A stretch of DNA of 64,000 nt, taken from positions 1,696,001 to 1,760,000 of the forward strand of contig CBDFLE010000006.1 of NCBI GenBank assembly GCA_965248925.1, read 5' to 3'. The stretch comes from Candidatus Multivoradales bacterium (GTDB lineage Bacteria > Acidobacteriota > Thermoanaerobaculia > Multivoradales > J023). Below, piece by piece: positions 1 to 64,000 of this stretch (position 1 is the stretch's first letter; each line of letters opens with the position of its first letter). Under the pieces are notes generated by a model that saw nothing but the letters and a program-made list of their open reading frames with translations, was not told the origin of the DNA and ran no database searches. Made by a program: the position numbers and the translations under genes.

Positions 1-1253
1 CTACCCGCCGCGACGTACTCGGGGCCTACGGTGGAGCGCCGGGCCTGACCCCGGCCTTGGACGCCCTGGCCGCCGAGGCGACGGTCTTCGAGCGCGCCTA
101 TGCCCCCTCCTCCTGGACCCTGCCCTCGCACGCTTCGATCTTCACCGGCCTCTACCCCTCGCGCCACGGTGCTGGGGTCGCTGGCGATCATCTCGAAGGA
201 CGCTTCACCACCGTCGCCGAGCTGCTGCGGCAGCGGGGCTATCTGACCGCCGGATTCGCAGGCGGCTTGCTTTCCTCCTACCGCTTCGGCGTTGCCCAAG
301 GGTTCTCCCTATTCCGCGACCCGACCGGTTTCGAGTCCTCGGCCGACGAGATCAACAGCCATGCCCGCAGCCTGTTGGCCGACAGCGGTGAGCAGCCCTT
401 GTTCTTGTTCATCAACTACTTCGACCCCCACTTCCCTTACGCCGCCCCGAAGGGATTCCGCGCCGCCCAGCAAGTCGATCAGAAGATCGCCAGCGTCCAA
501 GGTCCCGAGCTGTGGCTTGCAGCCCTGGCCGGCTCCAGCGAAGCCTGGTTGCGAGTCACCGCCGGTGAGGTCGCCCACAGCGCCGAGGCCCTCGACGCCT
601 TGGGCGCCGCCTACCGCGCCGAAATCGCCTTCACCGACCAACAGCTCGGCAAGCTCTTCGACGACCTGCGGCGCAACAATCGTTGGCAAGACAGCCTGAT
701 CATCGTCACCGCCGACCACGGCGAATTGTTGGGGGAAGGAGGGCACGTCTCCCACGCTGCCCGTCTCGATCCTGAGTTGGTCGAGGTGCCGCTGATTATC
801 AAATGGCCCGGCCAGCAGCACGGCACTCGGCGCGACCAACTAGTCTCTCTGGTCGACCTCTTCCCCACCCTGCTACGCGCCGCCGGAATCGAGCTACCCG
901 AGAACATCGACGGCCTGCCCCTACAAGCCGCAAAAGCCCTCGAAAAGCGCTCCGCCGTGTGGATGGAAGAGCACGACAGCGACTTCCACCGCTTGCCCGA
1001 GCGCATGCGCCACGGCGCCGACGCCTACGGCCGCCAAGAAAAAGCCTTCCGCCAAATCGCCTGGGAAGACGGCACCCTCTGCGCCCGCGGCGGCACCGGC
1101 GCCTGGCGCCCCACCCCCTGCCCGCCCACGGACCCCGAGGGTCGCCAGCTCTTCGACCAGGCCGGCGCCGACGCCTGGCGCGCCCAGGCCACCCGCATCG
1201 GCCTCAGCGATGAAGAACGCAGCAAGCTGCGGGCGTTGGGTTATTTGCAGTAG
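1..1253 (+). CDS. Sulfatase-like hydrolase (alkaline phosphatase superfamily), 5' end outside the window
   Basis: Motifs SWTLPSHASIFTG, NYFDPH, ADHGE and C-terminal LRALGYL. Near-identical to 15836-17088. Confidence 0.85.
   Translation, partial: TRRDVLGAYGGAPGLTPALDALAAEATVFERAYAPSSWTLPSHASIFTGLYPSRHGAGVAGDHLEGRFTTVAELLRQRGYLTAGFAGGLLSSYRFGVAQGFSLFRDPTGFESSADEINSHARSLLADSGEQPLFLFINYFDPHFPYAAPKGFRAAQQVDQKIASVQGPELWLAALAGSSEAWLRVTAGEVAHSAEALDALGAAYRAEIAFTDQQLGKLFDDLRRNNRWQDSLIIVTADHGELLGEGGHVSHAARLDPELVEVPLIIKWPGQQHGTRRDQLVSLVDLFPTLLRAAGIELPENIDGLPLQAAKALEKRSAVWMEEHDSDFHRLPERMRHGADAYGRQEKAFRQIAWEDGTLCARGGTGAWRPTPCPPTDPEGRQLFDQAGADAWRAQATRIGLSDEERSKLRALGYLQ
1..1253 (+). repeat. Direct repeat copy A (at least 1253 bp) of the sulfatase gene
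   Basis: Matches 15836-17088 at offset 15835; identity ends at the stop codon. Confidence 0.95.
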
Positions 1254-1604
1254 GGCAGTTCAGGAGCAACGGCACAAGAGCTACCGCCTACCTAGCTTTA
1301 GTTTCTGGCGTTGTTGAAGGAGAAAGAGCAAGGCCATCATTACCAGCGCCAAGTGATGGTGCCAAGCCTTCCAACTGCGGGCCTGGTAGTCGGCAATCCC
1401 ACCGCCAGACCATGTCTCGCATCACGTTCAGGTGCCCACTCCCGCTGCCACGCCGACTCCGGCCGTTGTGCCAACCAAACATCCACTCCCTTGCGCCTTT
1501 GCGGCACTCTAAACGCAGCCGTCGGGGCTAGGAGAGGAAGGCCAGCCCTTCTGATAAGATGGGTGACGTATCCGGAGAGCTTTCGAATTCAGGGGAGGAG
1601 CACT

Positions 1605-2261
1605 ATGGGACTCGACCGAGACCACGCCTTGCTCGCGGAGGCCTCGCAGACCAGCTTGGCGAAGACTCGGCGGGACCAGATTGAGGTCAACCGCAAACTC
1701 AAAATTTCTGGTACACATGGAAGACCACCTCTTCGAACTGGGCTTGAATGTCAAACAGTTGCGACTAGCCTGCGGCATCCACGATCCTTCGGTGACCACT
1801 GAATTTCGGCGCGAGTTGGTTCTGAGTCTGAAGGTCTACCTGGACGATCGGCGCATGGAGCCTGCCGCTTTCCTACTGCGTCGCTAAGATTTGCGGGTGC
1901 GCAAGATTGGCGAGCTATTGGGCTACTCCCGCCTGTCGACCTTTCATGCCACCTTCGAACGACGCTTCAGCGTGACGCCGCGGAAGTATCGCCGGCAAAA
2001 ACACCAGGAAGCCCCGCCGGTAGAGGAGCGGAACGATGAGCATCTCTCCCTCCCCTTCTGGCGCCGAGCACTGCTCGGCGAAGCGGACCCGAAGAAGGTC
2101 GCACGCTTGCATCGGGTTCTACAAGAACGCTGCCCCGATATTTTCCTTTCAGCCAGCGACACCGAGTCGCCCGCCTATAGTCGTCCCTGGAAGGTGGTGG
2201 TGGATGGGCGTGAGTTTGAGCGCATCAAGGCCGACTAGACCTGGCGTCAGCTCCAAGACTT
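1605..2261 (+). pseudogene. AraC-family HTH regulator pseudogene truncated by IS3
   Basis: GGAGGAG before ATG 1605. Frameshift near 1700, in-frame TAA at 1885-1887 splitting the AraC motif (LLRR*DLRVRKIGELLGYSRLSTFHATFERRFSVTPRKYR), TAG at 2236-2238, then the IS end. Confidence 0.75.
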
Positions 2262-3085
2262 GACCCCTCCGTGCCAATGTAAGTGAGACACTCAAGTAAC
2301 GAGAAATTAGTGAGGGCGTGGAGAGCAAACACCATGGCGAGTCCAAGCCACGAGCTGCGAGATATGAGCGCTGACCGACCAGATCCCGAGGTAACTGAGA
2401 AGGCGAAGCGGCGGCGGTACAGCGCTTCGTACAAGCTGGGCATCGTCCAGGCCGCCGACGCCTGTAGCAAGCCCGGCGAGATTGGCGCCCTGCTTCGCCG
2501 GGAGGGTCTGTATTCCTCACTCCTATCGAAGTGGCGTCAGCAACGCGATGCCAGTGCTCTGGCCGGTTTGTCGAAGAAGCGCGGTCGCAAGCATCGACCG
2601 AAATCTGCTGAGGCCCGCCGCGTCGCGGAGCTGGAGCGTGAGAATGCTCGGCTCAAGCATCAGCTGTACAAAGCCGAGACGATGTATCGAGTCCTGGAGT
2701 CTGAGGGCGAGCTGCGCGAGCGACGCCGTCAGCGGCGCCATCCCAACTACACCAAGCCCGAGCTGTTGGCCACCGGGCCGAACGAGGTGTGGTCGTGGGA
2801 TATCAGCAAGCTCAAAGGCCCGGTGAAGTGGACCTATTACTATCTTCACCTGATCCTGGATGTCTTCAGCCGCTACATCGTCGGCTGGATGCTCGCCGAC
2901 AGTGTTGAGAGGCAAGGTGTTGAGCGAGATCGACTTACCTTGCACTCGGACCGCGGTTCGAGCATGACATCCAAGCCAGTGGCCCTACTACTGGCCGATC
3001 TCGGGATGACACGGTCGCTGAACCGGCCCTACACGAGCAACGACAATCCGTTCTCTGAGGCCCAGTTCAAGACGCTCAAGTACCC
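2262..3085 (+). mobile_element. Internally deleted, right-truncated IS3-family element
   Basis: Left end and sequence closely match 13668-14866, with 338 bp and 39 bp deletions. ORF 2283-3095 is an OrfA-OrfB fusion. Confidence 0.9.
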
Positions 3086-3128
3086 ACGAGCCTAAGCCAT
3101 CGGCGTTACCACCTCGAACTATCGACTG

Positions 3129-5528
3129 ATGTTGAACGATCTCTTGGTCGCCGCACGGCGGCTCCGCCACCGTCCGCGGTTTTGCTTTGCAGTCGTTTCC
3201 ATGCTCGCCCTGGTGATCGCCCTCGGTACGCTGGTGGTCGCCTGGGCCAGAGGCATGATTCTCGCGCCGCTGAACTTCGACGATCCCGGACGGCTCGTGC
3301 GCGTCTTTGGCACCGAACGCAACACGGATCGATCACGGTTGCGGTTGTCCCAAGCAACTATCATGGCCATTCGCGATGACGCTGGCGCTTTTGTGGTGTC
3401 GGGCTCCGCCCGCAACATGGGTCTGGCAATTACCGAGCTGGATCGTCCGACCAATCCGCTGATGCGAGAGGTTTCCAGGGGTTGGTTCGAAACCCTGGGC
3501 GTGCGAACCCTTCTCGGTCGCACGTTCGACGATGCTGATCACTTCCAGTGTAAGCGGGTGGTGGTTCTCAAACACAGCTTCTGGCGTAGCTACTACGGCG
3601 GCGATCCTCAGGTAATCGGTAAGAGCATCGAGCTCGCCGAAGACCCCTATGTGATCATCGGCGTTCTCGGGCCGGAATTCCGGAACCCCATCTTCCCGCT
3701 CTTGCCTGCGCTTTGGCTTCCCCTTTCTGAAGCTGGTCCCCATCCAGAAGCCCCTGAGAACTTCGTCTTCATCGGAAGGATGGGCAGGGACACCAATCTG
3801 GCCACCGCCAGCCACGCGCTCAGCCGGCTGGCTACCAATCTCGAGAACCGGTATCCCCAAAGTCATGCCGGACGGAGCCTCGAGGCGATCCCCTTGGAGG
3901 AGTCTGTGGTTGAGGCCTTCCGCCCGGCACTGGCACCCTTGCTGGGAGCTTCCCTGTTGATCCTCTTGATCGCCTTCAGCAACGTGGGTAACCTGTGGAT
4001 GACCCGCGCCACGGATCTCCGCCAGGAAGCTGCGGTCCGCTTTGCGCTGGGTGCCCAGCGCTTCCGCCTCTTGCGGATGGCCCTGGCCGAATCCCTGCTG
4101 CTTTGCACCCTGTCGGCAGCCATCGGCCTCGGGGTTGCAGCCGTTGCGCTCGAGCCTTTGAAACGCCTGGCTCCTCTCAGCCAGACCGTGCCCTTGCTCG
4201 ACCAGGTTCGACTGGATGCACTCTCGATCGGTACCGGCCTTGCCATCGCGGCCACCGGTGCGATTCTCCTTGCCCTGCTAGCCCTAGGCGCCCTTTCTGA
4301 CCGGCAGGAAGGCCTTGGCGGCCGGTCTCATCGCCAGTTGCAAAGCACGCGAGGCTTCGCCCAAGGCTGTCTCGTGGTTTCCGAGATTGCGCTCTCCATG
4401 ATCCTGATCTTCGCCGCCGGCCTGACCATACAGGCACTCGCGGATCTGCGCCGATTGGACCTCGGTTTCGAACCGATCTCGGCAATTGGCGGGCGTACCG
4501 GCGCACGCGGACCGAAATTCGAGGACGCCGAAGGGATTGCCAGGTTTCACCAGCGGATTCTCGAAACACTCGTCGGCCTGCCCGGGGTGAGCGCGGCGGG
4601 ATCGTGCGAGATCCTTCCGATGTTTGCCAAGGGCTTCGGTACCGCCACTCGCCTCGGCACAGGACGGTCGGACGGGCCCCGCGAGACCTGGCCCGCAGCG
4701 TCAACCCTACGGGCCACGCCAGGATTCTTCGCGGCATTCGGAACCGGGCTCGTACGAGGTCGCGGTTTCCAACGGACCGACGTCGCCGGCGGGCAGCAGG
4801 TCGCGATCCTCACCCGGTCCCTGGCGCGAGTCCTTTGGGGGGATTCGGATCCCCTCGGGCAAAGCGTGATCGCAGACCAAGGTGGTCAACGCAAGTCGCT
4901 AACAGTGGTGGGTATCGTCGACGATCAGCGGGGCCTGCCGGAAGACCCGATCCCGCAGCCTTTGCTCTTCGTGCCGCACGCCCAGGATCCGACCACCTAC
5001 ATGTCGTTCGTTTTACGGGTCGATGGCCCATTCCCCAGCATCGCTGCGATCGAAGACGTGATCTGGACCGTCAGCGCTGAAGCCCCCGTATACAGCGTTG
5101 CGACGCTATCGCAGCTGCTTCGAGATCTGGAATGGCGACCGCGGATGCTGACCCAGATGCTGGCGGTAGTCGGACTTCTCGCGCTGATCCTGGCCATGAC
5201 CGGGGTTGCTTCTGTGCTGGCGTACCAAGTCGCCGAATCGAGAGCCGAAATCGCTGTTCGAATGGCGATCGGCGCCAATCGCGCCCAGGTTCTACTCGCT
5301 GTCTTGACACGAATCACACACCTAGTGACCCTAGGGCTTATCCTGGGAATCTTCGCTGCGGTCGCGGGGGGGCGTTTTCTCGCCAGCTGCCTTCACGGCG
5401 TCCCATCCTTCGACTGGCGGATCTTTCTGGCCTCCGGGGCTCTGCTGACCGTGACCGCGATGATATCCGGTTTAATCCCCGCCCGCCGAGCGACCTTGAT
5501 CGATCCCGCAAGAGCGCTCAGGCGCTAG
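3129..5528 (+). CDS. Duplicated MacB/FtsX ABC permease (ADOP-type orphan permease)
   Basis: 799 aa with two MacB-PCD/FtsX halves (EAAVRFALGA, EIAVRMAIGA) and C-terminal PARRATLIDPARALR. No ATPase gene nearby. Confidence 0.9.
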   Translation: MLNDLLVAARRLRHRPRFCFAVVSMLALVIALGTLVVAWARGMILAPLNFDDPGRLVRVFGTERNTDRSRLRLSQATIMAIRDDAGAFVVSGSARNMGLAITELDRPTNPLMREVSRGWFETLGVRTLLGRTFDDADHFQCKRVVVLKHSFWRSYYGGDPQVIGKSIELAEDPYVIIGVLGPEFRNPIFPLLPALWLPLSEAGPHPEAPENFVFIGRMGRDTNLATASHALSRLATNLENRYPQSHAGRSLEAIPLEESVVEAFRPALAPLLGASLLILLIAFSNVGNLWMTRATDLRQEAAVRFALGAQRFRLLRMALAESLLLCTLSAAIGLGVAAVALEPLKRLAPLSQTVPLLDQVRLDALSIGTGLAIAATGAILLALLALGALSDRQEGLGGRSHRQLQSTRGFAQGCLVVSEIALSMILIFAAGLTIQALADLRRLDLGFEPISAIGGRTGARGPKFEDAEGIARFHQRILETLVGLPGVSAAGSCEILPMFAKGFGTATRLGTGRSDGPRETWPAASTLRATPGFFAAFGTGLVRGRGFQRTDVAGGQQVAILTRSLARVLWGDSDPLGQSVIADQGGQRKSLTVVGIVDDQRGLPEDPIPQPLLFVPHAQDPTTYMSFVLRVDGPFPSIAAIEDVIWTVSAEAPVYSVATLSQLLRDLEWRPRMLTQMLAVVGLLALILAMTGVASVLAYQVAESRAEIAVRMAIGANRAQVLLAVLTRITHLVTLGLILGIFAAVAGGRFLASCLHGVPSFDWRIFLASGALLTVTAMISGLIPARRATLIDPARALRR

Positions 5529-5543
5529 CTATAGCTAGCTCAT

Positions 5544-5975
5544 TCACTCGTCCCAGCCGAAAGTCTGAAACCAATCCCCACCCTCGAGAAAGCTGATCGA
5601 GCGAGCAACGTAAGGCACCGTCGGTCGTGGCAGGTCATCGAACGGCGCCCATCGAAGATCGTCGCACTTGTGGGGCTCACAATTCGAAATCACCCCGCTC
5701 CAGCGATCGATAGAGGCGAAGAAGTCAATGCGCTCCTCGCCGTATAGTCGATGCATGACTCCGACCATTTGCAGATCCTTCTCTTGGATCTCAACACCGA
5801 CCTCCTCTCGCGATTCGCGGACAGCTGCCGCCAAGACCGTCTCCCCGCCATCGATATGGCCGGCGACCACGGAATACTTCCCGTCCTCGAAGCCGGTGTT
5901 GTACCGGCGGAGCATCAGTACCTCTCGATCTCGGACAAAGAAGATGTGAATCGCCACTGGCACCTGGAATCGCAT
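5544..5975 (-). CDS. NUDIX hydrolase (MutT-like)
   Basis: Complete Nudix box GHIDGGETVLAAAVRESREEVGV; EPHKC motif. Confidence 0.92.
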   Translation of the reverse strand: MRFQVPVAIHIFFVRDREVLMLRRYNTGFEDGKYSVVAGHIDGGETVLAAAVRESREEVGVEIQEKDLQMVGVMHRLYGEERIDFFASIDRWSGVISNCEPHKCDDLRWAPFDDLPRPTVPYVARSISFLEGGDWFQTFGWDE

Positions 5976-6069
5976 GTTCGCTACCCGTCGCTACTTGAGA
6001 AAATGGTTCGCATTGTGAATTCCCTTACGAAGGCATCGTTTTGCAACTCGCCGGCGCGCTGACGCCGCT

Positions 6070-8334
6070 TCAACCCGCTGCTGCCTCAGTCGGACCATTG
6101 ATCAGCTCCCACACACTAGAGCGCTCATTCCACCGGTCGAGTGCCCGGGCGAGTTGCCGATCCTTGCTGTCGCGGAGCTTGCCTGTCGCCAATCGATGGC
6201 TCAAGACTTGGTTCTCCTCGCACACCCAATCTTCGAAGAACGAAAGGCAGGCGAACAACGTACTGATTCGGCGGGAACTGGAGCGGTTCGGCCCCCGGCT
6301 CCGCAGGCGCTCGAGCTCCAAACTGAGCCCTCTTTCGACGGATCCCGTAGGCTGCGCCTCGACCGAGGTAGATACATCTAAAACGAAGATGATGGCCTTG
6401 ATCAGCTCCAAGCTGATCTTCCGATAGGCAACCATCCAGGAGAGGAGATCGCGCCGCTCAGCATCGCTAGCAACCTTGTAGAGGCTCTTAGTTGTGTAGG
6501 CAAGTCCAAAATTCCGATCGATCCAACGTTGGGAGAATTCGCTGATATCCCCGATTCGTTCATCGAGGTACCTGACCCGTTGTCGGCCCATGTTGACGTC
6601 CGGAACCCCGTCATCCAGGAACAAGCGCAGTCCGTACTTTCGTTCCGCACCTTCCACCATCCTCGCGTAGGGACTGTCAATCAGCACCTCCAGGCTCGCC
6701 AGCATGTATGAGACGCTCGAATGAATCGGCTTGTCCGCTTTGTTCTCTTCGACAAAGTCCCGGTCCCGGCAAAGCTTGTCGAAGAGATCGGCATAGCCGA
6801 TCTCTTCGACATCCAAAGGTTTCATGAAAGCATCTGTGCGCTCGAGAAAACGAATGTTCTCTCTCAGGTCCTCGAAGCTCGCCATCAGCGGGTCGAAGGT
6901 GATGAATCCAAAGCGGAGCGGAATCCCCAGCGCGCTGAGAATGCGAATGGCGCGCACGCTGTCCTCCGGCTTGATCCCCTTCCCCAATCGGCGCAGCTGC
7001 GACTCACTGCCCGATTCCAGACCCATGAAGAGTCGATCGAGCCCGGCCTGCCTGCTCAGATGCCACATTTCCACACGGCCGAGGTGCCATTGAGTGTCCA
7101 TCCGGGGGGAGAAGACTTGATCGACTCTTGCCGCAGCGTCGAACTTCATCCCCATCTCCGCCGCCAGAAGCCCACGGGCCATTCCTGTGATGCGGGCGGT
7201 TTCGCGACCGCCGTCGATTCCGCCGACAAACTCCTCGTCAGCCAAGAAGACATGCTTGCGAACACCGAAGTGTTCTGCTGCACGCTTCAGGAGCGCGAAT
7301 TGCGAGACGATCTGATCGGGGGCGAATGTCTTCCAGTCCGCGGCCTTGTGGTGACGCGGGCAGAAAGTGCACTTGTTCCACTGGCAACCTCGGCTCAGCT
7401 CGAGGGTCAGGGCGCCCCGTTGGTCGGCGATCGCGGGCAGAGTATCCAGGGCCGGGAGCGGAATCGTCGACACGTCGACGGGCCGCTGGGGATTTCGCCG
7501 CGTCTCCCTGCTCGAGCCAGAGCGATAGGCCAGTCCTGGAATCTCGGAGCGTTGACAACGGCCTTGCAGCGAATCGACGAGCAGGGCGATCGAATGCTCA
7601 CCTTCACCGGTGGCGACCACGAGATTGTCGTAGCGATCGAGGAACAGATCGGGCCAGGAAGCCGGAATGATATTGCCCAACACAAAGGTGGTACCCCGGA
7701 GAGAGTCATCGACGTGCCTATAGAGATCCTGGAGAATTGTCTCGGCGATGCTTTTCTGCCCGTACGAAATCGATATCCCGATCAAGTCGGGTCGGAGCTG
7801 AACCGCTGTGTCGGTAATTTCATCTACAGTCGTGCCCACCTGCATGTCGCAGATGCGCACGTCAGCTTTCTGCAAGAGACGCAAGTGGCTGGCCAGCAAG
7901 CCGATGCTGAGGCAGAGCCTCGGAATCGGAAAATTCTCCAGGACACACGGATTGACCAGGAGCACCTTTGGCAGCTGCAGCCGGTCGACCAAGGCTTGAC
8001 TCCGCGGTATCAATGCCACGCCCACGAGATCTGGAACCGGCGACGGGCTGATCCCCAGCTCGCTCAGTAGCGGATTCGATTCGATCGTCGTCCCGGGACA
8101 AATTAGCAGGATGCCGTCGGACCCGAGCAGGTAGAAGCTCAGGTTGGACGTTTCGCCCGAGACAACCAGGTTAACCCGCTCGGGGCCGCCGGTCTCTTCC
8201 AGAACGGACGCGAGGCGCCGGACCATTTCATGAGGAGGCTGCCAGAATTCCTGCACGATCTCTTCGACCATCAAACGCAGACGCGGGCCGGCCAGCGCCT
8301 CGACGCGGCCATCTCGTCTCTTGATTTCGAACAT
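6070..8334 (-). CDS. oxsB: Cobalamin-dependent radical SAM enzyme, OxsB/AlsB-type oxetane ring-contraction homolog
   Basis: Cx4Cx2C motif SRGCQWNKCTFCPRHHK. Blocks ENFPIPRL, DMQVGTT, ADEEF, FLERTDAFMKP, VSYMLAS, NMGR, WIDRNFG and C-terminal WELIN are colinear with B. megaterium OxsB as I recall it. GGAGGT precedes ATG 8334 (alternative start 8385). Confidence 0.85.
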   Translation of the reverse strand: MFEIKRRDGRVEALAGPRLRLMVEEIVQEFWQPPHEMVRRLASVLEETGGPERVNLVVSGETSNLSFYLLGSDGILLICPGTTIESNPLLSELGISPSPVPDLVGVALIPRSQALVDRLQLPKVLLVNPCVLENFPIPRLCLSIGLLASHLRLLQKADVRICDMQVGTTVDEITDTAVQLRPDLIGISISYGQKSIAETILQDLYRHVDDSLRGTTFVLGNIIPASWPDLFLDRYDNLVVATGEGEHSIALLVDSLQGRCQRSEIPGLAYRSGSSRETRRNPQRPVDVSTIPLPALDTLPAIADQRGALTLELSRGCQWNKCTFCPRHHKAADWKTFAPDQIVSQFALLKRAAEHFGVRKHVFLADEEFVGGIDGGRETARITGMARGLLAAEMGMKFDAAARVDQVFSPRMDTQWHLGRVEMWHLSRQAGLDRLFMGLESGSESQLRRLGKGIKPEDSVRAIRILSALGIPLRFGFITFDPLMASFEDLRENIRFLERTDAFMKPLDVEEIGYADLFDKLCRDRDFVEENKADKPIHSSVSYMLASLEVLIDSPYARMVEGAERKYGLRLFLDDGVPDVNMGRQRVRYLDERIGDISEFSQRWIDRNFGLAYTTKSLYKVASDAERRDLLSWMVAYRKISLELIKAIIFVLDVSTSVEAQPTGSVERGLSLELERLRSRGPNRSSSRRISTLFACLSFFEDWVCEENQVLSHRLATGKLRDSKDRQLARALDRWNERSSVWELINGPTEAAAG

Positions 8335-8417
8335 CGATGCACCTCCAGGGGACTCGATAGGCTTGGGTGTTTCACGGGTTGCCATGGGAAGGGCTCGGGG
8401 ACTGGAGGCCTAGTAAG

Positions 8418-9578
8418 TCAGTGGAACCAGCCATTAGCGGCTTCGGTATCGAGGGAGTTGCGGCCGCAATCCTGATAGAACGGAACAAAATCGTATTTCT
8501 GATACACCGCTTGGAGATGCTTTCCCATGGCCCGCAGGTCTTCGAGCGATGCCCGCGGGTGATCCGCCAGCCGGACACCCGGATCCGGATGAAAGACGTT
8601 GATCACCGGCGCGACACCCCGCTCGGCCACGTAGTCGAGGCCCTCGGCCAAGGAGTCGACCGGCTCGAGCCCGCCGACGAAAATCGTGTAGATATTGCCC
8701 GCGCCGAGAATCTCGGCCGCCCGCACTTGGGCTTCGATGGCTTTCTCGCGTCCATAGAGATCGTGCTTGCCCGGTGCGATGACCGGGAACAGCGACGGCG
8801 AGAAAACCTCGAGGTTCATCGCCACCTTGACCGGTAACCCCTTCAATTCCGCGAGCAGCTCCAGGTTGTCGGGGGGCATGGTGATCAAGTGCACCTCCAC
8901 CTCGTCTTGGCGGTCCAACTCGTTCACCACCTCTGCCACGCGCCGAACCGTTTCGAGATGGCGGCGGAAACCCATATCGTTGTTTCGGCGATTGCCACCA
9001 TTGAGCATGACCTGACGGATCAGGTCCGGGTCTTGCTCCAGCGCGATCCTCGTCATCTCCGCCGAGTCGTCCGCCTTGATATCCAGGAGATGATCCCCAT
9101 AGATCGACCGGGTCGGCTCGAGGGAACAAAAACCGCATTGTTTCCCTACTGAGAAGTAGTAACAAGTCCCGAGAGCGAAGATGCCCAACGAGCCGCCGCC
9201 GTAGAGCGTTCCAACTTCCCGACAAGGTGTACCGTCTGCGAATGAGGCTTCGTAGAATCTCGGTCGCTTCGGAAAGGTGATAGGAGTGATCGGCTCGCCG
9301 TGCTCCAGCAAGAAATACTCGAGACCGTCCGCCGCCAGCTGATAGGGCGAATTCTCGACAACGTGAATCGGAGCGATTACCTGCGGCAACAAGATCTCCT
9401 GCGGAATCCGCGCCTGAAAGTGCAAAGCGTCGCTGGCACCGTAGGCCCAGCGCTTTTCAATGAACTCGGGCCGGTAGGATTCGAGGAATCCCGGAGCGAA
9501 GCTAATACCGTTTGACAAGATACGTAGCTTGATATCGGTCAGCTCCGCTGGGGAAAGCTCGGTCGATAGGGTCGTCAT
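8418..9578 (-). CDS. Radical SAM protein, biotin synthase-related clade; positional equivalent of albucidin AlsA
   Basis: Cx8Cx2C motif CYYFSVGKQCGFC, NGG, MNLEVF, IAPGK, GGLEP and C-terminal CGRNSLD. AGGAG precedes ATG 9578; a second in-frame ATG at 9695 overlaps the upstream stop. Confidence 0.8.
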   Translation of the reverse strand: MTTLSTELSPAELTDIKLRILSNGISFAPGFLESYRPEFIEKRWAYGASDALHFQARIPQEILLPQVIAPIHVVENSPYQLAADGLEYFLLEHGEPITPITFPKRPRFYEASFADGTPCREVGTLYGGGSLGIFALGTCYYFSVGKQCGFCSLEPTRSIYGDHLLDIKADDSAEMTRIALEQDPDLIRQVMLNGGNRRNNDMGFRRHLETVRRVAEVVNELDRQDEVEVHLITMPPDNLELLAELKGLPVKVAMNLEVFSPSLFPVIAPGKHDLYGREKAIEAQVRAAEILGAGNIYTIFVGGLEPVDSLAEGLDYVAERGVAPVINVFHPDPGVRLADHPRASLEDLRAMGKHLQAVYQKYDFVPFYQDCGRNSLDTEAANGWFH

Positions 9579-9691
9579 TCCATCTCCTACTTCAACTGGT
9601 TCGTTGCGTTCGTCCGAGGAGCCGTGTTGGTCGAATCGGCCACATCTGGCGGTCAGTAACAGCACCCCGCTGGTTTCGGTAAACAGCGTCG

Positions 9692-10780
9692 TCATCGGCC
9701 ATCCGCAAGCGCTCCGATGGCTGCCGCCGTGGTTGCGCCCGCGTTCACATCTACCCCTGGAGGCAGGTCCAGGCCGAGTATTGAAAGTTCGTCTGCTTTG
9801 AGCGGAGGAAGGTCGTGATACTCCAGTCGCCCCGCATAGGGGCAGCCGAAGTATCGCGCTGTAGTCATGATCTCGTGAAAACTGTGCGCTTTGATCGACA
9901 TCAAATAACCCAAGACCGCGACCCGAACTCTCAACAGCGAGCTCATCCGGAGGATTCGAGCAAACTGCAGGTACTGCATAGTGACGCCCGACAAGCCGGT
10001 GGCCAGCGGCATCGCCGCTGCATTGGAAGCGCGGACGAAAGCGTCCGCTGGATTGGGGCGCCACTGCCGCCGCGGATCCATCCACGGTACGAGGTCGTTA
10101 CCCAACGGATTCATCAACTTGCGTTCACGGCTATCGAATCGGCCGCCTTCCGCGACAAAGTCGGAGCGGGACTGCAGCGACCAGATCATCTCTTCCGCGT
10201 CCGTGGGGCACGCCTGCCGGGAGTTCTCCTGCTGTCGACGGAGGGGGTGCCAGAGCATCTTCCCGAAGTCTTCGTAAGGATCCAGACTCGCGAGTCGAAT
10301 GCTCTGGTGTCGTGAAATCTCGCTCTTTCGTCGCAGCGCCTGATCGAGCATCGAGCGCAACAGCTGGATGTCGTAACCAGCGTCCGCTGCGAGCTTCAAT
10401 CCATCGGCGAGGCGGTCGGGGCCGGCAAGGTCTTCGAAAAGAAGCCTGCAAACGAAGAGCCAGAGGTGTGCCATCGATTCGCGAAGGTTCCCTCGGCCCG
10501 CGAAGACGCAACGCAGCTCCGCTTCGCCGTCCCCGACTCGACCGGCGAAATGGCTTTCGAGCGGAGAAGCACAGCGTCGCATCAGCGCGTAGCGGGATTC
10601 TGCGGCGCGACGCCTGCCGAGAGCCCGGGCCCGGATCTCGATATACCGATTCGCCGCCTGCAGCATGTCTCCCGCCGATCTCGAAGCGATCGGGTGATCG
10701 GCCAGCGCATGCCCCAGACCACGTTCGAACCGTTCCCGAGCCGCCAACGTAGTCTCGGGCCATTGCCCTTTGCCCGTCAT
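9692..10780 (-). CDS. Uncharacterised protein with GxSG...HxxxE motif (candidate S-HxxxE nucleotidyltransferase/AMPylase)
   Basis: MPLATGLSGVT followed 35 residues later by HSFHE. ATGA overlaps at both ends couple it into the operon. Confidence 0.6.
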   Translation of the reverse strand: MTGKGQWPETTLAARERFERGLGHALADHPIASRSAGDMLQAANRYIEIRARALGRRRAAESRYALMRRCASPLESHFAGRVGDGEAELRCVFAGRGNLRESMAHLWLFVCRLLFEDLAGPDRLADGLKLAADAGYDIQLLRSMLDQALRRKSEISRHQSIRLASLDPYEDFGKMLWHPLRRQQENSRQACPTDAEEMIWSLQSRSDFVAEGGRFDSRERKLMNPLGNDLVPWMDPRRQWRPNPADAFVRASNAAAMPLATGLSGVTMQYLQFARILRMSSLLRVRVAVLGYLMSIKAHSFHEIMTTARYFGCPYAGRLEYHDLPPLKADELSILGLDLPPGVDVNAGATTAAAIGALADGR

Positions 10781-11826
10781 GCGACTGTGACTTTCGACAG
10801 CTCGTTCTTAGAAGGGAACAGACGAGACAACGAGCGGCCATGCGGATCGTCGATTGCCGCCCGCACCGCCTCGTCAGCCACCGCGTCGAGCCACGGTGCA
10901 ACCTCGGGAACATAGGAAAGCAACCTGCCCGCGACGCCGGGCGCCGCCATCCAAAGCGTGCCCCTCTCGCCCAATTCGACGGTTGTCGTCCCGCGATGTC
11001 TGGGTACGAAAACAGCGCTCGTGAGAAGGCCTGCAGGAGGGAAAATCAACATGTTCCACAAACCGGGATTGCCGGCTCGACTGTCATGAAACGCGACCAG
11101 CTTTGCCAAACTTCGAGCGACCGCTGAGTCCCGACCTTCCAAGAAAAGGCCCGACAGAGGACCCAAGCGATAGCTCGCGACCTCGATCCCTTCTCCAGAA
11201 AAGACACATCTCAGCTCGGATCGACGCGCGCGAAGCGCCGCTTGCAAGGGCAGCTCGGCACGCATAATCTGCCAATGCCAATGATCCTGGCTATTGCTGA
11301 CAGTACCGTTGAAGAAAGCTACCAATGGCCGATCCGACTGAGCGGCTCGGGTCAAAGCAATCATGTCGGCAATCTCGGACTCGGACAGCCATGCCTGTTC
11401 ACGGTGTTCGGGGGTCACCACGGTGAATTGGACACCGTCTTGACCTTCGTAGGGTTTCGGATGGGGCGGGATCTCGTATCGCCGCCAGGCCAGTCTCCGC
11501 TCCTGAGCCAACGGCGGGTTGCACATTACACAAGTCCGCAGGCCCCGGCTCGGCAGCCGAGGAACATCGAGATTCGGTACGTTCTCTCCGAGGTGCTCGT
11601 TCCAGTGAGTGTAGTTCCATGATTCGAGCAACCCCGAGGTACCGAGGTGGGTCAGGAGCTTGGCGGAAGGCAAGTCCGCGGCGAAGAAGGGAAGCGAGCG
11701 ATGGTAGTCGGCTAGGATGCCCAGCGCCGCCGCCAGCTCCTTGTCAGACACGCGTACAATCGGTTGCTGGTCGAGAGATCCGAATGACTTCGTCTCTCCC
11801 CCAACCTCTACCTCCCAGCTATTCAT
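10777..11826 (-). CDS. HIT/GalT-superfamily nucleotidyltransferase/phosphorylase (Ap4A phosphorylase or DUF4922-like)
   Basis: FFNGTVSNSQDHWHWQ (HxHxQ), upstream CVMC and HREQ, downstream WNML..FVPR. Confidence 0.72.
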   Translation of the reverse strand: MNSWEVEVGGETKSFGSLDQQPIVRVSDKELAAALGILADYHRSLPFFAADLPSAKLLTHLGTSGLLESWNYTHWNEHLGENVPNLDVPRLPSRGLRTCVMCNPPLAQERRLAWRRYEIPPHPKPYEGQDGVQFTVVTPEHREQAWLSESEIADMIALTRAAQSDRPLVAFFNGTVSNSQDHWHWQIMRAELPLQAALRARRSELRCVFSGEGIEVASYRLGPLSGLFLEGRDSAVARSLAKLVAFHDSRAGNPGLWNMLIFPPAGLLTSAVFVPRHRGTTTVELGERGTLWMAAPGVAGRLLSYVPEVAPWLDAVADEAVRAAIDDPHGRSLSRLFPSKNELSKVTVA

Positions 11827-11977
11827 TATCTGCTATTCACTAACTAAGATATTCACTCAAGATGAGCTAATCGGAAGCAATCATGCAGCACCGATATGAG
11901 AGTCTACGCTAGAAGACCTCGGGGCTCAAGGGGTCCCGATCCCGACCACCCTCCTGACTCCCCGCGAGCTGCCGTCT

Positions 11978-13312
11978 ATGGAAACACCCAACAGGCTGGT
12001 AACCCTCCCGATCCCAGTGGCAATCTGGCGGTCTTCTCTACCCCTGCTATTCGGGCTCTTGACCGTGGCCAGCATCCCATTGGTCGACAGCGTCTACGTC
12101 TCGCACTACTCGACTCGAGCCTTCAACTCCCTTGCCATGGCCTTGCCGATCATGACGCTCGTTAGCGCCTTCGCTTCGTCGTTGGCCGCCGCCGCAGGCA
12201 ACGCATACGCAAGGGCCAGTAGACCTGAGAGAGGGAATCTTGAATTCACCTCAGCGGTCACCCTCGCCCTCACCAGTGGGCTGGTCTTGGTGGCAGTCGC
12301 CCTGTTCGGCACTAGCTCGATACTCGCGTGGTATCGCCTCGATTCATCGTCGGAGCTTGCTAGGGGTTTCTCGGCGTATTGGCGATGGATCCTTCCTACC
12401 CTTCCCCTCTACCTGCTTTTCGGCTGCCTGCTGCAAACCCTGGTGGCGAGGGGCGAAACTGCCCGCGCCAATCGGTCCGTTGCCGTTTTGGCCGCGGTCA
12501 ACTTCGCCATCGACCCAGTTCTGATCTTCGGGCTCGACCTCGGAATCACCGGTGCGGCGATCGCCGCGGATATTGCCTATCTGGCCGCGAACCTAGCGGC
12601 GATTCGAGGGCTTCGCGCGATTCCCGGGCTGACCCTCCAGCCGCTGAGTCTCCGACGACTCGGCAAGCCGATATGGCGACAACTGCGTACCGGATTCTTC
12701 ATCGCCGCCGGAACCAGCGCGTTTCTGGTCAGCGACTTTCTTTTTCGCCGCATGGCAGCGCTCGAAGGGCCCGAGGCGATCACCGCCATCGGGATCGCCG
12801 ATCAGCTCGCGCTGGTCTTCATCCAGGTGACCCGAGGGATTGCCGCAGGGATAATCCCGGTGGCCGGGGCCTACTTGGCGCTGAATCGGTGGGGTCGGCT
12901 GGTCATGATCTACTGGAGCGGCACCAGTCTCGTCGGAATCTTTTACGCCGTCGCCGGCCTGCTCTTGATCGGAGCGCCCGCTCTCGCGCTCGGCTTCTTC
13001 GACATTTCCAGGGAAGCCGCGACTGCAGACCAAGTCATATTCTTGCAAGTGACCGGCGCCACCCTATTGATCAACGTACCGGCAAGACTGCTGCCGCCAT
13101 GCGCCGTGGCACTCGGTCGCCCCCAGGTGGGAACCTTCTACAGCGTCACTGCCGTGGCAACTTGCTATCTCCTCGCTGTCTGGCTCGTACCGGAGTACTC
13201 CTATGTCGGCATCGCTTGGGGCCGATTCTTCGGTTTCCTGCTGGTCAACATCGCGGGTATCCCCTATCTCTTTTCCTTGATGAAGGCCGAGCCGAAGCGT
13301 CAGCCGCGCTGA
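11978..13312 (+). CDS. MATE-family efflux transporter
   Basis: 444 aa polytopic membrane protein with VDSVYV and NFAIDPVLIFGLDLGITGAAIA. Divergent from the radical SAM operon. Confidence 0.85.
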   Translation: METPNRLVTLPIPVAIWRSSLPLLFGLLTVASIPLVDSVYVSHYSTRAFNSLAMALPIMTLVSAFASSLAAAAGNAYARASRPERGNLEFTSAVTLALTSGLVLVAVALFGTSSILAWYRLDSSSELARGFSAYWRWILPTLPLYLLFGCLLQTLVARGETARANRSVAVLAAVNFAIDPVLIFGLDLGITGAAIAADIAYLAANLAAIRGLRAIPGLTLQPLSLRRLGKPIWRQLRTGFFIAAGTSAFLVSDFLFRRMAALEGPEAITAIGIADQLALVFIQVTRGIAAGIIPVAGAYLALNRWGRLVMIYWSGTSLVGIFYAVAGLLLIGAPALALGFFDISREAATADQVIFLQVTGATLLINVPARLLPPCAVALGRPQVGTFYSVTAVATCYLLAVWLVPEYSYVGIAWGRFFGFLLVNIAGIPYLFSLMKAEPKRQPR

Positions 13313-13739
13313 GCTCGCCTATGCTCGAATGCTGACCCGCAGGATGCCACTCAGCAGGTCAGGCGACTCTAGCAAGATCCCATCCAGAAACGCTGTTCCG
13401 CCGCTTTTTGGCGGCCGAATCAGCCCTGGTGCTGAGTTCCTACGAGGAGGTGTCAGCGGCAGTTGGAAAGCGTACGTAGTTGGTGTAAAGCGCAGAACAG
13501 CGCCGTCCGCTAGATCCAGCTAACCGGCATCGTCATCCCCGCCGAAGGCGGGCTTCGCGTGAAGTGCATGGCGTATAACGCACGATAGAATGGCGACCAT
13601 GACTGAGCCTGAAAGCCATCGCCTCATTCTTCGGCAACCACTGCGAACGGCGGGTTTCGATCTGCAAGAGCCCTCTGTGCCAATGTAGGTGAGACACTCC
13701 CGTACCGATAAATTAGTGAGGGCGTGGAGAGCAAACACC

Positions 13740-14153
13740 ATGGCGAGTCCAAGCCACGAGCTGCGAGATATGAGTGCTGACCGACCAGATCCCGAGGTAA
13801 CTGAGAAGGCGAAGCGGCGGCGGTACAGCGCGTCGTACAAGCTGAGCATCGTCCAGGCCGCCGACGCCTGTAGCAAAGCCGGCGAGATTGGCGCCCTGCT
13901 TCGCCGGGAGGGTCTGTATTCCTCACTCCTATCGAAGTGGCGCCAGCAACGCGATGCCAGTGCTCTGGCCGGTCTGTCGAAGAAGCGCGGTCGCAAGCGT
14001 CGACCGGTCTCTGCCGAGGCCCGCCGCGTCGCGGAGCTTGAGCGTGAGAATGCCCGGCTCAAGCATCAGCTGTACAAAGCCGAGACGATCATCGATGTCC
14101 AAAAAAAACTTTCCCGGCTGCTAGGGATCGAGCCGAGCGAGAGCCAGCCATGA
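13740..14153 (+). CDS. IS3 transposase OrfA (HTH and leucine zipper)
   Basis: KRRRYSASYKL, LLRREGLYSSLLSKWRQQR, LERENARLK, IIDVQKK. Confidence 0.88.
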   Translation: MASPSHELRDMSADRPDPEVTEKAKRRRYSASYKLSIVQAADACSKAGEIGALLRREGLYSSLLSKWRQQRDASALAGLSKKRGRKRRPVSAEARRVAELERENARLKHQLYKAETIIDVQKKLSRLLGIEPSESQP

Positions 14154-15271
14154 GCGCTGTGGCGCCGCTGGCCGAGACGGTGGGGGTGCAAGCAGCCTGC
14201 GTCGCCTTGGCGGTCCCCAGAGCCACTTTCTATCGCCGCCGTCGGCAGCAGAGCGCAGGGCCGCAGCTATCAACGCGGCCTCGACCGCCGCTGGCATTGA
14301 CGCCCGCTGAACGCCAGGAGGTCCTCGATGTGTTGCACTCGGAGCGCTTCGTCGACCGCTCGCCGCGTCAAGTCTGGGCGGCGCTGCTGGACGAGGATCA
14401 GCGCCATATCTGCTCGGTGCGCACCATGTACCGGGTCCTGGAGTCTGAGGGCGAGCTGCGCGAGCGACGCCGTCAGCGGCGTCATCCCAACTACACCAAG
14501 CCCGAACTGCTGGCCACAGGGCCGAACGAGGTGTGGTCGTGGGACATCACCAAGCTCAAGGGCCCGGTGAAGTGGACCCACTACTACCTTTACGTAATTC
14601 TGGACGTCTTCAGCCGCTACATCGTCGGCTGGATGCTCGCCTGCCGCGAGTCCGGAGGGCTCGCGAAGCGGTTGATCGCCGACAGTGTTGAGAAGCAAGG
14701 TGTTGAGCGAGATCGACTTACCTTGCACTCGGACCGCGGTTCGAGCATGACATCCAAGCCAGTGGCTCTACTGCTGGCCGATCTCGGGATGACACGGTCG
14801 CTGAACCGGCCCTACACGAGCAACGACAATCCGTTCTCTGAGGCCCAGTTCAAGACGCTCAAGTACCATCCGAGCTTTCCCGACCGCTTCGGATCACTGG
14901 AAGATGCACGAGCATTCTGCCGCTCGTTCATCGGCTGGTACAACACGCAGCACTACCACACAGGACTCGGCTTGTTGACGCCAGAGACCGTCCACTACGG
15001 CCTCACGGCCTCAGTACTGGAGCAACGTCGAGAAGTCCTCGCCGCCGCCTCAGCCGCTCATCCAAGCCGCTTCAAGCGGCGAGCGCCGGCTTTGCCGGAG
15101 CCCAGTGACAAGGTCTGGATCAACCCGCCGACCACCGCCGCCAGCACTGACCCAGTCGATACCGAGAACGTAGTGACACACCGCGTACACAACGACGCAC
15201 CAGGCGAGACCCCTGGCTGCGCGCCCTCGCTGAAAGCGATGGTGCCGGAGCCACTACCGATTCCGTACTAA
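14150..15271 (+). CDS. IS3 transposase OrfB (rve DDE integrase core)
   Basis: WSWDITKL, LHSDRGSSM, SNDNPFSEAQFKT; ATGA overlap with orfA. Confidence 0.92.
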   Translation: MSAVAPLAETVGVQAACVALAVPRATFYRRRRQQSAGPQLSTRPRPPLALTPAERQEVLDVLHSERFVDRSPRQVWAALLDEDQRHICSVRTMYRVLESEGELRERRRQRRHPNYTKPELLATGPNEVWSWDITKLKGPVKWTHYYLYVILDVFSRYIVGWMLACRESGGLAKRLIADSVEKQGVERDRLTLHSDRGSSMTSKPVALLLADLGMTRSLNRPYTSNDNPFSEAQFKTLKYHPSFPDRFGSLEDARAFCRSFIGWYNTQHYHTGLGLLTPETVHYGLTASVLEQRREVLAAASAAHPSRFKRRAPALPEPSDKVWINPPTTAASTDPVDTENVVTHRVHNDAPGETPGCAPSLKAMVPEPLPIPY

Positions 15272-15468
15272 TTCCCAGAAGAAAGTGTCTCACTTTCATT
15301 GACACATTCCGGAGCTGCGACAGGGGCAATCGCTATTGCGGCCCTAAGTGCGCTCGTCAGGCTCGCCTCAAGGCCCACCTTGAAGCGAATCGGCAGCACC
15401 AGGCAACCCACCGGGGGCGTAAATTACAGCGGGCACGCCAGGCTCACTACCGCGCGCGCCAGCGTCGC

Positions 15469-17088
15469 GTGACGGATCACAGTGACAGCTCAATGGACAA
15501 GACGGTGTCCAAGCTACCCCAAGCGCCGAGCAGCTGTCTTGCCACGCAGTTCGGTTGGACCCAAAAGGGCGTGTTTTGTGTGAACGTCGCTTTTCTTACC
15601 CTACCCGTCCAGTCTTCAGGCGACCTTTTGCTGGTCGGCGCCCACCAGCGAGAGACCTTCGAAATCGAGGTGCCAGCCAATTCGGGAGAGGTGCCGGGAG
15701 AGGTGCCAGCCAATTCGGGAGAGCTCATCCTCAGTGTCGAAGGCGACCCCAATGGCTTCTTCCTCTGGGGTGCGCCAACCTTCGTCCCAGCCGGCGGCAG
15801 CGAGTTGCCGTCGCTGGTGCTGATCACCCTCGACACTACCCGCCGCGACGTACTCGGGGCCTACGGTGGAGCGCCGGGCCTGACCCCGGCCTTGGACGCC
15901 CTGGCCGCCGAGGCGACGGTCTTCGAGCGCGCCTATGCCCCCTCCTCCTGGACCCTGCCCTCGCACGCTTCGATCTTCACCGGCCTCTACCCCTCGCGCC
16001 ACGGTGCTGGGGTCGCTGGCGATCATCTCGAAGGACGCTTCACCACCGTCGCCGAGCTGCTGCGGCAGCGGGGCTATCTGACCGCCGGATTCGCAGGCGG
16101 CTTGCTTTCCTCCTACCGCTTCGGCGTTGCCCAAGGGTTCTCCCTATTCCGCGACCCGACCGGTTTCGAGTCCTCGGCCGACGAGATCAACAGCCATGCC
16201 CGCAGCCTGTTGGCCGACAGCGGTGAGCAGCCCTTGTTCTTGTTCATCAACTACTTCGACCCCCACTTCCCTTACGCCGCCCCGAAGGGATTCCGCGCCG
16301 CCCAGCAAGTCGATCAGAAGATCGCCAGCGTCCAAGGTCCCGAGCTGTGGCTTGCAGCCCTGGCCGGCTCCAGCGAAGCCTGGTTGCGAGTCACCGCCGG
16401 TGAGGTCGCCCACAGCGCCGAGGCCCTCGACGCCTTGGGCGCCGCCTACCGCGCCGAAATCGCCTTCACCGACCAACAGCTCGGCAAGCTCTTCGACGAC
16501 CTGCGGCGCAACAATCGTTGGCAAGACAGCCTGATCATCGTCACCGCCGACCACGGCGAATTGTTGGGGGAAGGAGGGCACGTCTCCCACGCTGCCCGTC
16601 TCGATCCCGAGTTGGTCGAAGTGCCGCTGATTATCAAATGGCCCGGCCAGCAGCAAGGCGCCCGGCGCGACCAACTAGTCTCTCTGGTCGACCTCTTCCC
16701 CACCCTGCTACGCGCCGCCGGAATCGAGCTACCCGAGAACATCGACGGCCTGCCCCTACAAGCCGCAAAAGCCCTCGAAAAGCGCTCCGCCGTGTGGATG
16801 GAAGAGCACGACAGCGACTTCCACCGCTTGCCCGAGCGCATGCGCCACGGCGCCGACGCCTACGGCCGCCAAGAAAAAGCCTTCCGCCAAATCGCCTGGG
16901 AAGACGGCACCCTCTGCGCCCGCGGCGGCACCGGCGCCTGGCGCCCCACCCCCTGCCCGCCCACGGACCCCGAGGGTCGCCAGCTCTTCGACCAGGCCGG
17001 CGCCGACGCCTGGCGCGCCCAGGCCACCCGCATCGGCCTCAGCGATGAAGAACGCAGCAAGCTGCGGGCGTTGGGTTATTTGCAGTAG
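15469..17088 (+). CDS. Sulfatase-like hydrolase, second copy (start uncertain, possibly 5'-truncated)
   Basis: LITLDTTRRD, SWTLPSHASIFTG, ADHGE. 15836-17088 duplicates 1-1253. In-frame 24 bp repeat at 15667-15690 and 15700-15723. Confidence 0.82.
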   Translation: MTDHSDSSMDKTVSKLPQAPSSCLATQFGWTQKGVFCVNVAFLTLPVQSSGDLLLVGAHQRETFEIEVPANSGEVPGEVPANSGELILSVEGDPNGFFLWGAPTFVPAGGSELPSLVLITLDTTRRDVLGAYGGAPGLTPALDALAAEATVFERAYAPSSWTLPSHASIFTGLYPSRHGAGVAGDHLEGRFTTVAELLRQRGYLTAGFAGGLLSSYRFGVAQGFSLFRDPTGFESSADEINSHARSLLADSGEQPLFLFINYFDPHFPYAAPKGFRAAQQVDQKIASVQGPELWLAALAGSSEAWLRVTAGEVAHSAEALDALGAAYRAEIAFTDQQLGKLFDDLRRNNRWQDSLIIVTADHGELLGEGGHVSHAARLDPELVEVPLIIKWPGQQQGARRDQLVSLVDLFPTLLRAAGIELPENIDGLPLQAAKALEKRSAVWMEEHDSDFHRLPERMRHGADAYGRQEKAFRQIAWEDGTLCARGGTGAWRPTPCPPTDPEGRQLFDQAGADAWRAQATRIGLSDEERSKLRALGYLQ

Positions 17089-17139
17089 CAAATTCAGGCA
17101 CTTCCTGGGGGATCCGCCACTCCACTTGCGCTGTAGTCG

Positions 17140-18882
17140 GTGAACTCACCGAGGAGGTTGCAAGACATGACATTTTGGGCTTTTTTTGGTTCGCGGATCC
17201 GCTGCGGGACGCTGGTCTCCTTCGGTGCCTTCCTTTGTCTGTCAGTCACGGCTTGTGTGCCGCTGGCACAGTATCGCTTGCCGGTTGCGGAGTATCGTCT
17301 GCTCCAAGAGGAGCTGGCGGCGGGAGAAGCTGTGCCCAAGAAGCGAAGGCGAATGCGGCCTGCTCTGGTGACCTGCCCGGCGACGATCGCCGACCACGGT
17401 AAGCTATTCACTCCTCAACAGCGGGGCTGCCTGCCGACGAGCGACTTCAGCAAGGACAGAGCGGCTAACGGCGAGCCGAAACCTTGGCGCTACCACCTGG
17501 CGGTGGTGGAGTTCGACGATCAAGGTGAGTTCTGGAACCGCGACCAGCTGGATCTAGACCTGCAATGCCTGCTCTACCAGCTAACCGGGGAAAAAGATGT
17601 GGAGCGCAACAAGATTTGCCAGAAGCTGGTGATCCCCACCGCGCCCGACAACCTTGGCATCCGGCCAGCCATCGTGATGGTCTACGTCCACGGCTGGAAA
17701 CACAACGCTTCGCCGCGCAACGAGGACCGGGGCGGAAACCTTTCCAGCTTTCACGATGTTCTGGCAAGAACTGCCAGCGCAGAGACTCAACGCGCCAAGA
17801 TCTGCCAAAATAGCAAGGAAAATGGAAGGTGTGAGATTGCGCGGCGAGAGGTCGTCGGAATCTACCTCGGTTGGCGCGGCAAGAGTTTCGTTGGCATTCC
17901 GCTCTTGCAGGAGTTCACAATCTTCAACCGTCGGCAGGCCGCAGAGCGCGTCGGAAGGGTCGCCGCTTCCCACGCAATTCATCGGATCGGCAACTGGACG
18001 AAAGATTTCAACGAGAATTCTCTTTCGGTCTTGGTCGGTCATTCGCTGGGCGCGGTGATCCTCGAGAACATCCTGACTCGCTCCTTGACGGCCGAAAGCG
18101 ACGAGCTTCAGGAACTGCTCCCGGCTGACCTCGCTATTCTGATTAACTCGGCCAACGAGGCCATACTGGCACAGCAGGTGGTCGACACCCTCGGCCCCCC
18201 AGCACCTCGCGCCATCGATGCTTGGAAACAAATGGAGATCCCTCTAATCGTCTCCCTCGCTTCGCCCGGCGACAAGGCCGTGCGCTACTACTTTCCGCTG
18301 AGCCAGAAATTCAAGACCTTATTCAAGCACTTCAGGGATCCGGAGCAGAGATTTCTCTACACCCACACCCCCGGCTTCTCAAAGCTACCTTCTTTGGTCA
18401 GCCACAAGGTGACAGATCATCACGAGGGGCCGCCGTTCGAGCTTCCCGTCTGGAGCACCGCTCCCTTACCAACCGTGCACCTGGCAAAGACTGCCTGCTC
18501 CCCACCCACAGCAGCAGACGTGGAAAGTGCAGCAACGACGTCGAGAAAGAAACTTTTCACGCGCCATGAGAAGTTCTACAAGGATCGACTACAATCTCTC
18601 GAAGAGAGAGTGTCGGACGAGACTACAGAGGATGTCCCTCGATGTATCGAACACATAAACTACACGGACCAGAGCGGCCAAAACTGGATAATCGAACGCA
18701 GCAAGGACACCCTGAACCTATCTCCTTATTGGGTGATGACGGTCGATCATAAAATCGTGCGAAAACACACTGACATCTTCAACGATGAGGTAGTCGCTCT
18801 GATTGGCACCCTGATCAATCTGAAGCGCCTACGGGTCCGCATCGACGACCCAACGACGGTTGCCCAAGGGCTCGACCCTTGA
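17140..18882 (+). CDS. Alpha/beta-hydrolase fold protein, possible lipoprotein
   Basis: VVEFDDQG, YVHGWKHNA and nucleophile elbow GHSLG; hydrophobic N-terminus ending in VTAC. Confidence 0.7.
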   Translation: MNSPRRLQDMTFWAFFGSRIRCGTLVSFGAFLCLSVTACVPLAQYRLPVAEYRLLQEELAAGEAVPKKRRRMRPALVTCPATIADHGKLFTPQQRGCLPTSDFSKDRAANGEPKPWRYHLAVVEFDDQGEFWNRDQLDLDLQCLLYQLTGEKDVERNKICQKLVIPTAPDNLGIRPAIVMVYVHGWKHNASPRNEDRGGNLSSFHDVLARTASAETQRAKICQNSKENGRCEIARREVVGIYLGWRGKSFVGIPLLQEFTIFNRRQAAERVGRVAASHAIHRIGNWTKDFNENSLSVLVGHSLGAVILENILTRSLTAESDELQELLPADLAILINSANEAILAQQVVDTLGPPAPRAIDAWKQMEIPLIVSLASPGDKAVRYYFPLSQKFKTLFKHFRDPEQRFLYTHTPGFSKLPSLVSHKVTDHHEGPPFELPVWSTAPLPTVHLAKTACSPPTAADVESAATTSRKKLFTRHEKFYKDRLQSLEERVSDETTEDVPRCIEHINYTDQSGQNWIIERSKDTLNLSPYWVMTVDHKIVRKHTDIFNDEVVALIGTLINLKRLRVRIDDPTTVAQGLDP

Positions 18883-19003
18883 CCCAAGGAGGTGCCAGAG
18901 TGCGCTAAACTGGCGGCACTCGCCAGTCACGCTAGAAATCTCCCCAACCGTGGACGCGGTCTACCAAAGTCGATAGGCTATTGACTCGCTGGGGAGGAAA
19001 ATC

Positions 19004-20478
19004 ATGCGAAACTATCGAGCCACTGGGAAAAGCAATCCTCTAGCTTTGTTCTTCAGCTTCGCCCTGGCACTGCTGACCGGGCAGTCTGGCGCCGAAGATC
19101 CGCCAACGGCCACCCCCGAACTTCCTGCCGCACCAGCTCAGAATATCCACCTGTACCAGCAAGAGTTCGCCGGCTCTTACCCAAGCAAGCACCGCCCTCG
19201 ACCGCCACCAAGTCCTGGTCTATCGTCGCCGCTCCCAGCGAGGTGAAGGTCTTCAACGGTCATGATCTGGCGGTGTGGGCCTACAACGGACAGGTTCCCG
19301 GCCCGACCTTGCGCCTTCGCCTGGGGGAGACGGTCCGGGTCGAGTTCACCAACAAGCTACCGCAGTCTTCGACGATTCACTGGCATGGGGTGCGGGTGCC
19401 CAACGCCATGGATGGGGTTCCCGATGTCACCCAACCGCCGGTGCCTGCCGGCGGCAGCTTTGTCTATGAGTTCACGCCCAAGGACGCCGGCACTTTTTGG
19501 TTTCATCCCCATGTGCGCAGCGCCGAGCAGGTCGAGCGCGGTCTCTACGGAGTGTTGATTGTCGAAGACGCCAAGCCCGCTGCCTACACTCAGGATGTGC
19601 TGTGGGTGCTCGACGACTGGCTGATCACCCGCGACGGTGTGATCGACCCGAATTTCGTCACCCGCCGCGACCTGGCCCACGACGGGCGCTGGGGCAACGT
19701 GGCGACGGTGAATGCACGCACCGACCAGGTCTTGACTGTCAAGGCCGGCGAGAGAATCCGCCTGCGGCTGGTCAACGCTGCCAATGGCAGGGTCTTCAAG
19801 CCGGACTTCTCCCAACTCGATGCCCAGGTCATCGCCGTCGACGGTATGTACGTCGCGGCTCCCTTCGATCCCCAGGAATTCGAACTGGCTCCCGGCAATC
19901 GGCTCGACCTCGACATCCGTTTCACCACAGAGCAGGCTGGAGAGGAATTGGCGATCATCGATCGCTTCACCCGTTCAGCCTTTCGCATCGCGCGCATTCG
20001 GATTCTGCAAGAGCTGGTCGAAACGCCGTCGTTTCCATCCCCGGCCCAGGCATCTATTCCCGCTTGGCAGGGCGCTGAGCTGGCGGAACCTGATTTGCAA
20101 TACCTGCTCAACGCCGAAAGAGGCGGCGAATACGGCCTCCAATGGACGATGAATGGAGAAGCCTACCCCGAAGTCTCACCCGGTCTGCTGAGCACCGATC
20201 GCTGGGCCAAGATCCGTTTCATCAACGCCTCGGCTCGCTTGCACCCGATGCACATCCACGGCCTGTTCTTCAAATTGCTGAGCCGCAACGGCCAAGCGGT
20301 GAACGAGCCCTTCTGGCGCGACACGGTCTTGGTCCACTCCCGCGAGACCATCGAAATCGGCACCGTGCCGATGGACGAGGGCCGCTGGCTGATGCACTGC
20401 CACATCCTCGAACACGCCGCCGCTGGGATGAAGACCCTCCTCGATGTGAAGCCGGCGGTCGCCGATATCCCTCGCTGA
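19004..20478 (+). pseudogene. Multicopper oxidase with frameshift after the signal peptide region (or a sequence error)
   Basis: HWHG, FWFHPH, HPMHIHG and HCHILEH..M in 19243-20478. The signal-peptide ORF 19004-19246 is in another frame; shift near 19185. Confidence 0.8.
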
Positions 20479-20573
20479 TTTCGGACGAAGTCCCACTCGA
20501 TTTGTTGCTGATGGACAGACTGGTAGACTGGATGAGGTTCTAGTCGCGGCTGCCAAGGAAACGGAGGAATGCG

Positions 20574-20825
20574 ATGACCCATGTCAATATTCAGTTTGCC
20601 ACCGACATCTTCGCGGCGCTGCGCAAGTCTCCGGACGAGGTGGCCACCGAGATGCGTCTTGCGGCGGCGCTCCTGTGGTACTCCCGGGGATTGGCCTCCC
20701 AGGGCAAAGCAGCGGAGATCGCTGGATTGAGCAGGTCCGCTTTTATCGATGCGCTGGCAGACAGCGAGATTTCGGCCAACCAAGAAACTGCCGAAGATCT
20801 CGACGAGGCCCTGGCGCGTGCCTAG
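20574..20825 (+). CDS. UPF0175-family antitoxin-like protein
   Basis: 83 aa with SQGKAAEIAGLSRSAFIDAL; overlaps the PIN gene. Confidence 0.82.
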   Translation: MTHVNIQFATDIFAALRKSPDEVATEMRLAAALLWYSRGLASQGKAAEIAGLSRSAFIDALADSEISANQETAEDLDEALARA

Positions 20826-21315
20826 GACGTTTGTCGTCAACGCTTCCCCGCTGATCCTCCTCGCTCGCATTCAACGCCTCGACCTACTCGCTGCTGTCGC
20901 AAGAACTGTGCTTGTACCGGGAGCGGTAATGCGCGAGGTCGAGGCTGGGAATGAGCGCGACGGTGCCGGTACCGCCGTCTGCGGGTTCGGCACCCTCCAG
21001 GTCGTCCCTGACATCGAGCTTCCGGAAGCGATCCAAGTCTGAAACCTCGGTGCCGGCGAGTCTCAGGTGATCGCACGGATACTGAAAATCGAGAAAGGCG
21101 AGGCAATTCTCGATGATCGAGCAGCACGGCACTGCGCCCGCGGTCTTGGAATCTCGGTGCTGGGTACGCTTGGGCTGACCATCACCTGCCGCCGCCTCGG
21201 GCTGATCCCTGCTGCCCGTCCACTTCTCGAGACCTTGAGAAGCGCCGGAATGCGCCTCAAGCCCTCGCTGATGGAAGTTGCTCTGGAAAAAGTTGGAGAG
21301 TCCAGGCGAGACTGA
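20818..21315 (+). pseudogene. DUF3368/PIN-domain toxin with nonsense mutation
   Basis: VVNASPLILL...V*NLGAGESQVI...ILDDRAARHCARGLGISVLGTLG; in-frame TGA at 21040-21042. Confidence 0.8.
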
Positions 21316-21369
21316 TGATGGCCAAACCCGCCGGGTGCCGCCCGAGCTTCCGGCGGCACCCGTCTGACT

Positions 21370-24282
21370 TCAACCGCCGCCGCCCACCGGCGCCGGTACG
21401 AAGCGCTGGAAGGTGCGGCCACCCTGTAGCACCGACTGCGGCGTCAGGTGCAGCGGGTGGTAGCTGTCGCTCAACCACAAGGGCAGCTGGTCGGCATAGT
21501 AGGGACTGCCGAGGACTCCGCTGACCCCACCCGGGGTAACCTGGCGGGCATCTGGACCGGCGGGGGTCATCTCTCCTACAAAACGCCGCGCCGGGCCGGC
21601 GCCAAACATGAACTCGTTGACCCCATCGGCACGGGAACTGTGCGATGAAGCGTCAAGAGCACCGAACCCACCAGCCTTGGCGTAGCCCTGGAGAGCGTCC
21701 GACAGGTTGTCCGGCCCACCGGCCGCCGGTAAGTCGAAGGGACCGCCGAGGGGATGGTCGAAGACGATCCGGTGGAGGTAGCCCCAGCGGTAGTCGTCTT
21801 GCACGGTGGAGTTGGCGTAGGCGTCGGCGAAGGTGTCGCTGGCCAGCAGGTCGAGGGCGTCGCGCAAGGCGCCGAGTAGCGCCAGGTCGCGATTGACCTC
21901 TGGCGGTTGCGGCGGCCCTGGCCCTAGTCGCGGCACGAAGAAGTCGACGCCCGAGGCGCCGACTCCCTGGTTTTCGTCGAAAGTATCGAGCAGGTTGCGC
22001 AGGGCGGTCATCGCCAGCGCACTACCGGGGGCAAACTCATCGAGACCCAGGTTCTCCAGTGGCGGGTCGATCACCTGCTGCACGACTTGGCCGCGCCACA
22101 CCGAGTAGATGGTGGCAGCGACGCTGGCGTCGATCTCGGCCTGGCTCGGCGGCGCCAGGGCGGTCGGATCGTCGCCCGGATCCCAGCCTTCGGTGATCCC
22201 GGTCGGAGTGCTGTAGTCCCAACCACGGAGACGAGCGATCGCCTCAACGATCTTCGGGTCGGCGCCCAGAGCGGCCAATCCTCCCGGTGCGCCCATCACC
22301 CCCGCGTTGGCGGCAGAGGCTAGCAAGAAGGGCACCAGAGCCTCCGCATCGAGCAACTGGTTGTTGCCCTGGAACGCGGCGATTTCATCGACCGACAGAT
22401 CCACCCCCTGGCCGATGCTGCCGTCGATCAGGCGCTGCAAGCGACCCATGCGGAAACCGCTGGCGTAGCCCGGACTGAGGTAATACAAGCCACCACCGGG
22501 ACGTACCTGGTTGAGAGCGTTGTTGTCAAGCGAGGTGCCCAGCGGATCGTTGTTGGCATTCAAGATGTAGTCAGACGAGGGATTGCGCACTTGCGGCATC
22601 TCGGCGTAGGGCAGAATCTCGAAAGGGAGGCTTTGCTGCGGTTGCGGATTAACCACCGGCAACCACTCGTGGGCCAGAGAGTGGGTGCCGTCGCGGATGA
22701 AGTAAGGCGGGATCCCTCCGTCCGGAAAATTCAGGTTCTGCAAATCTTCGCGGATCGGCATCTCGGCGCTGGTGAAGTAGGCGATGTTGCCGTCGATGTC
22801 GGCATAGCCGAAATTCTGCGAACCGACATCGAAATACTGCACCGCGGCGGCGAATTCATCGATGTTGCGGGCCATGCCGAAACCACGGAAAGCATCCAAC
22901 TCGGTGGTCGGCCCCCAGCCGGTGTACTGCACGCTGAGGGCGGTCGGCGCCAGCGGATCGCTGAAATCGACCTGCACGATCGGTCCGTTGTTGCGCCGCG
23001 GCACGACCAAGGTAAGCCCACCGTCCAACGGGCCAAGGCCGGCGTCGACCAGATTGTCGTTGACCGCGTCGCCAACCAGGTTGACGAAGAAGGTCTGCGG
23101 GATCAGCACCAGCGGCTCGGTGTTGCCGTCGAAGATGGTGCCGATCGGCAAGCCGGTGTTGGGATCGACCACCAGCTGCTCTTGATAGACGTCGGTGACA
23201 TCCATCGGGTGCACCGTGGCGCCCCAACAGATCCACGGGTTGCAGCCCAGGACGATCCCTGGAACGCCGGCAAAACCGATGCCGCTGACGTTGATCGGCA
23301 AGCCGTCCTCGGTACGCATCCGCACATGTGATTCGTAGAATGTCGACGGCGTGTCCAGGGCTAAATGAGGATCGTTGGCCAGCACCGGGTAGCCGGATTC
23401 GGTGCGACTGCCACCGAGAATCCACCAATTGCTTCCCTTGGGTGAATCACGCCAATCCAAAGCCTCCTTGAGCAGCGGTATGCTCTCCGCCTTGGCCTTG
23501 AAGCCACGGATCAACCTCAGGGTGCTCTCGCCCAGGTAGTTGGCTACCTTCAGCGGCGGGCTCGGCATCATCGCTGGGGCCGCGGGGCCCGGAGCATCGG
23601 GAATGGAGATCGCGGGATCGAACGGCGCGGTGCGGTAGAGATCTTCTGAGAACAGCGCCGCGCCGTCGAAACCGGCCGCCGCCCCCACCCCTTGGAAGGT
23701 CAGCAGAGCTTGGGTGAAATCGATGTCGTCAAGATCGAACGACAGGCCGAAGGCCAGTCCTTTGACTACCGCCAAGGAGTCAATCGGGCTCCAGGCCGGC
23801 ACCTCGGTGATCTCCAAAGCGGCATACTCCGGCGGCAAAGCAGGAGTCGAGGCGAGCCAGGCATTGACCCCGGCGGCGTAGGCATCCAACCAGGCCCGGC
23901 TGGCATCCGTCAACGCCGGCAAGGAGGCCTCGGCGGCACGGCGCAATCCCAAATTACGCAGTTGGACATCCTGAGCCAACACCGCGTCGCCGAGAAGCTC
24001 AGCCAGGGTGCCACTGAAGGTGCGCCGCAGAGTGTCCATCTGGAAAAAGCGATCCTGCGCGTGGACGAAGCCCACCATGAACTGGCCGTCGGCCTCGGAC
24101 AAGGCAAAAATATGCGGAATGTCGTTGCCATCACGACGCACCCGAGCGGGCCTTTCCAGCCCTGCCACGACGGCCTCGGGCAGCCGTAGCTCGACGTGAG
24201 TTTCCGCATTCGCCAGCGGCGGTGTGATCACCATTGCCGCTGCCATCAGGACGACCATCAGCAACACTCTGCATCGCATCAT
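21370..24282 (-). CDS. Penicillin acylase/AHL acylase family Ntn-hydrolase, secreted
   Basis: Signal peptide, HAQDRFFQMD, GSNWW (beta-chain Ser), ANDPHL, NANN. Confidence 0.92.
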   Translation of the reverse strand: MMRCRVLLMVVLMAAAMVITPPLANAETHVELRLPEAVVAGLERPARVRRDGNDIPHIFALSEADGQFMVGFVHAQDRFFQMDTLRRTFSGTLAELLGDAVLAQDVQLRNLGLRRAAEASLPALTDASRAWLDAYAAGVNAWLASTPALPPEYAALEITEVPAWSPIDSLAVVKGLAFGLSFDLDDIDFTQALLTFQGVGAAAGFDGAALFSEDLYRTAPFDPAISIPDAPGPAAPAMMPSPPLKVANYLGESTLRLIRGFKAKAESIPLLKEALDWRDSPKGSNWWILGGSRTESGYPVLANDPHLALDTPSTFYESHVRMRTEDGLPINVSGIGFAGVPGIVLGCNPWICWGATVHPMDVTDVYQEQLVVDPNTGLPIGTIFDGNTEPLVLIPQTFFVNLVGDAVNDNLVDAGLGPLDGGLTLVVPRRNNGPIVQVDFSDPLAPTALSVQYTGWGPTTELDAFRGFGMARNIDEFAAAVQYFDVGSQNFGYADIDGNIAYFTSAEMPIREDLQNLNFPDGGIPPYFIRDGTHSLAHEWLPVVNPQPQQSLPFEILPYAEMPQVRNPSSDYILNANNDPLGTSLDNNALNQVRPGGGLYYLSPGYASGFRMGRLQRLIDGSIGQGVDLSVDEIAAFQGNNQLLDAEALVPFLLASAANAGVMGAPGGLAALGADPKIVEAIARLRGWDYSTPTGITEGWDPGDDPTALAPPSQAEIDASVAATIYSVWRGQVVQQVIDPPLENLGLDEFAPGSALAMTALRNLLDTFDENQGVGASGVDFFVPRLGPGPPQPPEVNRDLALLGALRDALDLLASDTFADAYANSTVQDDYRWGYLHRIVFDHPLGGPFDLPAAGGPDNLSDALQGYAKAGGFGALDASSHSSRADGVNEFMFGAGPARRFVGEMTPAGPDARQVTPGGVSGVLGSPYYADQLPLWLSDSYHPLHLTPQSVLQGGRTFQRFVPAPVGGGG

Positions 24283-24449
24283 TAGGCTCCTTGCTCAATA
24301 GGCTGGTTGTCGACGGGCGAACTCTCCCCATGCTTACCCGCAAAAGTCCGCGCTCGCCTGACTGTTGTTGCAAACTGCCAAATCATAGCATCCGCCAACC
24401 GCGCTCTTGCGGCGCTATACTGCCGGCCCATCGCCCCGAGGTCGCCAAC

Positions 24450-25253
24450 ATGCCCAGCGTGGAAGAGAATCGCCAGTACTGGAATCAGGATTACGATTGG
24501 TCGCAAGGCGGCGAAGAGTGGTCGTGGCGCTGGGGCGAAAGCACGGTGCAGTGGCATGGAGTGCTGATGCCTCGCTTGGCCGCTTTTCTGCCCGCCGCCA
24601 GAGTGCTCGAGATCGGCCCCGGCTTTGGCCGCTGGACGGCCTTTCTCAAACAGCAATGCCAGCACCTCGCCCTGGTCGATCTGTCGCAGAAGTGCATCGA
24701 TGCTTGCGCTCTGCGCTTCGCTAGCGACCCTCATCTGCAATACCACGTCAACGACGGCCGCAGCCTGAGCATGCTGGCGGACGGTTCGATCGACCTGGCC
24801 TTCAGTTTTGATTCTCTGGTCCACGCCGAGGCCGACGCCATCGGCGGCTATCTGGTGGATCTCGGCCGGGTGCTAGCTGCGGACGGAGTGGGCTTATTTC
24901 ACCATTCCAACCTCGGCCAGTACCGGCGCTATTTCGCCCTGCTCGACCGGCTACCGGTCGACAAAATGAAGCTCTACCAAACTGGCCTGGTGGATCTGGA
25001 TCATTGGCGCGCCCGCAGCCTGACCGCCGATCGCTTTGCCGAGTTGTGCCGCGCGGCTGGCCTGGTCTGCATCCGCCAAGAGCTGATCAATTGGGGCAAG
25101 AATCGCCGGCTGATCGACTGCATATCGCTGTTCACTCTTCCCGGTTCACGGTTTGATCAGCCACTACGGCGGATCCGCAACCGAGCCTTCATGCGGACGG
25201 CGGACCGGCTGGCGCTGAGCGCCGAGCACTATCGCCCGGCGACCAGCGGCTGA
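24450..25253 (+). CDS. Class I SAM-dependent methyltransferase
   Basis: VLEIGPGFGRW, IDLAFSFDSLVH. Confidence 0.85.
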   Translation: MPSVEENRQYWNQDYDWSQGGEEWSWRWGESTVQWHGVLMPRLAAFLPAARVLEIGPGFGRWTAFLKQQCQHLALVDLSQKCIDACALRFASDPHLQYHVNDGRSLSMLADGSIDLAFSFDSLVHAEADAIGGYLVDLGRVLAADGVGLFHHSNLGQYRRYFALLDRLPVDKMKLYQTGLVDLDHWRARSLTADRFAELCRAAGLVCIRQELINWGKNRRLIDCISLFTLPGSRFDQPLRRIRNRAFMRTADRLALSAEHYRPATSG

Positions 25254-25266
25254 GCCGACAGCAGGC

Positions 25267-28200
25267 TCAACGAGTCATGTCAGGGGGGGTCGGCGGCGGC
25301 GGATCGCCGTAAGAACCCTGTTCGAGCTGTTCTAACAACACCTCGACCGCTTTCTCCAAGCTGGGATCACCGCCCTCGATCAGCCGCTCGGGCAAATCGA
25401 TCACCTCGATATCCGGGCTCACCCCCTCGTTCTCGACCACCCATTTGCCTTCGCGATCATAAAAGCGAAAAGTCGGCGGGAGCACCGTCCCGCCATCGGC
25501 CAGCGAGGGCGCTCCCGAAATACCGATCAAGCCACCCCAGGTGCGGGTGCCGATCAAGGTCCCCAGGCCCGCCTGGCGGAAGTAGTAGGGCAAGGCATCG
25601 CCACCGGAGGAGGAATAACCATTGATCAACATCGCTTTCGGCCCATCGTGAGCAAAGTTGGGAGTGCGCATAGCTTTGACGTCGCGCCGTGCCCACAGGG
25701 ACATGGTGCGCCGCGTGAGGTACTCGATCATCCGATCGGGAATGAAACCGCCACCGTTGTAGCGATCGTCGATGATCAGGGCTTCTTTCCGCGCCTGGGC
25801 GTAGAACAGCTTCTGCAGCATGCGATTGCCGTCGAAGGCGGTATTGGGTAGGTGGATGTAACCGATGCGGCCACCAGAGAGGCGGTCGGTCATCGCCATC
25901 CGCTCCTGGACCCAATTCAGATAGCGCAAGTCACCTTCAAAACTGATCGGTTCGACGTCGACCTGCCGTGCATCGGCGGTCGTCGGGGCGGCCGACAGCG
26001 ACAGACGGATCAGCTGATCGGCCTTGCCCTCCAACAAGCGGTAGGGATTGTCGGCGGTGGTCAGGGGCTGGCCATCGATGGCCAACAAGTAGTCGCCGAC
26101 CTTGGCATCCACCCCCGGCTCGGTGAGCGGTGAACGGTAGCGGCTGTCCCAGTTTTCACCGGCGTAGATGTGGGAGATGCGGTAAAAGCCGCTGTCGTCG
26201 GCTTCCAACTCGCAGCCCAGCATGGCCCCTGGGACGCGATCCACCGAGGGTTCGTCGCCGCTCTGGACGTAGGAGTGACCAGATTCGAGTTCACCGATCA
26301 ACTCGCCAAAAATGAAGTCGAGTTCACCGCGATGCGACACATGGGGCAGCAGCTCGGCGTAGTGCTCGCCCATCGCCGGCCAATCGAGGCCATGCATTTT
26401 GGCGTCGTAGAACAGGTCCCGCACCACCCGCCAGCCATCGCGGTAGAGCTGCCGCCACTCGCGAACCGGATCAAGCTTGACCGTTAGCGGCGATAGATCG
26501 AGCTGCCCATCACCTGATTTGGCGCCTGCTTTGGCGGCCACCAGGAAGATCTTGCCGCCACTTTGGTAGGCCAGCTTTTTGCCATCAGCCGACACGTCGT
26601 AAGAGCTGATCCCTTGCACAACGCTCGCCGCCTTCTTTTCTTTCAAGTCATAGCGCATCAAGTTGGGCGGTCCCGAACCAGCGAGAGCGACGAAGTAAAG
26701 GGCGCCCTCGCGGGCCAACAAACCGCCGTAGCCACCGGCTTCAATTCCAGGCAGGGCGATGGTGCGGGCAACGAAACCCTCGGGCTCGATACGCAAAGCC
26801 TCCGCGGCCATTTCCACTGAGTCTTTGTCTTTCTTGCCCTTGCCTTTCTTCTCTTTGTCAGCCGGTTCCCCCCCTTCCTCTTCTTGCTCTTCCGCCGGTT
26901 CCTCTTCGTCGCTCTCACGGGGAAAGAGGGGCGGCGCCTGGGGATCGAGAGCGGCGGCGTAGACTCGCGTGGCGCGGTCGTAGATGAAGTTGAATTCGAA
27001 GGCGCTGAAGCTCAGGTTGTAGTCTCGACTACTGAGAAAGAACAGGTGTTTGCCATCGGCGCTCCACACCGGCTCACGGTCGGTGGTCATGCCGTCGCCT
27101 AACTGCATGCTCTCGCCACTGTCGAGCGAGTAGACGGCCAAGCCGCCGAGCAAGGACTTGGGGTGCTCTTGCTCGTAGGCCAACCAGTGGCTGTCCGGCG
27201 ACCATTCGTAGCTGCCGATGTTGCCCACCCGGCCGCGGGCGACGTTTGCGACCTGCCCTTCTTCGACCGCGACCGTGCGCAGCCAGCGCTCACTGTCACT
27301 AAAGGCGAGGTGTTTTGAGTCCGGGCTCCACAGTAGGCCATCGGGCCACCCCTCCAGGCCGTCGGTCAGTTGCCGTGGCTCGCCACTGCCGTCCTGCGCC
27401 AGCAGGTAGATCTCGTACTCGCCGCTGGCGTCTGAGAAGTAGGCCAGCAGGAGGCCGTCGGGCGACCAGGCAATGTTGCGCTCACGATGATCGGGGCTGT
27501 GGGTCAAACGGCGAGTGGGGCCGTTCTCGGCCGGTACCGAGAACAGCTCGCCGCGAGCACTCACCGCCACCCGAGCACCGGATGGCGAAACGCTGAAGTC
27601 CTCGAGGTTCGCGCTCAAGTCGACAAAGCGCGGCGCGGTATGCGGCAAAGCGGCCTGCAAGTGAATTTCGAGCTGCCGGCTGTCACCGCTGGCGAAATCC
27701 AAACGGTGCAAGTAGCCACCGTTCATGAAGACGATGCTCTCCGGTCCCTGGCTCGGCCAAAGCACGTCCCAAGCCTCGAAATGGGTCTCTTGCTCAAGCG
27801 CCCGGCTGCCGAGATCGAAGGAGTAGAGATTGAGCTTATCGGCCCGATCCGAGGTGAAATAGATCTTCCCGCCGGCCCACATCGGGAAGTTGTCGGTACC
27901 CCGGTCTGAGGTCAAGCGGGTCGAGGAATTAGCCTCGAAGTCGTAGATCCAAACATCTTGAGCACGCCCTCCGCGGGTGCGTTTCCAAGTGCGGAACTCG
28001 CGACTGATCGGGGTGTAGGCGAGGCGCTTGCCGTCGGCCGAGAAGGATGCCGAGCCACCTTCCAAAAGCGGCAGCGGGGTCTCCAGGCCGCCCGCGGGAT
28101 CGACCAGGAAGTAGCGCCCCACCCGACGACCGAAGGGTGTGCGGTTCATGCGCACCAAGATCTTGCCTTCGGGGGTCCAGCCTTGAATCCAATTGTCCCA

Positions 28201-28581
28201 ACCACCCCGTGGCGGCATCTGCCCAACATCGGTGTAGAAGGTCAGCTGGTGGGCCGCACCGCCAGCCGCCGGCATCACCCACACCTGCCGCGATCCACTG
28301 TGCTCGGCGGTGAAGGCAATCCACTGACCATCGTCAGAGATCTTTGGGAACAGCTCTTGGCCGACGTAGGAGGTCAACTGACGAGCCACCCCGCCAGCCA
28401 CCGGGGCGCGCCACAAATCACCGCTGTAGACGAACACCACGAAATCCCGGTGGATGTCCGGAAAACGCAGTAGACGAGCCTCGGTAGAGACCTCCTCCGT
28501 AGCTGCGGCTGGGGCAAGCGCCGCCGGCCAGGCGAGCAGGACGATGACGAGCAGGGCCCGGAGCTGGTTTCTTCTCAACAT
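25267..28581 (-). CDS. Tricorn protease homolog (peptidase S41)
   Basis: Signal peptide, LLRFPDI, PD40 propellers, PDZ domain, IDDRYNGGG, SSGGD, GTRTWGG. Confidence 0.95.
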   Translation of the reverse strand: MLRRNQLRALLVIVLLAWPAALAPAAATEEVSTEARLLRFPDIHRDFVVFVYSGDLWRAPVAGGVARQLTSYVGQELFPKISDDGQWIAFTAEHSGSRQVWVMPAAGGAAHQLTFYTDVGQMPPRGGWDNWIQGWTPEGKILVRMNRTPFGRRVGRYFLVDPAGGLETPLPLLEGGSASFSADGKRLAYTPISREFRTWKRTRGGRAQDVWIYDFEANSSTRLTSDRGTDNFPMWAGGKIYFTSDRADKLNLYSFDLGSRALEQETHFEAWDVLWPSQGPESIVFMNGGYLHRLDFASGDSRQLEIHLQAALPHTAPRFVDLSANLEDFSVSPSGARVAVSARGELFSVPAENGPTRRLTHSPDHRERNIAWSPDGLLLAYFSDASGEYEIYLLAQDGSGEPRQLTDGLEGWPDGLLWSPDSKHLAFSDSERWLRTVAVEEGQVANVARGRVGNIGSYEWSPDSHWLAYEQEHPKSLLGGLAVYSLDSGESMQLGDGMTTDREPVWSADGKHLFFLSSRDYNLSFSAFEFNFIYDRATRVYAAALDPQAPPLFPRESDEEEPAEEQEEEGGEPADKEKKGKGKKDKDSVEMAAEALRIEPEGFVARTIALPGIEAGGYGGLLAREGALYFVALAGSGPPNLMRYDLKEKKAASVVQGISSYDVSADGKKLAYQSGGKIFLVAAKAGAKSGDGQLDLSPLTVKLDPVREWRQLYRDGWRVVRDLFYDAKMHGLDWPAMGEHYAELLPHVSHRGELDFIFGELIGELESGHSYVQSGDEPSVDRVPGAMLGCELEADDSGFYRISHIYAGENWDSRYRSPLTEPGVDAKVGDYLLAIDGQPLTTADNPYRLLEGKADQLIRLSLSAAPTTADARQVDVEPISFEGDLRYLNWVQERMAMTDRLSGGRIGYIHLPNTAFDGNRMLQKLFYAQARKEALIIDDRYNGGGFIPDRMIEYLTRRTMSLWARRDVKAMRTPNFAHDGPKAMLINGYSSSGGDALPYYFRQAGLGTLIGTRTWGGLIGISGAPSLADGGTVLPPTFRFYDREGKWVVENEGVSPDIEVIDLPERLIEGGDPSLEKAVEVLLEQLEQGSYGDPPPPTPPDMTR

Positions 28582-28854
28582 GAAATCCCCTTGACGCTTC
28601 GCACAGGCCGCCCAAAAGGGCCTCTAGATGTTCGATGATTTGTCACAGTGCGGACACCTCAGAAACGCACAGCGCCGGCCAAGGTTGCACTGAGGTGGTC
28701 GCTAACAGTCGAAAAATCTCACACCGGCGAGGCGAAAACAACCGGCAGCGGCATCAAAGGCGCGACCAGCAGCGATCTAGGTCTGAATCGATGGCTGCAA
28801 CCCCTGCGCTTACATACACTTGCGGCCCCGCCGAGAGACGAGGCCGCAGATACA

Positions 28855-28884
28855 GTGAAACTAGGTGAAACTAGGTGAAACTAG
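28855..28884. repeat. Perfect tandem repeat (GTGAAACTAG)x3
   Basis: Read directly from the sequence. Confidence 0.9.
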
Positions 28885-28892
28885 ACCGATGA

Positions 28893-29987
28893 TCAAGGAG
28901 CGAAATCGACCCCATACTGATCCGAGACCGATCGCTCGGCCATGAAATGGTCGAACACCACCTGCCCGCTACCGGTCTGAATGAAGAAACTCTGGAACAT
29001 CCCCAACTGCCAGTAGTCGAACATCTCGCTGGAGTTGTCGAGGTTGTAGATCGAAGTCAGGGTCGAGGTCGATTCGCTGGTGATCATACTACCGTTGCTG
29101 AGTTTGGCATGGAACTGCCCCAAGCCCGAGGTGGTGAGCGAGCCCGATACCCAACTGATCTCGAGAAACTGCGGACTGGTCGCATCGAATGGCACCAGTG
29201 AAGAAACCACCGCACCACCCGTCTGGCTGACTACGTATTGAAGAAGAAACTCGCCACCGACCTTGTTGACCACGACATCGACCAGCGAGGGGCCGGTCGC
29301 GTAACCCTCGCTGAGCCGGAAGATGTGGAAATCAGAGCCGCCGCCAGCGACCACACCACCAAGGTCGATGTAGAAGGAGAAGGTACCGTAGCTCTCGGCG
29401 ATGATGTCGTCGCGACAATTGAGCGGCGGGATCGGGCAGCCAGAACCACTACCACCACCCGCGACCACGATACCGTCATCGCCCTGCATCTCCGCATGGC
29501 CACCCATGGTGTGGATATCGACCGCCATCGAGCCGCTACCAACTAGCGCCGGGGAGTTGGTCCAGTGCACCGGCCCACTCGGCACCCAGAACAGGTCATA
29601 GAACAGGGGATCTTCGAAGTCGGCAAACATGAAAATGGTATGCGCTTCGACCGCATCCGCCTGAGTCTTTGCATGTACTTCATGGCTAGAAGTGACCGTC
29701 AATGACACGTCGAAAGTTCCAGGCGTTTCATAGACGTGGATCGGATGTTCCTCGCTGCTGGTCTGCCCATCACCAAAGTTCCACAGATAGACCAGCCCCG
29801 AGCCACTGACCGTCGACTCGTTGGTGAACTCCACGCTCAAGGGCGCCAGGCCCATGTTGTTCTCTACTGAGAAGTTGACCAGGCGACTCTGCTGCTCACC
29901 CTTGACTGCCGCGGCCGATGGCACCGACAGCAAGACCCAAAAACTTAACCCTAAAGCGCCCATGCGCAAAGCTTGCTTAGCTCTCAT
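28893..29987 (-). CDS. Secreted PKD-domain protein
   Basis: AGGAG before ATG 29987, signal peptide, APLSVEFTNES..WNFGDG..HPIHVY..VSLTVT; paralog of the upstream gene. Confidence 0.8.
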   Translation of the reverse strand: MRAKQALRMGALGLSFWVLLSVPSAAAVKGEQQSRLVNFSVENNMGLAPLSVEFTNESTVSGSGLVYLWNFGDGQTSSEEHPIHVYETPGTFDVSLTVTSSHEVHAKTQADAVEAHTIFMFADFEDPLFYDLFWVPSGPVHWTNSPALVGSGSMAVDIHTMGGHAEMQGDDGIVVAGGGSGSGCPIPPLNCRDDIIAESYGTFSFYIDLGGVVAGGGSDFHIFRLSEGYATGPSLVDVVVNKVGGEFLLQYVVSQTGGAVVSSLVPFDATSPQFLEISWVSGSLTTSGLGQFHAKLSNGSMITSESTSTLTSIYNLDNSSEMFDYWQLGMFQSFFIQTGSGQVVFDHFMAERSVSDQYGVDFAP

Positions 29988-30050
29988 AGTAAATCTCCTG
30001 CTCTCTACTATCGACACAGTGATTCGAACCGACAACCAATGTCTGGTTCA

Positions 30051-31175
30051 TCACGGATTGATCAAGTCGTTCTGGAACTGTGCGGGCACTGTACGGCGGA
30101 CGGTGAATTGGTCGAGAAACAGTCGACCGCCACCGTGCAATGGAAAGAAGCTATCGAACATACCTAGGCGCCAGATATCGAAGCCTTGGTCGTGGTTGTC
30201 GATGTTGAAGACTGAGACCATTTGCCCAGCGTTGTTGCTCAGTATGCCAGTCCCCACAACCTGCAATTCAGCATGGAATTGGCCACTGGCGCTCTGCATC
30301 GCACGGCCGGCCATCCAAGACAGTTCGAGTTCATAGGTCGTGTTGGCAGAGATCGTCCCGGTGGTCGCCGCTAGCGCCTGCCCGTTCTGGTCGACAACGT
30401 ATTCGAGGTAGAAATTGCCGGAGGCCTTATGCACCAGAACTTCGACCAACGAAGCCCCGCTTTCGTCGCCCTCGAAAAGCTGGAAGATCCGAAACCAGGC
30501 TCCATCTTCAGCTTCGACCTCGGCCAGAGAGAATCTAAACGAGAAGATGCCATAGGGCTCATCCTGATTGAAGACAAAGCAAGGAATGGTGGGAATTGGG
30601 CAGCCGCTGCCACTGCCACCCCCGGCAACTACCATGCCGTCATCGCCTTGCATACGCTCTGGAAACCAGAGTCCGTTAGCGAACTCGATAGCGACCGCGA
30701 GGCCACCCACACCTAACAACGCCGGGCTGTCGGTCCAGTGCAATGGACCTCTGACATCGTCCCAAAGGTCGGCGTAGGTATTTTCGTCCTCGAAATCGGC
30801 CAGCATGATGAGGTTCTGGGTCTGGACAAAGCCGCGGCGGGTACCCGAGAACGAACCGCCGGCGGCGCTGGTAATAGTCAGGGTGACATCGAACATGCCC
30901 ACCGAGGTGTAGGTATGAACTGGGTTCTCTTCGCTACTGACCGCACCGTCACCAAAGTCCCAGCGATAAGTCAGCCCAACAGCTTGCAGAATCGTGTTGT
31001 TCTGGAAAGCCACCGCCAACGGAATCGAACCCGAGGAGTTGGTGGCCGAGAACTGCACCCAGGTGTTACTGGAAAAGCCAACCGCCGAAACCGCGGCGAC
31101 CAGAAAAGTCCAAATTGAGAACCCCAGTAGTAGTGTGCGGAAGACTTGTTGTTTCTTCATCATCGTAATCTCCAT
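30051..31175 (-). CDS. Secreted PKD-domain protein (paralog; start may be 31163)
   Basis: Signal peptide, WDFGDG..ENPVHTY..VTLTIT; shares MQGDDGxVVAGGGSGSGCPIP with its neighbour. Confidence 0.8.
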   Translation of the reverse strand: MEITMMKKQQVFRTLLLGFSIWTFLVAAVSAVGFSSNTWVQFSATNSSGSIPLAVAFQNNTILQAVGLTYRWDFGDGAVSSEENPVHTYTSVGMFDVTLTITSAAGGSFSGTRRGFVQTQNLIMLADFEDENTYADLWDDVRGPLHWTDSPALLGVGGLAVAIEFANGLWFPERMQGDDGMVVAGGGSGSGCPIPTIPCFVFNQDEPYGIFSFRFSLAEVEAEDGAWFRIFQLFEGDESGASLVEVLVHKASGNFYLEYVVDQNGQALAATTGTISANTTYELELSWMAGRAMQSASGQFHAELQVVGTGILSNNAGQMVSVFNIDNHDQGFDIWRLGMFDSFFPLHGGGRLFLDQFTVRRTVPAQFQNDLINP

Positions 31176-31240
31176 GTCTCCGTCTATCGAAAAGCCCTAT
31201 CGGCATATCTCCCTTGCAAAAACATGCTGCTCTAACATAC

Positions 31241-31256
31241 TGCAAGGCGCGCGCCA
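31241..31256 (-). promoter_or_regulatory. Sigma54 (-24/-12) promoter for the PKD gene pair
   Basis: TGGCGCGCGCCTTGCA on the minus strand with exact GG-N10-GC spacing, next to a bEBP gene. Confidence 0.75.
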
Positions 31257-31353
31257 ACCTATCCCTATCTAGCTACGGAAGAGCAACTGCCATTATTCTC
31301 AGCGTTTGCGAGTCTATTTAGAAGGCTGCGGCCAGTACATTAGTGAAAAAAGG

Positions 31354-31392
31354 GCGCGATTTCGCGCCTTCGAAGCGCGATTTCGCGCCTTC
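31354..31392. promoter_or_regulatory. Tandem palindromic upstream activator sequences
   Basis: GCGCGATTTCGCGCCTTC twice, 21 bp apart, each with the dyad GCGCGA-TT-TCGCGC, about 100-135 bp upstream of the sigma54 site. Confidence 0.7.
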
Positions 31393-31419
31393 CCTCGATT
31401 TTCACCCAGATGACTTTAG

Positions 31420-33315
31420 TCACTCACTCTGAACCGCGAGCCCATGGCGGTCGATCCGCCGTCGCAGAGCATCGCGGGAGATGCCCAACAAGCGTGCCGC
31501 GGCCACCAACTTACCGCTACTGCTGGCCAGCGCCCGCTCGATGGCGTGGCGCTCGATGCCAGCTAGATTGAAGTCGCCGCGTTGATTCTCCGCCTGCTGC
31601 TGCGCGCTCTGCTGGCGCGGACTGCTGCTCAGCAAATAGGGAGGTGCCCCCGAAATGGTCGGCGATAGAAGAGAGGAGTCAAGCGGCTGAGATTCATGGC
31701 AAGCGTAGACCAACCGCCTGATCTCGTGCTCGAGTTCGCGCACGTTGCCCGGCCAGTCGTAGTCCATCAGCTTGCGCAGCAGTTTGACCGTGACCCCGCG
31801 AATCGGCTTGCCGATTTCGCCGGCGAAGCGCCGAATAAAGTGCTCCACCAACACCGGCACATCGTCGCGGCGCTCCCGCAATGGCGGTACGCACAGGGTG
31901 AAACCCGCCAGGCGATAGTAGAGGTCGGTGCGGAAGGTACCCTCCGCGGTCCGAGCTTGGAGCTTGGTGTTGGTGCAGGAGACCAGGCGAACGTCGGTCT
32001 TGATCGGCATTCCACCCACCGGGTGAATCTCCTTCTCCTGCAAAGCGCGCAGCAGCTTGGCTTGCAACCGGGTCGACATATCGCCGACCTCGTCGAGCAG
32101 TAGAGTGCCGCCGGCGGCGAGTTGGAATTTGCCCTGGCGAGCGGAGACTCCGGTGGCCACGCCCTTTTCGATGCCGAAGAGCTCTGCTTCGAGCAGGTCG
32201 GCGGGAATAGCGGCGCAGTTGATGGCCACGAACGGTCCGTCTACCCGCGCTGAGGAGACGTGGAGAATACGCGCCAGATACTCCTTGCCGACCCCGGTTT
32301 CGCCGGAGATCAAGACCGGCAGATCGCCGACCACCAGGGGCTCCATCTGCGCATAGAGCGCGGTCATTGCCGCCGAAGTACCGACGACATACCCTTCCGG
32401 GAAGTGTAACGATCCCAGTTTGCTCGGTTGCTCGGCCACCGGCGGGCCAGGCACCCGAGTCCGCAGACGATCGATCCAGCGCACCGCCGAACGCAAGAGG
32501 GCCTCGCCCGTTCGGCCGATGTTCTTCTCACCGACCAGTAGGAGGCCAAAGAAGACCCCGTCGGGTCGCTCCACTAGAGCACCCGCGACCGCCGGCTTGC
32601 CAGCGGTTCTGAAACTCTCGAAACGCTCGCGCTGACCACGCTCCTCACGCTGCTGCAGATGCTCTGCCCAGGCTGCTCGGCCAGCTTCCAAGGCACCGTC
32701 GTCGAGCTCTCCAGCGGAGGTCAGGACAGTGGTTTCGCCAACCGGCGGAATCTCGACCAGAAATGCAGCCAACAGATGAAGAGTCTGCACCAATTCGGTC
32801 AGGGCGCCGCCGAGGTCGGCATTCGGTGCCAGGCAGAGGCGCTCGCCGAGACGCTCCACCAATTGCAGCCAATACAGGGGATCGAGCCGCCGCGAGCCGC
32901 TGATCACTCGGGTGGTGTCGCGGGCCGGTGCGGTGGACGGTTTGGCGAAGGCGCCCAACGACACTTCGAAAGCGATCTCGGCATCTTGGGAATCGACCTT
33001 CGCCAACCGCAGCCGGACTCGGCCAAAGCCCAGTTCGTCGCCGGGCACCACCGCCGCCGACCGCACTTGGCGACCGTTGACGAAAGTGCCGTTCTTGCTG
33101 TCCAGATCGCGCAAGGTGATGCTCGAGCTGCCCACCCGCAGCGTTGCGTGGTAGCGCGAAACACCGCTTTCGGCCAAAACTACTTCGTTACTCGGCGCGC
33201 TGCCCAGGCGGTTTTCACCAAAATCCAGTTGGTAGCTGGCCGCGCGGCCCTCGACTCTACCGCTCAGACGGAACCCCGCCAGGGCTGGTGTCGGGTGATC
33301 GGCCGACCCGCTCAT
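31420..33315 (-). CDS. FHA-domain sigma54 enhancer-binding protein (FHA-AAA+-HTH)
   Basis: FHA (VSRYHA, DLDSKNGTFVN), GETGVGKE, GAFTGA variant GVATGV, WPGNVREL, Fis-type HTH. ATG 33315 overlaps the kinase stop. Confidence 0.92.
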   Translation of the reverse strand: MSGSADHPTPALAGFRLSGRVEGRAASYQLDFGENRLGSAPSNEVVLAESGVSRYHATLRVGSSSITLRDLDSKNGTFVNGRQVRSAAVVPGDELGFGRVRLRLAKVDSQDAEIAFEVSLGAFAKPSTAPARDTTRVISGSRRLDPLYWLQLVERLGERLCLAPNADLGGALTELVQTLHLLAAFLVEIPPVGETTVLTSAGELDDGALEAGRAAWAEHLQQREERGQRERFESFRTAGKPAVAGALVERPDGVFFGLLLVGEKNIGRTGEALLRSAVRWIDRLRTRVPGPPVAEQPSKLGSLHFPEGYVVGTSAAMTALYAQMEPLVVGDLPVLISGETGVGKEYLARILHVSSARVDGPFVAINCAAIPADLLEAELFGIEKGVATGVSARQGKFQLAAGGTLLLDEVGDMSTRLQAKLLRALQEKEIHPVGGMPIKTDVRLVSCTNTKLQARTAEGTFRTDLYYRLAGFTLCVPPLRERRDDVPVLVEHFIRRFAGEIGKPIRGVTVKLLRKLMDYDWPGNVRELEHEIRRLVYACHESQPLDSSLLSPTISGAPPYLLSSSPRQQSAQQQAENQRGDFNLAGIERHAIERALASSSGKLVAAARLLGISRDALRRRIDRHGLAVQSE

Positions 33316-36302
33316 CCGCCACCTGTCGAGCCATGCTCTGCCAACCAATTAGCGATCCGACCCGCCTTGAACTCACCCCTGGTGCCCAGGCCGCGATAGC
33401 TGGCCGCAGCTTGCTCAGCTTCGACCAAGGCGCGGTCGTGCTCGCCGCGGCGCCAGAAAAGTCGAGCCAGTGCACTGCGAGCGTCGCCCACATATTCGCC
33501 GGTCGGGCTCTCGCTGACCAAGAACAAGTCCAGGGAGCGCTCCAGGGCCTCGCGAGCCGCGGCGTCTCGGCCAAGTTTTTCGAGCGCCTCACCGACCCCC
33601 AGCAGCGAGTCTGACCACCAGAGATGACTCGGCTCGTACCAGGCCTCCGCCAAGCGGTGGGAGCGACGCGAAAAATGCAACCCCTCGCGTGCCTGCCCAG
33701 CCTCGGTGAGGGTGCGGCCAAGATTGGACAGCAGACCGACCCGCTGCTTCTCGTGTTCGTTCTCGATCGACTCGCGAATCGCCAGCGCCCGGCGGAAATA
33801 GCTCACCGCCTGGGAATACTCGCCCCGCGCCCAATGCACTAGAGCAATGTTGTTCAGCGGCCGGCTGATCTCGCGCGCATTGCCAAGCAGCTCGGTGATC
33901 GTCAGGGCTTGGCGGTGCATCTCGAGGGCCTCCTGCCAACGCGACAGGGAACTCAAGCTGAGTCCCTGGCTGGTCAATGCCCGCGCCACAATGTAGCTGT
34001 TTTCACCATGCTTATCGATCAGTTTTGGCAACGCCCGCTGCTGCAGCTCGATGGCCTCTTCGTAGCGACCGATGAGACGCTTGGCGATGCCCAGATTGGA
34101 TTCGGCCAAACCAACGTCGGGATGGTCGGGCCCAAGGCGGGCTCGACGAATCTCGAGCACCGCGGTCTGGTTTTCAATCGCCGCCGCCAACTCGCGCCGC
34201 TGCAAGTAGATGGCGCTGAGCAACTCGAGCACAAGAGCGGTATTGATCTCCTGATCGCCAAAGACTTGGCGCACGCTCTGCAACGCCTCAAGCGCGACCT
34301 CCTTGGCACGCTCGGAATTGCCGGCAGCGAGTTCGAGCAATGCCTCCTGGCGCTTCAGGTGTACCACCTGGACTGCCCCGCCGGCGCGGCGACGGGTGAC
34401 CCCCTCGATCAACTCGAGATAGCGCTCGGCTTCGCCGCGACGGTCGAGGCGATTGCCCAGCAGATGAACCAATTCCAGCATGGCGTTGATCCGCACCGTC
34501 AGCAGACCGCCTTCGTCGGCCAGACTGGCAGCCCGCACCAAAACGTTTTCAGCCTCTGCGTACTGGCTGGTCCCGATCAACGCCCGACCGAGTTCGAAAT
34601 AGGCAACGCACAGGCCCGGCGGATAGTCGACCCCGTCGCCTTTGGCGACCGCGGCCCGACCCAGCTCCTCCGACTGCTGATACTTGCCAGCAGAATATTG
34701 CGCCTTGGCGGCAACCGCTAGTTCCTCGACGGCGGCAATCTGGCGCCGCACCCCCTGATCCGCGGGCAGCGGCGTCTGCGCGTTCAAGCCTTCGATGTCG
34801 GCACAGCCGGCCACCGGGCTGAGGCTGTTGATTGCCTTGACCGAGGTCTCCAAGATCTGCCGGTCAGCATGGGCAAACAGGCCGATCAAGGCGTCGAATT
34901 CGCGCCACCGACCCTCGAGACAGATCATCCGCCGATCGAGCAACTCTTCGCTCTGTTCGCCCCGCAGACGAGTCGCCGCGCAAGCCTCTTGGTGGCCGCT
35001 GGCCCAGCGCTCGCCATAACGGTCGAGCAAGCTGCTGACCCGATTCCAGGTGTCGGCGGCAAACGGCGCCGCGGTGACCAAGAAAGCCGTGCGCACCGCT
35101 TCGCGACGGCTCCCATTCCATATTTCTTGCAGCCGGGTTTCGGCACCCGAGCACAGCTGGACGCGACTCTGCTGCAGCAAGTACAGACCGAGAAAAGCGA
35201 CAGCCCCCAGCAGCAGCCCACCCCCCACCAACCCCCATCGCCGGTAGCGAGCTGAAGGATCCTCGGTCAGCCCTTGCAGCAAGGCTTGCATCGAGGGATA
35301 GCGTTTCTCAGGCTCCAGCTGCAAACCGCGCAACAGCACTCGCCGCAACCACAAGGGCACCTTTGATCCCACCGCCGGCTCGCGCACTCCGCCGGTACGC
35401 ATATTGATCAGCAGTTCCTTGAGGTTGGCGCCAACGAACGGTAACTCCCCGTAAAGCGCTTCGTAAAGCGAGGCGCAGAAGCTGAACTGGTCGCTGCGCG
35501 AATCCGAGTTCTGCTGCTGGTGCTGCTCGGGAGCCATGTAGGCCGGGGTTCCGAGGGTCGATCCGGTGCGGGTGAGGTTGGCGGTCAGCGGGCTGGCGAT
35601 CTCCTTGCGACGCGCCTCGATGATGCTCTCGACGGCGATTTTCTGACCGCGGGTCGACAGCGCTTCAAGCGGCGCCGCCAAGCCGAAATCCAATACTCGG
35701 ACCCGGCCGTCTTCTCCCAGAACCACGTTGCTGGGTTTGAAATCACGGTGCACCAGGCCTGCCGCGTGCGCCGCCGCCAAGCCGCGCCCGGCCTGCAGGA
35801 AAATCTGGACAATCTCTCGCCATTCCGGCTTTTCGTCGCTCACCCATTCACTCAGGGTGCGTCCCTCGACGAACTCCATGGCGATGAAGACCTGGCCCTC
35901 GTAGGTACCGACATCGTGCACCGCGACGACATTCGGATGGGCCAGCTTGGCCAGTGCCTGTGCCTCGCGCAGCAGCCGCATACGCGCTTCATAGCCATCC
36001 GACGACTCGAAAAGCTCGACCCGCAACAGCTTCAGCGCCACCTTGCGGTCGAGTTCCGGATCGAAGGCGGTGTACACGACCCCCATGCCGCCACCGCCGA
36101 TCAGATCGAGCACGACATAACGACCAAGGCTGGAGCCGCGTTCTAGAACGGTCGGCACGGCAGCCGCGGCGCTGGCCTCGCCCAAAGTCAGCGTCGCGGT
36201 TGGCCGCAGGAGTAGGGGATCCTTCGGTTCGTTCACGGGTTTTCGGAGCGCTCCGCCGCCAAATCCTGAAGATTGAATGCTTAGAGATAGCCTGGGCAAC
36301 AC
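33312..36302 (-). CDS. Membrane Ser/Thr protein kinase with C-terminal TPR repeats (start probably GTG 36236)
   Basis: GGGGMG, VALK, HRDFKPSN, DFGLA, GTPAYMAPEQ, TM helix, TPRs. Confidence 0.93.
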   Translation of the reverse strand: MLPRLSLSIQSSGFGGGALRKPVNEPKDPLLLRPTATLTLGEASAAAAVPTVLERGSSLGRYVVLDLIGGGGMGVVYTAFDPELDRKVALKLLRVELFESSDGYEARMRLLREAQALAKLAHPNVVAVHDVGTYEGQVFIAMEFVEGRTLSEWVSDEKPEWREIVQIFLQAGRGLAAAHAAGLVHRDFKPSNVVLGEDGRVRVLDFGLAAPLEALSTRGQKIAVESIIEARRKEIASPLTANLTRTGSTLGTPAYMAPEQHQQQNSDSRSDQFSFCASLYEALYGELPFVGANLKELLINMRTGGVREPAVGSKVPLWLRRVLLRGLQLEPEKRYPSMQALLQGLTEDPSARYRRWGLVGGGLLLGAVAFLGLYLLQQSRVQLCSGAETRLQEIWNGSRREAVRTAFLVTAAPFAADTWNRVSSLLDRYGERWASGHQEACAATRLRGEQSEELLDRRMICLEGRWREFDALIGLFAHADRQILETSVKAINSLSPVAGCADIEGLNAQTPLPADQGVRRQIAAVEELAVAAKAQYSAGKYQQSEELGRAAVAKGDGVDYPPGLCVAYFELGRALIGTSQYAEAENVLVRAASLADEGGLLTVRINAMLELVHLLGNRLDRRGEAERYLELIEGVTRRRAGGAVQVVHLKRQEALLELAAGNSERAKEVALEALQSVRQVFGDQEINTALVLELLSAIYLQRRELAAAIENQTAVLEIRRARLGPDHPDVGLAESNLGIAKRLIGRYEEAIELQQRALPKLIDKHGENSYIVARALTSQGLSLSSLSRWQEALEMHRQALTITELLGNAREISRPLNNIALVHWARGEYSQAVSYFRRALAIRESIENEHEKQRVGLLSNLGRTLTEAGQAREGLHFSRRSHRLAEAWYEPSHLWWSDSLLGVGEALEKLGRDAAAREALERSLDLFLVSESPTGEYVGDARSALARLFWRRGEHDRALVEAEQAAASYRGLGTRGEFKAGRIANWLAEHGSTGGG

Positions 36303-36445
36303 TGAGAAGAGCTGAGCGGTGATTCTACCCTTCGTACCTTACACGGGTCATTTCGTCCCGTCGCCCAGCTGATAACAAATCGTCTGCGGGCCGAGATCTC
36401 AGACTCCCGCCAGCGGCGGTTGTTGATAAGTTGGCCCGCAGCAGC

Positions 36446-37813
36446 ATGAAATCTCACCTCCCAGTCCCCTCGCCGGTCGATCCCCTTTGGCCCGCTTGGG
36501 CGAAGCTCGGGGCGGTGCTCTTGGTACTGACCGTGCACTGCTCCCTGCTGGCGATCTACTACCTCCCCAGCCCGAAACAGGCGGTGGGTGATGAGCGCAT
36601 CTATCTGACGGCGGCCCGCCATCTGCTGGCTGGCGAGGAGGCTCAGCTCGACCCCCTCTGGCCTCCGCTTTACCCTCGCTTCGTCGCCCAGCTGATGCCG
36701 GCCGACGGCGGCTCGCTGATTCCGGTACAAGCGGTTCAAATCGTCCTGCTGTTGGCCATCGCTTGGATCCTGCGCGATATTGCTCGGCGCCTGTTCGGCT
36801 CGACGCGAGCCGGCGACTTGACGGCGTTGCTGGTGCTGGCCTACCCGCCCTTGGTGGCCTTCTCGCACTACCTGTGGCCCGAGATCCTGCACCTGGCATT
36901 GTTTGTCGCCAGCCTGTGGATCCTCCTCGCCCGGCGACGAGAGCTGCGTTGGATGCCTATCCTCGGTCTGCTTCTCGGCTTGGCACTGCTCACCAAGAGC
37001 CTGCTCGGGCCGTTCTTGCCCCTGCTGTTGGCTCCTCTCTTGATCGGCAGAGGTTTCCGCCACGCCTTGTTGTGCTTGACCTTCGTCGGGCTCGCCCTCG
37101 GAGTCACTATAGCGCCGACCCTGCTGGCTAACCAACGCGCCACCGGCGAGTTGATGATCGCCGACAGCGCGCGCTTCAATCTGTTGCTCGGTCTCACCGC
37201 ACCGACGCGCCGAGCGCTGCCCGACCGGCGGGTGTGGCAGACCTTCGTCGAGTATCGCGACAGTGCCGACAGCTTTGGCGAGCGCAACGCGATCTTGCAG
37301 CTGAAAATCGAACAGCTGGTGGCTGAGCGAGGAATCCCAACGCTGCTCGCGGCCCAGATCAGTCGCCAATATTTTCGCTTGCTCGGCCATCAGAACTACT
37401 TCAGCGCTCAGCTTCCCGGCGGCCCGTTGGCCAATTCGCGGCGGGGCTACGGCGGCCCCCCACGGTTGTTGACCAAGGCATTGGCGGGATTTAGCTCCGT
37501 CTTCTACGGCCTGCTCCTGGTGCTCGGCGCCATCGGCGTGCTGCACCTGCGGCCACGGCACCACCCTGGGCTGTGGCTGGCACTCGCCTTCGTGTCTTAC
37601 AACCTGGTGATTTTTCTTTTTCTGCACGCTATGCCGCGCTACCGCATTCAACTGCTACCAGTGCTGTTTCTGTACACTAGCGGCGCTCTATCTCGTTGGC
37701 TGGAGGACGGTCCTCGGGCTTTTCTCAGGGCACCACGGTGGCGCTCGATCGCCACCATCGCTGTGGCCTCGGTGCTGTTGTTCTTGGCCTTCGGCGGGGG
37801 ACTTATCGACTGA
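36446..37813 (+). CDS. GT-C (PMT/ArnT-like) membrane glycosyltransferase
   Basis: GDE..Y, PPLYP, LWPEILH, LLTK, PRYR; many TM segments. Confidence 0.75.
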   Translation: MKSHLPVPSPVDPLWPAWAKLGAVLLVLTVHCSLLAIYYLPSPKQAVGDERIYLTAARHLLAGEEAQLDPLWPPLYPRFVAQLMPADGGSLIPVQAVQIVLLLAIAWILRDIARRLFGSTRAGDLTALLVLAYPPLVAFSHYLWPEILHLALFVASLWILLARRRELRWMPILGLLLGLALLTKSLLGPFLPLLLAPLLIGRGFRHALLCLTFVGLALGVTIAPTLLANQRATGELMIADSARFNLLLGLTAPTRRALPDRRVWQTFVEYRDSADSFGERNAILQLKIEQLVAERGIPTLLAAQISRQYFRLLGHQNYFSAQLPGGPLANSRRGYGGPPRLLTKALAGFSSVFYGLLLVLGAIGVLHLRPRHHPGLWLALAFVSYNLVIFLFLHAMPRYRIQLLPVLFLYTSGALSRWLEDGPRAFLRAPRWRSIATIAVASVLLFLAFGGGLID

Positions 37814-37955
37814 GCCAGCATCCCGAAGGCCGAAAATCCAGGGGTGGATCCTCTGTAGCTGCATGGCAGGCCGACGAACTAAAGAGATCCAGAGACCCCA
37901 AGAACCATATCAGCTACCCCTTTCAGCTTTTCGACGATCGGTATAGGTTCGGGCA

Positions 37956-38900
37956 ATGGCCAAACCGCTGACCTACGACGCGACATTGATCGAACGCCAG
38001 GATCTAACTTCTTCGCTGGCGATCTTCAAAATTCGACCTGATGAACCCTATACCGACGAGGCGCCCTGGTTCGTCCCCGGCCAGTACGTCACTCTGGGGC
38101 TCAACAACTTCGAACAGCCACAGCTAGGCTCGGTGCGAAGGCCGATGTCGATCGTCTCGGCGCCGCAAGAAAGCGCGGTCATGGAGTTCTACATCCGCTT
38201 CGTCAACCACCCGGAGTCCGACAATCCGCTCACTCACCTACTGTGGAAGACCCAAGCCGGCGACCGCATTTTCATGCGCCCTAAGGCGGTCGGCCGCTTC
38301 ACCCTGCCGCACACGGTGGGCGAGGACGATCCACGGATCAAGATCTGCGTTGCTGCCGGCACCGGGCTGGCGCCTTTCGTCAGCATGGTGCGCAGCGACA
38401 CCCTGCGCGACCCGGCAGCCGACTTGTCGACCTACGCCATCCTGCACGGCGCTTCCTACCCCGATGATCTGGGCTACCAGGAAGAACTCGGCCAACTAGT
38501 CGAGCACAACGGCCTGCGCTACATGACCACCATCAGCCGGCCCAAAGAAGCACCTCATTGGCAGGGAGACTGCGGCCGGGTCGAGGACTACTTCCTCGCC
38601 GACCGCCTGGGCCAGCTCGAGCAACGCATTGGCCTGGATCCTGGCCAACTGACCGCCAAGACCACGGCGATCTTTATCTGCGGTCTCCAAGGCACCATCG
38701 GCCAGACCATTAGCCGCTTGATGGGCCGTGGCTTCGTGCCAGAGAACCGCAAACTCCGCCGCGCGCTCGAAGTCGCGGACGATCTCGCCCCGAGCTTGTT
38801 CTTCGAGCAATACGACAGCACGCCGGTGATCGACATCAAAGATCCAACAGTGATCGAGCCGTTGCGCGACGAGCTGCAGGCGGCGCTGGCCAAGCTCTAG
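37956..38900 (+). CDS. Ferredoxin/flavodoxin-NADP+ reductase family
   Basis: PGQYVTLG, RRPMSIVS, AAGTGLAPF, TISR, FICG. Confidence 0.85.
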   Translation: MAKPLTYDATLIERQDLTSSLAIFKIRPDEPYTDEAPWFVPGQYVTLGLNNFEQPQLGSVRRPMSIVSAPQESAVMEFYIRFVNHPESDNPLTHLLWKTQAGDRIFMRPKAVGRFTLPHTVGEDDPRIKICVAAGTGLAPFVSMVRSDTLRDPAADLSTYAILHGASYPDDLGYQEELGQLVEHNGLRYMTTISRPKEAPHWQGDCGRVEDYFLADRLGQLEQRIGLDPGQLTAKTTAIFICGLQGTIGQTISRLMGRGFVPENRKLRRALEVADDLAPSLFFEQYDSTPVIDIKDPTVIEPLRDELQAALAKL

Positions 38901-38906
38901 AGCGGC

Positions 38907-39713
38907 CTAGCCCGCGGCGCCGCCAACCAACTCGCCACGCAGCACGGTAACCGCCCGGCCGCGCAGCAGCACCCGCTCGCCTGCCAGCTCAACCTCCACC
39001 TCGCCACCGCGGGCCGAAGCCTGAAAACCGCGCAGCCTCTTCTTGCCCAGTCGCGCCGCCCAATAAGGTGCCAGAGCGCAGTGGGCGGAACCGGTGACCG
39101 GGTCTTCATCGATCCCCACCGCCGGAGCAAACATGCGCGAGACAAAATCCAGGTCGTCGCTATCGGCTAGCGCGGTGACAATCAGCCCGTGGCTGGTCAG
39201 GCAACCCAGGCGACCAAATTCGGGCCGCAGCGCACGGATCTCGGCTTCGCTATCGTAGACCAAGAAAAAGTAACCGAAGTCGTCTTTACCCAACCAGCCC
39301 GGCGCACCCCCCACCACCTCCACCAAGCCGCTGGGTAACTCCACTGCCCGTGGCGGTTGGGCGGGAAAATCGAGCTCGATCTCCGCGCCCAACCGGCGGG
39401 CGGTCAGCAACCCGCTACGGCAGTGAAAGTGGGCGGTTTCAGCTGCATCCAAATGGCCGTCCTCGAACAGCAGATGGGCGCTTGCCAGGGTAGCGTGGCC
39501 ACAGAGATCGACCTCCACCGCTGGAGTGAACCAGCGCAGCCCAAAGCCGTCGTCGCGGCGCAGCAGAAAGGCGGTCTCCGAGAGGTTCATCTCCGCCGCC
39601 ACCTGCTGCATCCAAGCCTGCTCTCGCGGCTCGTCGAGCAGGCATACGGCGGCCGGGTTGCCGGCGAAAGGGCGGCTGGTGAAGGCATCTATCTGAACAA
39701 TGGGAAGGGCCAT
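38907..39713 (-). CDS. PhzF-family isomerase
   Basis: QIDAFT..FAGNPAAV, NLSETAF, EVDLCGHATLA, EDPVTGSAH; AGGAG before ATG 39713. Confidence 0.93.
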   Translation of the reverse strand: MALPIVQIDAFTSRPFAGNPAAVCLLDEPREQAWMQQVAAEMNLSETAFLLRRDDGFGLRWFTPAVEVDLCGHATLASAHLLFEDGHLDAAETAHFHCRSGLLTARRLGAEIELDFPAQPPRAVELPSGLVEVVGGAPGWLGKDDFGYFFLVYDSEAEIRALRPEFGRLGCLTSHGLIVTALADSDDLDFVSRMFAPAVGIDEDPVTGSAHCALAPYWAARLGKKRLRGFQASARGGEVEVELAGERVLLRGRAVTVLRGELVGGAAG

Positions 39714-39840
39714 GCGGATTCTCCTGAAGCAGGTTGAGAGTCTGGAGTCTAGCGCCTTCGGCGAGGCCACACCGGCGAGGGGCCGCCGAGCGCGGTAGAC
39801 TCGCCCGCCAACCACCGCTTGATCGAGGAAGAGACCACCC

Positions 39841-41991
39841 ATGGGCCAGCCCGACAGCACCGTGCATTTCCGCGCTTGCAACCTCTGCGAAGCCATCTGC
39901 GGCCTGGCCATCGAAGTCACAGATGGCCGCATCACCTCGATCCGCGGCGATCACCAAGATCCCTTCAGCCGCGGCCACATCTGCCCCAAGGCGGTCGCCC
40001 TACAAGACATTCACCAAGACCCCGACCGCCTGCGACAGCCGATGCTGCGCCAGGGCTCAGATTGGCGGCAGATCACCTGGGACGAGGCTTTCGACCTCGC
40101 CGGCGAACGCCTGCGGGCGGTACAGCAGACTCACGGCAACGACGCCGTCGCCAGCTACATCGGCAACCCGACGGTCCACAATTACGGCTCCCTGCTCTTC
40201 GGCCCGCCACTGCTGCGAGCGCTGCGCACTAAGAACCGCTTTTCCGCGACCTCGGTCGATCAGCTGCCCCACCACTTCAACGCCCACTTCATGTTCGGCC
40301 ACCAGCAGCTGATCCCAATTCCCGATATCGACCGCACCGACTTCCTGCTGGTGCTGGGCGGCAACCCGGCGGTGTCGAACGGCAGCATCATGACCGCGCC
40401 GGATATTAAGCAGCGGCTCAAGGCTATCGGCCAGCGCGGTGGCCGGCTGGTGGTGATCGATCCGCGCCACACCGAGACCGCCCGGTTAGCCGACGAGCAC
40501 CACTTCATCCGCCCCGCCACCGACGTCTATCTGCTGGCCGCCTTGCTGCACACAATCTACGCCGAGGGGCTCGACAACCCCGGCCGGCTTGCTGATATCG
40601 CCCACGGCATCGAGCTATCGCGCCGCGCGGTCGAACCCTATTCGCCGGAACGGGTGGCACCGGTTAGCGGTCTCGAAGCGACCACCATCCGCCGCTTGGC
40701 GCGGCAGCTGGCCAGCGCGCCGTCAGCGGCGGTCTACGGCCGCATGGGGGTTTCGGTCACCGAATTCGGCTCCTTGGCCCATTGGCTGATCAACAGCCTG
40801 AACTTCGCCACCGGCAACCTCGACCGGCCGGGCGGCATGATGTTCACCCGACCGGCGGCCGACACCCTGCCCCGCTCCTCACCGGGACACTTCGGCCGCT
40901 GGCACAGCCGGGTCCGCGGCCTGCCCGAGTTCAGCGGTGAACTGCCAGTTGCGACCCTGGCCGAAGAGATCCTCACCCCCGGCGAAGGCCAGATCCGCGC
41001 CTTGATCACTAACGCTGGCAACCCCGTGCTGTCGACTCCCGACAGCGGCCGGCTTGATCGCGCCCTGGCCGGGCTCGACTTCATGATGTCGATCGACCTC
41101 TACATCAACGAAACCACCCGACACGCTGACCTCATCCTGCCGCCGACCGCGGCTCTGGAGCACGACCACTACGACCTCGCTTTCCACCAGCTAGCGATTC
41201 GCAACACCGCCCGCTACTCAGCAGCGATCTTCGAGCCCGCCGCCGATACTCGCCACGACTGGCAGATTTTGGATGAATTAGCCCGCCGGCTGACCCCCAA
41301 AGAGAAGCTCACAAAGAAGCTCAAGAATACCGCCGAACGCCAGCTCCACCGCCAACTCGAACCGGCTGGAATACTCGACCACCTGCTGCGTCGCGGCCCC
41401 TATCCGCTAAAGCTCAACGACCTGAAAGCAACCCCCCACGGCCTCGACCTGGGCCCTTTAGAACCCTGCTTGCCAGACCGCTTGTTTACCGCTGATCACA
41501 AGATCCAACTCGCTCCCGAAGTGCTGATCGGAGACCTCGAGCGCCTCGAACAGCGCCTCGGCGAACTCAGCGCGCCACCTCCCTACGTGCTGATCGGCCG
41601 TCGCCAAGTGCGTTCCAACAACTCCTGGATGCACAACTATCCACGGCTGATGCGGGGCAAAGACCGCTGCACCTTGCTGCTACACCCGACCGATGCCGAG
41701 CGGCTCGGAGTAGCAGGTGGCGGCCACCTGGCGGTGCGCTCAAGAGTCGGTCAGGTGGTCGCGCCGGTCGAGATCAGTGCCGAGATCATGCCCGGCGTGG
41801 TCAGCCTACCCCACGGCTGGGGGCACAGCCGCCCAGGAGTAGAGTTACAGGTCGCCCGCCAACACCCGGGCATCAACATCAATGACCTGACTGATCCCGA
41901 ATGCCTCGACCTGCTGAGCGGCAACGCGGCGCTCAATGGGCTAGCGGTCGAACTGGAAGTGGCTCCGGCACCGGTCGCGAAACAGCCTTGA
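39841..41991 (+). CDS. Molybdopterin oxidoreductase catalytic subunit
   Basis: CNLCEAICG...ICPKA 4Fe-4S motif, NETTRHAD, NNSWMHN, LPHGWG. Confidence 0.92.
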   Translation: MGQPDSTVHFRACNLCEAICGLAIEVTDGRITSIRGDHQDPFSRGHICPKAVALQDIHQDPDRLRQPMLRQGSDWRQITWDEAFDLAGERLRAVQQTHGNDAVASYIGNPTVHNYGSLLFGPPLLRALRTKNRFSATSVDQLPHHFNAHFMFGHQQLIPIPDIDRTDFLLVLGGNPAVSNGSIMTAPDIKQRLKAIGQRGGRLVVIDPRHTETARLADEHHFIRPATDVYLLAALLHTIYAEGLDNPGRLADIAHGIELSRRAVEPYSPERVAPVSGLEATTIRRLARQLASAPSAAVYGRMGVSVTEFGSLAHWLINSLNFATGNLDRPGGMMFTRPAADTLPRSSPGHFGRWHSRVRGLPEFSGELPVATLAEEILTPGEGQIRALITNAGNPVLSTPDSGRLDRALAGLDFMMSIDLYINETTRHADLILPPTAALEHDHYDLAFHQLAIRNTARYSAAIFEPAADTRHDWQILDELARRLTPKEKLTKKLKNTAERQLHRQLEPAGILDHLLRRGPYPLKLNDLKATPHGLDLGPLEPCLPDRLFTADHKIQLAPEVLIGDLERLEQRLGELSAPPPYVLIGRRQVRSNNSWMHNYPRLMRGKDRCTLLLHPTDAERLGVAGGGHLAVRSRVGQVVAPVEISAEIMPGVVSLPHGWGHSRPGVELQVARQHPGININDLTDPECLDLLSGNAALNGLAVELEVAPAPVAKQP

Positions 41992-42116
41992 AGTGCCCCT
42001 TCGTATGAAGTGCTGTTCTGCCAGACCCTGAGTCGGTACATTTCCCGCCCGACCATGAAACGCCGAGCAGCGCGCTGCGTAGCTATGTTCAAACCGGCAG
42101 CGCATATGGAGGCACC

Positions 42117-42563
42117 ATGGCAAAGATCGAGACTGTTCGCGAGTCCCTCTCCCGCCTACCGACAGCGGAGGAGATCGAACAACGCGCCGCTCGCGGCTGG
42201 CACTTGGCGGCCGTCGAATGGCAGCGCGAGATTGCGGCAGACGAACCCGAGACCGCGGCCGAGGTCGCCGCCGCGGCGGTGCCCTACGGTTTGCGTGTCG
42301 CCGGTTCCGGGGATGCACGGATCGAAAATGATCCCGGCGAGCAGGATGTTTTGCAGCTGACCCTCGATCGGGTGATCGACGACCAGAATTCCCTCTCCGA
42401 TGTCGCCGTCGAACTCAACCAACGCGGCTACCGCACCCGCTCCGGTGCCCCTTGGAGCCAGGTGTCGGTCTTTCACCTGTTGCCGCGAGTGGTCGAAGCG
42501 GCACCGGAGATCTTCGCCAACCCAAGTTGGGGCGAGCGCCACAAGCGCCATCGCAGCGCCTAA
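42117..42563 (+). CDS. Small protein with a recombinase-type DNA-binding motif and no catalytic domain
   Basis: VPYGLRV, SLSDVAVELNQRGYRTRSGAPWSQVSV; GGAGG RBS. Confidence 0.65.
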   Translation: MAKIETVRESLSRLPTAEEIEQRAARGWHLAAVEWQREIAADEPETAAEVAAAAVPYGLRVAGSGDARIENDPGEQDVLQLTLDRVIDDQNSLSDVAVELNQRGYRTRSGAPWSQVSVFHLLPRVVEAAPEIFANPSWGERHKRHRSA

Positions 42564-42653
42564 TCGACTGCGACCCACCGGGAAGCACTGTCTGCGGGTC
42601 GCAGTCGGCCGCAGATCTCAATTAACTTCTCAGGGGGCGCAAAGATGGCTACT
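42535..42653 (+). repeat. Left copy of a ~120 bp imperfect direct repeat bounding the Rhs island
   Basis: Aligns with 56215-56332, including GCAGATCTCAATT[A/G]ACTTCTCAGGGGGCGCAAAGATGGCTACT. Confidence 0.88.
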
Positions 42654-42889
42654 AGATCGACTACTACCCAGAGCGCAAAGCCTGGAGCTTGGACCTCGAC
42701 CCAATGACGCGACAGATTTCACTGAAACGCCTGCCAGCAGCGAGCTGATCTCAAATCCTAAACTCTCTCCTTTCAAATACCCATACAGTAAAAACCACCA
42801 AATATCGAAACCTTGTAACTTCTCGGCTCTTCGTGCGCCTATAAGTAGTGAAAGCAACTTAGCCACAAAACCAACTGAAGGGTGAAGCG

Positions 42890-43318
42890 ATGCACCGAAG
42901 AAGAGTCTGCCTGAGTACTACCCCCCTCCTGCTCCTGACCTGCCTGGCCACGGCCCCACTCCTGGCTCAATGCGACAACAATCCGATCGCCATCGACGAC
43001 GAAGTGCTGCTCGCCGCCACTCCAGTGCTGATCGACGTGCTGGCCAATGACCAAGAGCCCGACGGCGAGGCCCTCCGCCTGACGGTCCTCTCGACCACTT
43101 GTCCACTGGCCTTCGAGGTGCTTTTTGATGTCGTCCGGCTGACCCCGACCCCGGCGGTGCGAACGGCTTGCACGGTGACCTACCGAATCGAAGATGAGTC
43201 GCAGAATTTCGCCATGGCCACTATCGAGGTGACCCCAAACGGACCTTTGTTTGCCGACAATTTCGAAACCGGGAATAGCTCGCAGTGGACCGAAACTTGC
43301 GCCAGCTCCAGCTGCTAG
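42890..43318 (+). CDS. Secreted Ig-like/cadherin-like domain protein
   Basis: Signal peptide, NPIAIDD..IDVLANDQEPDGEAL, C-terminal LFADNFETG. Confidence 0.72.
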   Translation: MHRRRVCLSTTPLLLLTCLATAPLLAQCDNNPIAIDDEVLLAATPVLIDVLANDQEPDGEALRLTVLSTTCPLAFEVLFDVVRLTPTPAVRTACTVTYRIEDESQNFAMATIEVTPNGPLFADNFETGNSSQWTETCASSSC

Positions 43319-43330
43319 GGGAGAACAATC

Positions 43331-46300
43331 ATGCGAATTAGACCTCTCAGCTCCATCCTTCTCGGCCTCTGCATCGCCCTGCCGCTAACCGCGCAACTCC
43401 CCCCGAGCCACCAGTGCGGAGTGACCGCCGACACCGCCTACCAGATTGGCGACCTGGATCAGATCAATCTCTTCAACGGCAGCCTGACCGTATCTCTGCC
43501 GATCGGCATCACCTATCCGGTCGGCCCGTCGCTCAGCTTCAGCCTGACCGCCTCGTACAGCTCCGGTGGCTGGGAGTACGATGAGAATCACCAATGTCAA
43601 GACATCAATCCGCCCTTCGCGCTGCGTACCTACAGTCTGCCGATCCAGGATCTCAAGACGCAGGCCGGCTTCGGCTGGAGAGTCAGCCTAGGAGAGCTGA
43701 TCGCGCCACGTAACAGTCCAACTACAACGCCCGAGATTTACGTCGATCCAAGTGGCGGCGAGCACAGGTTTTATACCGAGCTGCATCCCGGCGGTTTTCC
43801 AGCGACACCGCAGCCCAGCACCTGGTTCACCAACGACAGTACCTATTTGCGTCTACGCAAGCGCAATCCGGGGGTGTGCGAGCTGCCGTCTGGCACCTTT
43901 GTCGATCAGAGCTGCTACTCGGTAGAATTTTCTGGCGGCGAGCTGCACGAGTTCCATAACTACGCCTCAGTCGGCGATCTCTGGCGCCTGACCCGGATGG
44001 AGGATCGCTTCGGCAATTGGATCAATGTGCGCTATGCCAACGATGGCGACTGGACATTGACCGACAGCCAAGGGCGCACTCACACGGTGGATTTTGTCGG
44101 TGGCAGAGTCGCTACGGTGAGGCTCGAAGCCTTCGGCAGCCAAAGCAACTCGACCTTCCTCTTTCAGTACCGCACCGAAACTCTAGAACGGCAGTTCGGC
44201 TTCCGTCCCGGCTGCGTGCCGATAGCCGAGCACACCCTCACCACCCAGGTGCTTGATCGGGTGGTGTTGCCCGACGGTTCGTTCTACGAGATGGACTACC
44301 TGACCGTCGACAACCTGCTCTCCGGTGGCCTGTCGAAACTGCGCGTGCCCACCGGTGGCGCCTACGGCTACGACTACCAGCTCTTCCCCTTCCAAACCCA
44401 GCTGGCCGACCTCTTCCATGCTCCTGACTGGGGCACGGTGGCGCGGGGAGTGAAGAGCAAGCATCTCTTCCTCGACGACGGCGACACCACCCCCTACGCC
44501 ACCTGGAGCTACAGCTACGACACCGCAAACCCGCAAGCCCCCGGCGATCCGCTGGGCCACCCCTGCTTCCACTCGATGAAAGTGACTGATCCGCTGGGCT
44601 TCGAAACGGTGAGCTATTTCTCCACCGTCGGCGCCAACAATCGCTGGTCCTACGGACTGCCCTACACCTACTGCGATCCCATCAGTGGCAGCTTCTCAGA
44701 AGCCGGCCCCTTCCTTTCCCAAGAACTCTTCAACGCTGACGGAACCAAGCTCCGCTCGATCTTCGTTGAGTTCGACAGCGATGGCCGCGACGCCGGCAAC
44801 TACAACGAGAAAGCTCACCGCTTGCGCTATCGCAAGGAGACCTTCCACGACGACGGCGGCAAGTTCCGCGAAGTCACCTTCTCGGACTTCGATGGCCTGG
44901 GCCACTTCCGCACCATGACCACCGGCGGCAGCTTCGGCGCCGCCGACGTGCGCACCAGCAGCACCACCTACAACGCCAACAGCGGCACCTACATCATCGC
45001 CAACCCCGACGACAGCTCGATCGATCCGGCAACCGATTTCGTGCTGCCAAGCCACAACGCACGCTGGATCTTGGAGACCTGGGACGAGCAGTCGGTGAGC
45101 GAAGGCGGGACCACCGAGAAAGCCGAGTTCTGCTTCAGTAGCACCACCGGCTTCCTCGAACGCCGCCGCCAGCTGGCTGGCAGCAGTCGCCAGAGCCGCG
45201 ACGTGGTGAGCCTCCTCACCTCGACCAACGGCTTCGTCACCGGCGAGCGGGTCTATGGCGGCGACACCCAGAACCTCGGCACCGGCTCCTTGTGCAGCCT
45301 CGGCTTGTCCGGCCCGACCTACCGCACCGACCACGTCTACGCCAGTGGCAGCCTGCGCAAGTCGACGGCGGTGGACTGCACAGGCACCGCGATCCTCACC
45401 CTGGCCGACTACGACATCGACTCAGACACCGGCCTGGTGGCCACCAGCCGCGACGCAGCGGGCCTGGGCACCAGCTTTACCTACGATCGCCTAGGCCGCT
45501 TGACCGGCCAGCGCCCGGCCGAGCTGGGCTGGACCCAGTGGACCTACACCCTGCCCACCACCGCCAACCCCGGTCTTGCCCCCAAGCTCACCGAACAACA
45601 GTGCCAGCCCTTCCAGACCTCCTGCGCCGGCACCGATCTGATGAGCTTCCGCGAGCACCGCTACGACGGCCTCGGCCGGCGGCTGCAAGAAACCGTGCGC
45701 ATCCCCGTCGCCAACGCTGGCCAGACCGAGCTCTGGCATCGCTACACGACCTGGAACCAGCGTCACTGGAAGACGGACGAGTCGGTGTGGACCACCGCCT
45801 CAGCGGCCGGCGAAAGCCGGCGCACGACCTACCTCGCCTACGACCGCTTCGGCCGCCCCGGCCGGGTCCAGCCGCCAGAACAGCCGGCGACCTTCTTCAC
45901 CTACCAAGGCGACCGGGTGCAGACCCGGCGCTTCAAAGTGCAGCTGACCAGTGGCCAGCAGGACACCTACGTCACCGAGATCATGGACGGCCAGGGCCGT
46001 CTGGCCGAGGTCTGCGAGGGCAGTTCCGCCGCCTGGTCTGGCAGCTGTGGTGGTGGCGGTCTGCTGACCCGCTATTCCTATGACGATGGTGGCAGACTGA
46101 CCAAAGTGTGCCAGAACCTCAGCGGCTCGACCTGCGGCCAGACCCGCTTGTTCGACTATGACGGTCGCGGTTTCCTACTCTCCGAGACCCATCCCGAGAT
46201 CGGACCCTCGGGCAACGGCCGCATCGATTACCGCTTCGACGCCGGCGGCAACGCCACCTCCAAAGATCTGATCGGCAGCACCGCCTTCGATCTGAGCTTC

Positions 46301-48349
46301 GATTTCGACGCCGCCGGCCGACTGATCAGAGTCCTCGAATCGAGCAATGGCGCGGGGAGCACCCCGCGTCTGCAGAAGCAGTTCCGCTACGCCCGCGCCA
46401 ACTCTGGCAGCGACCACCGGGCCGGGAAGCTGGTGCAGACCGTGCGCCACAACTGGGTCGACATTCAGAGCCCCCTGGCCCCCGAGCCCGGCTCCCTCGA
46501 CGTCAAGCTCTCCGAGAGCTTCCGCTACACCGGTCGTCAGGGCCTGATGTCGGAGAAGCAGACCCGCTACCAATTCTTCGCCGGCAACTACGCCTTTACC
46601 ACCGGCTTCGCCTTCGACACCCAGGGCAATCTGTCACAACTCGACTACCCCAGCTGCCAGCACGCCGACGGTGGCTGCGCCACCAACGATCCGCAGCGCA
46701 CGGTGAATTTCAACTACGAGAAGGGTATGCTCAGGTCCGTGCCTGGATTCGCCAACAACCTCACCTACCAGAGCGGTGGCATGCTGCATCAGCTCGCCCA
46801 CAGCGATGGTGTAGTCGACAGCCAAGAAGTCAGCAGCTTGAACGGCCTCGCCCGGCCGCACCAGCTGACCACCTCTGCGGGCTGGAGCAGCGGTAACTTC
46901 GCCTACGACGGAGCTGGAAATATCTCCGCCATTGGCAACTTGGCGTACCGCTATGACCGCCTCGGCAGGTTGATCTCCGGCCAGACCTCCGTCGGTGCCA
47001 CCCTCTTCACCCAGACCGCGAGCTTCGACAATTTCGGCAACATCCAGCAGCTATCAACACCCGGCTTCGCGGCTCTCAATCTCAACCCCAGCGCCACCAC
47101 CAACCGCCTCGGCCTCTCGGGCGCTCAGTACGACGCGGCCGGCAATCTGACCGACATCACCCTCGGCAGCGAGAGCTTCGACTACGCCTTCGACGGCGCC
47201 AACATGATGAAGCACCTGCGCTCGAACACCGATCAAGCGCGGGTCTTCATCTACAACGCCAGCGACGAGCGGATCCTCACCTTCGACTGCTTCGGCCCCG
47301 GCGCCACCAGCACTTGCACCACCCAGCCCGCCAGCCTCACCTGGACCCTACGCGGTCTCGGCAACGAAGTCCTGCGAGTCTACGATCAGCCAGCTGGCGG
47401 CGCCTTCAGCTGGAGTCGAGACTACGTCCATCGCGGCGGGCAGCCCCTCGCCACCATCGAGCCCGAGGGTAGCGGTGGCGAGATGACGTCGCATCTCCAT
47501 CTTGATCACCTGGGCACACCCCGGCAGATCACCCGAGGCGGACAGCAGGTGGCGTTGCACAACTACTACCCGTTTGGTCAGGAGGCCACCAACTTGGCCC
47601 AGGACGAGGTTGTGCTGAAGTTCACCGGGCACGAGCGAGACAAGACCGGGACCGGGGTGAGGAGCGAGCGGGACTACATGCATGCTCGGCATTGCAGCCC
47701 GGTGCTGGGGCGGTTCTTGAGTGTTGATCCATCATTGGGCAGCCGGTCATCACCGCAGAGTTGGAATCGTTTCTCTTACGTCAGCAACAGTCCAATCAAC
47801 CAGGTAGACCCGGACGGAAGGCTTGGGTTTCTGGTAACTGCATTTCTTGGCGGAGTCGTAGATGTTGGGATTCAAATTGCGAGCAACGCGCTTTCAGGAG
47901 AAGAGCTCACAACAGGCGTAGCCGGGGCTTTCGTCACTGGGGCTGTGGCCGGTGCCACAGGTCTTGGGCTATTGAAGGTTGCCGGTAGGGGAGTGAAACT
48001 CGCAAAAGCAGCTAAAAATGCAAAGAAGCTTAAGAACTCAGCAGCAGCTGCTGACTCGGCAAGAGCCGCTAGGGAACCTGGCAAGATCGTAGCCAACAAT
48101 GGCACCGAGATCACTGGATTTACTCGTCATGGTGTCAATCGTGCCATCGGCGATGGAGTGTCGCGATCTGGTGTCAAGCCGGGAGCGATACTCGATGCTC
48201 TCAAGAACCCAGTGAAGATTGTCGATGGTGTAGACGATCTGGGACGTCCCTTCCGGATATTTCACGGGCAAAACGCGCGTGTGGTCGTGAATCCAAAGTC
48301 TGGCCGTATCGTGTCCACGAACCCACTTTCTCAGGCAGGTGCGCAGTGA
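43331..48349 (+). CDS. Rhs/YD-repeat polymorphic toxin with N-terminal signal peptide
   Basis: YDxxGR repeats, core [33 protein letters not shown], then a divergent C-terminal toxin region. Confidence 0.93.
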   Translation: MRIRPLSSILLGLCIALPLTAQLPPSHQCGVTADTAYQIGDLDQINLFNGSLTVSLPIGITYPVGPSLSFSLTASYSSGGWEYDENHQCQDINPPFALRTYSLPIQDLKTQAGFGWRVSLGELIAPRNSPTTTPEIYVDPSGGEHRFYTELHPGGFPATPQPSTWFTNDSTYLRLRKRNPGVCELPSGTFVDQSCYSVEFSGGELHEFHNYASVGDLWRLTRMEDRFGNWINVRYANDGDWTLTDSQGRTHTVDFVGGRVATVRLEAFGSQSNSTFLFQYRTETLERQFGFRPGCVPIAEHTLTTQVLDRVVLPDGSFYEMDYLTVDNLLSGGLSKLRVPTGGAYGYDYQLFPFQTQLADLFHAPDWGTVARGVKSKHLFLDDGDTTPYATWSYSYDTANPQAPGDPLGHPCFHSMKVTDPLGFETVSYFSTVGANNRWSYGLPYTYCDPISGSFSEAGPFLSQELFNADGTKLRSIFVEFDSDGRDAGNYNEKAHRLRYRKETFHDDGGKFREVTFSDFDGLGHFRTMTTGGSFGAADVRTSSTTYNANSGTYIIANPDDSSIDPATDFVLPSHNARWILETWDEQSVSEGGTTEKAEFCFSSTTGFLERRRQLAGSSRQSRDVVSLLTSTNGFVTGERVYGGDTQNLGTGSLCSLGLSGPTYRTDHVYASGSLRKSTAVDCTGTAILTLADYDIDSDTGLVATSRDAAGLGTSFTYDRLGRLTGQRPAELGWTQWTYTLPTTANPGLAPKLTEQQCQPFQTSCAGTDLMSFREHRYDGLGRRLQETVRIPVANAGQTELWHRYTTWNQRHWKTDESVWTTASAAGESRRTTYLAYDRFGRPGRVQPPEQPATFFTYQGDRVQTRRFKVQLTSGQQDTYVTEIMDGQGRLAEVCEGSSAAWSGSCGGGGLLTRYSYDDGGRLTKVCQNLSGSTCGQTRLFDYDGRGFLLSETHPEIGPSGNGRIDYRFDAGGNATSKDLIGSTAFDLSFDFDAAGRLIRVLESSNGAGSTPRLQKQFRYARANSGSDHRAGKLVQTVRHNWVDIQSPLAPEPGSLDVKLSESFRYTGRQGLMSEKQTRYQFFAGNYAFTTGFAFDTQGNLSQLDYPSCQHADGGCATNDPQRTVNFNYEKGMLRSVPGFANNLTYQSGGMLHQLAHSDGVVDSQEVSSLNGLARPHQLTTSAGWSSGNFAYDGAGNISAIGNLAYRYDRLGRLISGQTSVGATLFTQTASFDNFGNIQQLSTPGFAALNLNPSATTNRLGLSGAQYDAAGNLTDITLGSESFDYAFDGANMMKHLRSNTDQARVFIYNASDERILTFDCFGPGATSTCTTQPASLTWTLRGLGNEVLRVYDQPAGGAFSWSRDYVHRGGQPLATIEPEGSGGEMTSHLHLDHLGTPRQITRGGQQVALHNYYPFGQEATNLAQDEVVLKFTGHERDKTGTGVRSERDYMHARHCSPVLGRFLSVDPSLGSRSSPQSWNRFSYVSNSPINQVDPDGRLGFLVTAFLGGVVDVGIQIASNALSGEELTTGVAGAFVTGAVAGATGLGLLKVAGRGVKLAKAAKNAKKLKNSAAAADSARAAREPGKIVANNGTEITGFTRHGVNRAIGDGVSRSGVKPGAILDALKNPVKIVDGVDDLGRPFRIFHGQNARVVVNPKSGRIVSTNPLSQAGAQ

Positions 48350-48642
48350 GAGACCCAACGAGAGAAGAACGAGTGTCTCTGGAGCTTTCCGGAAACGAGC
48401 TAGCCTATCTCAAAGACGCCGATTTCTTGCCCGAGCCCCTCTTGCGAACCCTTGAGATGGCGCAGCACAGAAGCGACGGCGCAGGGCTTTTTATTGTTGC
48501 CCGTGCAGTTGCCGAACAGTTTCGATCTGCCTTTACCGATCACTTGGCCAAGGTTGGTTTCGGTGCGGATTATGAACTCACTAGCGAAGGAAAGTTTCTT
48601 GAGGTTTTGATAGATCGTTTCTTTCTCGGCAAGAATACATGA
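48346..48642 (+). CDS. Putative cognate immunity protein
   Basis: GTGA overlap with the Rhs stop; GFGADYELTSEGKFLEVLIDRF is homologous to 53757-53999. Confidence 0.75.
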   Translation: MRDPTREERVSLELSGNELAYLKDADFLPEPLLRTLEMAQHRSDGAGLFIVARAVAEQFRSAFTDHLAKVGFGADYELTSEGKFLEVLIDRFFLGKNT

Positions 48643-48944
48643 TTGGGCTCAGACTTCTATTGGGCCAAACGAGACCCTATCTGTCGGTCTTGATGATTGA
48701 TTGCATCGTTGTGAGCCTGCTCATCGCGGCGAACGTGTCGGCGAATCCGGCCGTCGGTGACGCAACTCATACCGGCACCGAAGGCCTCGACTACGCCTAC
48801 GACGGCGCCGAAATTGCGACTCAGTAAATTTCTGCGAGAGAGTACGACAGAGATGGGAGGTGTGGTAGGAACTGAATTGCGTATCTCGCCCGAAGCGGTA
48901 GCTGAAATCGCAAAACGATTCAAGAAAGTGGAGGATCTGCCAAG

Positions 48945-49262
48945 GTGAGATCGGAATGCAAGAGTTGGTGCTGTGCTCGATTCAAGGATCACTACAACGA
49001 ACAAGGGGAAAGAGGCATCGCGGTTCTTATTGGCAGACAAGAGGTCAATAGGCCGAGATTCGTCTTGCAGAGTCGTGCTGTAGACCTTCAGGACATTGGG
49101 AAGTTGCCTTCAATCCCGATAGCAGTTTCCTTGGTCACTCAAAGCCACATCACATTTTGCCCTTGGTGCGGAAGGAATTTGGCCAGAGCGTACCGAAGGG
49201 TTTGGGAAGGTCTAGTGTCCACAACACCTCTAATTGAGATCAAGAGCGACTTCGCTGGATGA
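48945..49262 (+). CDS. Putative orphan immunity protein, Cys-rich (WCC...FCPWCG)
   Basis: GTGA overlap with a short upstream ORF remnant; lies in the Rhs tail region. Confidence 0.55.
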   Translation: MRSECKSWCCARFKDHYNEQGERGIAVLIGRQEVNRPRFVLQSRAVDLQDIGKLPSIPIAVSLVTQSHITFCPWCGRNLARAYRRVWEGLVSTTPLIEIKSDFAG

Positions 49263-49276
49263 ACCGAGCCCGGAGC

Positions 49277-49468
49277 TAGGTGCATCCCAGCAACGTGCCA
49301 ACAGGCGTGCCACCCACCTCGGCAACATCCACTACGGCCGCTGATTCTCAGCTCTGGAAAACTCACTCTCTCGTCGATGGGCGCTCTTATCGGGTGTCCA
49401 TCGACGAGGAATCGTGGTCTTTGGCCTAGCAGCGACCATCGAGCGCGGCTGCCAACCGCTCGTCATTG
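49277..49468 (+). repeat. ~190 bp non-coding repeat with a 17 bp hairpin, copy 1
   Basis: Aligns with 54096-54289; hairpin at 49370-49408. Confidence 0.85.
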
Positions 49469-49600
49469 TGAGCATGATCACAATAATCGAGGGTAAATGG
49501 CTGATTCTGATCAAAAATAGCGACGGGTGAGGCCTTTTCCCCCTCAACTATCGTGACCACTATAAGTGTTTTATTGTCAGTGACTTGCAGCAGAATCAGT

Positions 49601-49616
49601 TGGCATGCCTGTTGCT
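49601..49616 (+). promoter_or_regulatory. Putative sigma54 promoter upstream of the orphan Rhs module
   Basis: TGGCATGCCTGTTGCT with consensus spacing, preceded by an AT-rich tract. Confidence 0.6.
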
Positions 49617-49753
49617 CAGGGCAAGTAGAAACTGCTCAAAAATGACATCATCCCGCGCCAGAGGCGCGGTAACCGGACCCTGCATCTGGCGATGACCATC
49701 AACTACCCTGGAAGAGGTGCCATCGATTACCGTGGTTCCCCTCAGGCAAGCTG

Positions 49754-51655
49754 GTGCAGACAGTGCGCCACAACTGGGTCGACATTCAGAATCCCCTGGC
49801 CCCCGAGCCCGGCTCCCTCGATGTCAAGCTCTCCGAGAGCTTCCGCTACACCGGTCGCCAGGGCCTGATGTCGGAGAAGCAGACCCGCTACCAATTCTTC
49901 GCCGGCAACTACGCCTTCACCACCGGCTTCGCCTTCGACACCCAGGGCAATTTGTCACAACTCGATTACCCCAGCTGTCAGCACGCCGACGGCGGCTGCG
50001 CCACCAACGATCCGCAGCGCACGGTGAATTTCAACTACGAGAAGGGTATGCTCAGGTCCGTGCCCGGCTTCGCCAACAACCTCACCTACCAGAGCGGTGG
50101 CATGCTGCACCAGCTCACCCACGGCGATGGTGTGGTCGACACCCAGGAAGTCAGCAGCTCCAACGGCCTCGCCCGGCCGCACCAGCTGACCACCTCAGCG
50201 GGCTGGAGCAGCGGCATTTTCGCCTACGACGGAGCCGGCAATATCTCCGCCATCGGCAACCTGGACTACCGTTATGACCGCCTCGGCCGATTACGCTCCG
50301 GCCAGACCTCCGTCGGCGCCACCCGCTTCACCCAGACGGCGACCTATGACAATTTCGGCAACATCCAGCAACTATCAACACCCGGTTTCGCGGCTCTCAA
50401 CCTCAACCCCAGCGCCACCACCAACCGCCTCGGCCTCTCAGGCGCCCAATACGACGCTGCCGACAATCTGACCGACATCACCCTCGGCAGCGAGAGCTTC
50501 GACTATGCCTTCGACGGCGCCAACATGATGAAGCATTTGCGCTCGAACACCGATCAAGCGCGGGTCTTCATCTACAACGCCAGCGACGAGCGGATCCTCA
50601 CCTTCGACTGCTTCGGCCCCGGCGCCACCAGCACTTGCACCACCCAGCCCGCCAGCCTCACCTGGACCCTGCGCGGCTTACAGAACGAGGTTCTGCGAGT
50701 CTATGATCAGCCAGCCGGAGGCGCATTCGGCTGGAGTCGAGATTATGTGCACCGAGGCGGCCGGCCGCTAGCCACCATCGAGCCCGACGGCAGCGGAGGT
50801 GAGCTGACTTCGCACCTGCACCTTGATCACCTGGGCACACCACGGCAGATCACACGTGGTGGTCAGCAAGTTACGTTGCACAACTACTACCCCTTTGGTC
50901 AAGAGGCGACCAGCGCGGGGGCTGATGAGATTCAGCTGAAATTTACAGGGCATGAGCGGGACAAGACCGGGACCGGGGTGAGGAGCGAGCTGGACTATAT
51001 GCATGCGCGGCATTGCAGCCCGGTGGTGGGGCGGTTCTTGAGTGTGGATCCGGCGAAGTCCGCCAAGCCCGGCGCCCCGGGAAGCTGGAACCGCTATTCC
51101 TATGCGGCCAACAATCCGATCAACGAGATCGATGTCGATGGGCGAGAGAGCCGTGCAGCTCTAGCGTTGGAAATGGACATTCAACGTCTGTTGAAAGGAG
51201 AGATCACGCAGGAGCAGTACATTGAGAACATCAATGCTCGCGGCAGAGGTGCGTTGCTGGCTGCCAGTCTTCTCTCGCCAGTCGACGAGACGACTCTTGT
51301 TGTCGCTGCTACTCGCAAGGTAGCTCCCCGTCTTGCAGGAAGGGTAAGTGCGGCATTTGCGCGGCTTGGTAAGTTTCTACGTAGTGGAAAGAATGGATCT
51401 AAGAGTTCGCCGAATGCTTCGCCGAATTTCCGTCGGCCGACCAACTCCCCGCAAGACCCTCCCTCGTCACTTCCAGCTGGGCACTCGGTAAGACGCATGC
51501 CGCCTACAGAACAATACCCTAACGGTTACTGGAGGCAGTACAATCAACACGGCCAACCGGTGAATCCGGCCACAGGAAAACCTCCCTCGAATGTGACTAG
51601 AGCAGAAGCCAGAGCGCAGACACATATTGACTTGCCGCCAGAAGGAGGTGGTTAA
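49754..51655 (+). CDS. Orphan Rhs core plus alternative C-terminal toxin
   Basis: About 1.3 kb nearly identical to 46427-47730, diverging after RFLSVDP; C-terminus [30 protein letters not shown]. Confidence 0.88.
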
Positions 51656-52011
51656 TGTACGGGCTTTCTAAGGGCGAGAATCTAGGTTTTCTTAAAGGTG
51701 TCAAATTGCTTCAGCTTTGCATCGGTTCCAATGAGGTGATATTGAATTTCAGCAGAGGTATTTCGATCACGATCGAGTCCAGACTAGATTTTCTTGCCCC
51801 TGCTCAGAGCAGTGTCACTTTGGAGGCTGGCCCAGCATCGGCTGCTACGTTGGCAAAGCTCATTTCGGACACCATCACAGGAGTTCGTGGTTCCTCAGAT
51901 GGTACAATCCATTTATCGTTCGCAAAGGGGACTGGCTTGGTAATCCATGATTCATCAGGAGAGTACGAGAGTTATCAGATCAAGCGCGGAAATGAAATTA
52001 TTGTAGTTTGA
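51655..52011 (+). CDS. Putative immunity protein of the orphan Rhs toxin
   Basis: TAATG overlap with the toxin stop; 118 aa. Confidence 0.72.
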   Translation: MYGLSKGENLGFLKGVKLLQLCIGSNEVILNFSRGISITIESRLDFLAPAQSSVTLEAGPASAATLAKLISDTITGVRGSSDGTIHLSFAKGTGLVIHDSSGEYESYQIKRGNEIIVV

Positions 52012-52263
52012 ACTGACTGAAGCCCCAGTCACGTTGCAGTACCGGCACCTAAGTTCAGAGTTGTTCTTTTTTTCATACTTTCAAAACTACACTTCTCTTA
52101 GATCTCAGGGGCGGAATCACTTCTCCGCATACCAGGGAATCATTCAAGAGTCTGTCGCCAGCCAGGCCGAGGGTGTAATTCGACGTTTCCTGCGAGGAAA
52201 CCCGGCGATTCTCGAGAAGATACAGACCAACGGCGATTTTTCGTCAGAGGACCTAAACAAGAT

Positions 52264-53536
52264 CACTGCTGTCCCGCTAACTTCACAAAAAAATAGGCTC
52301 AGAACCTCCCGGTATTGATAGAATCAGTCAACACTAAACAACTGATTCGAAGGGAGATCTGAACCTTGGCACACCATAGCACTGTCTTCGCCCAGCTGCT
52401 ACAACTGATTTCGAGACATGAATTCGAGGCCCTCGCAAAACGCCACCTCGCCGGTCGCCAGTTCCGCACTGCGAGCCGCTGGTCGCAGCTGGTGGCTCTG
52501 ATGATGGCCCAGCTGTCCGGGCGTTCTAGCTTGCGCGACATCGTTGACAATCTACGAGCGCAGCGGCACAAGCTCTACCATCTCGGCTGCCGAGTCCTGT
52601 CGCGATCCAACTTGGCACGGATCAACGAAGAGAAGCCCTATCTCCTTTTTGAAGAGCTATTTGGGAGACTTCTGGGCCGTGCTCAAGCAGTGGCGCCCAA
52701 GCATACGTTCCGGTTCAAGAACCGCTTGTTCTCGCTTGACGCCTCGGTGATAGACCTTTGTCTGTCGATATTCCCGTGGGCGAAGTTTCGTACGACCAAG
52801 GGAGCGATCAAGCTGCATGTGGGGTTGGATCACGGTGGCTACTTGCCTGCCTTCGTTGCGATCTCGGATGGAAAAACAGGTGACATCGCGGGCTGCAAGA
52901 GCCTGACGCTGCCACGAGGAAGCATCGTAGCTTGTGATCGTGGTTACAACAGCTACAGCTGGTTTCGTCAGCTGAGCGAGAAGGGTCTTTTCTTTGTGAC
53001 CCGTCTGAAGCGCGGGGCCAAGTACCGCGTGACCGAGCGTCGAAAAGTCAATCGTTCCAAGGGTTTGATGAGCGACCAAACGATCGAGTGGACCGGTGTG
53101 AAGGCGTGTCGTGACTGTCCGATGCCTCTGCGGAGAGTAGGCTATCGCGACCCCGAGACCGGCAAGATCTACTATTTCTTGACGAACCTGTTCCGCCTGT
53201 CACCTCAGACCATTGCCGAGATCTACCACGAACGTTGGCAAATTGAACTCTTCTTCAAGTGGATCAAGCAGAATCTGAAGATCAAGACTTTCGTCGGCAC
53301 CAGCCGCAACGCCGTGCTGACTCAGCTTTGGATTGCCATGTGCGTCTACCTCTTACTCGCTTTCATCAAGCACAAGCACCGTCTTTCCAGTAGTTTACAA
53401 GAGGCCTTGCGCCTCCTTCAATTGAACCTCTTTGAGCGCCGCGACCTCATGGCCCTCTTGAAACGAGAGCCGCCGCCGATCCCAGAACTAGACGAAAGAC
53501 AACTGGTAATTGCTGGAAGTTAACGGGACAGCAGTG
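52264..53536 (+). mobile_element. IS4-family insertion sequence
   Basis: 21 bp IRs CACTGCTGTCCCG[C/T]TAACTTC; 9 bp target duplication AAACAAGAT at 52255-52263 and 53537-53545. Confidence 0.95.
52366..53523 (+). CDS. IS4-family DDE transposase
   Basis: LDASVI, IKLHVGLD, DRGY, YHERWQIELFFKWIKQNL. Confidence 0.95.
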   Translation: MAHHSTVFAQLLQLISRHEFEALAKRHLAGRQFRTASRWSQLVALMMAQLSGRSSLRDIVDNLRAQRHKLYHLGCRVLSRSNLARINEEKPYLLFEELFGRLLGRAQAVAPKHTFRFKNRLFSLDASVIDLCLSIFPWAKFRTTKGAIKLHVGLDHGGYLPAFVAISDGKTGDIAGCKSLTLPRGSIVACDRGYNSYSWFRQLSEKGLFFVTRLKRGAKYRVTERRKVNRSKGLMSDQTIEWTGVKACRDCPMPLRRVGYRDPETGKIYYFLTNLFRLSPQTIAEIYHERWQIELFFKWIKQNLKIKTFVGTSRNAVLTQLWIAMCVYLLLAFIKHKHRLSSSLQEALRLLQLNLFERRDLMALLKREPPPIPELDERQLVIAGS

Positions 53537-53607
53537 AAACAAGATAGGGAGCGCTTTGAAGGAGGCTTCAAGACAGGGATCTTTCAGAGCTGGATACCAA
53601 TCCATCC

Positions 53608-53760
53608 ATGGGTTCCGATGAACTAGGCAGATCTAGCCAGCGTTTGGTAGGCCGCAATGCTGAGGTTGTCCGGAACCCTCGGACTGGCGAGATTATCTCG
53701 GTAAATCCAACCTCAACGAAGAAGGCCCAGCGGCTTCTACGGAGACTCGAAGACCAATGA
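53608..53760 (+). pseudogene. Orphan toxin-tip remnant homologous to the main Rhs C-terminus
   Basis: Translates as DELGRSSQRLVGRNAEVVRNPRTGEIISVNP, versus DDLGRPFRIFHGQNARVVVNPKSGRIVSTNP in the main Rhs. Confidence 0.75.
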
Positions 53761-53999
53761 TTCGGCTGTCCCAAGGGGATATCGACTTTCTCCTCAGAAT
53801 ACTTGTGCTTCCGCCCAGTCTCATCGAGAGCTTGGAACGTGCTTCAGCGAAGGGAGGTACTCTCGAAGATAGAGCGGCAGATACGATCCGAGATTTCTGT
53901 GGGGAGCGGCTTCAAACGCATGGCATTGGGCTCAATTACGAGCCGACCAAAGAAGGGAAGAAACTAGAGCAGATGATTGACCGACTCCTCGTAGACTAA
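53757..53999 (+). CDS. Orphan immunity protein, paralog of 48346-48642
   Basis: GIGLNYEPTKEGKKLEQMIDRL; ATGA overlap with the toxin remnant. Confidence 0.75.
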   Translation: MIRLSQGDIDFLLRILVLPPSLIESLERASAKGGTLEDRAADTIRDFCGERLQTHGIGLNYEPTKEGKKLEQMIDRLLVD

Positions 54000-54059
54000 G
54001 ATTCCTCACTGCTGTCCCTACCGGCAGAGGTGCCGGCTAGTTGGCAGTCGTTTCGTAGC

Positions 54060-54084
54060 AGCCCGGCTTTGGTCGGGCTTTTGT
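54060..54084 (+). terminator. Probable intrinsic terminator
   Basis: AGCCCGGC-TTTG-GTCGGGCT stem-loop followed by T-rich sequence. Confidence 0.55.
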
Positions 54085-54095
54085 GTGTCTTAGAT

Positions 54096-54289
54096 TAGGT
54101 GCCATCCCAACAGCGTGCCAACAGCGTGCCACCCACCTCGGCAAAAATTCACTACAGCCTCTGTTTCTCAGCTCCGCAAAGTTCACTCTCTCGTCGATGG
54201 GTGCTCTTATCGGGTGCCCATCGACGAGAATTCGTGGTTCCTAGCCTAGCGATTGTCCATTGAGCAAGTCTGCCAACCGCTCGTCATTG
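54096..54289 (+). repeat. ~190 bp non-coding repeat with hairpin, copy 2
   Basis: Aligns with 49277-49468; hairpin at 54190-54228. Confidence 0.85.
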
Positions 54290-54391
54290 CCTTCGGGTGC
54301 GATCGGGACACACCTCACCCTGTTGATTGAGAAGTTAATTCCGGTTGTTTGCGATCTCTCTTGGCAGCAGAGACCCTCGTGAAGTAGCAGC

Positions 54392-55360
54392 CTATCCAGG
54401 CACCCGGATCGGCCCCGCTCTACTTCCTGGTCGCTCAAAGTCACTCGAAACACAGGGCCGTGGGGGCGGAAAACAGCTCGGCGGAAACTCTACCGAGTAG
54501 TCGCCTGCCCGCAAGCGGCCGGCCGCCTGCCGGTATGCCTCGACGAAGAGGCGGTAAGCCTCCTTCAACTGCCTGCGGACGGCTCTCGATGCTGCATGGA
54601 CAGCTGGCGCCGGAGATCTCTTGGTGCGAGCAGGCCGCTTGTGCGGGTGCTGTTTGCGGATCACTGCCGCACCCAGGGGTACGGAGCCGCCGAGTACCAC
54701 CCGTCGGGCGCTTTCAGCATCGACCTCCGCGACCATCTCGGTAAGACGCCGTCGAATTTCATCAGACGGCAGGTGCCGCCAGCAGGGCAGCGGATCCAGC
54801 CGCAGGGTATGGCGTTTGGTGAAGGTCTCAGAGTTGACCTCCTGGTCACGGCGGTTGGCCTCGTACTCGAGACTGCGGTCACGCCAAATCCCCTCGAGAG
54901 GTTTGCCTTGGGTGAGAGCTTCGATGCACTGCAGCCCAGGCCACTCCCGGCAGCGGAGCACCAGATTCTCTTTCGGGCCGTGGCTGATCACATAGCGCAG
55001 TCTGGAAACCAACGCCGCCTCTTCGCTGCTGACTTCGATACCTCGGAACCGGCGGCCCCAGAATTTCTCCGGCCAGTCGACAATGAGATTTGCTTCGCGG
55101 GCAAGGTTGCCGTTGACGTACTCCATGAAGCCGGACAGATCCTTGACGGTGGCGGCTCCGAGCAGGAAGTGGAGGTGGTTGAGGAGGCCACCGAAAGCGT
55201 AGATCTCCACCGGATGGAGCTGCTGGGCGCGGGCGATGATGCCGATCGCAATGCTGCGGAAGTGCTCGCCAGCAGGTAGCAGGTATCGGCTTTGGAGGCA
55301 GCGCGTCGTGACTTCGAAGATGGCGCCGCCGGGGCGAATGTGTCGGAGTTGTCTTCCCAT
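54392..55360 (-). CDS. HUH/Y1 transposase (RAYT / IS200-like)
   Basis: FEVTTRC, LNHLHFLL, FWGRRF, LRYV..NLV..WPG. Confidence 0.8.
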   Translation of the reverse strand: MGRQLRHIRPGGAIFEVTTRCLQSRYLLPAGEHFRSIAIGIIARAQQLHPVEIYAFGGLLNHLHFLLGAATVKDLSGFMEYVNGNLAREANLIVDWPEKFWGRRFRGIEVSSEEAALVSRLRYVISHGPKENLVLRCREWPGLQCIEALTQGKPLEGIWRDRSLEYEANRRDQEVNSETFTKRHTLRLDPLPCWRHLPSDEIRRRLTEMVAEVDAESARRVVLGGSVPLGAAVIRKQHPHKRPARTKRSPAPAVHAASRAVRRQLKEAYRLFVEAYRQAAGRLRAGDYSVEFPPSCFPPPRPCVSSDFERPGSRAGPIRVPG

Positions 55361-55776
55361 ACCCCCCAGAGACGACAGGAGGGACTCCAATCTTGTCGGT
55401 TCGGGCGAGAAACTTCGAAAACCCTGCGGAAGATCTGGTGCGCTACATCTTGTGTAGAGTGTAAGCTGTTGAAAATAAGGGAATACGACTTGGGTGGCAC
55501 CCTGAAAGGGTCCGGGCACGATAGCTGCGACCGACACTGAAGGACGCGAGACCACCCAGCGATGTACGCCTTGCTACCGACGCCGACCAGACATAGCATC
55601 ACGACTCCTCTGGGAGGTCGCCGTGGGACACGTCTGGCGCCAACCATCGAAGCCGCGGTGGCCTCCCCTTTTGCACACCCCGATCATCCGCGATGCGCCA
55701 AACCCGAATCTAGCTGAACTTGGCCCTATCTGGAACCTGAAGCCATGGCGGTCACGAAACCGCGTGGGACCCTATA

Positions 55777-56219
55777 GTATGGCGTTTGGTGAAGGTCTCA
55801 GAGTTGACCTCCTGGTCACGGCGGTTGGCCTCGTACTCGAGACTGCGGTCACCTCAAATCCCCTCTAGAGGTTTGCCCTGGGTGAGAGCTTCGATGCACA
55901 GCAGCCCTGGCCACTCCCGGCAGCGGAGCACCAGATTCTCCTTCGGGCCGTGGCTGATCACATAACGTAGTCTGGAAACCAACGCCGCCTCTTCGCTGCT
56001 GACTTCGATACCTCGGAACCGGCGCCCCCAGAATTTCTCCGGCCAGTCGACAATGAGATTTGCTGCGCGGGCAAGCTTGCCGTTGACGTACTCCATGAAG
56101 CCGGATAGATCTTTGACGTTGGCGGCTCCGAGGAGGAAGTGACGGTGGTTGAGGAGGCCGCCGAAAGCATGGATCTCCACCAGATGGCGCAGCTGGGCGC
56201 GAGCGATGATGCCGATCGC
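55777..56219 (-). pseudogene. Partial duplicate of the HUH transposase
   Basis: Copies 54807-55249; TGG changed to TGA at 55854, NHLH changed to NHRH, both ends missing. Confidence 0.85.
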
Positions 56220-56332
56220 CACAGGCACCACCGCAACGCCTGATCGACGACGACCCACCGCGAAGCATGGTCTGCGGGTAGAATCGGACGCAGATCTCAA
56301 TTGACTTCTCAGGGGGCGCAAAGATGGCTACT
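56215..56332 (+). repeat. Right copy of the ~120 bp direct repeat, includes the parA start
   Basis: Aligns with 42535-42653. Confidence 0.88.
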
Positions 56333-56989
56333 GCCAGTTGCCACATTGTCTCAATCGCCAACTCCAAAGGCGGAGTCGGCAAGTCGACGATCGCCACTCA
56401 CCTGGCGGTCGAGGGCGCTGCCGCCGGGCTGCGAGTGCTGTTGGTCGATACCGACCCACAGGCGTCGAGCACCCTCTTCTGCGCCACCCGCGACCCGTCT
56501 CGCCCCGCTTTCAGCGTGGTGCAGCTGACCAAGCCAATCCTGCACCGTGAGTTGCCTAAGCTCACCGCGCCCTACGACTTGGCAATCGTCGACACCATGG
56601 GCCGAGAAGGTGCTACTTTTCGCTCGGCCTTGAGTGCCGCCGATACCATCTTGGTTCCGATCACCCCCAGCGCCTTCGACATCTGGGCCAGCGAAGATGT
56701 CTTCACCGTGATCGAAGAGATCGGCACTAGCCGAGACCATCTCCGCACTCGGGTGCTGCTCAATATGGTAATCCCTCGCACCGTGATCGCCCGCGAGGCG
56801 CTAGACGCCTTGGACGACTTGCTCGACGACCAACCGGCGCAGCTGCTCGATAGCCGGCTGCACGCCCGGGTAGCCTGGAAGATGGCCAGCGCCAAGGGCC
56901 TCTCGGTGCGCGAGTTCGAGCCCCGCGGAGCCGCCGCCAAGGAACTTGCAGCCCTGTGTCGAGAACTCGGCTTCTGGCCGCCTGCCTGA
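56324..56989 (+). CDS. parA: ParA-family ATPase (short type, no adjacent parB)
   Basis: KGGVGKST, DTDPQAS, IVDT, VPITPSAFD. Confidence 0.88.
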   Translation: MATASCHIVSIANSKGGVGKSTIATHLAVEGAAAGLRVLLVDTDPQASSTLFCATRDPSRPAFSVVQLTKPILHRELPKLTAPYDLAIVDTMGREGATFRSALSAADTILVPITPSAFDIWASEDVFTVIEEIGTSRDHLRTRVLLNMVIPRTVIAREALDALDDLLDDQPAQLLDSRLHARVAWKMASAKGLSVREFEPRGAAAKELAALCRELGFWPPA

Positions 56990-57948
56990 CTCGCCCTAGT
57001 CACTCCCTTCCCCTGCTCCAGGTGGCCCCTGAACCTTGACCTCGAACGCCCGCCCGGCTTGCAAGCGGGCCAAGTGCCGCCGCAGGGTCGCCGGACGGGC
57101 GGCGAAGAAGCCCTCCAAACCCTTGGCCATTGCTTCGAACCGTCACCCGACACCAAACTCAGCCGCCAAAGTGCGGTAGTGATCGAGGCGGCCGGCAAGG
57201 AAATCCCCGTTAGCCGATGGTTCATTACCTCGCAGGAAAGCGTCAGAAAGCGCTGCCGAAACACCGCGCTATTGGCCAACAGGTCACCCAACAACATCAC
57301 CCGTGGACCGTCACCACCCGGCCCGCCGACGTCGAGGAACGAACTCAGGCTGTCGAGCCCCGCGACCTTCGCACCGGCTCCGTGCGGCAGACCAAAACTC
57401 ATGTCCATATCCCACGGAATCCTCTGCCAACGAGCGTCAGACCGAGTTTCGTCGAGAATCAGCAGTCCTTGAAGACGATCGTTGGTGGCGCAGAAGTGAA
57501 TGGTCAGGAACCAGCGGCTGAGGTTGTCGAGGTCGACCCTCCTCTCGGCCTCCTCCAGGGACAGAGGACCGGCCGCGCGCAGCCAGCTCATCAAATGCTC
57601 ATACCGGGAAGCGTCACCAGCTCGCACCAGCGGCAGCGGTGCATTGCGGTTGAACTGGGTGTGCATGACAACGAGACGGTCGTGACCAAAGCGAGCCCGG
57701 AGGTAGTCCTGGTCGAGGTATTCGGTCAATGCCCTAAGGCCTAGGTAACGACCGTTGAGGAACACCGCCGCGGGCTCGGTCAGAGGGGTGACGATACCTA
57801 TCTGGCGGCCAATATCGTAGGCCAGAAGGCTCATGAACTGCCAGTGATTACCGTTGGGGCCACCCCCTACATCCAGACGCACCACCAACTGCCGAAGCTG
57901 ACCATCCCGGCGCCCCGGCAAGACGGCGGGTACAAGCGGGTCGGAGTC

Positions 57949-60477
57949 CAGAACTCCTGACATACCCTTTTTCTCAAATGTCCGGTTGAGCCTCTCCGGA
58001 GGTGTTCCGAGGCCCTGGGAAGGCCAGGCTCCGGGGTGGCGCCTTCTTGATCGCGAACCGCATCCGTAGCTCGGTGCCGGGGAAGTGGGTGGCGGTAGCG
58101 TTGAGTTCTTCGCAGACGGCGGCGATCGCCGCCGTCTTGTGGGGAGAGCTGAGCGGGTCGATGGAAAGGAGCAGCACGGTGTCGGTAACCTCCATATCGC
58201 CGCCGGCCGCGAAAGCGCTTTGGATCAGGGTGCGTCCCTCCTGCTCGGTGCGGCGGTAGTGGGGTGATAGGAGCCGGAGAAGATCACCTTCGGCCTGGTA
58301 GGCGACCATCTTGAGAATATCGGTGAGGTGCTTGCGCTCGACGGACAGCTTGATGACATCCGCTTCGACGACCTCTTGGACGGGGACGCGGACGGGGAGG
58401 GTCGCGCGCTGGTTCTCGAGTTCGGTGATCTGCTCTATCGCTGCCCGGACCCTGGCGGAGATGGCGGCGTTGGCGATCTTGAATCCGCGCATCGTGCGCC
58501 GCCGATCCTCGCGGTTTTCAAGAGCAGCGATCCCGATGTGGGCCCGGAGCTGCTCGAGATGTGCGTGAGCTTTGCGCAGCTCTGCATTGATCTTGCCGCG
58601 CTCGGGATTCGGCACATCGCGGGCGGCGTCCGCTGGCTCGGTGCCATAGTCCACCAGGGCATCGAGTGCGAATTCTTCGCGCAGGTATTTGGAGAAGTTC
58701 TCTTGCCTCCAACGATCGAACATGCGGTAGGCGACCTCGAGTGTGGAGAGGTCGCGGCGGGAGGTGATGATGGACGTCTGGTGGCCGTTGTCGCAGAGGC
58801 GGGTGACCTGGCGCAGGTACAGCCGCTTGCGCTTCTTCCTCGGGCCATACTCGAGGTAGATACGCTGATCGGCGAGGAGGTACTCGAGCTTCCGCCCGTG
58901 GATCGTGTCCTTGATCTGCCCGAACTTGCTCAACGGCACCGGACGAAAGGGGGCCTTTCGGTATGTGAGGATGTCGAACTTCTTGGCGATGAGCTTCGCA
59001 AACAGCTTCGGGCTCCAACCCCCACGGTCGAAGACGACGGTGACTCGCCGGTCTCCGAGTAGCTTTCGTACCTCTTCGAGAATGAGGGGAAGCATCGTCG
59101 CAAGCCCCTTGTTGGCCTCGGTGGGGACCACGAAGAGAGGCTCGCTCTCAGCATCGTTGACCCAGTAGTCGGTGGTGGCCGGCATCGCGATCCGCATCCG
59201 CGCTACGTGTGTCTTGGGAATCTCTCGGCCACCGTGGTAGGCGCGCACATGCCCGTCCACGTAGAGGAAGCCCATGGCATGGCCCCTGGTGGCGACCCGG
59301 CGCTGAGCGAGGGCGCGACCGAGATCCGCGGCCAGGCCATGCGCGGCCAGCCGAGCGAGCTTGTTGCGCAAGGTTTTCACTTCCGGCGCTCGGTCGAGCC
59401 CGAGAAGCTGACCCAAATGCCGGGGTGAGCGCTCCTTGAGCCCTTCGGGTCGCTTGACCCGCAACAGTGCCATCAGCAGCAGGGTTACCAGAGTGGTGCG
59501 CAGCCCATAGAAGGCCGGCCCGATGCTGCCGTACAGCTCCTGCGCGATGGAGAGCACGCCGCTGTCCACCAGGGCGGGAATCGCCAGCAGAGCACCGGCG
59601 CCCGGTAGCTGGGTCGCCGCTCCGAAGATCGGCGCCGCATCATCGAGGAATCCCAGCCTCGCCAGCAGCCGATCGCTGGCGCGATCCGCTGGATCGAGGT
59701 CCAGCGAGAGGGGAACCTGATCTTGCTCGGACGCAGAAGCGGACAGTTTTGGGTCCGCAGCCGCTGGGTCACCGCCACCCTCAGCGTCGAGCGCAAGATC
59801 CGCAGTTTTCAGGGGGCCGTCGACCTGCTGCTCATCAGAGGCGGACAGTTTTGGGTCCGCACTCTCGAAGGGCATCGTCATCTGCACTACCGACCGCTCT
59901 TTCCAGCCCAGGCGCTTGGCGAGCTTGCGAACGGCCTTCTCATCGATGCCCAGCCGCCGGCCAATCTCGCGATTCGACACACCCTCGGCCTTCCAGCCGT
60001 TGACCGCGTCCAGGCGGCCCTGCGCTACCCGAGACTGACCCCGGGGAAAACCGCGCGGCCGGCCCAGAGCAGCCAGCCCACCTTCTTCGAAGCGGCGCTG
60101 ATTCCGGCGCACAGTCCGCACATCACAAGCGAACGCAAGGGCCACCTCGCGTTGCTGTGCCCAGCCCAATTCAACGAGACTCACCATCGCGTGGGCCTCG
60201 CCTGTCCTGTCGCCGGCAGCGAAGTGAGCGAGCGGCATGCCGCTGACCACCACCACCCGATAGCCGCCCCTCTGCTGGAGGCGGCAGCGGTCGTTGATCA
60301 CCACAACCCCATCGGGGACCCCGGCGTGGTCTGGGAACAGGACGGTGTGCTCGCTCGTCAGTGCCATGCTCGATCATGCCTCGGCACCGAAAAAAGCGGA
60401 CAGTTTTGGGTCCGCACCACCTCTGAGGGGCGGTCCTGTGTTTTCAGAGGGTTAGGAGGGGTAGGTCAGGAGGTCTG
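57949..60477 (-). mobile_element. 2.5 kb insertion sequence with a large DDE transposase (family not assigned)
   Basis: 19 bp IRs CAGAACTCCTGACATACCC / CAGACCTCCTGACCTACCC; 5 bp target duplication GAGTC at 57944-57948 and 60478-60482. Confidence 0.92.
57974..60367 (-). CDS. DDE transposase with N-terminal HTH domains
   Basis: HTHs (QREVALAFACDVRTVRR, NREIGRRLGIDEKAVR), YVDGH, VVFDRGG, RWRQEN. Confidence 0.88.
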   Translation of the reverse strand: MALTSEHTVLFPDHAGVPDGVVVINDRCRLQQRGGYRVVVVSGMPLAHFAAGDRTGEAHAMVSLVELGWAQQREVALAFACDVRTVRRNQRRFEEGGLAALGRPRGFPRGQSRVAQGRLDAVNGWKAEGVSNREIGRRLGIDEKAVRKLAKRLGWKERSVVQMTMPFESADPKLSASDEQQVDGPLKTADLALDAEGGGDPAAADPKLSASASEQDQVPLSLDLDPADRASDRLLARLGFLDDAAPIFGAATQLPGAGALLAIPALVDSGVLSIAQELYGSIGPAFYGLRTTLVTLLLMALLRVKRPEGLKERSPRHLGQLLGLDRAPEVKTLRNKLARLAAHGLAADLGRALAQRRVATRGHAMGFLYVDGHVRAYHGGREIPKTHVARMRIAMPATTDYWVNDAESEPLFVVPTEANKGLATMLPLILEEVRKLLGDRRVTVVFDRGGWSPKLFAKLIAKKFDILTYRKAPFRPVPLSKFGQIKDTIHGRKLEYLLADQRIYLEYGPRKKRKRLYLRQVTRLCDNGHQTSIITSRRDLSTLEVAYRMFDRWRQENFSKYLREEFALDALVDYGTEPADAARDVPNPERGKINAELRKAHAHLEQLRAHIGIAALENREDRRRTMRGFKIANAAISARVRAAIEQITELENQRATLPVRVPVQEVVEADVIKLSVERKHLTDILKMVAYQAEGDLLRLLSPHYRRTEQEGRTLIQSAFAAGGDMEVTDTVLLLSIDPLSSPHKTAAIAAVCEELNATATHFPGTELRMRFAIKKAPPRSLAFPGPRNTSGEAQPDI

Positions 60478-60829
60478 GAGTCGTAGGAGCCTCGGAAATA
60501 TAGGCGGAAGTTGGGAATACGCCGCTGCCGACTAGCACCGCCATGTATGCGCAGCCCCGCCGGTGAGGCAAAGAACAATTCGCCGTGACGCAGCAGAGCG
60601 AAATGGGCCGACCGCTCCCAAACTCGGCCACACTTCATGGTGTTGCTTAGCAGGTCGTCGAGTTCTTCGGGATCGATCAGCAAGGACACCACGCTGACCG
60701 GCTTGGCGAACCATCGCGGATCCACCATCAGCAAGCGGGTCAGCTCGCGGCCACCCAACGGATCGGCACTGTAGGTATCGACACCCACGGCACCCCACGG
60801 CACCTGCGAGCGCAGCGCAAAGGGCAGCC

Positions 60830-61190
60830 GCTCAAAGTGGCCCAAGTGACGCAAAGTAGCGGCAAGGAGGCGAGCTGATCGGCCGAATACGAGGTCTGCA
60901 AGCGCAACTTTTCGCGTTCGCAACCCCAGCGGTGCTTGACCTCGGGGAAACTCGCCGGTGAGCGGCGACCGCTAGCCGGATCTTGGTACCAACGCAGCCG
61001 AACTTTGGTCTTGAAGCGATCGCTGTTGAGCTTCTCAGCGAGCGATGAAAGACCGCTGGTATCGTAATAGACGCTCACCACCAGAACCGAGGGATGGGCT
61101 CCGGATCAGCTCGACACAAGGCTCGCAAACAGGCAAGCGCGGCGCGGCTGCGCCGCGCTTTCAGCACCAGCTTCAGCTCATGCTCATGGG
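60830..61190 (-). pseudogene. VTC (polyphosphate polymerase)-domain gene fragment, frameshifted and truncated
   Basis: EHELKLVL in one frame; VSVYYDT..EKLNSDRFKTKVRLRWY..EVKHR..REKLR in another. Confidence 0.7.
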
Positions 61191-61408
61191 ATGGAGAATT
61201 GGCGGGTGAATAGCCGTTCGAACTCGACAGCAAGCTATGAACTCCTTGATCGATGCCCACCCGCGGCAAAGGAGGCGAACTCGGCGGGCGACTTGTGTGC
61301 TTGCGTGGCAGGTACTAGCTCCCACGAAGTTATAGCGCAAGCGCATAGTCCATTTAGCCCGCCGAGCAGGCAGCCGGAGTCGGTCCCCAACCCAGGCGCT
61401 GACCAGCG

Positions 61409-61783
61409 TCAGCCCATCAAATAGAAGAACTCCTCTTGCGTGACTTTGCCATCCTCGGTCGTGTAGAGGCCCACCTCGCGCATCTGCGAACGCTCGCCTG
61501 ATGGCTTGTTGGTGACATCGATCGCGAAATCAACCATGAACTGATCGTTCCGGTTGCCACAAAAAGGACCCGTGACCGCCAGCGAATGTACTTGATGGTT
61601 GTCGTACCACCATTGGCTCTTGCCGCGGACCGCCTCCAGGCCCTCTATCCGCGCCGGCATCTCACCCATAGCCATAGGTTCGATGCTGACCACACCGTCC
61701 GCGTAGAGAGTGTCGATCGCCTCCATGCCTTTGCCTTCCTTACACAGACTGACGAGCTGCTGACCGATTTCCTGTGCCGACAT
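61409..61783 (-). CDS. SnoaL-like (NTF2 fold) protein
   Basis: LYADGVVSIEP..GLEAVRGKSQWW..EVGLY..DGKVTQEEFFY; GGAG before ATG 61783. Confidence 0.85.
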   Translation of the reverse strand: MSAQEIGQQLVSLCKEGKGMEAIDTLYADGVVSIEPMAMGEMPARIEGLEAVRGKSQWWYDNHQVHSLAVTGPFCGNRNDQFMVDFAIDVTNKPSGERSQMREVGLYTTEDGKVTQEEFFYLMG

Positions 61784-61860
61784 TTGAATTCTCCAAGTTA
61801 AAGTGACGAGAGGGGGGTGACGAGGCTTGATTCTCAAGCTGGCGGCACTGTGCCAGACTC

Positions 61861-61916
61861 CTCCTGACAGCGTGGTGTCAGGAGAGTGGTGTCAGGAGAA
61901 ATGGTGTCAGGAGAAA
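61861..61916. repeat. Three tandem TGGTGTCAGGAGA(A/G) units plus one inverted core CTCCTGACA
   Basis: Units start at 61873, 61887 and 61902; inverted core at 61861-61869. Confidence 0.8.
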
Positions 61917-61956
61917 TGGGTCGGCCACCATCGCAATACCCTCAAAGAGCTTCCAA

Positions 61957-64000
61957 CTAAGACTCCAAGCCCGAAAGGGCAGCTTGCAGGGCAGCGATCT
62001 CCTCTCCTCGACCAAGGTCTTGGAGCAAGGTACTCAATCTATCGAAAGCTTCTCGCTGATAGCGGTACTTTGCCTCCAAGGCAATCAACCGACGCAGGCT
62101 GCCTCGCAACAACGCTTCAGCTTCCTCGGGACGCCCCTGTAGGTCAACGGCCTCGCCGAGCAGGCAATCGGCGAAGGCCAACATCCAATGGCCGGAGAGG
62201 CGGGTTGTTGAGTGAGTTCTCCGCCGTCGGATGATCCTGGCCGTAGAGCTGCTGGCGAATTTCCAGACTGCGCCGCAGGGCCTCGGCCGCTTGCTGGTAG
62301 CGGCCGTAGTGGGTGTGGACCGTAGCCTCGTAGTCGAGCAACCCCATGTGCAGATCCGGCGACTCGAGATCGCTCTCGCGGAGCAGCCGCACGGCTTGCT
62401 CAATGGTCACCTCGGCACTGTCAAAGGCGTGGCGACTGCACAGAACCGAGGCCAGCACGGTGAGAATCTCAGCTTCCAGCTCTTCTTCCCGCGGCACCAG
62501 TCGGTCAACGATCTGGTGTGCTTGGCGAGCCAGCCCCTCGGCCTCCTCGAGTTGCCCCTGGCGCTTGCGTACCAAGGCCAGCCTCTTCAAGGTCTCAGCC
62601 ACCGACCTATCCTGGTCGCCAAGAGCAACACGGCGCAGCCGCAAGGCCTCTTCGAGCTGCGCTTGGGCTTGATCGAATAGCTGCAAACGCAGCAACATCG
62701 AGCCCGTGGTGTTGAGCACCTCAGCCCGCAGCTCAGGCTCCGCCCCCAGCCGTCCGTTGAGAATCGGCCCGGTGGCGAGCAGAATCTCCCGCAAGCTGGT
62801 ATCGGGGCCAGCGGCGCTGAACGGCTCAGCGTAAGCAACGATTTCCCCTAGCACCTCCAGCACACTACGCTTACGATCGCGTTCTCGCTGCGCCAGATCG
62901 GGCTCGCTCATGACCCGTGCCGACTGCCTCAAGATCACCGCCGCCGTGGCGCTGAGCAGCAGGGCAAAGAGCAACGCCGCCACCACCCCCCAACGATGAC
63001 GACCGACAAACTTACCCGCTCGGTAGCGCCAGGAACCGCGGCGAGCCGCGACTGGCAACCCCGCTTGCAAGCGGCCTAGCTCGGTGGCCAGCTCCGCCGG
63101 ACTGTCGTAGCGCTCCTGGGGCTTGCTGCGCAGCGCAGTGAGCACGATGGCATCGAGGTCTGCCTGCCAGGCACCGCGCCACGGCGGCAACTCCGCCGCC
63201 ATGGGCTCAAATTCGCTCGTTGTTGTCTGAGAAGCACGCCGGGCGGCGCTGGGCGCAGCCGGGACCGTGTCGAGCAAAATGCGCTCGATCTCCAGCATCG
63301 AATGACCGGGGAAGTCGAACGGCAGACGGCCGGTGAGTAGCTTGTAGAGCAGCACTCCTAACGAATACACATCGCTAGCGGTGGTGATCGGCCCTCCTTG
63401 GATCTGCTCCAAGCTGGCATAGCTGGGAGTCACCATGCGTTCCCAAGGGGCTGTCTCCACGAGATTCAAAGACCAGACATCGGCATTGAGCACCTTGGCG
63501 ATACCGAAGTCGAGCAGCTTGGGTTCACCCGCCGCCGTGACCAGGATGTTTGAGGGTTTGAGGTCGCGGTGGACGACCAAATTTCGGTGCGCGTAGTGCA
63601 CCGCAGCACAAACCTTCCGAAACAGCTCGAGCCGGGCTTCGACGGCCAGACCGTTGCGACTGCAATAGTCATCAATAGGCAATCCGTCCACGTACTCCAT
63701 GACGAAATACGGCAAGCCGTCGGCGGTGGCTCCGCCGTCGTAAAGACGAGCAATGTTGGGATGTTCGAGACTGGCGAGAATCTGCCGCTCGGCCCGCAGG
63801 CGCTCTAGCAAGACCTCCCGCTGGCGATCATCCCGCACCACCCTGATGACCACTTGCCGCCGGTACTGATCATCATCCCGCAGCGCCAGATAAGCGGTGC
63901 TGGTACCCCCACGGCCGACCTCGCGCAGCACACGATAGGGACCAAAGCGCTGGTTGGCCGGTACGCCCGTAGCGAACTGCCCGGTGGGAAGATTCTGGGT
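61957..64000 (-). pseudogene. Ser/Thr kinase-TPR gene, 5' end outside the window, frameshifted near the C-terminus
   Basis: HRDLKPSN and DFGIAK are present, but VAIK reads VVIR and SPE reads SLE. The last TPR is in a different frame (about 61957-62170). Confidence 0.75.

What the first reader, a model, noticed from the sequence alone, without database searches (positions are those of the whole stretch)
9692..10780. Toxin-like S-HxxxE (LnaB-type) motif protein embedded in a biosynthetic operon
Seen: GLSGVT followed 35 aa later by HSFHE, in a 362 aa protein with no signal peptide or repeats, coupled by ATGA overlaps on both sides. Established: Legionella LnaB defines an S-HxxxE family that transfers AMP from ATP onto phosphoryl groups, known from effectors and toxins. 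Inference: this protein may adenylate the phosphate of an oxetane nucleotide to give an AppN-type dinucleotide (cap, prodrug or self-protection). That would be a small-molecule biosynthetic role for the family. The assignment rests on the motif only.
Basis: partly seen in the sequence, partly recalled or inferred. Interest (0 to 1): 0.8.

Follow-up and report, generated by a model that had tools for sequence, protein, structure and literature searches.

The report
Toxin-type AMP-transferase in oxetane-nucleoside operon
A 362-residue protein with the fold and catalytic Ser-His-Glu residues of a bacterial toxin enzyme family (LnaB, Ceg14, Mcf) is encoded here as a stand-alone gene inside an operon resembling those that make the rare oxetane nucleosides oxetanocin and albucidin, suggesting this toxin chemistry has also been put to use in small-molecule metabolism.

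Summary
The bare S...HxxxE motif is not beyond chance: it occurs in 35% of shuffles. The family assignment is nevertheless supported by other evidence. An exhaustive profile search found 315 relatives. Ser264, His299 and Glu303 are conserved in 149/150, 149/149 and 147/148 aligned domains. A pLDDT-90 model ranks the Mcf toxin (Z 11.4) and LnaB (Z 7.4) first and second among 48,161 PDB chains, and the next chain scores Z 5.0. Most relatives are domains of long, toxin-like proteins. P0001 belongs to a mostly stand-alone clade whose three known loci all pair it with a radical SAM enzyme and nucleotide enzymes. In this window the operon is: a HIT-like orphan, the S-HxxxE protein, a variant radical SAM, an OxsB homologue (E 2e-174) and a Nudix hydrolase. 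IS copies flank it. The radical SAM/OxsB-like/Nudix core recurs on an Agrobacterium plasmid without the S-HxxxE gene, so the S-HxxxE protein is an accessory. Its reaction is untested. The candidates are AMP transfer to a pathway nucleotide or NTP-to-NMP hydrolysis. I rate it a new variant of a known kind.

The parts
9692..10780 (-). P0001, 362 aa, a stand-alone S-HxxxE-family protein (the finding)
9980..9997 (-). GLSGVT block. Ser264 is at the N-terminus of helix 265-276. G262 is conserved in 146/150, S264 in 149/150 and G265 in 130/150 aligned domains.
9872..9886 (-). HSFHE block. His299 (149/149) is the presumed nucleophile; Glu303 is conserved in 147/148.
   Evidence: The His role is inferred from LnaB/Ceg14 literature and from the title of PDB entry 9b2z.
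10777..11826 (-). P0003, 349 aa, first gene of the operon. It is a sequence orphan with an HWHWQ motif (11269-11283). It is possibly a GalT-branch HIT-type nucleotidyl transferase or phosphorylase; this is a lead only.
8418..9695 (-). P0004, 425 aa, a variant radical SAM protein (NF045502, E 1.4e-73) with a Cx9Cx2C motif at residues 178-190
   Evidence: homologues in L020 (41% identity) and L045 (42%)
6070..8385 (-). P0005, 771 aa, a B12-binding radical SAM enzyme and full-length OxsB homologue
   Evidence: 5ul2_A, E 2.2e-174, residues 40-764 against 17-740
5544..5975 (-). P0006, 143 aa, a Nudix hydrolase and last gene of the operon (94-base gap after P0005)
   Evidence: (PF00293, 5.8e-19)
11978..13312 (+). 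Divergently transcribed MATE efflux transporter, a likely exporter
3129..5528 (+). ADOP-type duplicated MacB/FtsX permease beside the operon. MacB/FtsX permeases also flank the L020 operon.
2262..3095 (+). Shortened IS3-family copy; left boundary of the island
13668..15271 (+). IS3-family copy in direct orientation (92-97% identical segments); right boundary of the island

Best explanation
P0001 is a genuine, stand-alone, cytoplasmic member of the S-HxxxE enzyme fold (LnaB, Ceg14/SidL, Mcf). I put that membership at about 0.9. It is translationally coupled into a mobile five-gene operon. The core of that operon (variant radical SAM P0004, OxsB-type B12 radical SAM P0005, Nudix P0006) is an oxetanocin/albucidin-like nucleotide-remodelling module. 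The mechanism is inferred by analogy, not shown. His299, positioned by Ser264 and Glu303, would attack the alpha-phosphate of ATP, release pyrophosphate and form an AMP-His intermediate. It would then pass AMP to a phosphate or hydroxyl of the pathway's nucleotide intermediate or product. This would be an accessory tailoring or masking step yielding an ADP-linked (AppN-type) or AMP-esterified nucleotide. The co-translated P0003 (HIT/GalT-like, HxHxQ) and the Nudix enzyme are the kinds of enzymes that then process such pyrophosphate-linked species. The confidence given is for this transfer-to-small-molecule reading.
For: Family:
- 315 relatives at E<=1e-3 in 1.84 billion representatives.
- S264 149/150, H299 149/149, E303 147/148, G262 146/150 in aligned domains.
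- AF2 model with pLDDT 90.2 and pTM 0.90.
- Foldseek's 11 best of 350,542 chains are all Mcf or LnaB, though their E-values are only 0.03-0.55.
- VIA-align on Foldseek's list: Mcf Z 10.7 (222 aligned, 4.3 A); LnaB Z 6.9-8.7 (191-207 aligned); next unrelated chain Z 3.2.
- Unbiased scan of 48,161 chains: Mcf Z 11.4, LnaB Z 7.4, then 5.0, and SidL at rank 4 with Z 4.8.
- Profile against PDB sequences: Mcf1 E 0.01 and 0.0023, with both motif blocks aligned.

Context:
- ATGA coupling on both sides.
- OxsB homologue at E 2.2e-174.
- The two closest loci with DNA, L020 and L021, again place the homologue in one-strand gene runs. L020 has a variant rSAM (41% identity to P0004), Nudix, a dTMP-kinase-like protein and an IMPase-like protein. 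L021 has a HemN-like rSAM and PurA.
- P0001 falls in a clade of 36 tips, 32 of which are <=430 aa, with support 0.85.

Chemistry precedent:
- LnaB transfers AMP to phosphoryl groups (passages of PMC11142304).
- Ceg14/SidL is reported to AMPylate 3-phosphoglycerate (passages of bioRxiv 10.64898/2026.09.15.751733 citing Black et al. 2026).

P0003: the language-model atlas places it with DUF4922/GDPGP1/Ap4A-phosphorylase clusters (score 0.96, all ten best hits agree), and it carries HWHWQ.
Against: - No biochemical evidence exists and the acceptor is unknown.
- LnaB and Ceg14 themselves were not retrieved by sequence profile. The link to them is structural, with Z below the level the tool warns can arise among helical proteins.
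- The same rSAM/OxsB-like/Nudix core occurs on an Agrobacterium plasmid without any S-HxxxE gene. Two radical SAM enzymes are said to suffice for albucidin in vitro (title of Fan et al. 2022 as cited in PMC13331322). The protein is therefore not needed for ring chemistry.
- The known family members studied need a eukaryotic activator, actin, which is absent here.
- P0003's assignment is only a lead: no Pfam, NCBIfam or PDB hit and no sequence homologue.
- Only 3 loci of the stand-alone clade could be seen in context.
Confidence: 0.4

Rival explanations
1. Ceg14-type hydrolase. P0001 cleaves an adenine nucleoside triphosphate to the monophosphate plus PPi, with water as acceptor. This would either supply dAMP from dATP to the AlsB/OxsB-type enzyme, or protect the producer by destroying the toxic triphosphate of the oxetane nucleoside.
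For: Ceg14 converts ATP/dATP to AMP/dAMP plus PPi through its S-HxxxE motif (abstract and passages of PMC12092593). AlsB is reported to be specific for 2'-dAMP, while OxsB prefers dATP (passages of PMC13331322). Triphosphatases act as self-resistance genes in nucleoside-analogue clusters: thmC in the 4'-thiothymidine cluster (passages of PMC12691670) and OxsA as described. Family membership evidence is as for the best explanation.
Against: A Nudix hydrolase, the usual NTP/NDP-X pyrophosphatase, is already part of the conserved core and also sits next to the homologue in L020. A second enzyme for the same job would be redundant. The plasmid cluster L045 works with the same core and no S-HxxxE gene. 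Nothing here separates hydrolysis from transfer.
Confidence: 0.3
2. A toxin or effector module unrelated to the pathway. It would be a cargo-type S-HxxxE toxin, perhaps with P0003 as its immunity or regulator protein, that landed in the island.
For: Most relatives are domains of long toxin-like proteins:
- 6 of 19 long hits scanned carry eCIS_core; others carry Zeta_toxin or OTU.
- In 20 of 29 loci examined the matching ORF exceeds 450 aa.
- In the Myxococcota sample, 16 of 401 genomes match, and 11 of 17 places lie in open frames >450 aa.

The island is flanked by IS copies. The gene is found in only 1 other of 400 genomes of the same phylum, and weakly.
Against: P0001 has no delivery or N-terminal carrier domain. 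It is coupled by ATGA overlaps to genes on both sides, including a radical SAM enzyme. Its clade is mostly stand-alone. All three loci seen pair it with an rSAM and nucleotide enzymes but share no candidate immunity neighbour. P0003 lies upstream, not downstream, and has no homologue in L020 or L021.
Confidence: 0.08
3. Protein AMPylase. P0001 AMPylates a protein of the pathway (a radical SAM enzyme, a carrier or a regulator) or itself, as LnaB-family toxins self-AMPylate.
For: Self-AMPylation on tyrosine and protein phosphoryl-AMPylation are the activities first shown for the family (passages of PMC11142304).
Against: There is no conserved protein partner across the three loci. The neighbours are nucleotide-handling enzymes, which points to small-molecule substrates. 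No binding test was run.
Confidence: 0.07
4. Chance motif in an unrelated helical protein with no catalytic role for S/H/E.
For: The bare motif occurs in 35% of shuffles. Foldseek E-values are all above 1e-3. Z 7-11 can occur between unrelated helical proteins, according to the tool's own note.
Against: S, H and E are almost invariant over about 150 domains that otherwise share about 25-40% identity to P0001. The two best of 48,161 chains are exactly the two S-HxxxE representatives, and a third member, SidL, ranks 4th. The profile aligns both motif blocks to Mcf1.
Confidence: 0.03

Closest known systems
LnaB (Legionella pneumophila phosphoryl-AMPylase; PDB 8j9b, 8k6e, 8jo4, 9b2z)
   Same: All-helical fold of about 350 residues, matched over nearly its whole length (Z 6.9-8.7, 191-207 residues aligned). 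Ser...HxxxE triad. The domain size is similar to the whole of P0001.
   Different: LnaB is a secreted effector activated by host actin that acts on phosphorylated proteins. P0001 is a stand-alone gene in a bacterial metabolic operon with no eukaryotic cofactor to hand. The S-to-H spacing is 35 against 44 residues. Sequence identity is about 9-10%, and LnaB is not found by sequence profile.
Ceg14/SidL (Legionella ATP/dATP pyrophosphatase and 3-phosphoglycerate adenylyltransferase; PDB 9sxc)
   Same: S-HxxxE family. It acts on free nucleotides (ATP/dATP to AMP/dAMP plus PPi) and is reported to act on a small-molecule acceptor. The Ser-Gly dipeptide at the motif (S527-G528 against S264-G265) matches; the Ceg14 residues are from passages read.
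   Different: The structural match is weaker (Z 4.8, 139 aligned). Ceg14 is about 666 aa by recall, with an N-terminal region, actin activation and a metaeffector inhibitor. Its substrate belongs to the host, not to a biosynthetic pathway.
Mcf1 toxin of Photorhabdus luminescens, internal domain around residues 535-900 (PDB 8p50-8p52)
   Same: It is the best structural match (Z 10.6-11.4, 218-229 aligned) and the only PDB sequence hit, with GISGTT and YHSFFE aligned to the two motif blocks.
   Different: It is one domain of a 2,934-residue secreted insect toxin. P0001 is the domain alone, in an operon.
Albucidin (AlsA/AlsB = albA/albB) and oxetanocin A (OxsA/OxsB) pathways
   Same: P0005 is a full-length OxsB homologue. 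A second radical SAM gene lies directly upstream of it, the same order as albA-albB. As in albucidin, no HD-domain OxsA-type gene is seen in the operon.
   Different: Neither published cluster is described as containing an S-HxxxE protein, a HIT-like protein or a Nudix enzyme (gene table and passages of PMC7074753; passages of PMC13331322). Homology of P0004 to AlsA could not be tested. The albucidin locus has unassigned hypothetical genes 12-14 that I could not compare.
eCIS/polymorphic-toxin C-terminal domains (unnamed relatives)
   Same: The same roughly 330-residue domain with the same invariant residues.
   Different: These are attached to eCIS_core, Zeta-toxin, OTU and other modules in proteins up to 6,177 aa. 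They form the other part of the tree.

Membership tests
S-HxxxE family (LnaB/Ceg14/Mcf-type AMP transferases) | Conserved Ser, His and Glu in an S...HxxxE arrangement, conserved across relatives | tested here: met
   S264, H299 and E303 are present. They are conserved in 149/150, 149/149 and 147/148 aligned domains. H299 and E303 are invariant and S264 is >=90% conserved in the 30-sequence alignment.
S-HxxxE family (LnaB/Ceg14/Mcf-type AMP transferases) | The LnaB-type all-helical two-subdomain fold | tested here: met
   Model pLDDT 90.2. Mcf Z 11.4 and LnaB Z 7.4 are ranks 1 and 2 of 48,161 chains, and the next chain scores 5.0. LnaB chains score Z 6.9-8.7 against 3.2 for the next unrelated chain. 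Caveat: the protein is helical and Foldseek E-values are 0.03-0.55.
S-HxxxE family (LnaB/Ceg14/Mcf-type AMP transferases) | Sequence-profile relation to recognised members | tested here: inconclusive
   Mcf1 is hit at E 0.01 (30-sequence profile) and 0.0023 (62-sequence profile) with the motifs aligned. LnaB and Ceg14 are not retrieved at E<=10. That MCF toxins belong to the family is stated in PMC11142304.
S-HxxxE family (LnaB/Ceg14/Mcf-type AMP transferases) | S, H and E form one contiguous catalytic platform in three dimensions | not testable with these tools
   Model coordinates are not delivered. Only secondary structure is known: S264 caps helix 265-276, H299 lies between helices 282-295 and 301-309, and E303 is on the latter.
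S-HxxxE family (LnaB/Ceg14/Mcf-type AMP transferases) | [quoted passage not shown] | not testable with these tools
   This needs biochemistry.
S-HxxxE family (LnaB/Ceg14/Mcf-type AMP transferases) | Activation by a eukaryotic host factor (actin), shown for the studied members but possibly not defining | not testable with these tools
   The bacterial operon context argues against it. No test was possible.
Oxetane-nucleoside (oxetanocin/albucidin-type) gene cluster | Cobalamin-dependent radical SAM enzyme of the OxsB/AlsB type | tested here: met
   P0005 against OxsB 5ul2_A: E 2.2e-174, residues 40-764 against 17-740. B12-binding and Radical_SAM domains are present.
Oxetane-nucleoside (oxetanocin/albucidin-type) gene cluster | Partner enzyme: OxsA HD-domain phosphohydrolase (oxetanocin) or AlsA second radical SAM (albucidin) | tested here: inconclusive
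   No HD-domain hit was found among the operon proteins. A second radical SAM gene (P0004, NF045502, 1.4e-73) lies directly upstream, as albA does. However, no AlsA sequence was available for comparison.
GalT-branch HIT superfamily (Ap4A phosphorylase / GDP-L-galactose phosphorylase / DUF4922), for P0003 | HxHxQ nucleotidyl-histidine motif and a family profile match | tested here: inconclusive
   HWHWQ is at residues 182-186. Atlas feature search: score 0.96, and all ten best hits carry DUF4922/GDPGP1/Ap4A_phos_N. But there is no Pfam hit even at E<=5, no NCBIfam or PDB hit and no homologue. That HxHxQ marks this branch is recalled, not taken from a call.
Anti-phage defence system (PADLOC catalogue) | A match of the operon proteins to known defence-system models | tested here: not met
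   P0001, P0003, P0004 and P0005 give no hit. Only the Nudix protein matches a candidate model, PDC-S07, at 3.2e-8. No phage record encodes a relative.

The most novel reading that the evidence does not exclude
The S-HxxxE toxin fold has a stand-alone, host-factor-independent branch that works inside bacteria as a biosynthetic tailoring enzyme. In this operon P0001, together with the HIT-like P0003, would cap the 5'-phosphate of an oxetane (albucidin/oxetanocin-like) nucleotide with AMP. The product would be a previously unseen class of pyrophosphate-linked dinucleotide natural product or prodrug, exported by the adjacent MATE/MacB-type transporters. This would also imply that the effector and toxin versions of the fold derive from, or gave rise to, a metabolic enzyme.
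Probability: 0.18. Interest if true: 0.85.

Novelty: new variant of a known kind. Interest (0 to 1): 0.62.

Why it matters
The S-HxxxE enzymes were described only in 2024, as secreted toxins and effectors that need host actin. Their range of chemistry is still being mapped: phosphoryl-AMPylation, ATP depletion and AMPylation of 3-phosphoglycerate. A stand-alone clade wired into radical SAM nucleotide operons would give the family a first role inside the producing bacterium. It would offer cofactor-independent model enzymes from a harmless organism. It would also add an unexplained tailoring, supply or resistance step to oxetane-nucleoside pathways, of which only two are known (an antiviral and a herbicide). 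In two full-text searches of the held library, no listed paper combined the S-HxxxE/LnaB terms with biosynthetic gene clusters, radical SAM or nucleosides.

Tried and rejected
- The first AF2 model, from a 2-sequence alignment, was useless (pLDDT 39.9). It was replaced by a 30-sequence alignment.
- P0001 alone gave nothing in Pfam, NCBIfam, PADLOC, PDB sequences or the ESM atlas.
- The word-based search found a single homologue.
Its single pattern, AH[ST][FW]HE[IV]M, misses many clade members, including P0002.
- Sequence profiles did not reach LnaB or Ceg14.
- P0003 has no homologue, no family at E<=5 and no similarity to the 350-aa unknown protein of L020.
- The extra parts of the clade's longer members (P0037, P0039, P0042, P0062, P0054) show no similarity to any operon partner, so there is no fusion clue.
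- No relative was found in phage records. The only plasmid hit is one domain of a giant 90-kb Streptomyces gene.
- Earlier scan notes by place and by sequence gave nothing.
- The papers of Fan et al. 2022 and Lee et al. 2025 on AlsA/AlsB are not held. What I say about them comes from a review's passages.
- A try at centring a genome search on a plasmid locus was not accepted.
- Complex prediction was not run: no conserved protein partner emerged, so I make no binding claim.
- The defence-system reading was considered and dropped.
- A RiPP reading was dropped once OxsB homology appeared. No search for a precursor peptide gene was made.
Full report
THE OBJECT

The coordinates 9692-10780 hold an ORF on the minus strand; the plus strand is full of stops. 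It encodes 362 residues (P0001), with GLSGVT at 262-267 and HSFHE at 299-303.

Its start overlaps the stop of the upstream gene as ATGA, and its stop overlaps the start of the downstream gene in the same way. The operon on the minus strand is:
- P0003 (10777-11826)
- P0001 (9692-10780)
- P0004 (8418-9695)
- P0005 (6070-8385), after a 32-base gap
- P0006 (5544-5975), after a 94-base gap

A MATE transporter is transcribed divergently (11978-13312), 151 bases upstream of the operon start.

IS THE MOTIF MORE THAN CHANCE?

Taken alone it is not. HxxxE is expected 0.49 times in this composition, and S-x(20-60)-HxxxE appeared in 35% of 20,000 shuffles. Only the extended G-x-S-G...H-S-x-x-E form is rare, at 0.045%.

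RELATIVES

P0001 hits nothing in Pfam, NCBIfam, PADLOC, PDB sequences or the ESM atlas. The word-indexed search found one homologue, P0002, at 38% identity.

The exhaustive HMMER search of 1.84 billion representatives, using the two-sequence profile, found 315 proteins at E<=1e-3. Of these, 93 were at <=1e-10 and 30 at <=1e-30.

The closest are proteins of about 270-400 residues. The more distant ones carry the same roughly 330-residue domain at the end or inside proteins of up to 6,177 residues. I scanned 19 long hits:
- 6 carry the eCIS_core domain.
- Single proteins also carry Zeta_toxin, OTU, Band_7 or DUF3841.
- 10 have no Pfam family.

In an alignment of all stored hits, conservation was as follows:

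| Residue | Conserved in |
|---|---|
| Ser264 | 149 of 150 |
| His299 | 149 of 149 |
| Glu303 | 147 of 148 |
| Gly262 | 146 of 150 |
| Pro258 | 142 of 149 |
| Gly80 | 118 of 120 |

Arg81, Trp177 and Trp200 are conserved mainly in the close, stand-alone group.

FOLD

With 30 sequences the AlphaFold2 model reached pLDDT 90.2 and pTM 0.90; with two it had been 39.9. It is almost all-helical.
- Foldseek against 350,542 PDB chains gave no hit at E<=1e-3. However, its 11 best rows are all the Photorhabdus Mcf toxin (E 0.03-0.055) or LnaB (E 0.13-0.55).
- Re-alignment of Foldseek's list with VIA-align gave Mcf Z 10.7 (222 residues, 4.3 A) and LnaB chains Z 6.9-8.7 (191-207 residues, 4.5-5.1 A), then a drop to Z 3.2.
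- The search that does not depend on Foldseek, over 48,161 representative chains, put Mcf first (Z 11.4) and LnaB second (Z 7.4). The next chain scored 5.0. SidL, another S-HxxxE protein, came fourth at Z 4.8.

The tool warns that helical models can reach such Z by chance. The weight of the result lies in the ranks and the gap, not in the absolute values.

By sequence, profiles of the family hit only Mcf1 in the PDB, at E 0.01 with 30 sequences and 0.0023 with 62. The blocks P-L-x-x-G-i-S-G-t-T and a-H-S-f-x-E aligned to PFVGGISGTT and YHSFFE. LnaB and Ceg14 were not reached by sequence.

The LnaB paper states that the family comprises at least 103 toxins, many of them MCF toxins, and that the Ser-to-His spacing varies greatly (passages of PMC11142304).

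I could not measure the three-dimensional clustering of the three residues, because coordinates are not delivered.

TWO POPULATIONS

A FastTree of 120 domain segments was built from 118 stored proteins whose match spans profile positions <=110 to >=300, plus the L020 and L021 translations. The multi-copy P0103 and all partial matches were left out. The root is at the midpoint.
- P0001 falls in a clade of 36 tips, 32 of which come from proteins of <=430 residues (support 0.85).
- Of the other 84 tips, 71 come from longer proteins.

I examined 29 loci out of the 40 fetched. Eleven short or duplicate contigs were dropped. In 20 of the 29, the ORF holding the match exceeds 450 residues. L001 has an eCIS_core ORF immediately upstream.

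In a sample of the phylum of L001 (Myxococcota, by the record's title), 16 of 401 genomes match at E<=1e-20. Of the 17 places, 11 lie in open frames above 450 residues.

In the window's own phylum, only G000 and one weak match (2.6e-6) were found among 401 genomes. The genome has a single copy.

CONTEXT OF THE STAND-ALONE CLADE

Only three loci could be seen.
- The window.
- L020 (39% identity). One strand carries two unknown genes, an IMPase/CysQ-like phosphatase, a variant radical SAM (41% identical to P0004, E 4e-90), a dTMP-kinase-like protein, a Nudix hydrolase and then the homologue. MacB/FtsX permeases lie beside it, as in the window.
- L021 (37% identity). It carries a RyR-domain protein, a HemN-like radical SAM, an adenylosuccinate synthase and then the homologue.

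So in 3 of 3 loci the gene runs with a radical SAM enzyme and nucleotide enzymes. The neighbours differ otherwise, and no conserved partner protein exists.

THE OPERON PARTNERS

- P0005 is a full-length homologue of OxsB, the B12/radical SAM enzyme of oxetanocin A biosynthesis (5ul2_A, E 2.2e-174, residues 40-764 against 17-740).
- P0004 is a 'variant radical SAM' (NF045502, 1.4e-73) with a Cx9Cx2C motif. It lies directly upstream of P0005, the same order as albA-albB of the albucidin cluster (passages and gene table of PMC7074753).
- P0006 is a Nudix hydrolase (5.8e-19).
- P0003 is a sequence orphan with an HWHWQ motif. The atlas's feature search places it among DUF4922/GDP-L-galactose phosphorylase/Ap4A phosphorylase clusters (score 0.96, all ten best hits agree). 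This is a lead, not a finding.

An Agrobacterium plasmid (L045) carries an OxsB-like gene (36% identity), a P0004-like radical SAM (42%, E 4e-95) and a P0006-like Nudix (42%, E 8e-22) side by side. A six-frame search with the family profile found no S-HxxxE gene there.

The radical SAM/OxsB-like/Nudix trio is therefore the core. P0001 and P0003 are accessories in this window.

Earlier notes of this scan had also described OxsB-like genes with Nudix and kinase-like partners in other genomes. None mentions an S-HxxxE protein.

MOBILITY

Directly repeated IS3-family copies (92-97% identical segments) lie at 2262-3095 and 13668-15271. They enclose the permease, the operon and the MATE gene. Sulfatase paralogues lie outside on both sides.

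HOW IT MOST LIKELY WORKS

Shown here: the fold, the conserved triad and the operon context.

Inferred from the family: His299, held by Ser264 and Glu303, attacks the alpha-phosphate of ATP, releases PPi and carries AMP. The basis is a PDB entry titled as LnaB 'with AMPylated catalytic histidine' (9b2z) and the description of H571 as the catalytic residue of Ceg14, stabilised by S527 and E575 (passages of PMC13439196).

The acceptor is open.
- I favour transfer to a phosphate or hydroxyl of the pathway's nucleotide (0.4). The core already has a Nudix enzyme for plain NTP hydrolysis. P0001 is co-translated with a probable nucleotidyl-transfer/phosphorylase-type protein. The family does make AMP-phosphoryl links and, as reported, an AMP ester of 3-phosphoglycerate.
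- Nearly as likely (0.3) is Ceg14-type hydrolysis of dATP, or of the analogue triphosphate, to the monophosphate. This would feed a dAMP-specific AlsB-type enzyme or protect the producer, as thmC and OxsA do.
- A stray toxin gene (0.08), a protein AMPylase (0.07) and a chance resemblance (0.03) are less likely.

COMPARISON AND NOVELTY

P0001 meets the sequence and fold features of the S-HxxxE family. Its chemistry and the spatial triad remain untested. It differs from every studied member in three ways:
- It is stand-alone.
- It is in a non-secreted, operon-coupled context.
- It lacks any plausible eukaryotic activator.

Among the papers listed, none combines the family with biosynthetic clusters, radical SAM or nucleosides. 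Papers outside the held library, and supplements, were not seen.

I rate it a new variant of a known kind, with interest 0.62.

Noticed in passing
window 2262-3095 and 13668-15271: Two directly repeated IS3-family copies bracket an 11.4-kb island holding the ADOP permease, the five-gene operon and the MATE gene. The left copy is shortened and the shared segments are 92-97% identical. Sulfatase paralogues lie just outside on both sides (57-1253 and 15469-17088). This looks like a composite-transposon-like insertion.
   Followed up: partly
window 10777-11826 (-): P0003 is a true sequence orphan, with no homologue in the 5.8-billion-protein collection. It has an HWHWQ motif, and language-model features resemble DUF4922/GDP-L-galactose phosphorylase/Ap4A phosphorylase.
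   Followed up: partly
L045 6563-10433 (Agrobacterium pusense plasmid NZ_CP123353.1): An OxsB-like radical SAM, a P0004-like variant radical SAM and a Nudix gene lie side by side next to GalE, a phosphodiester glycosidase, an ABC transporter and an MFS transporter. This is a second, differently decorated version of the same core.
   Followed up: partly
L044 (Streptomyces sp. MMBL 11-1 plasmid NZ_CP117710.1): An OxsB-like gene (35% identity) sits with a phosphoribosyltransferase, a HAD hydrolase, a methyltransferase, an aldo/keto reductase and a large Nudix protein. This is another uncharacterised nucleotide cluster.
   Followed up: no
L043 (Streptomyces sp. NBC_01717 plasmid NZ_CP109179.1, record 175202-265261): A single annotated CDS of about 90 kb, labelled 'glycosyltransferase', contains an S-HxxxE-like stretch. 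It is a giant polymorphic-toxin-like gene.
   Followed up: no
P0103 (6,177 aa): One protein carries three to four separate copies or parts of the S-HxxxE domain (residues about 2268-2518, 3058-3475 and 4278-4607).
   Followed up: no
L021 3613-4902: A full-length adenylosuccinate synthase (PurA, E 1e-144) is encoded between a HemN-like radical SAM gene and the S-HxxxE homologue. This hints at a purine-nucleotide product in that cluster.
   Followed up: no
window 8418-9695 (-), residues 178-190 of P0004: The radical SAM cluster motif is Cx9Cx2C instead of the canonical Cx3Cx2C, which fits the NCBIfam name 'variant_rSAM'. Pfam's Radical_SAM model does not detect the protein.
   Followed up: no
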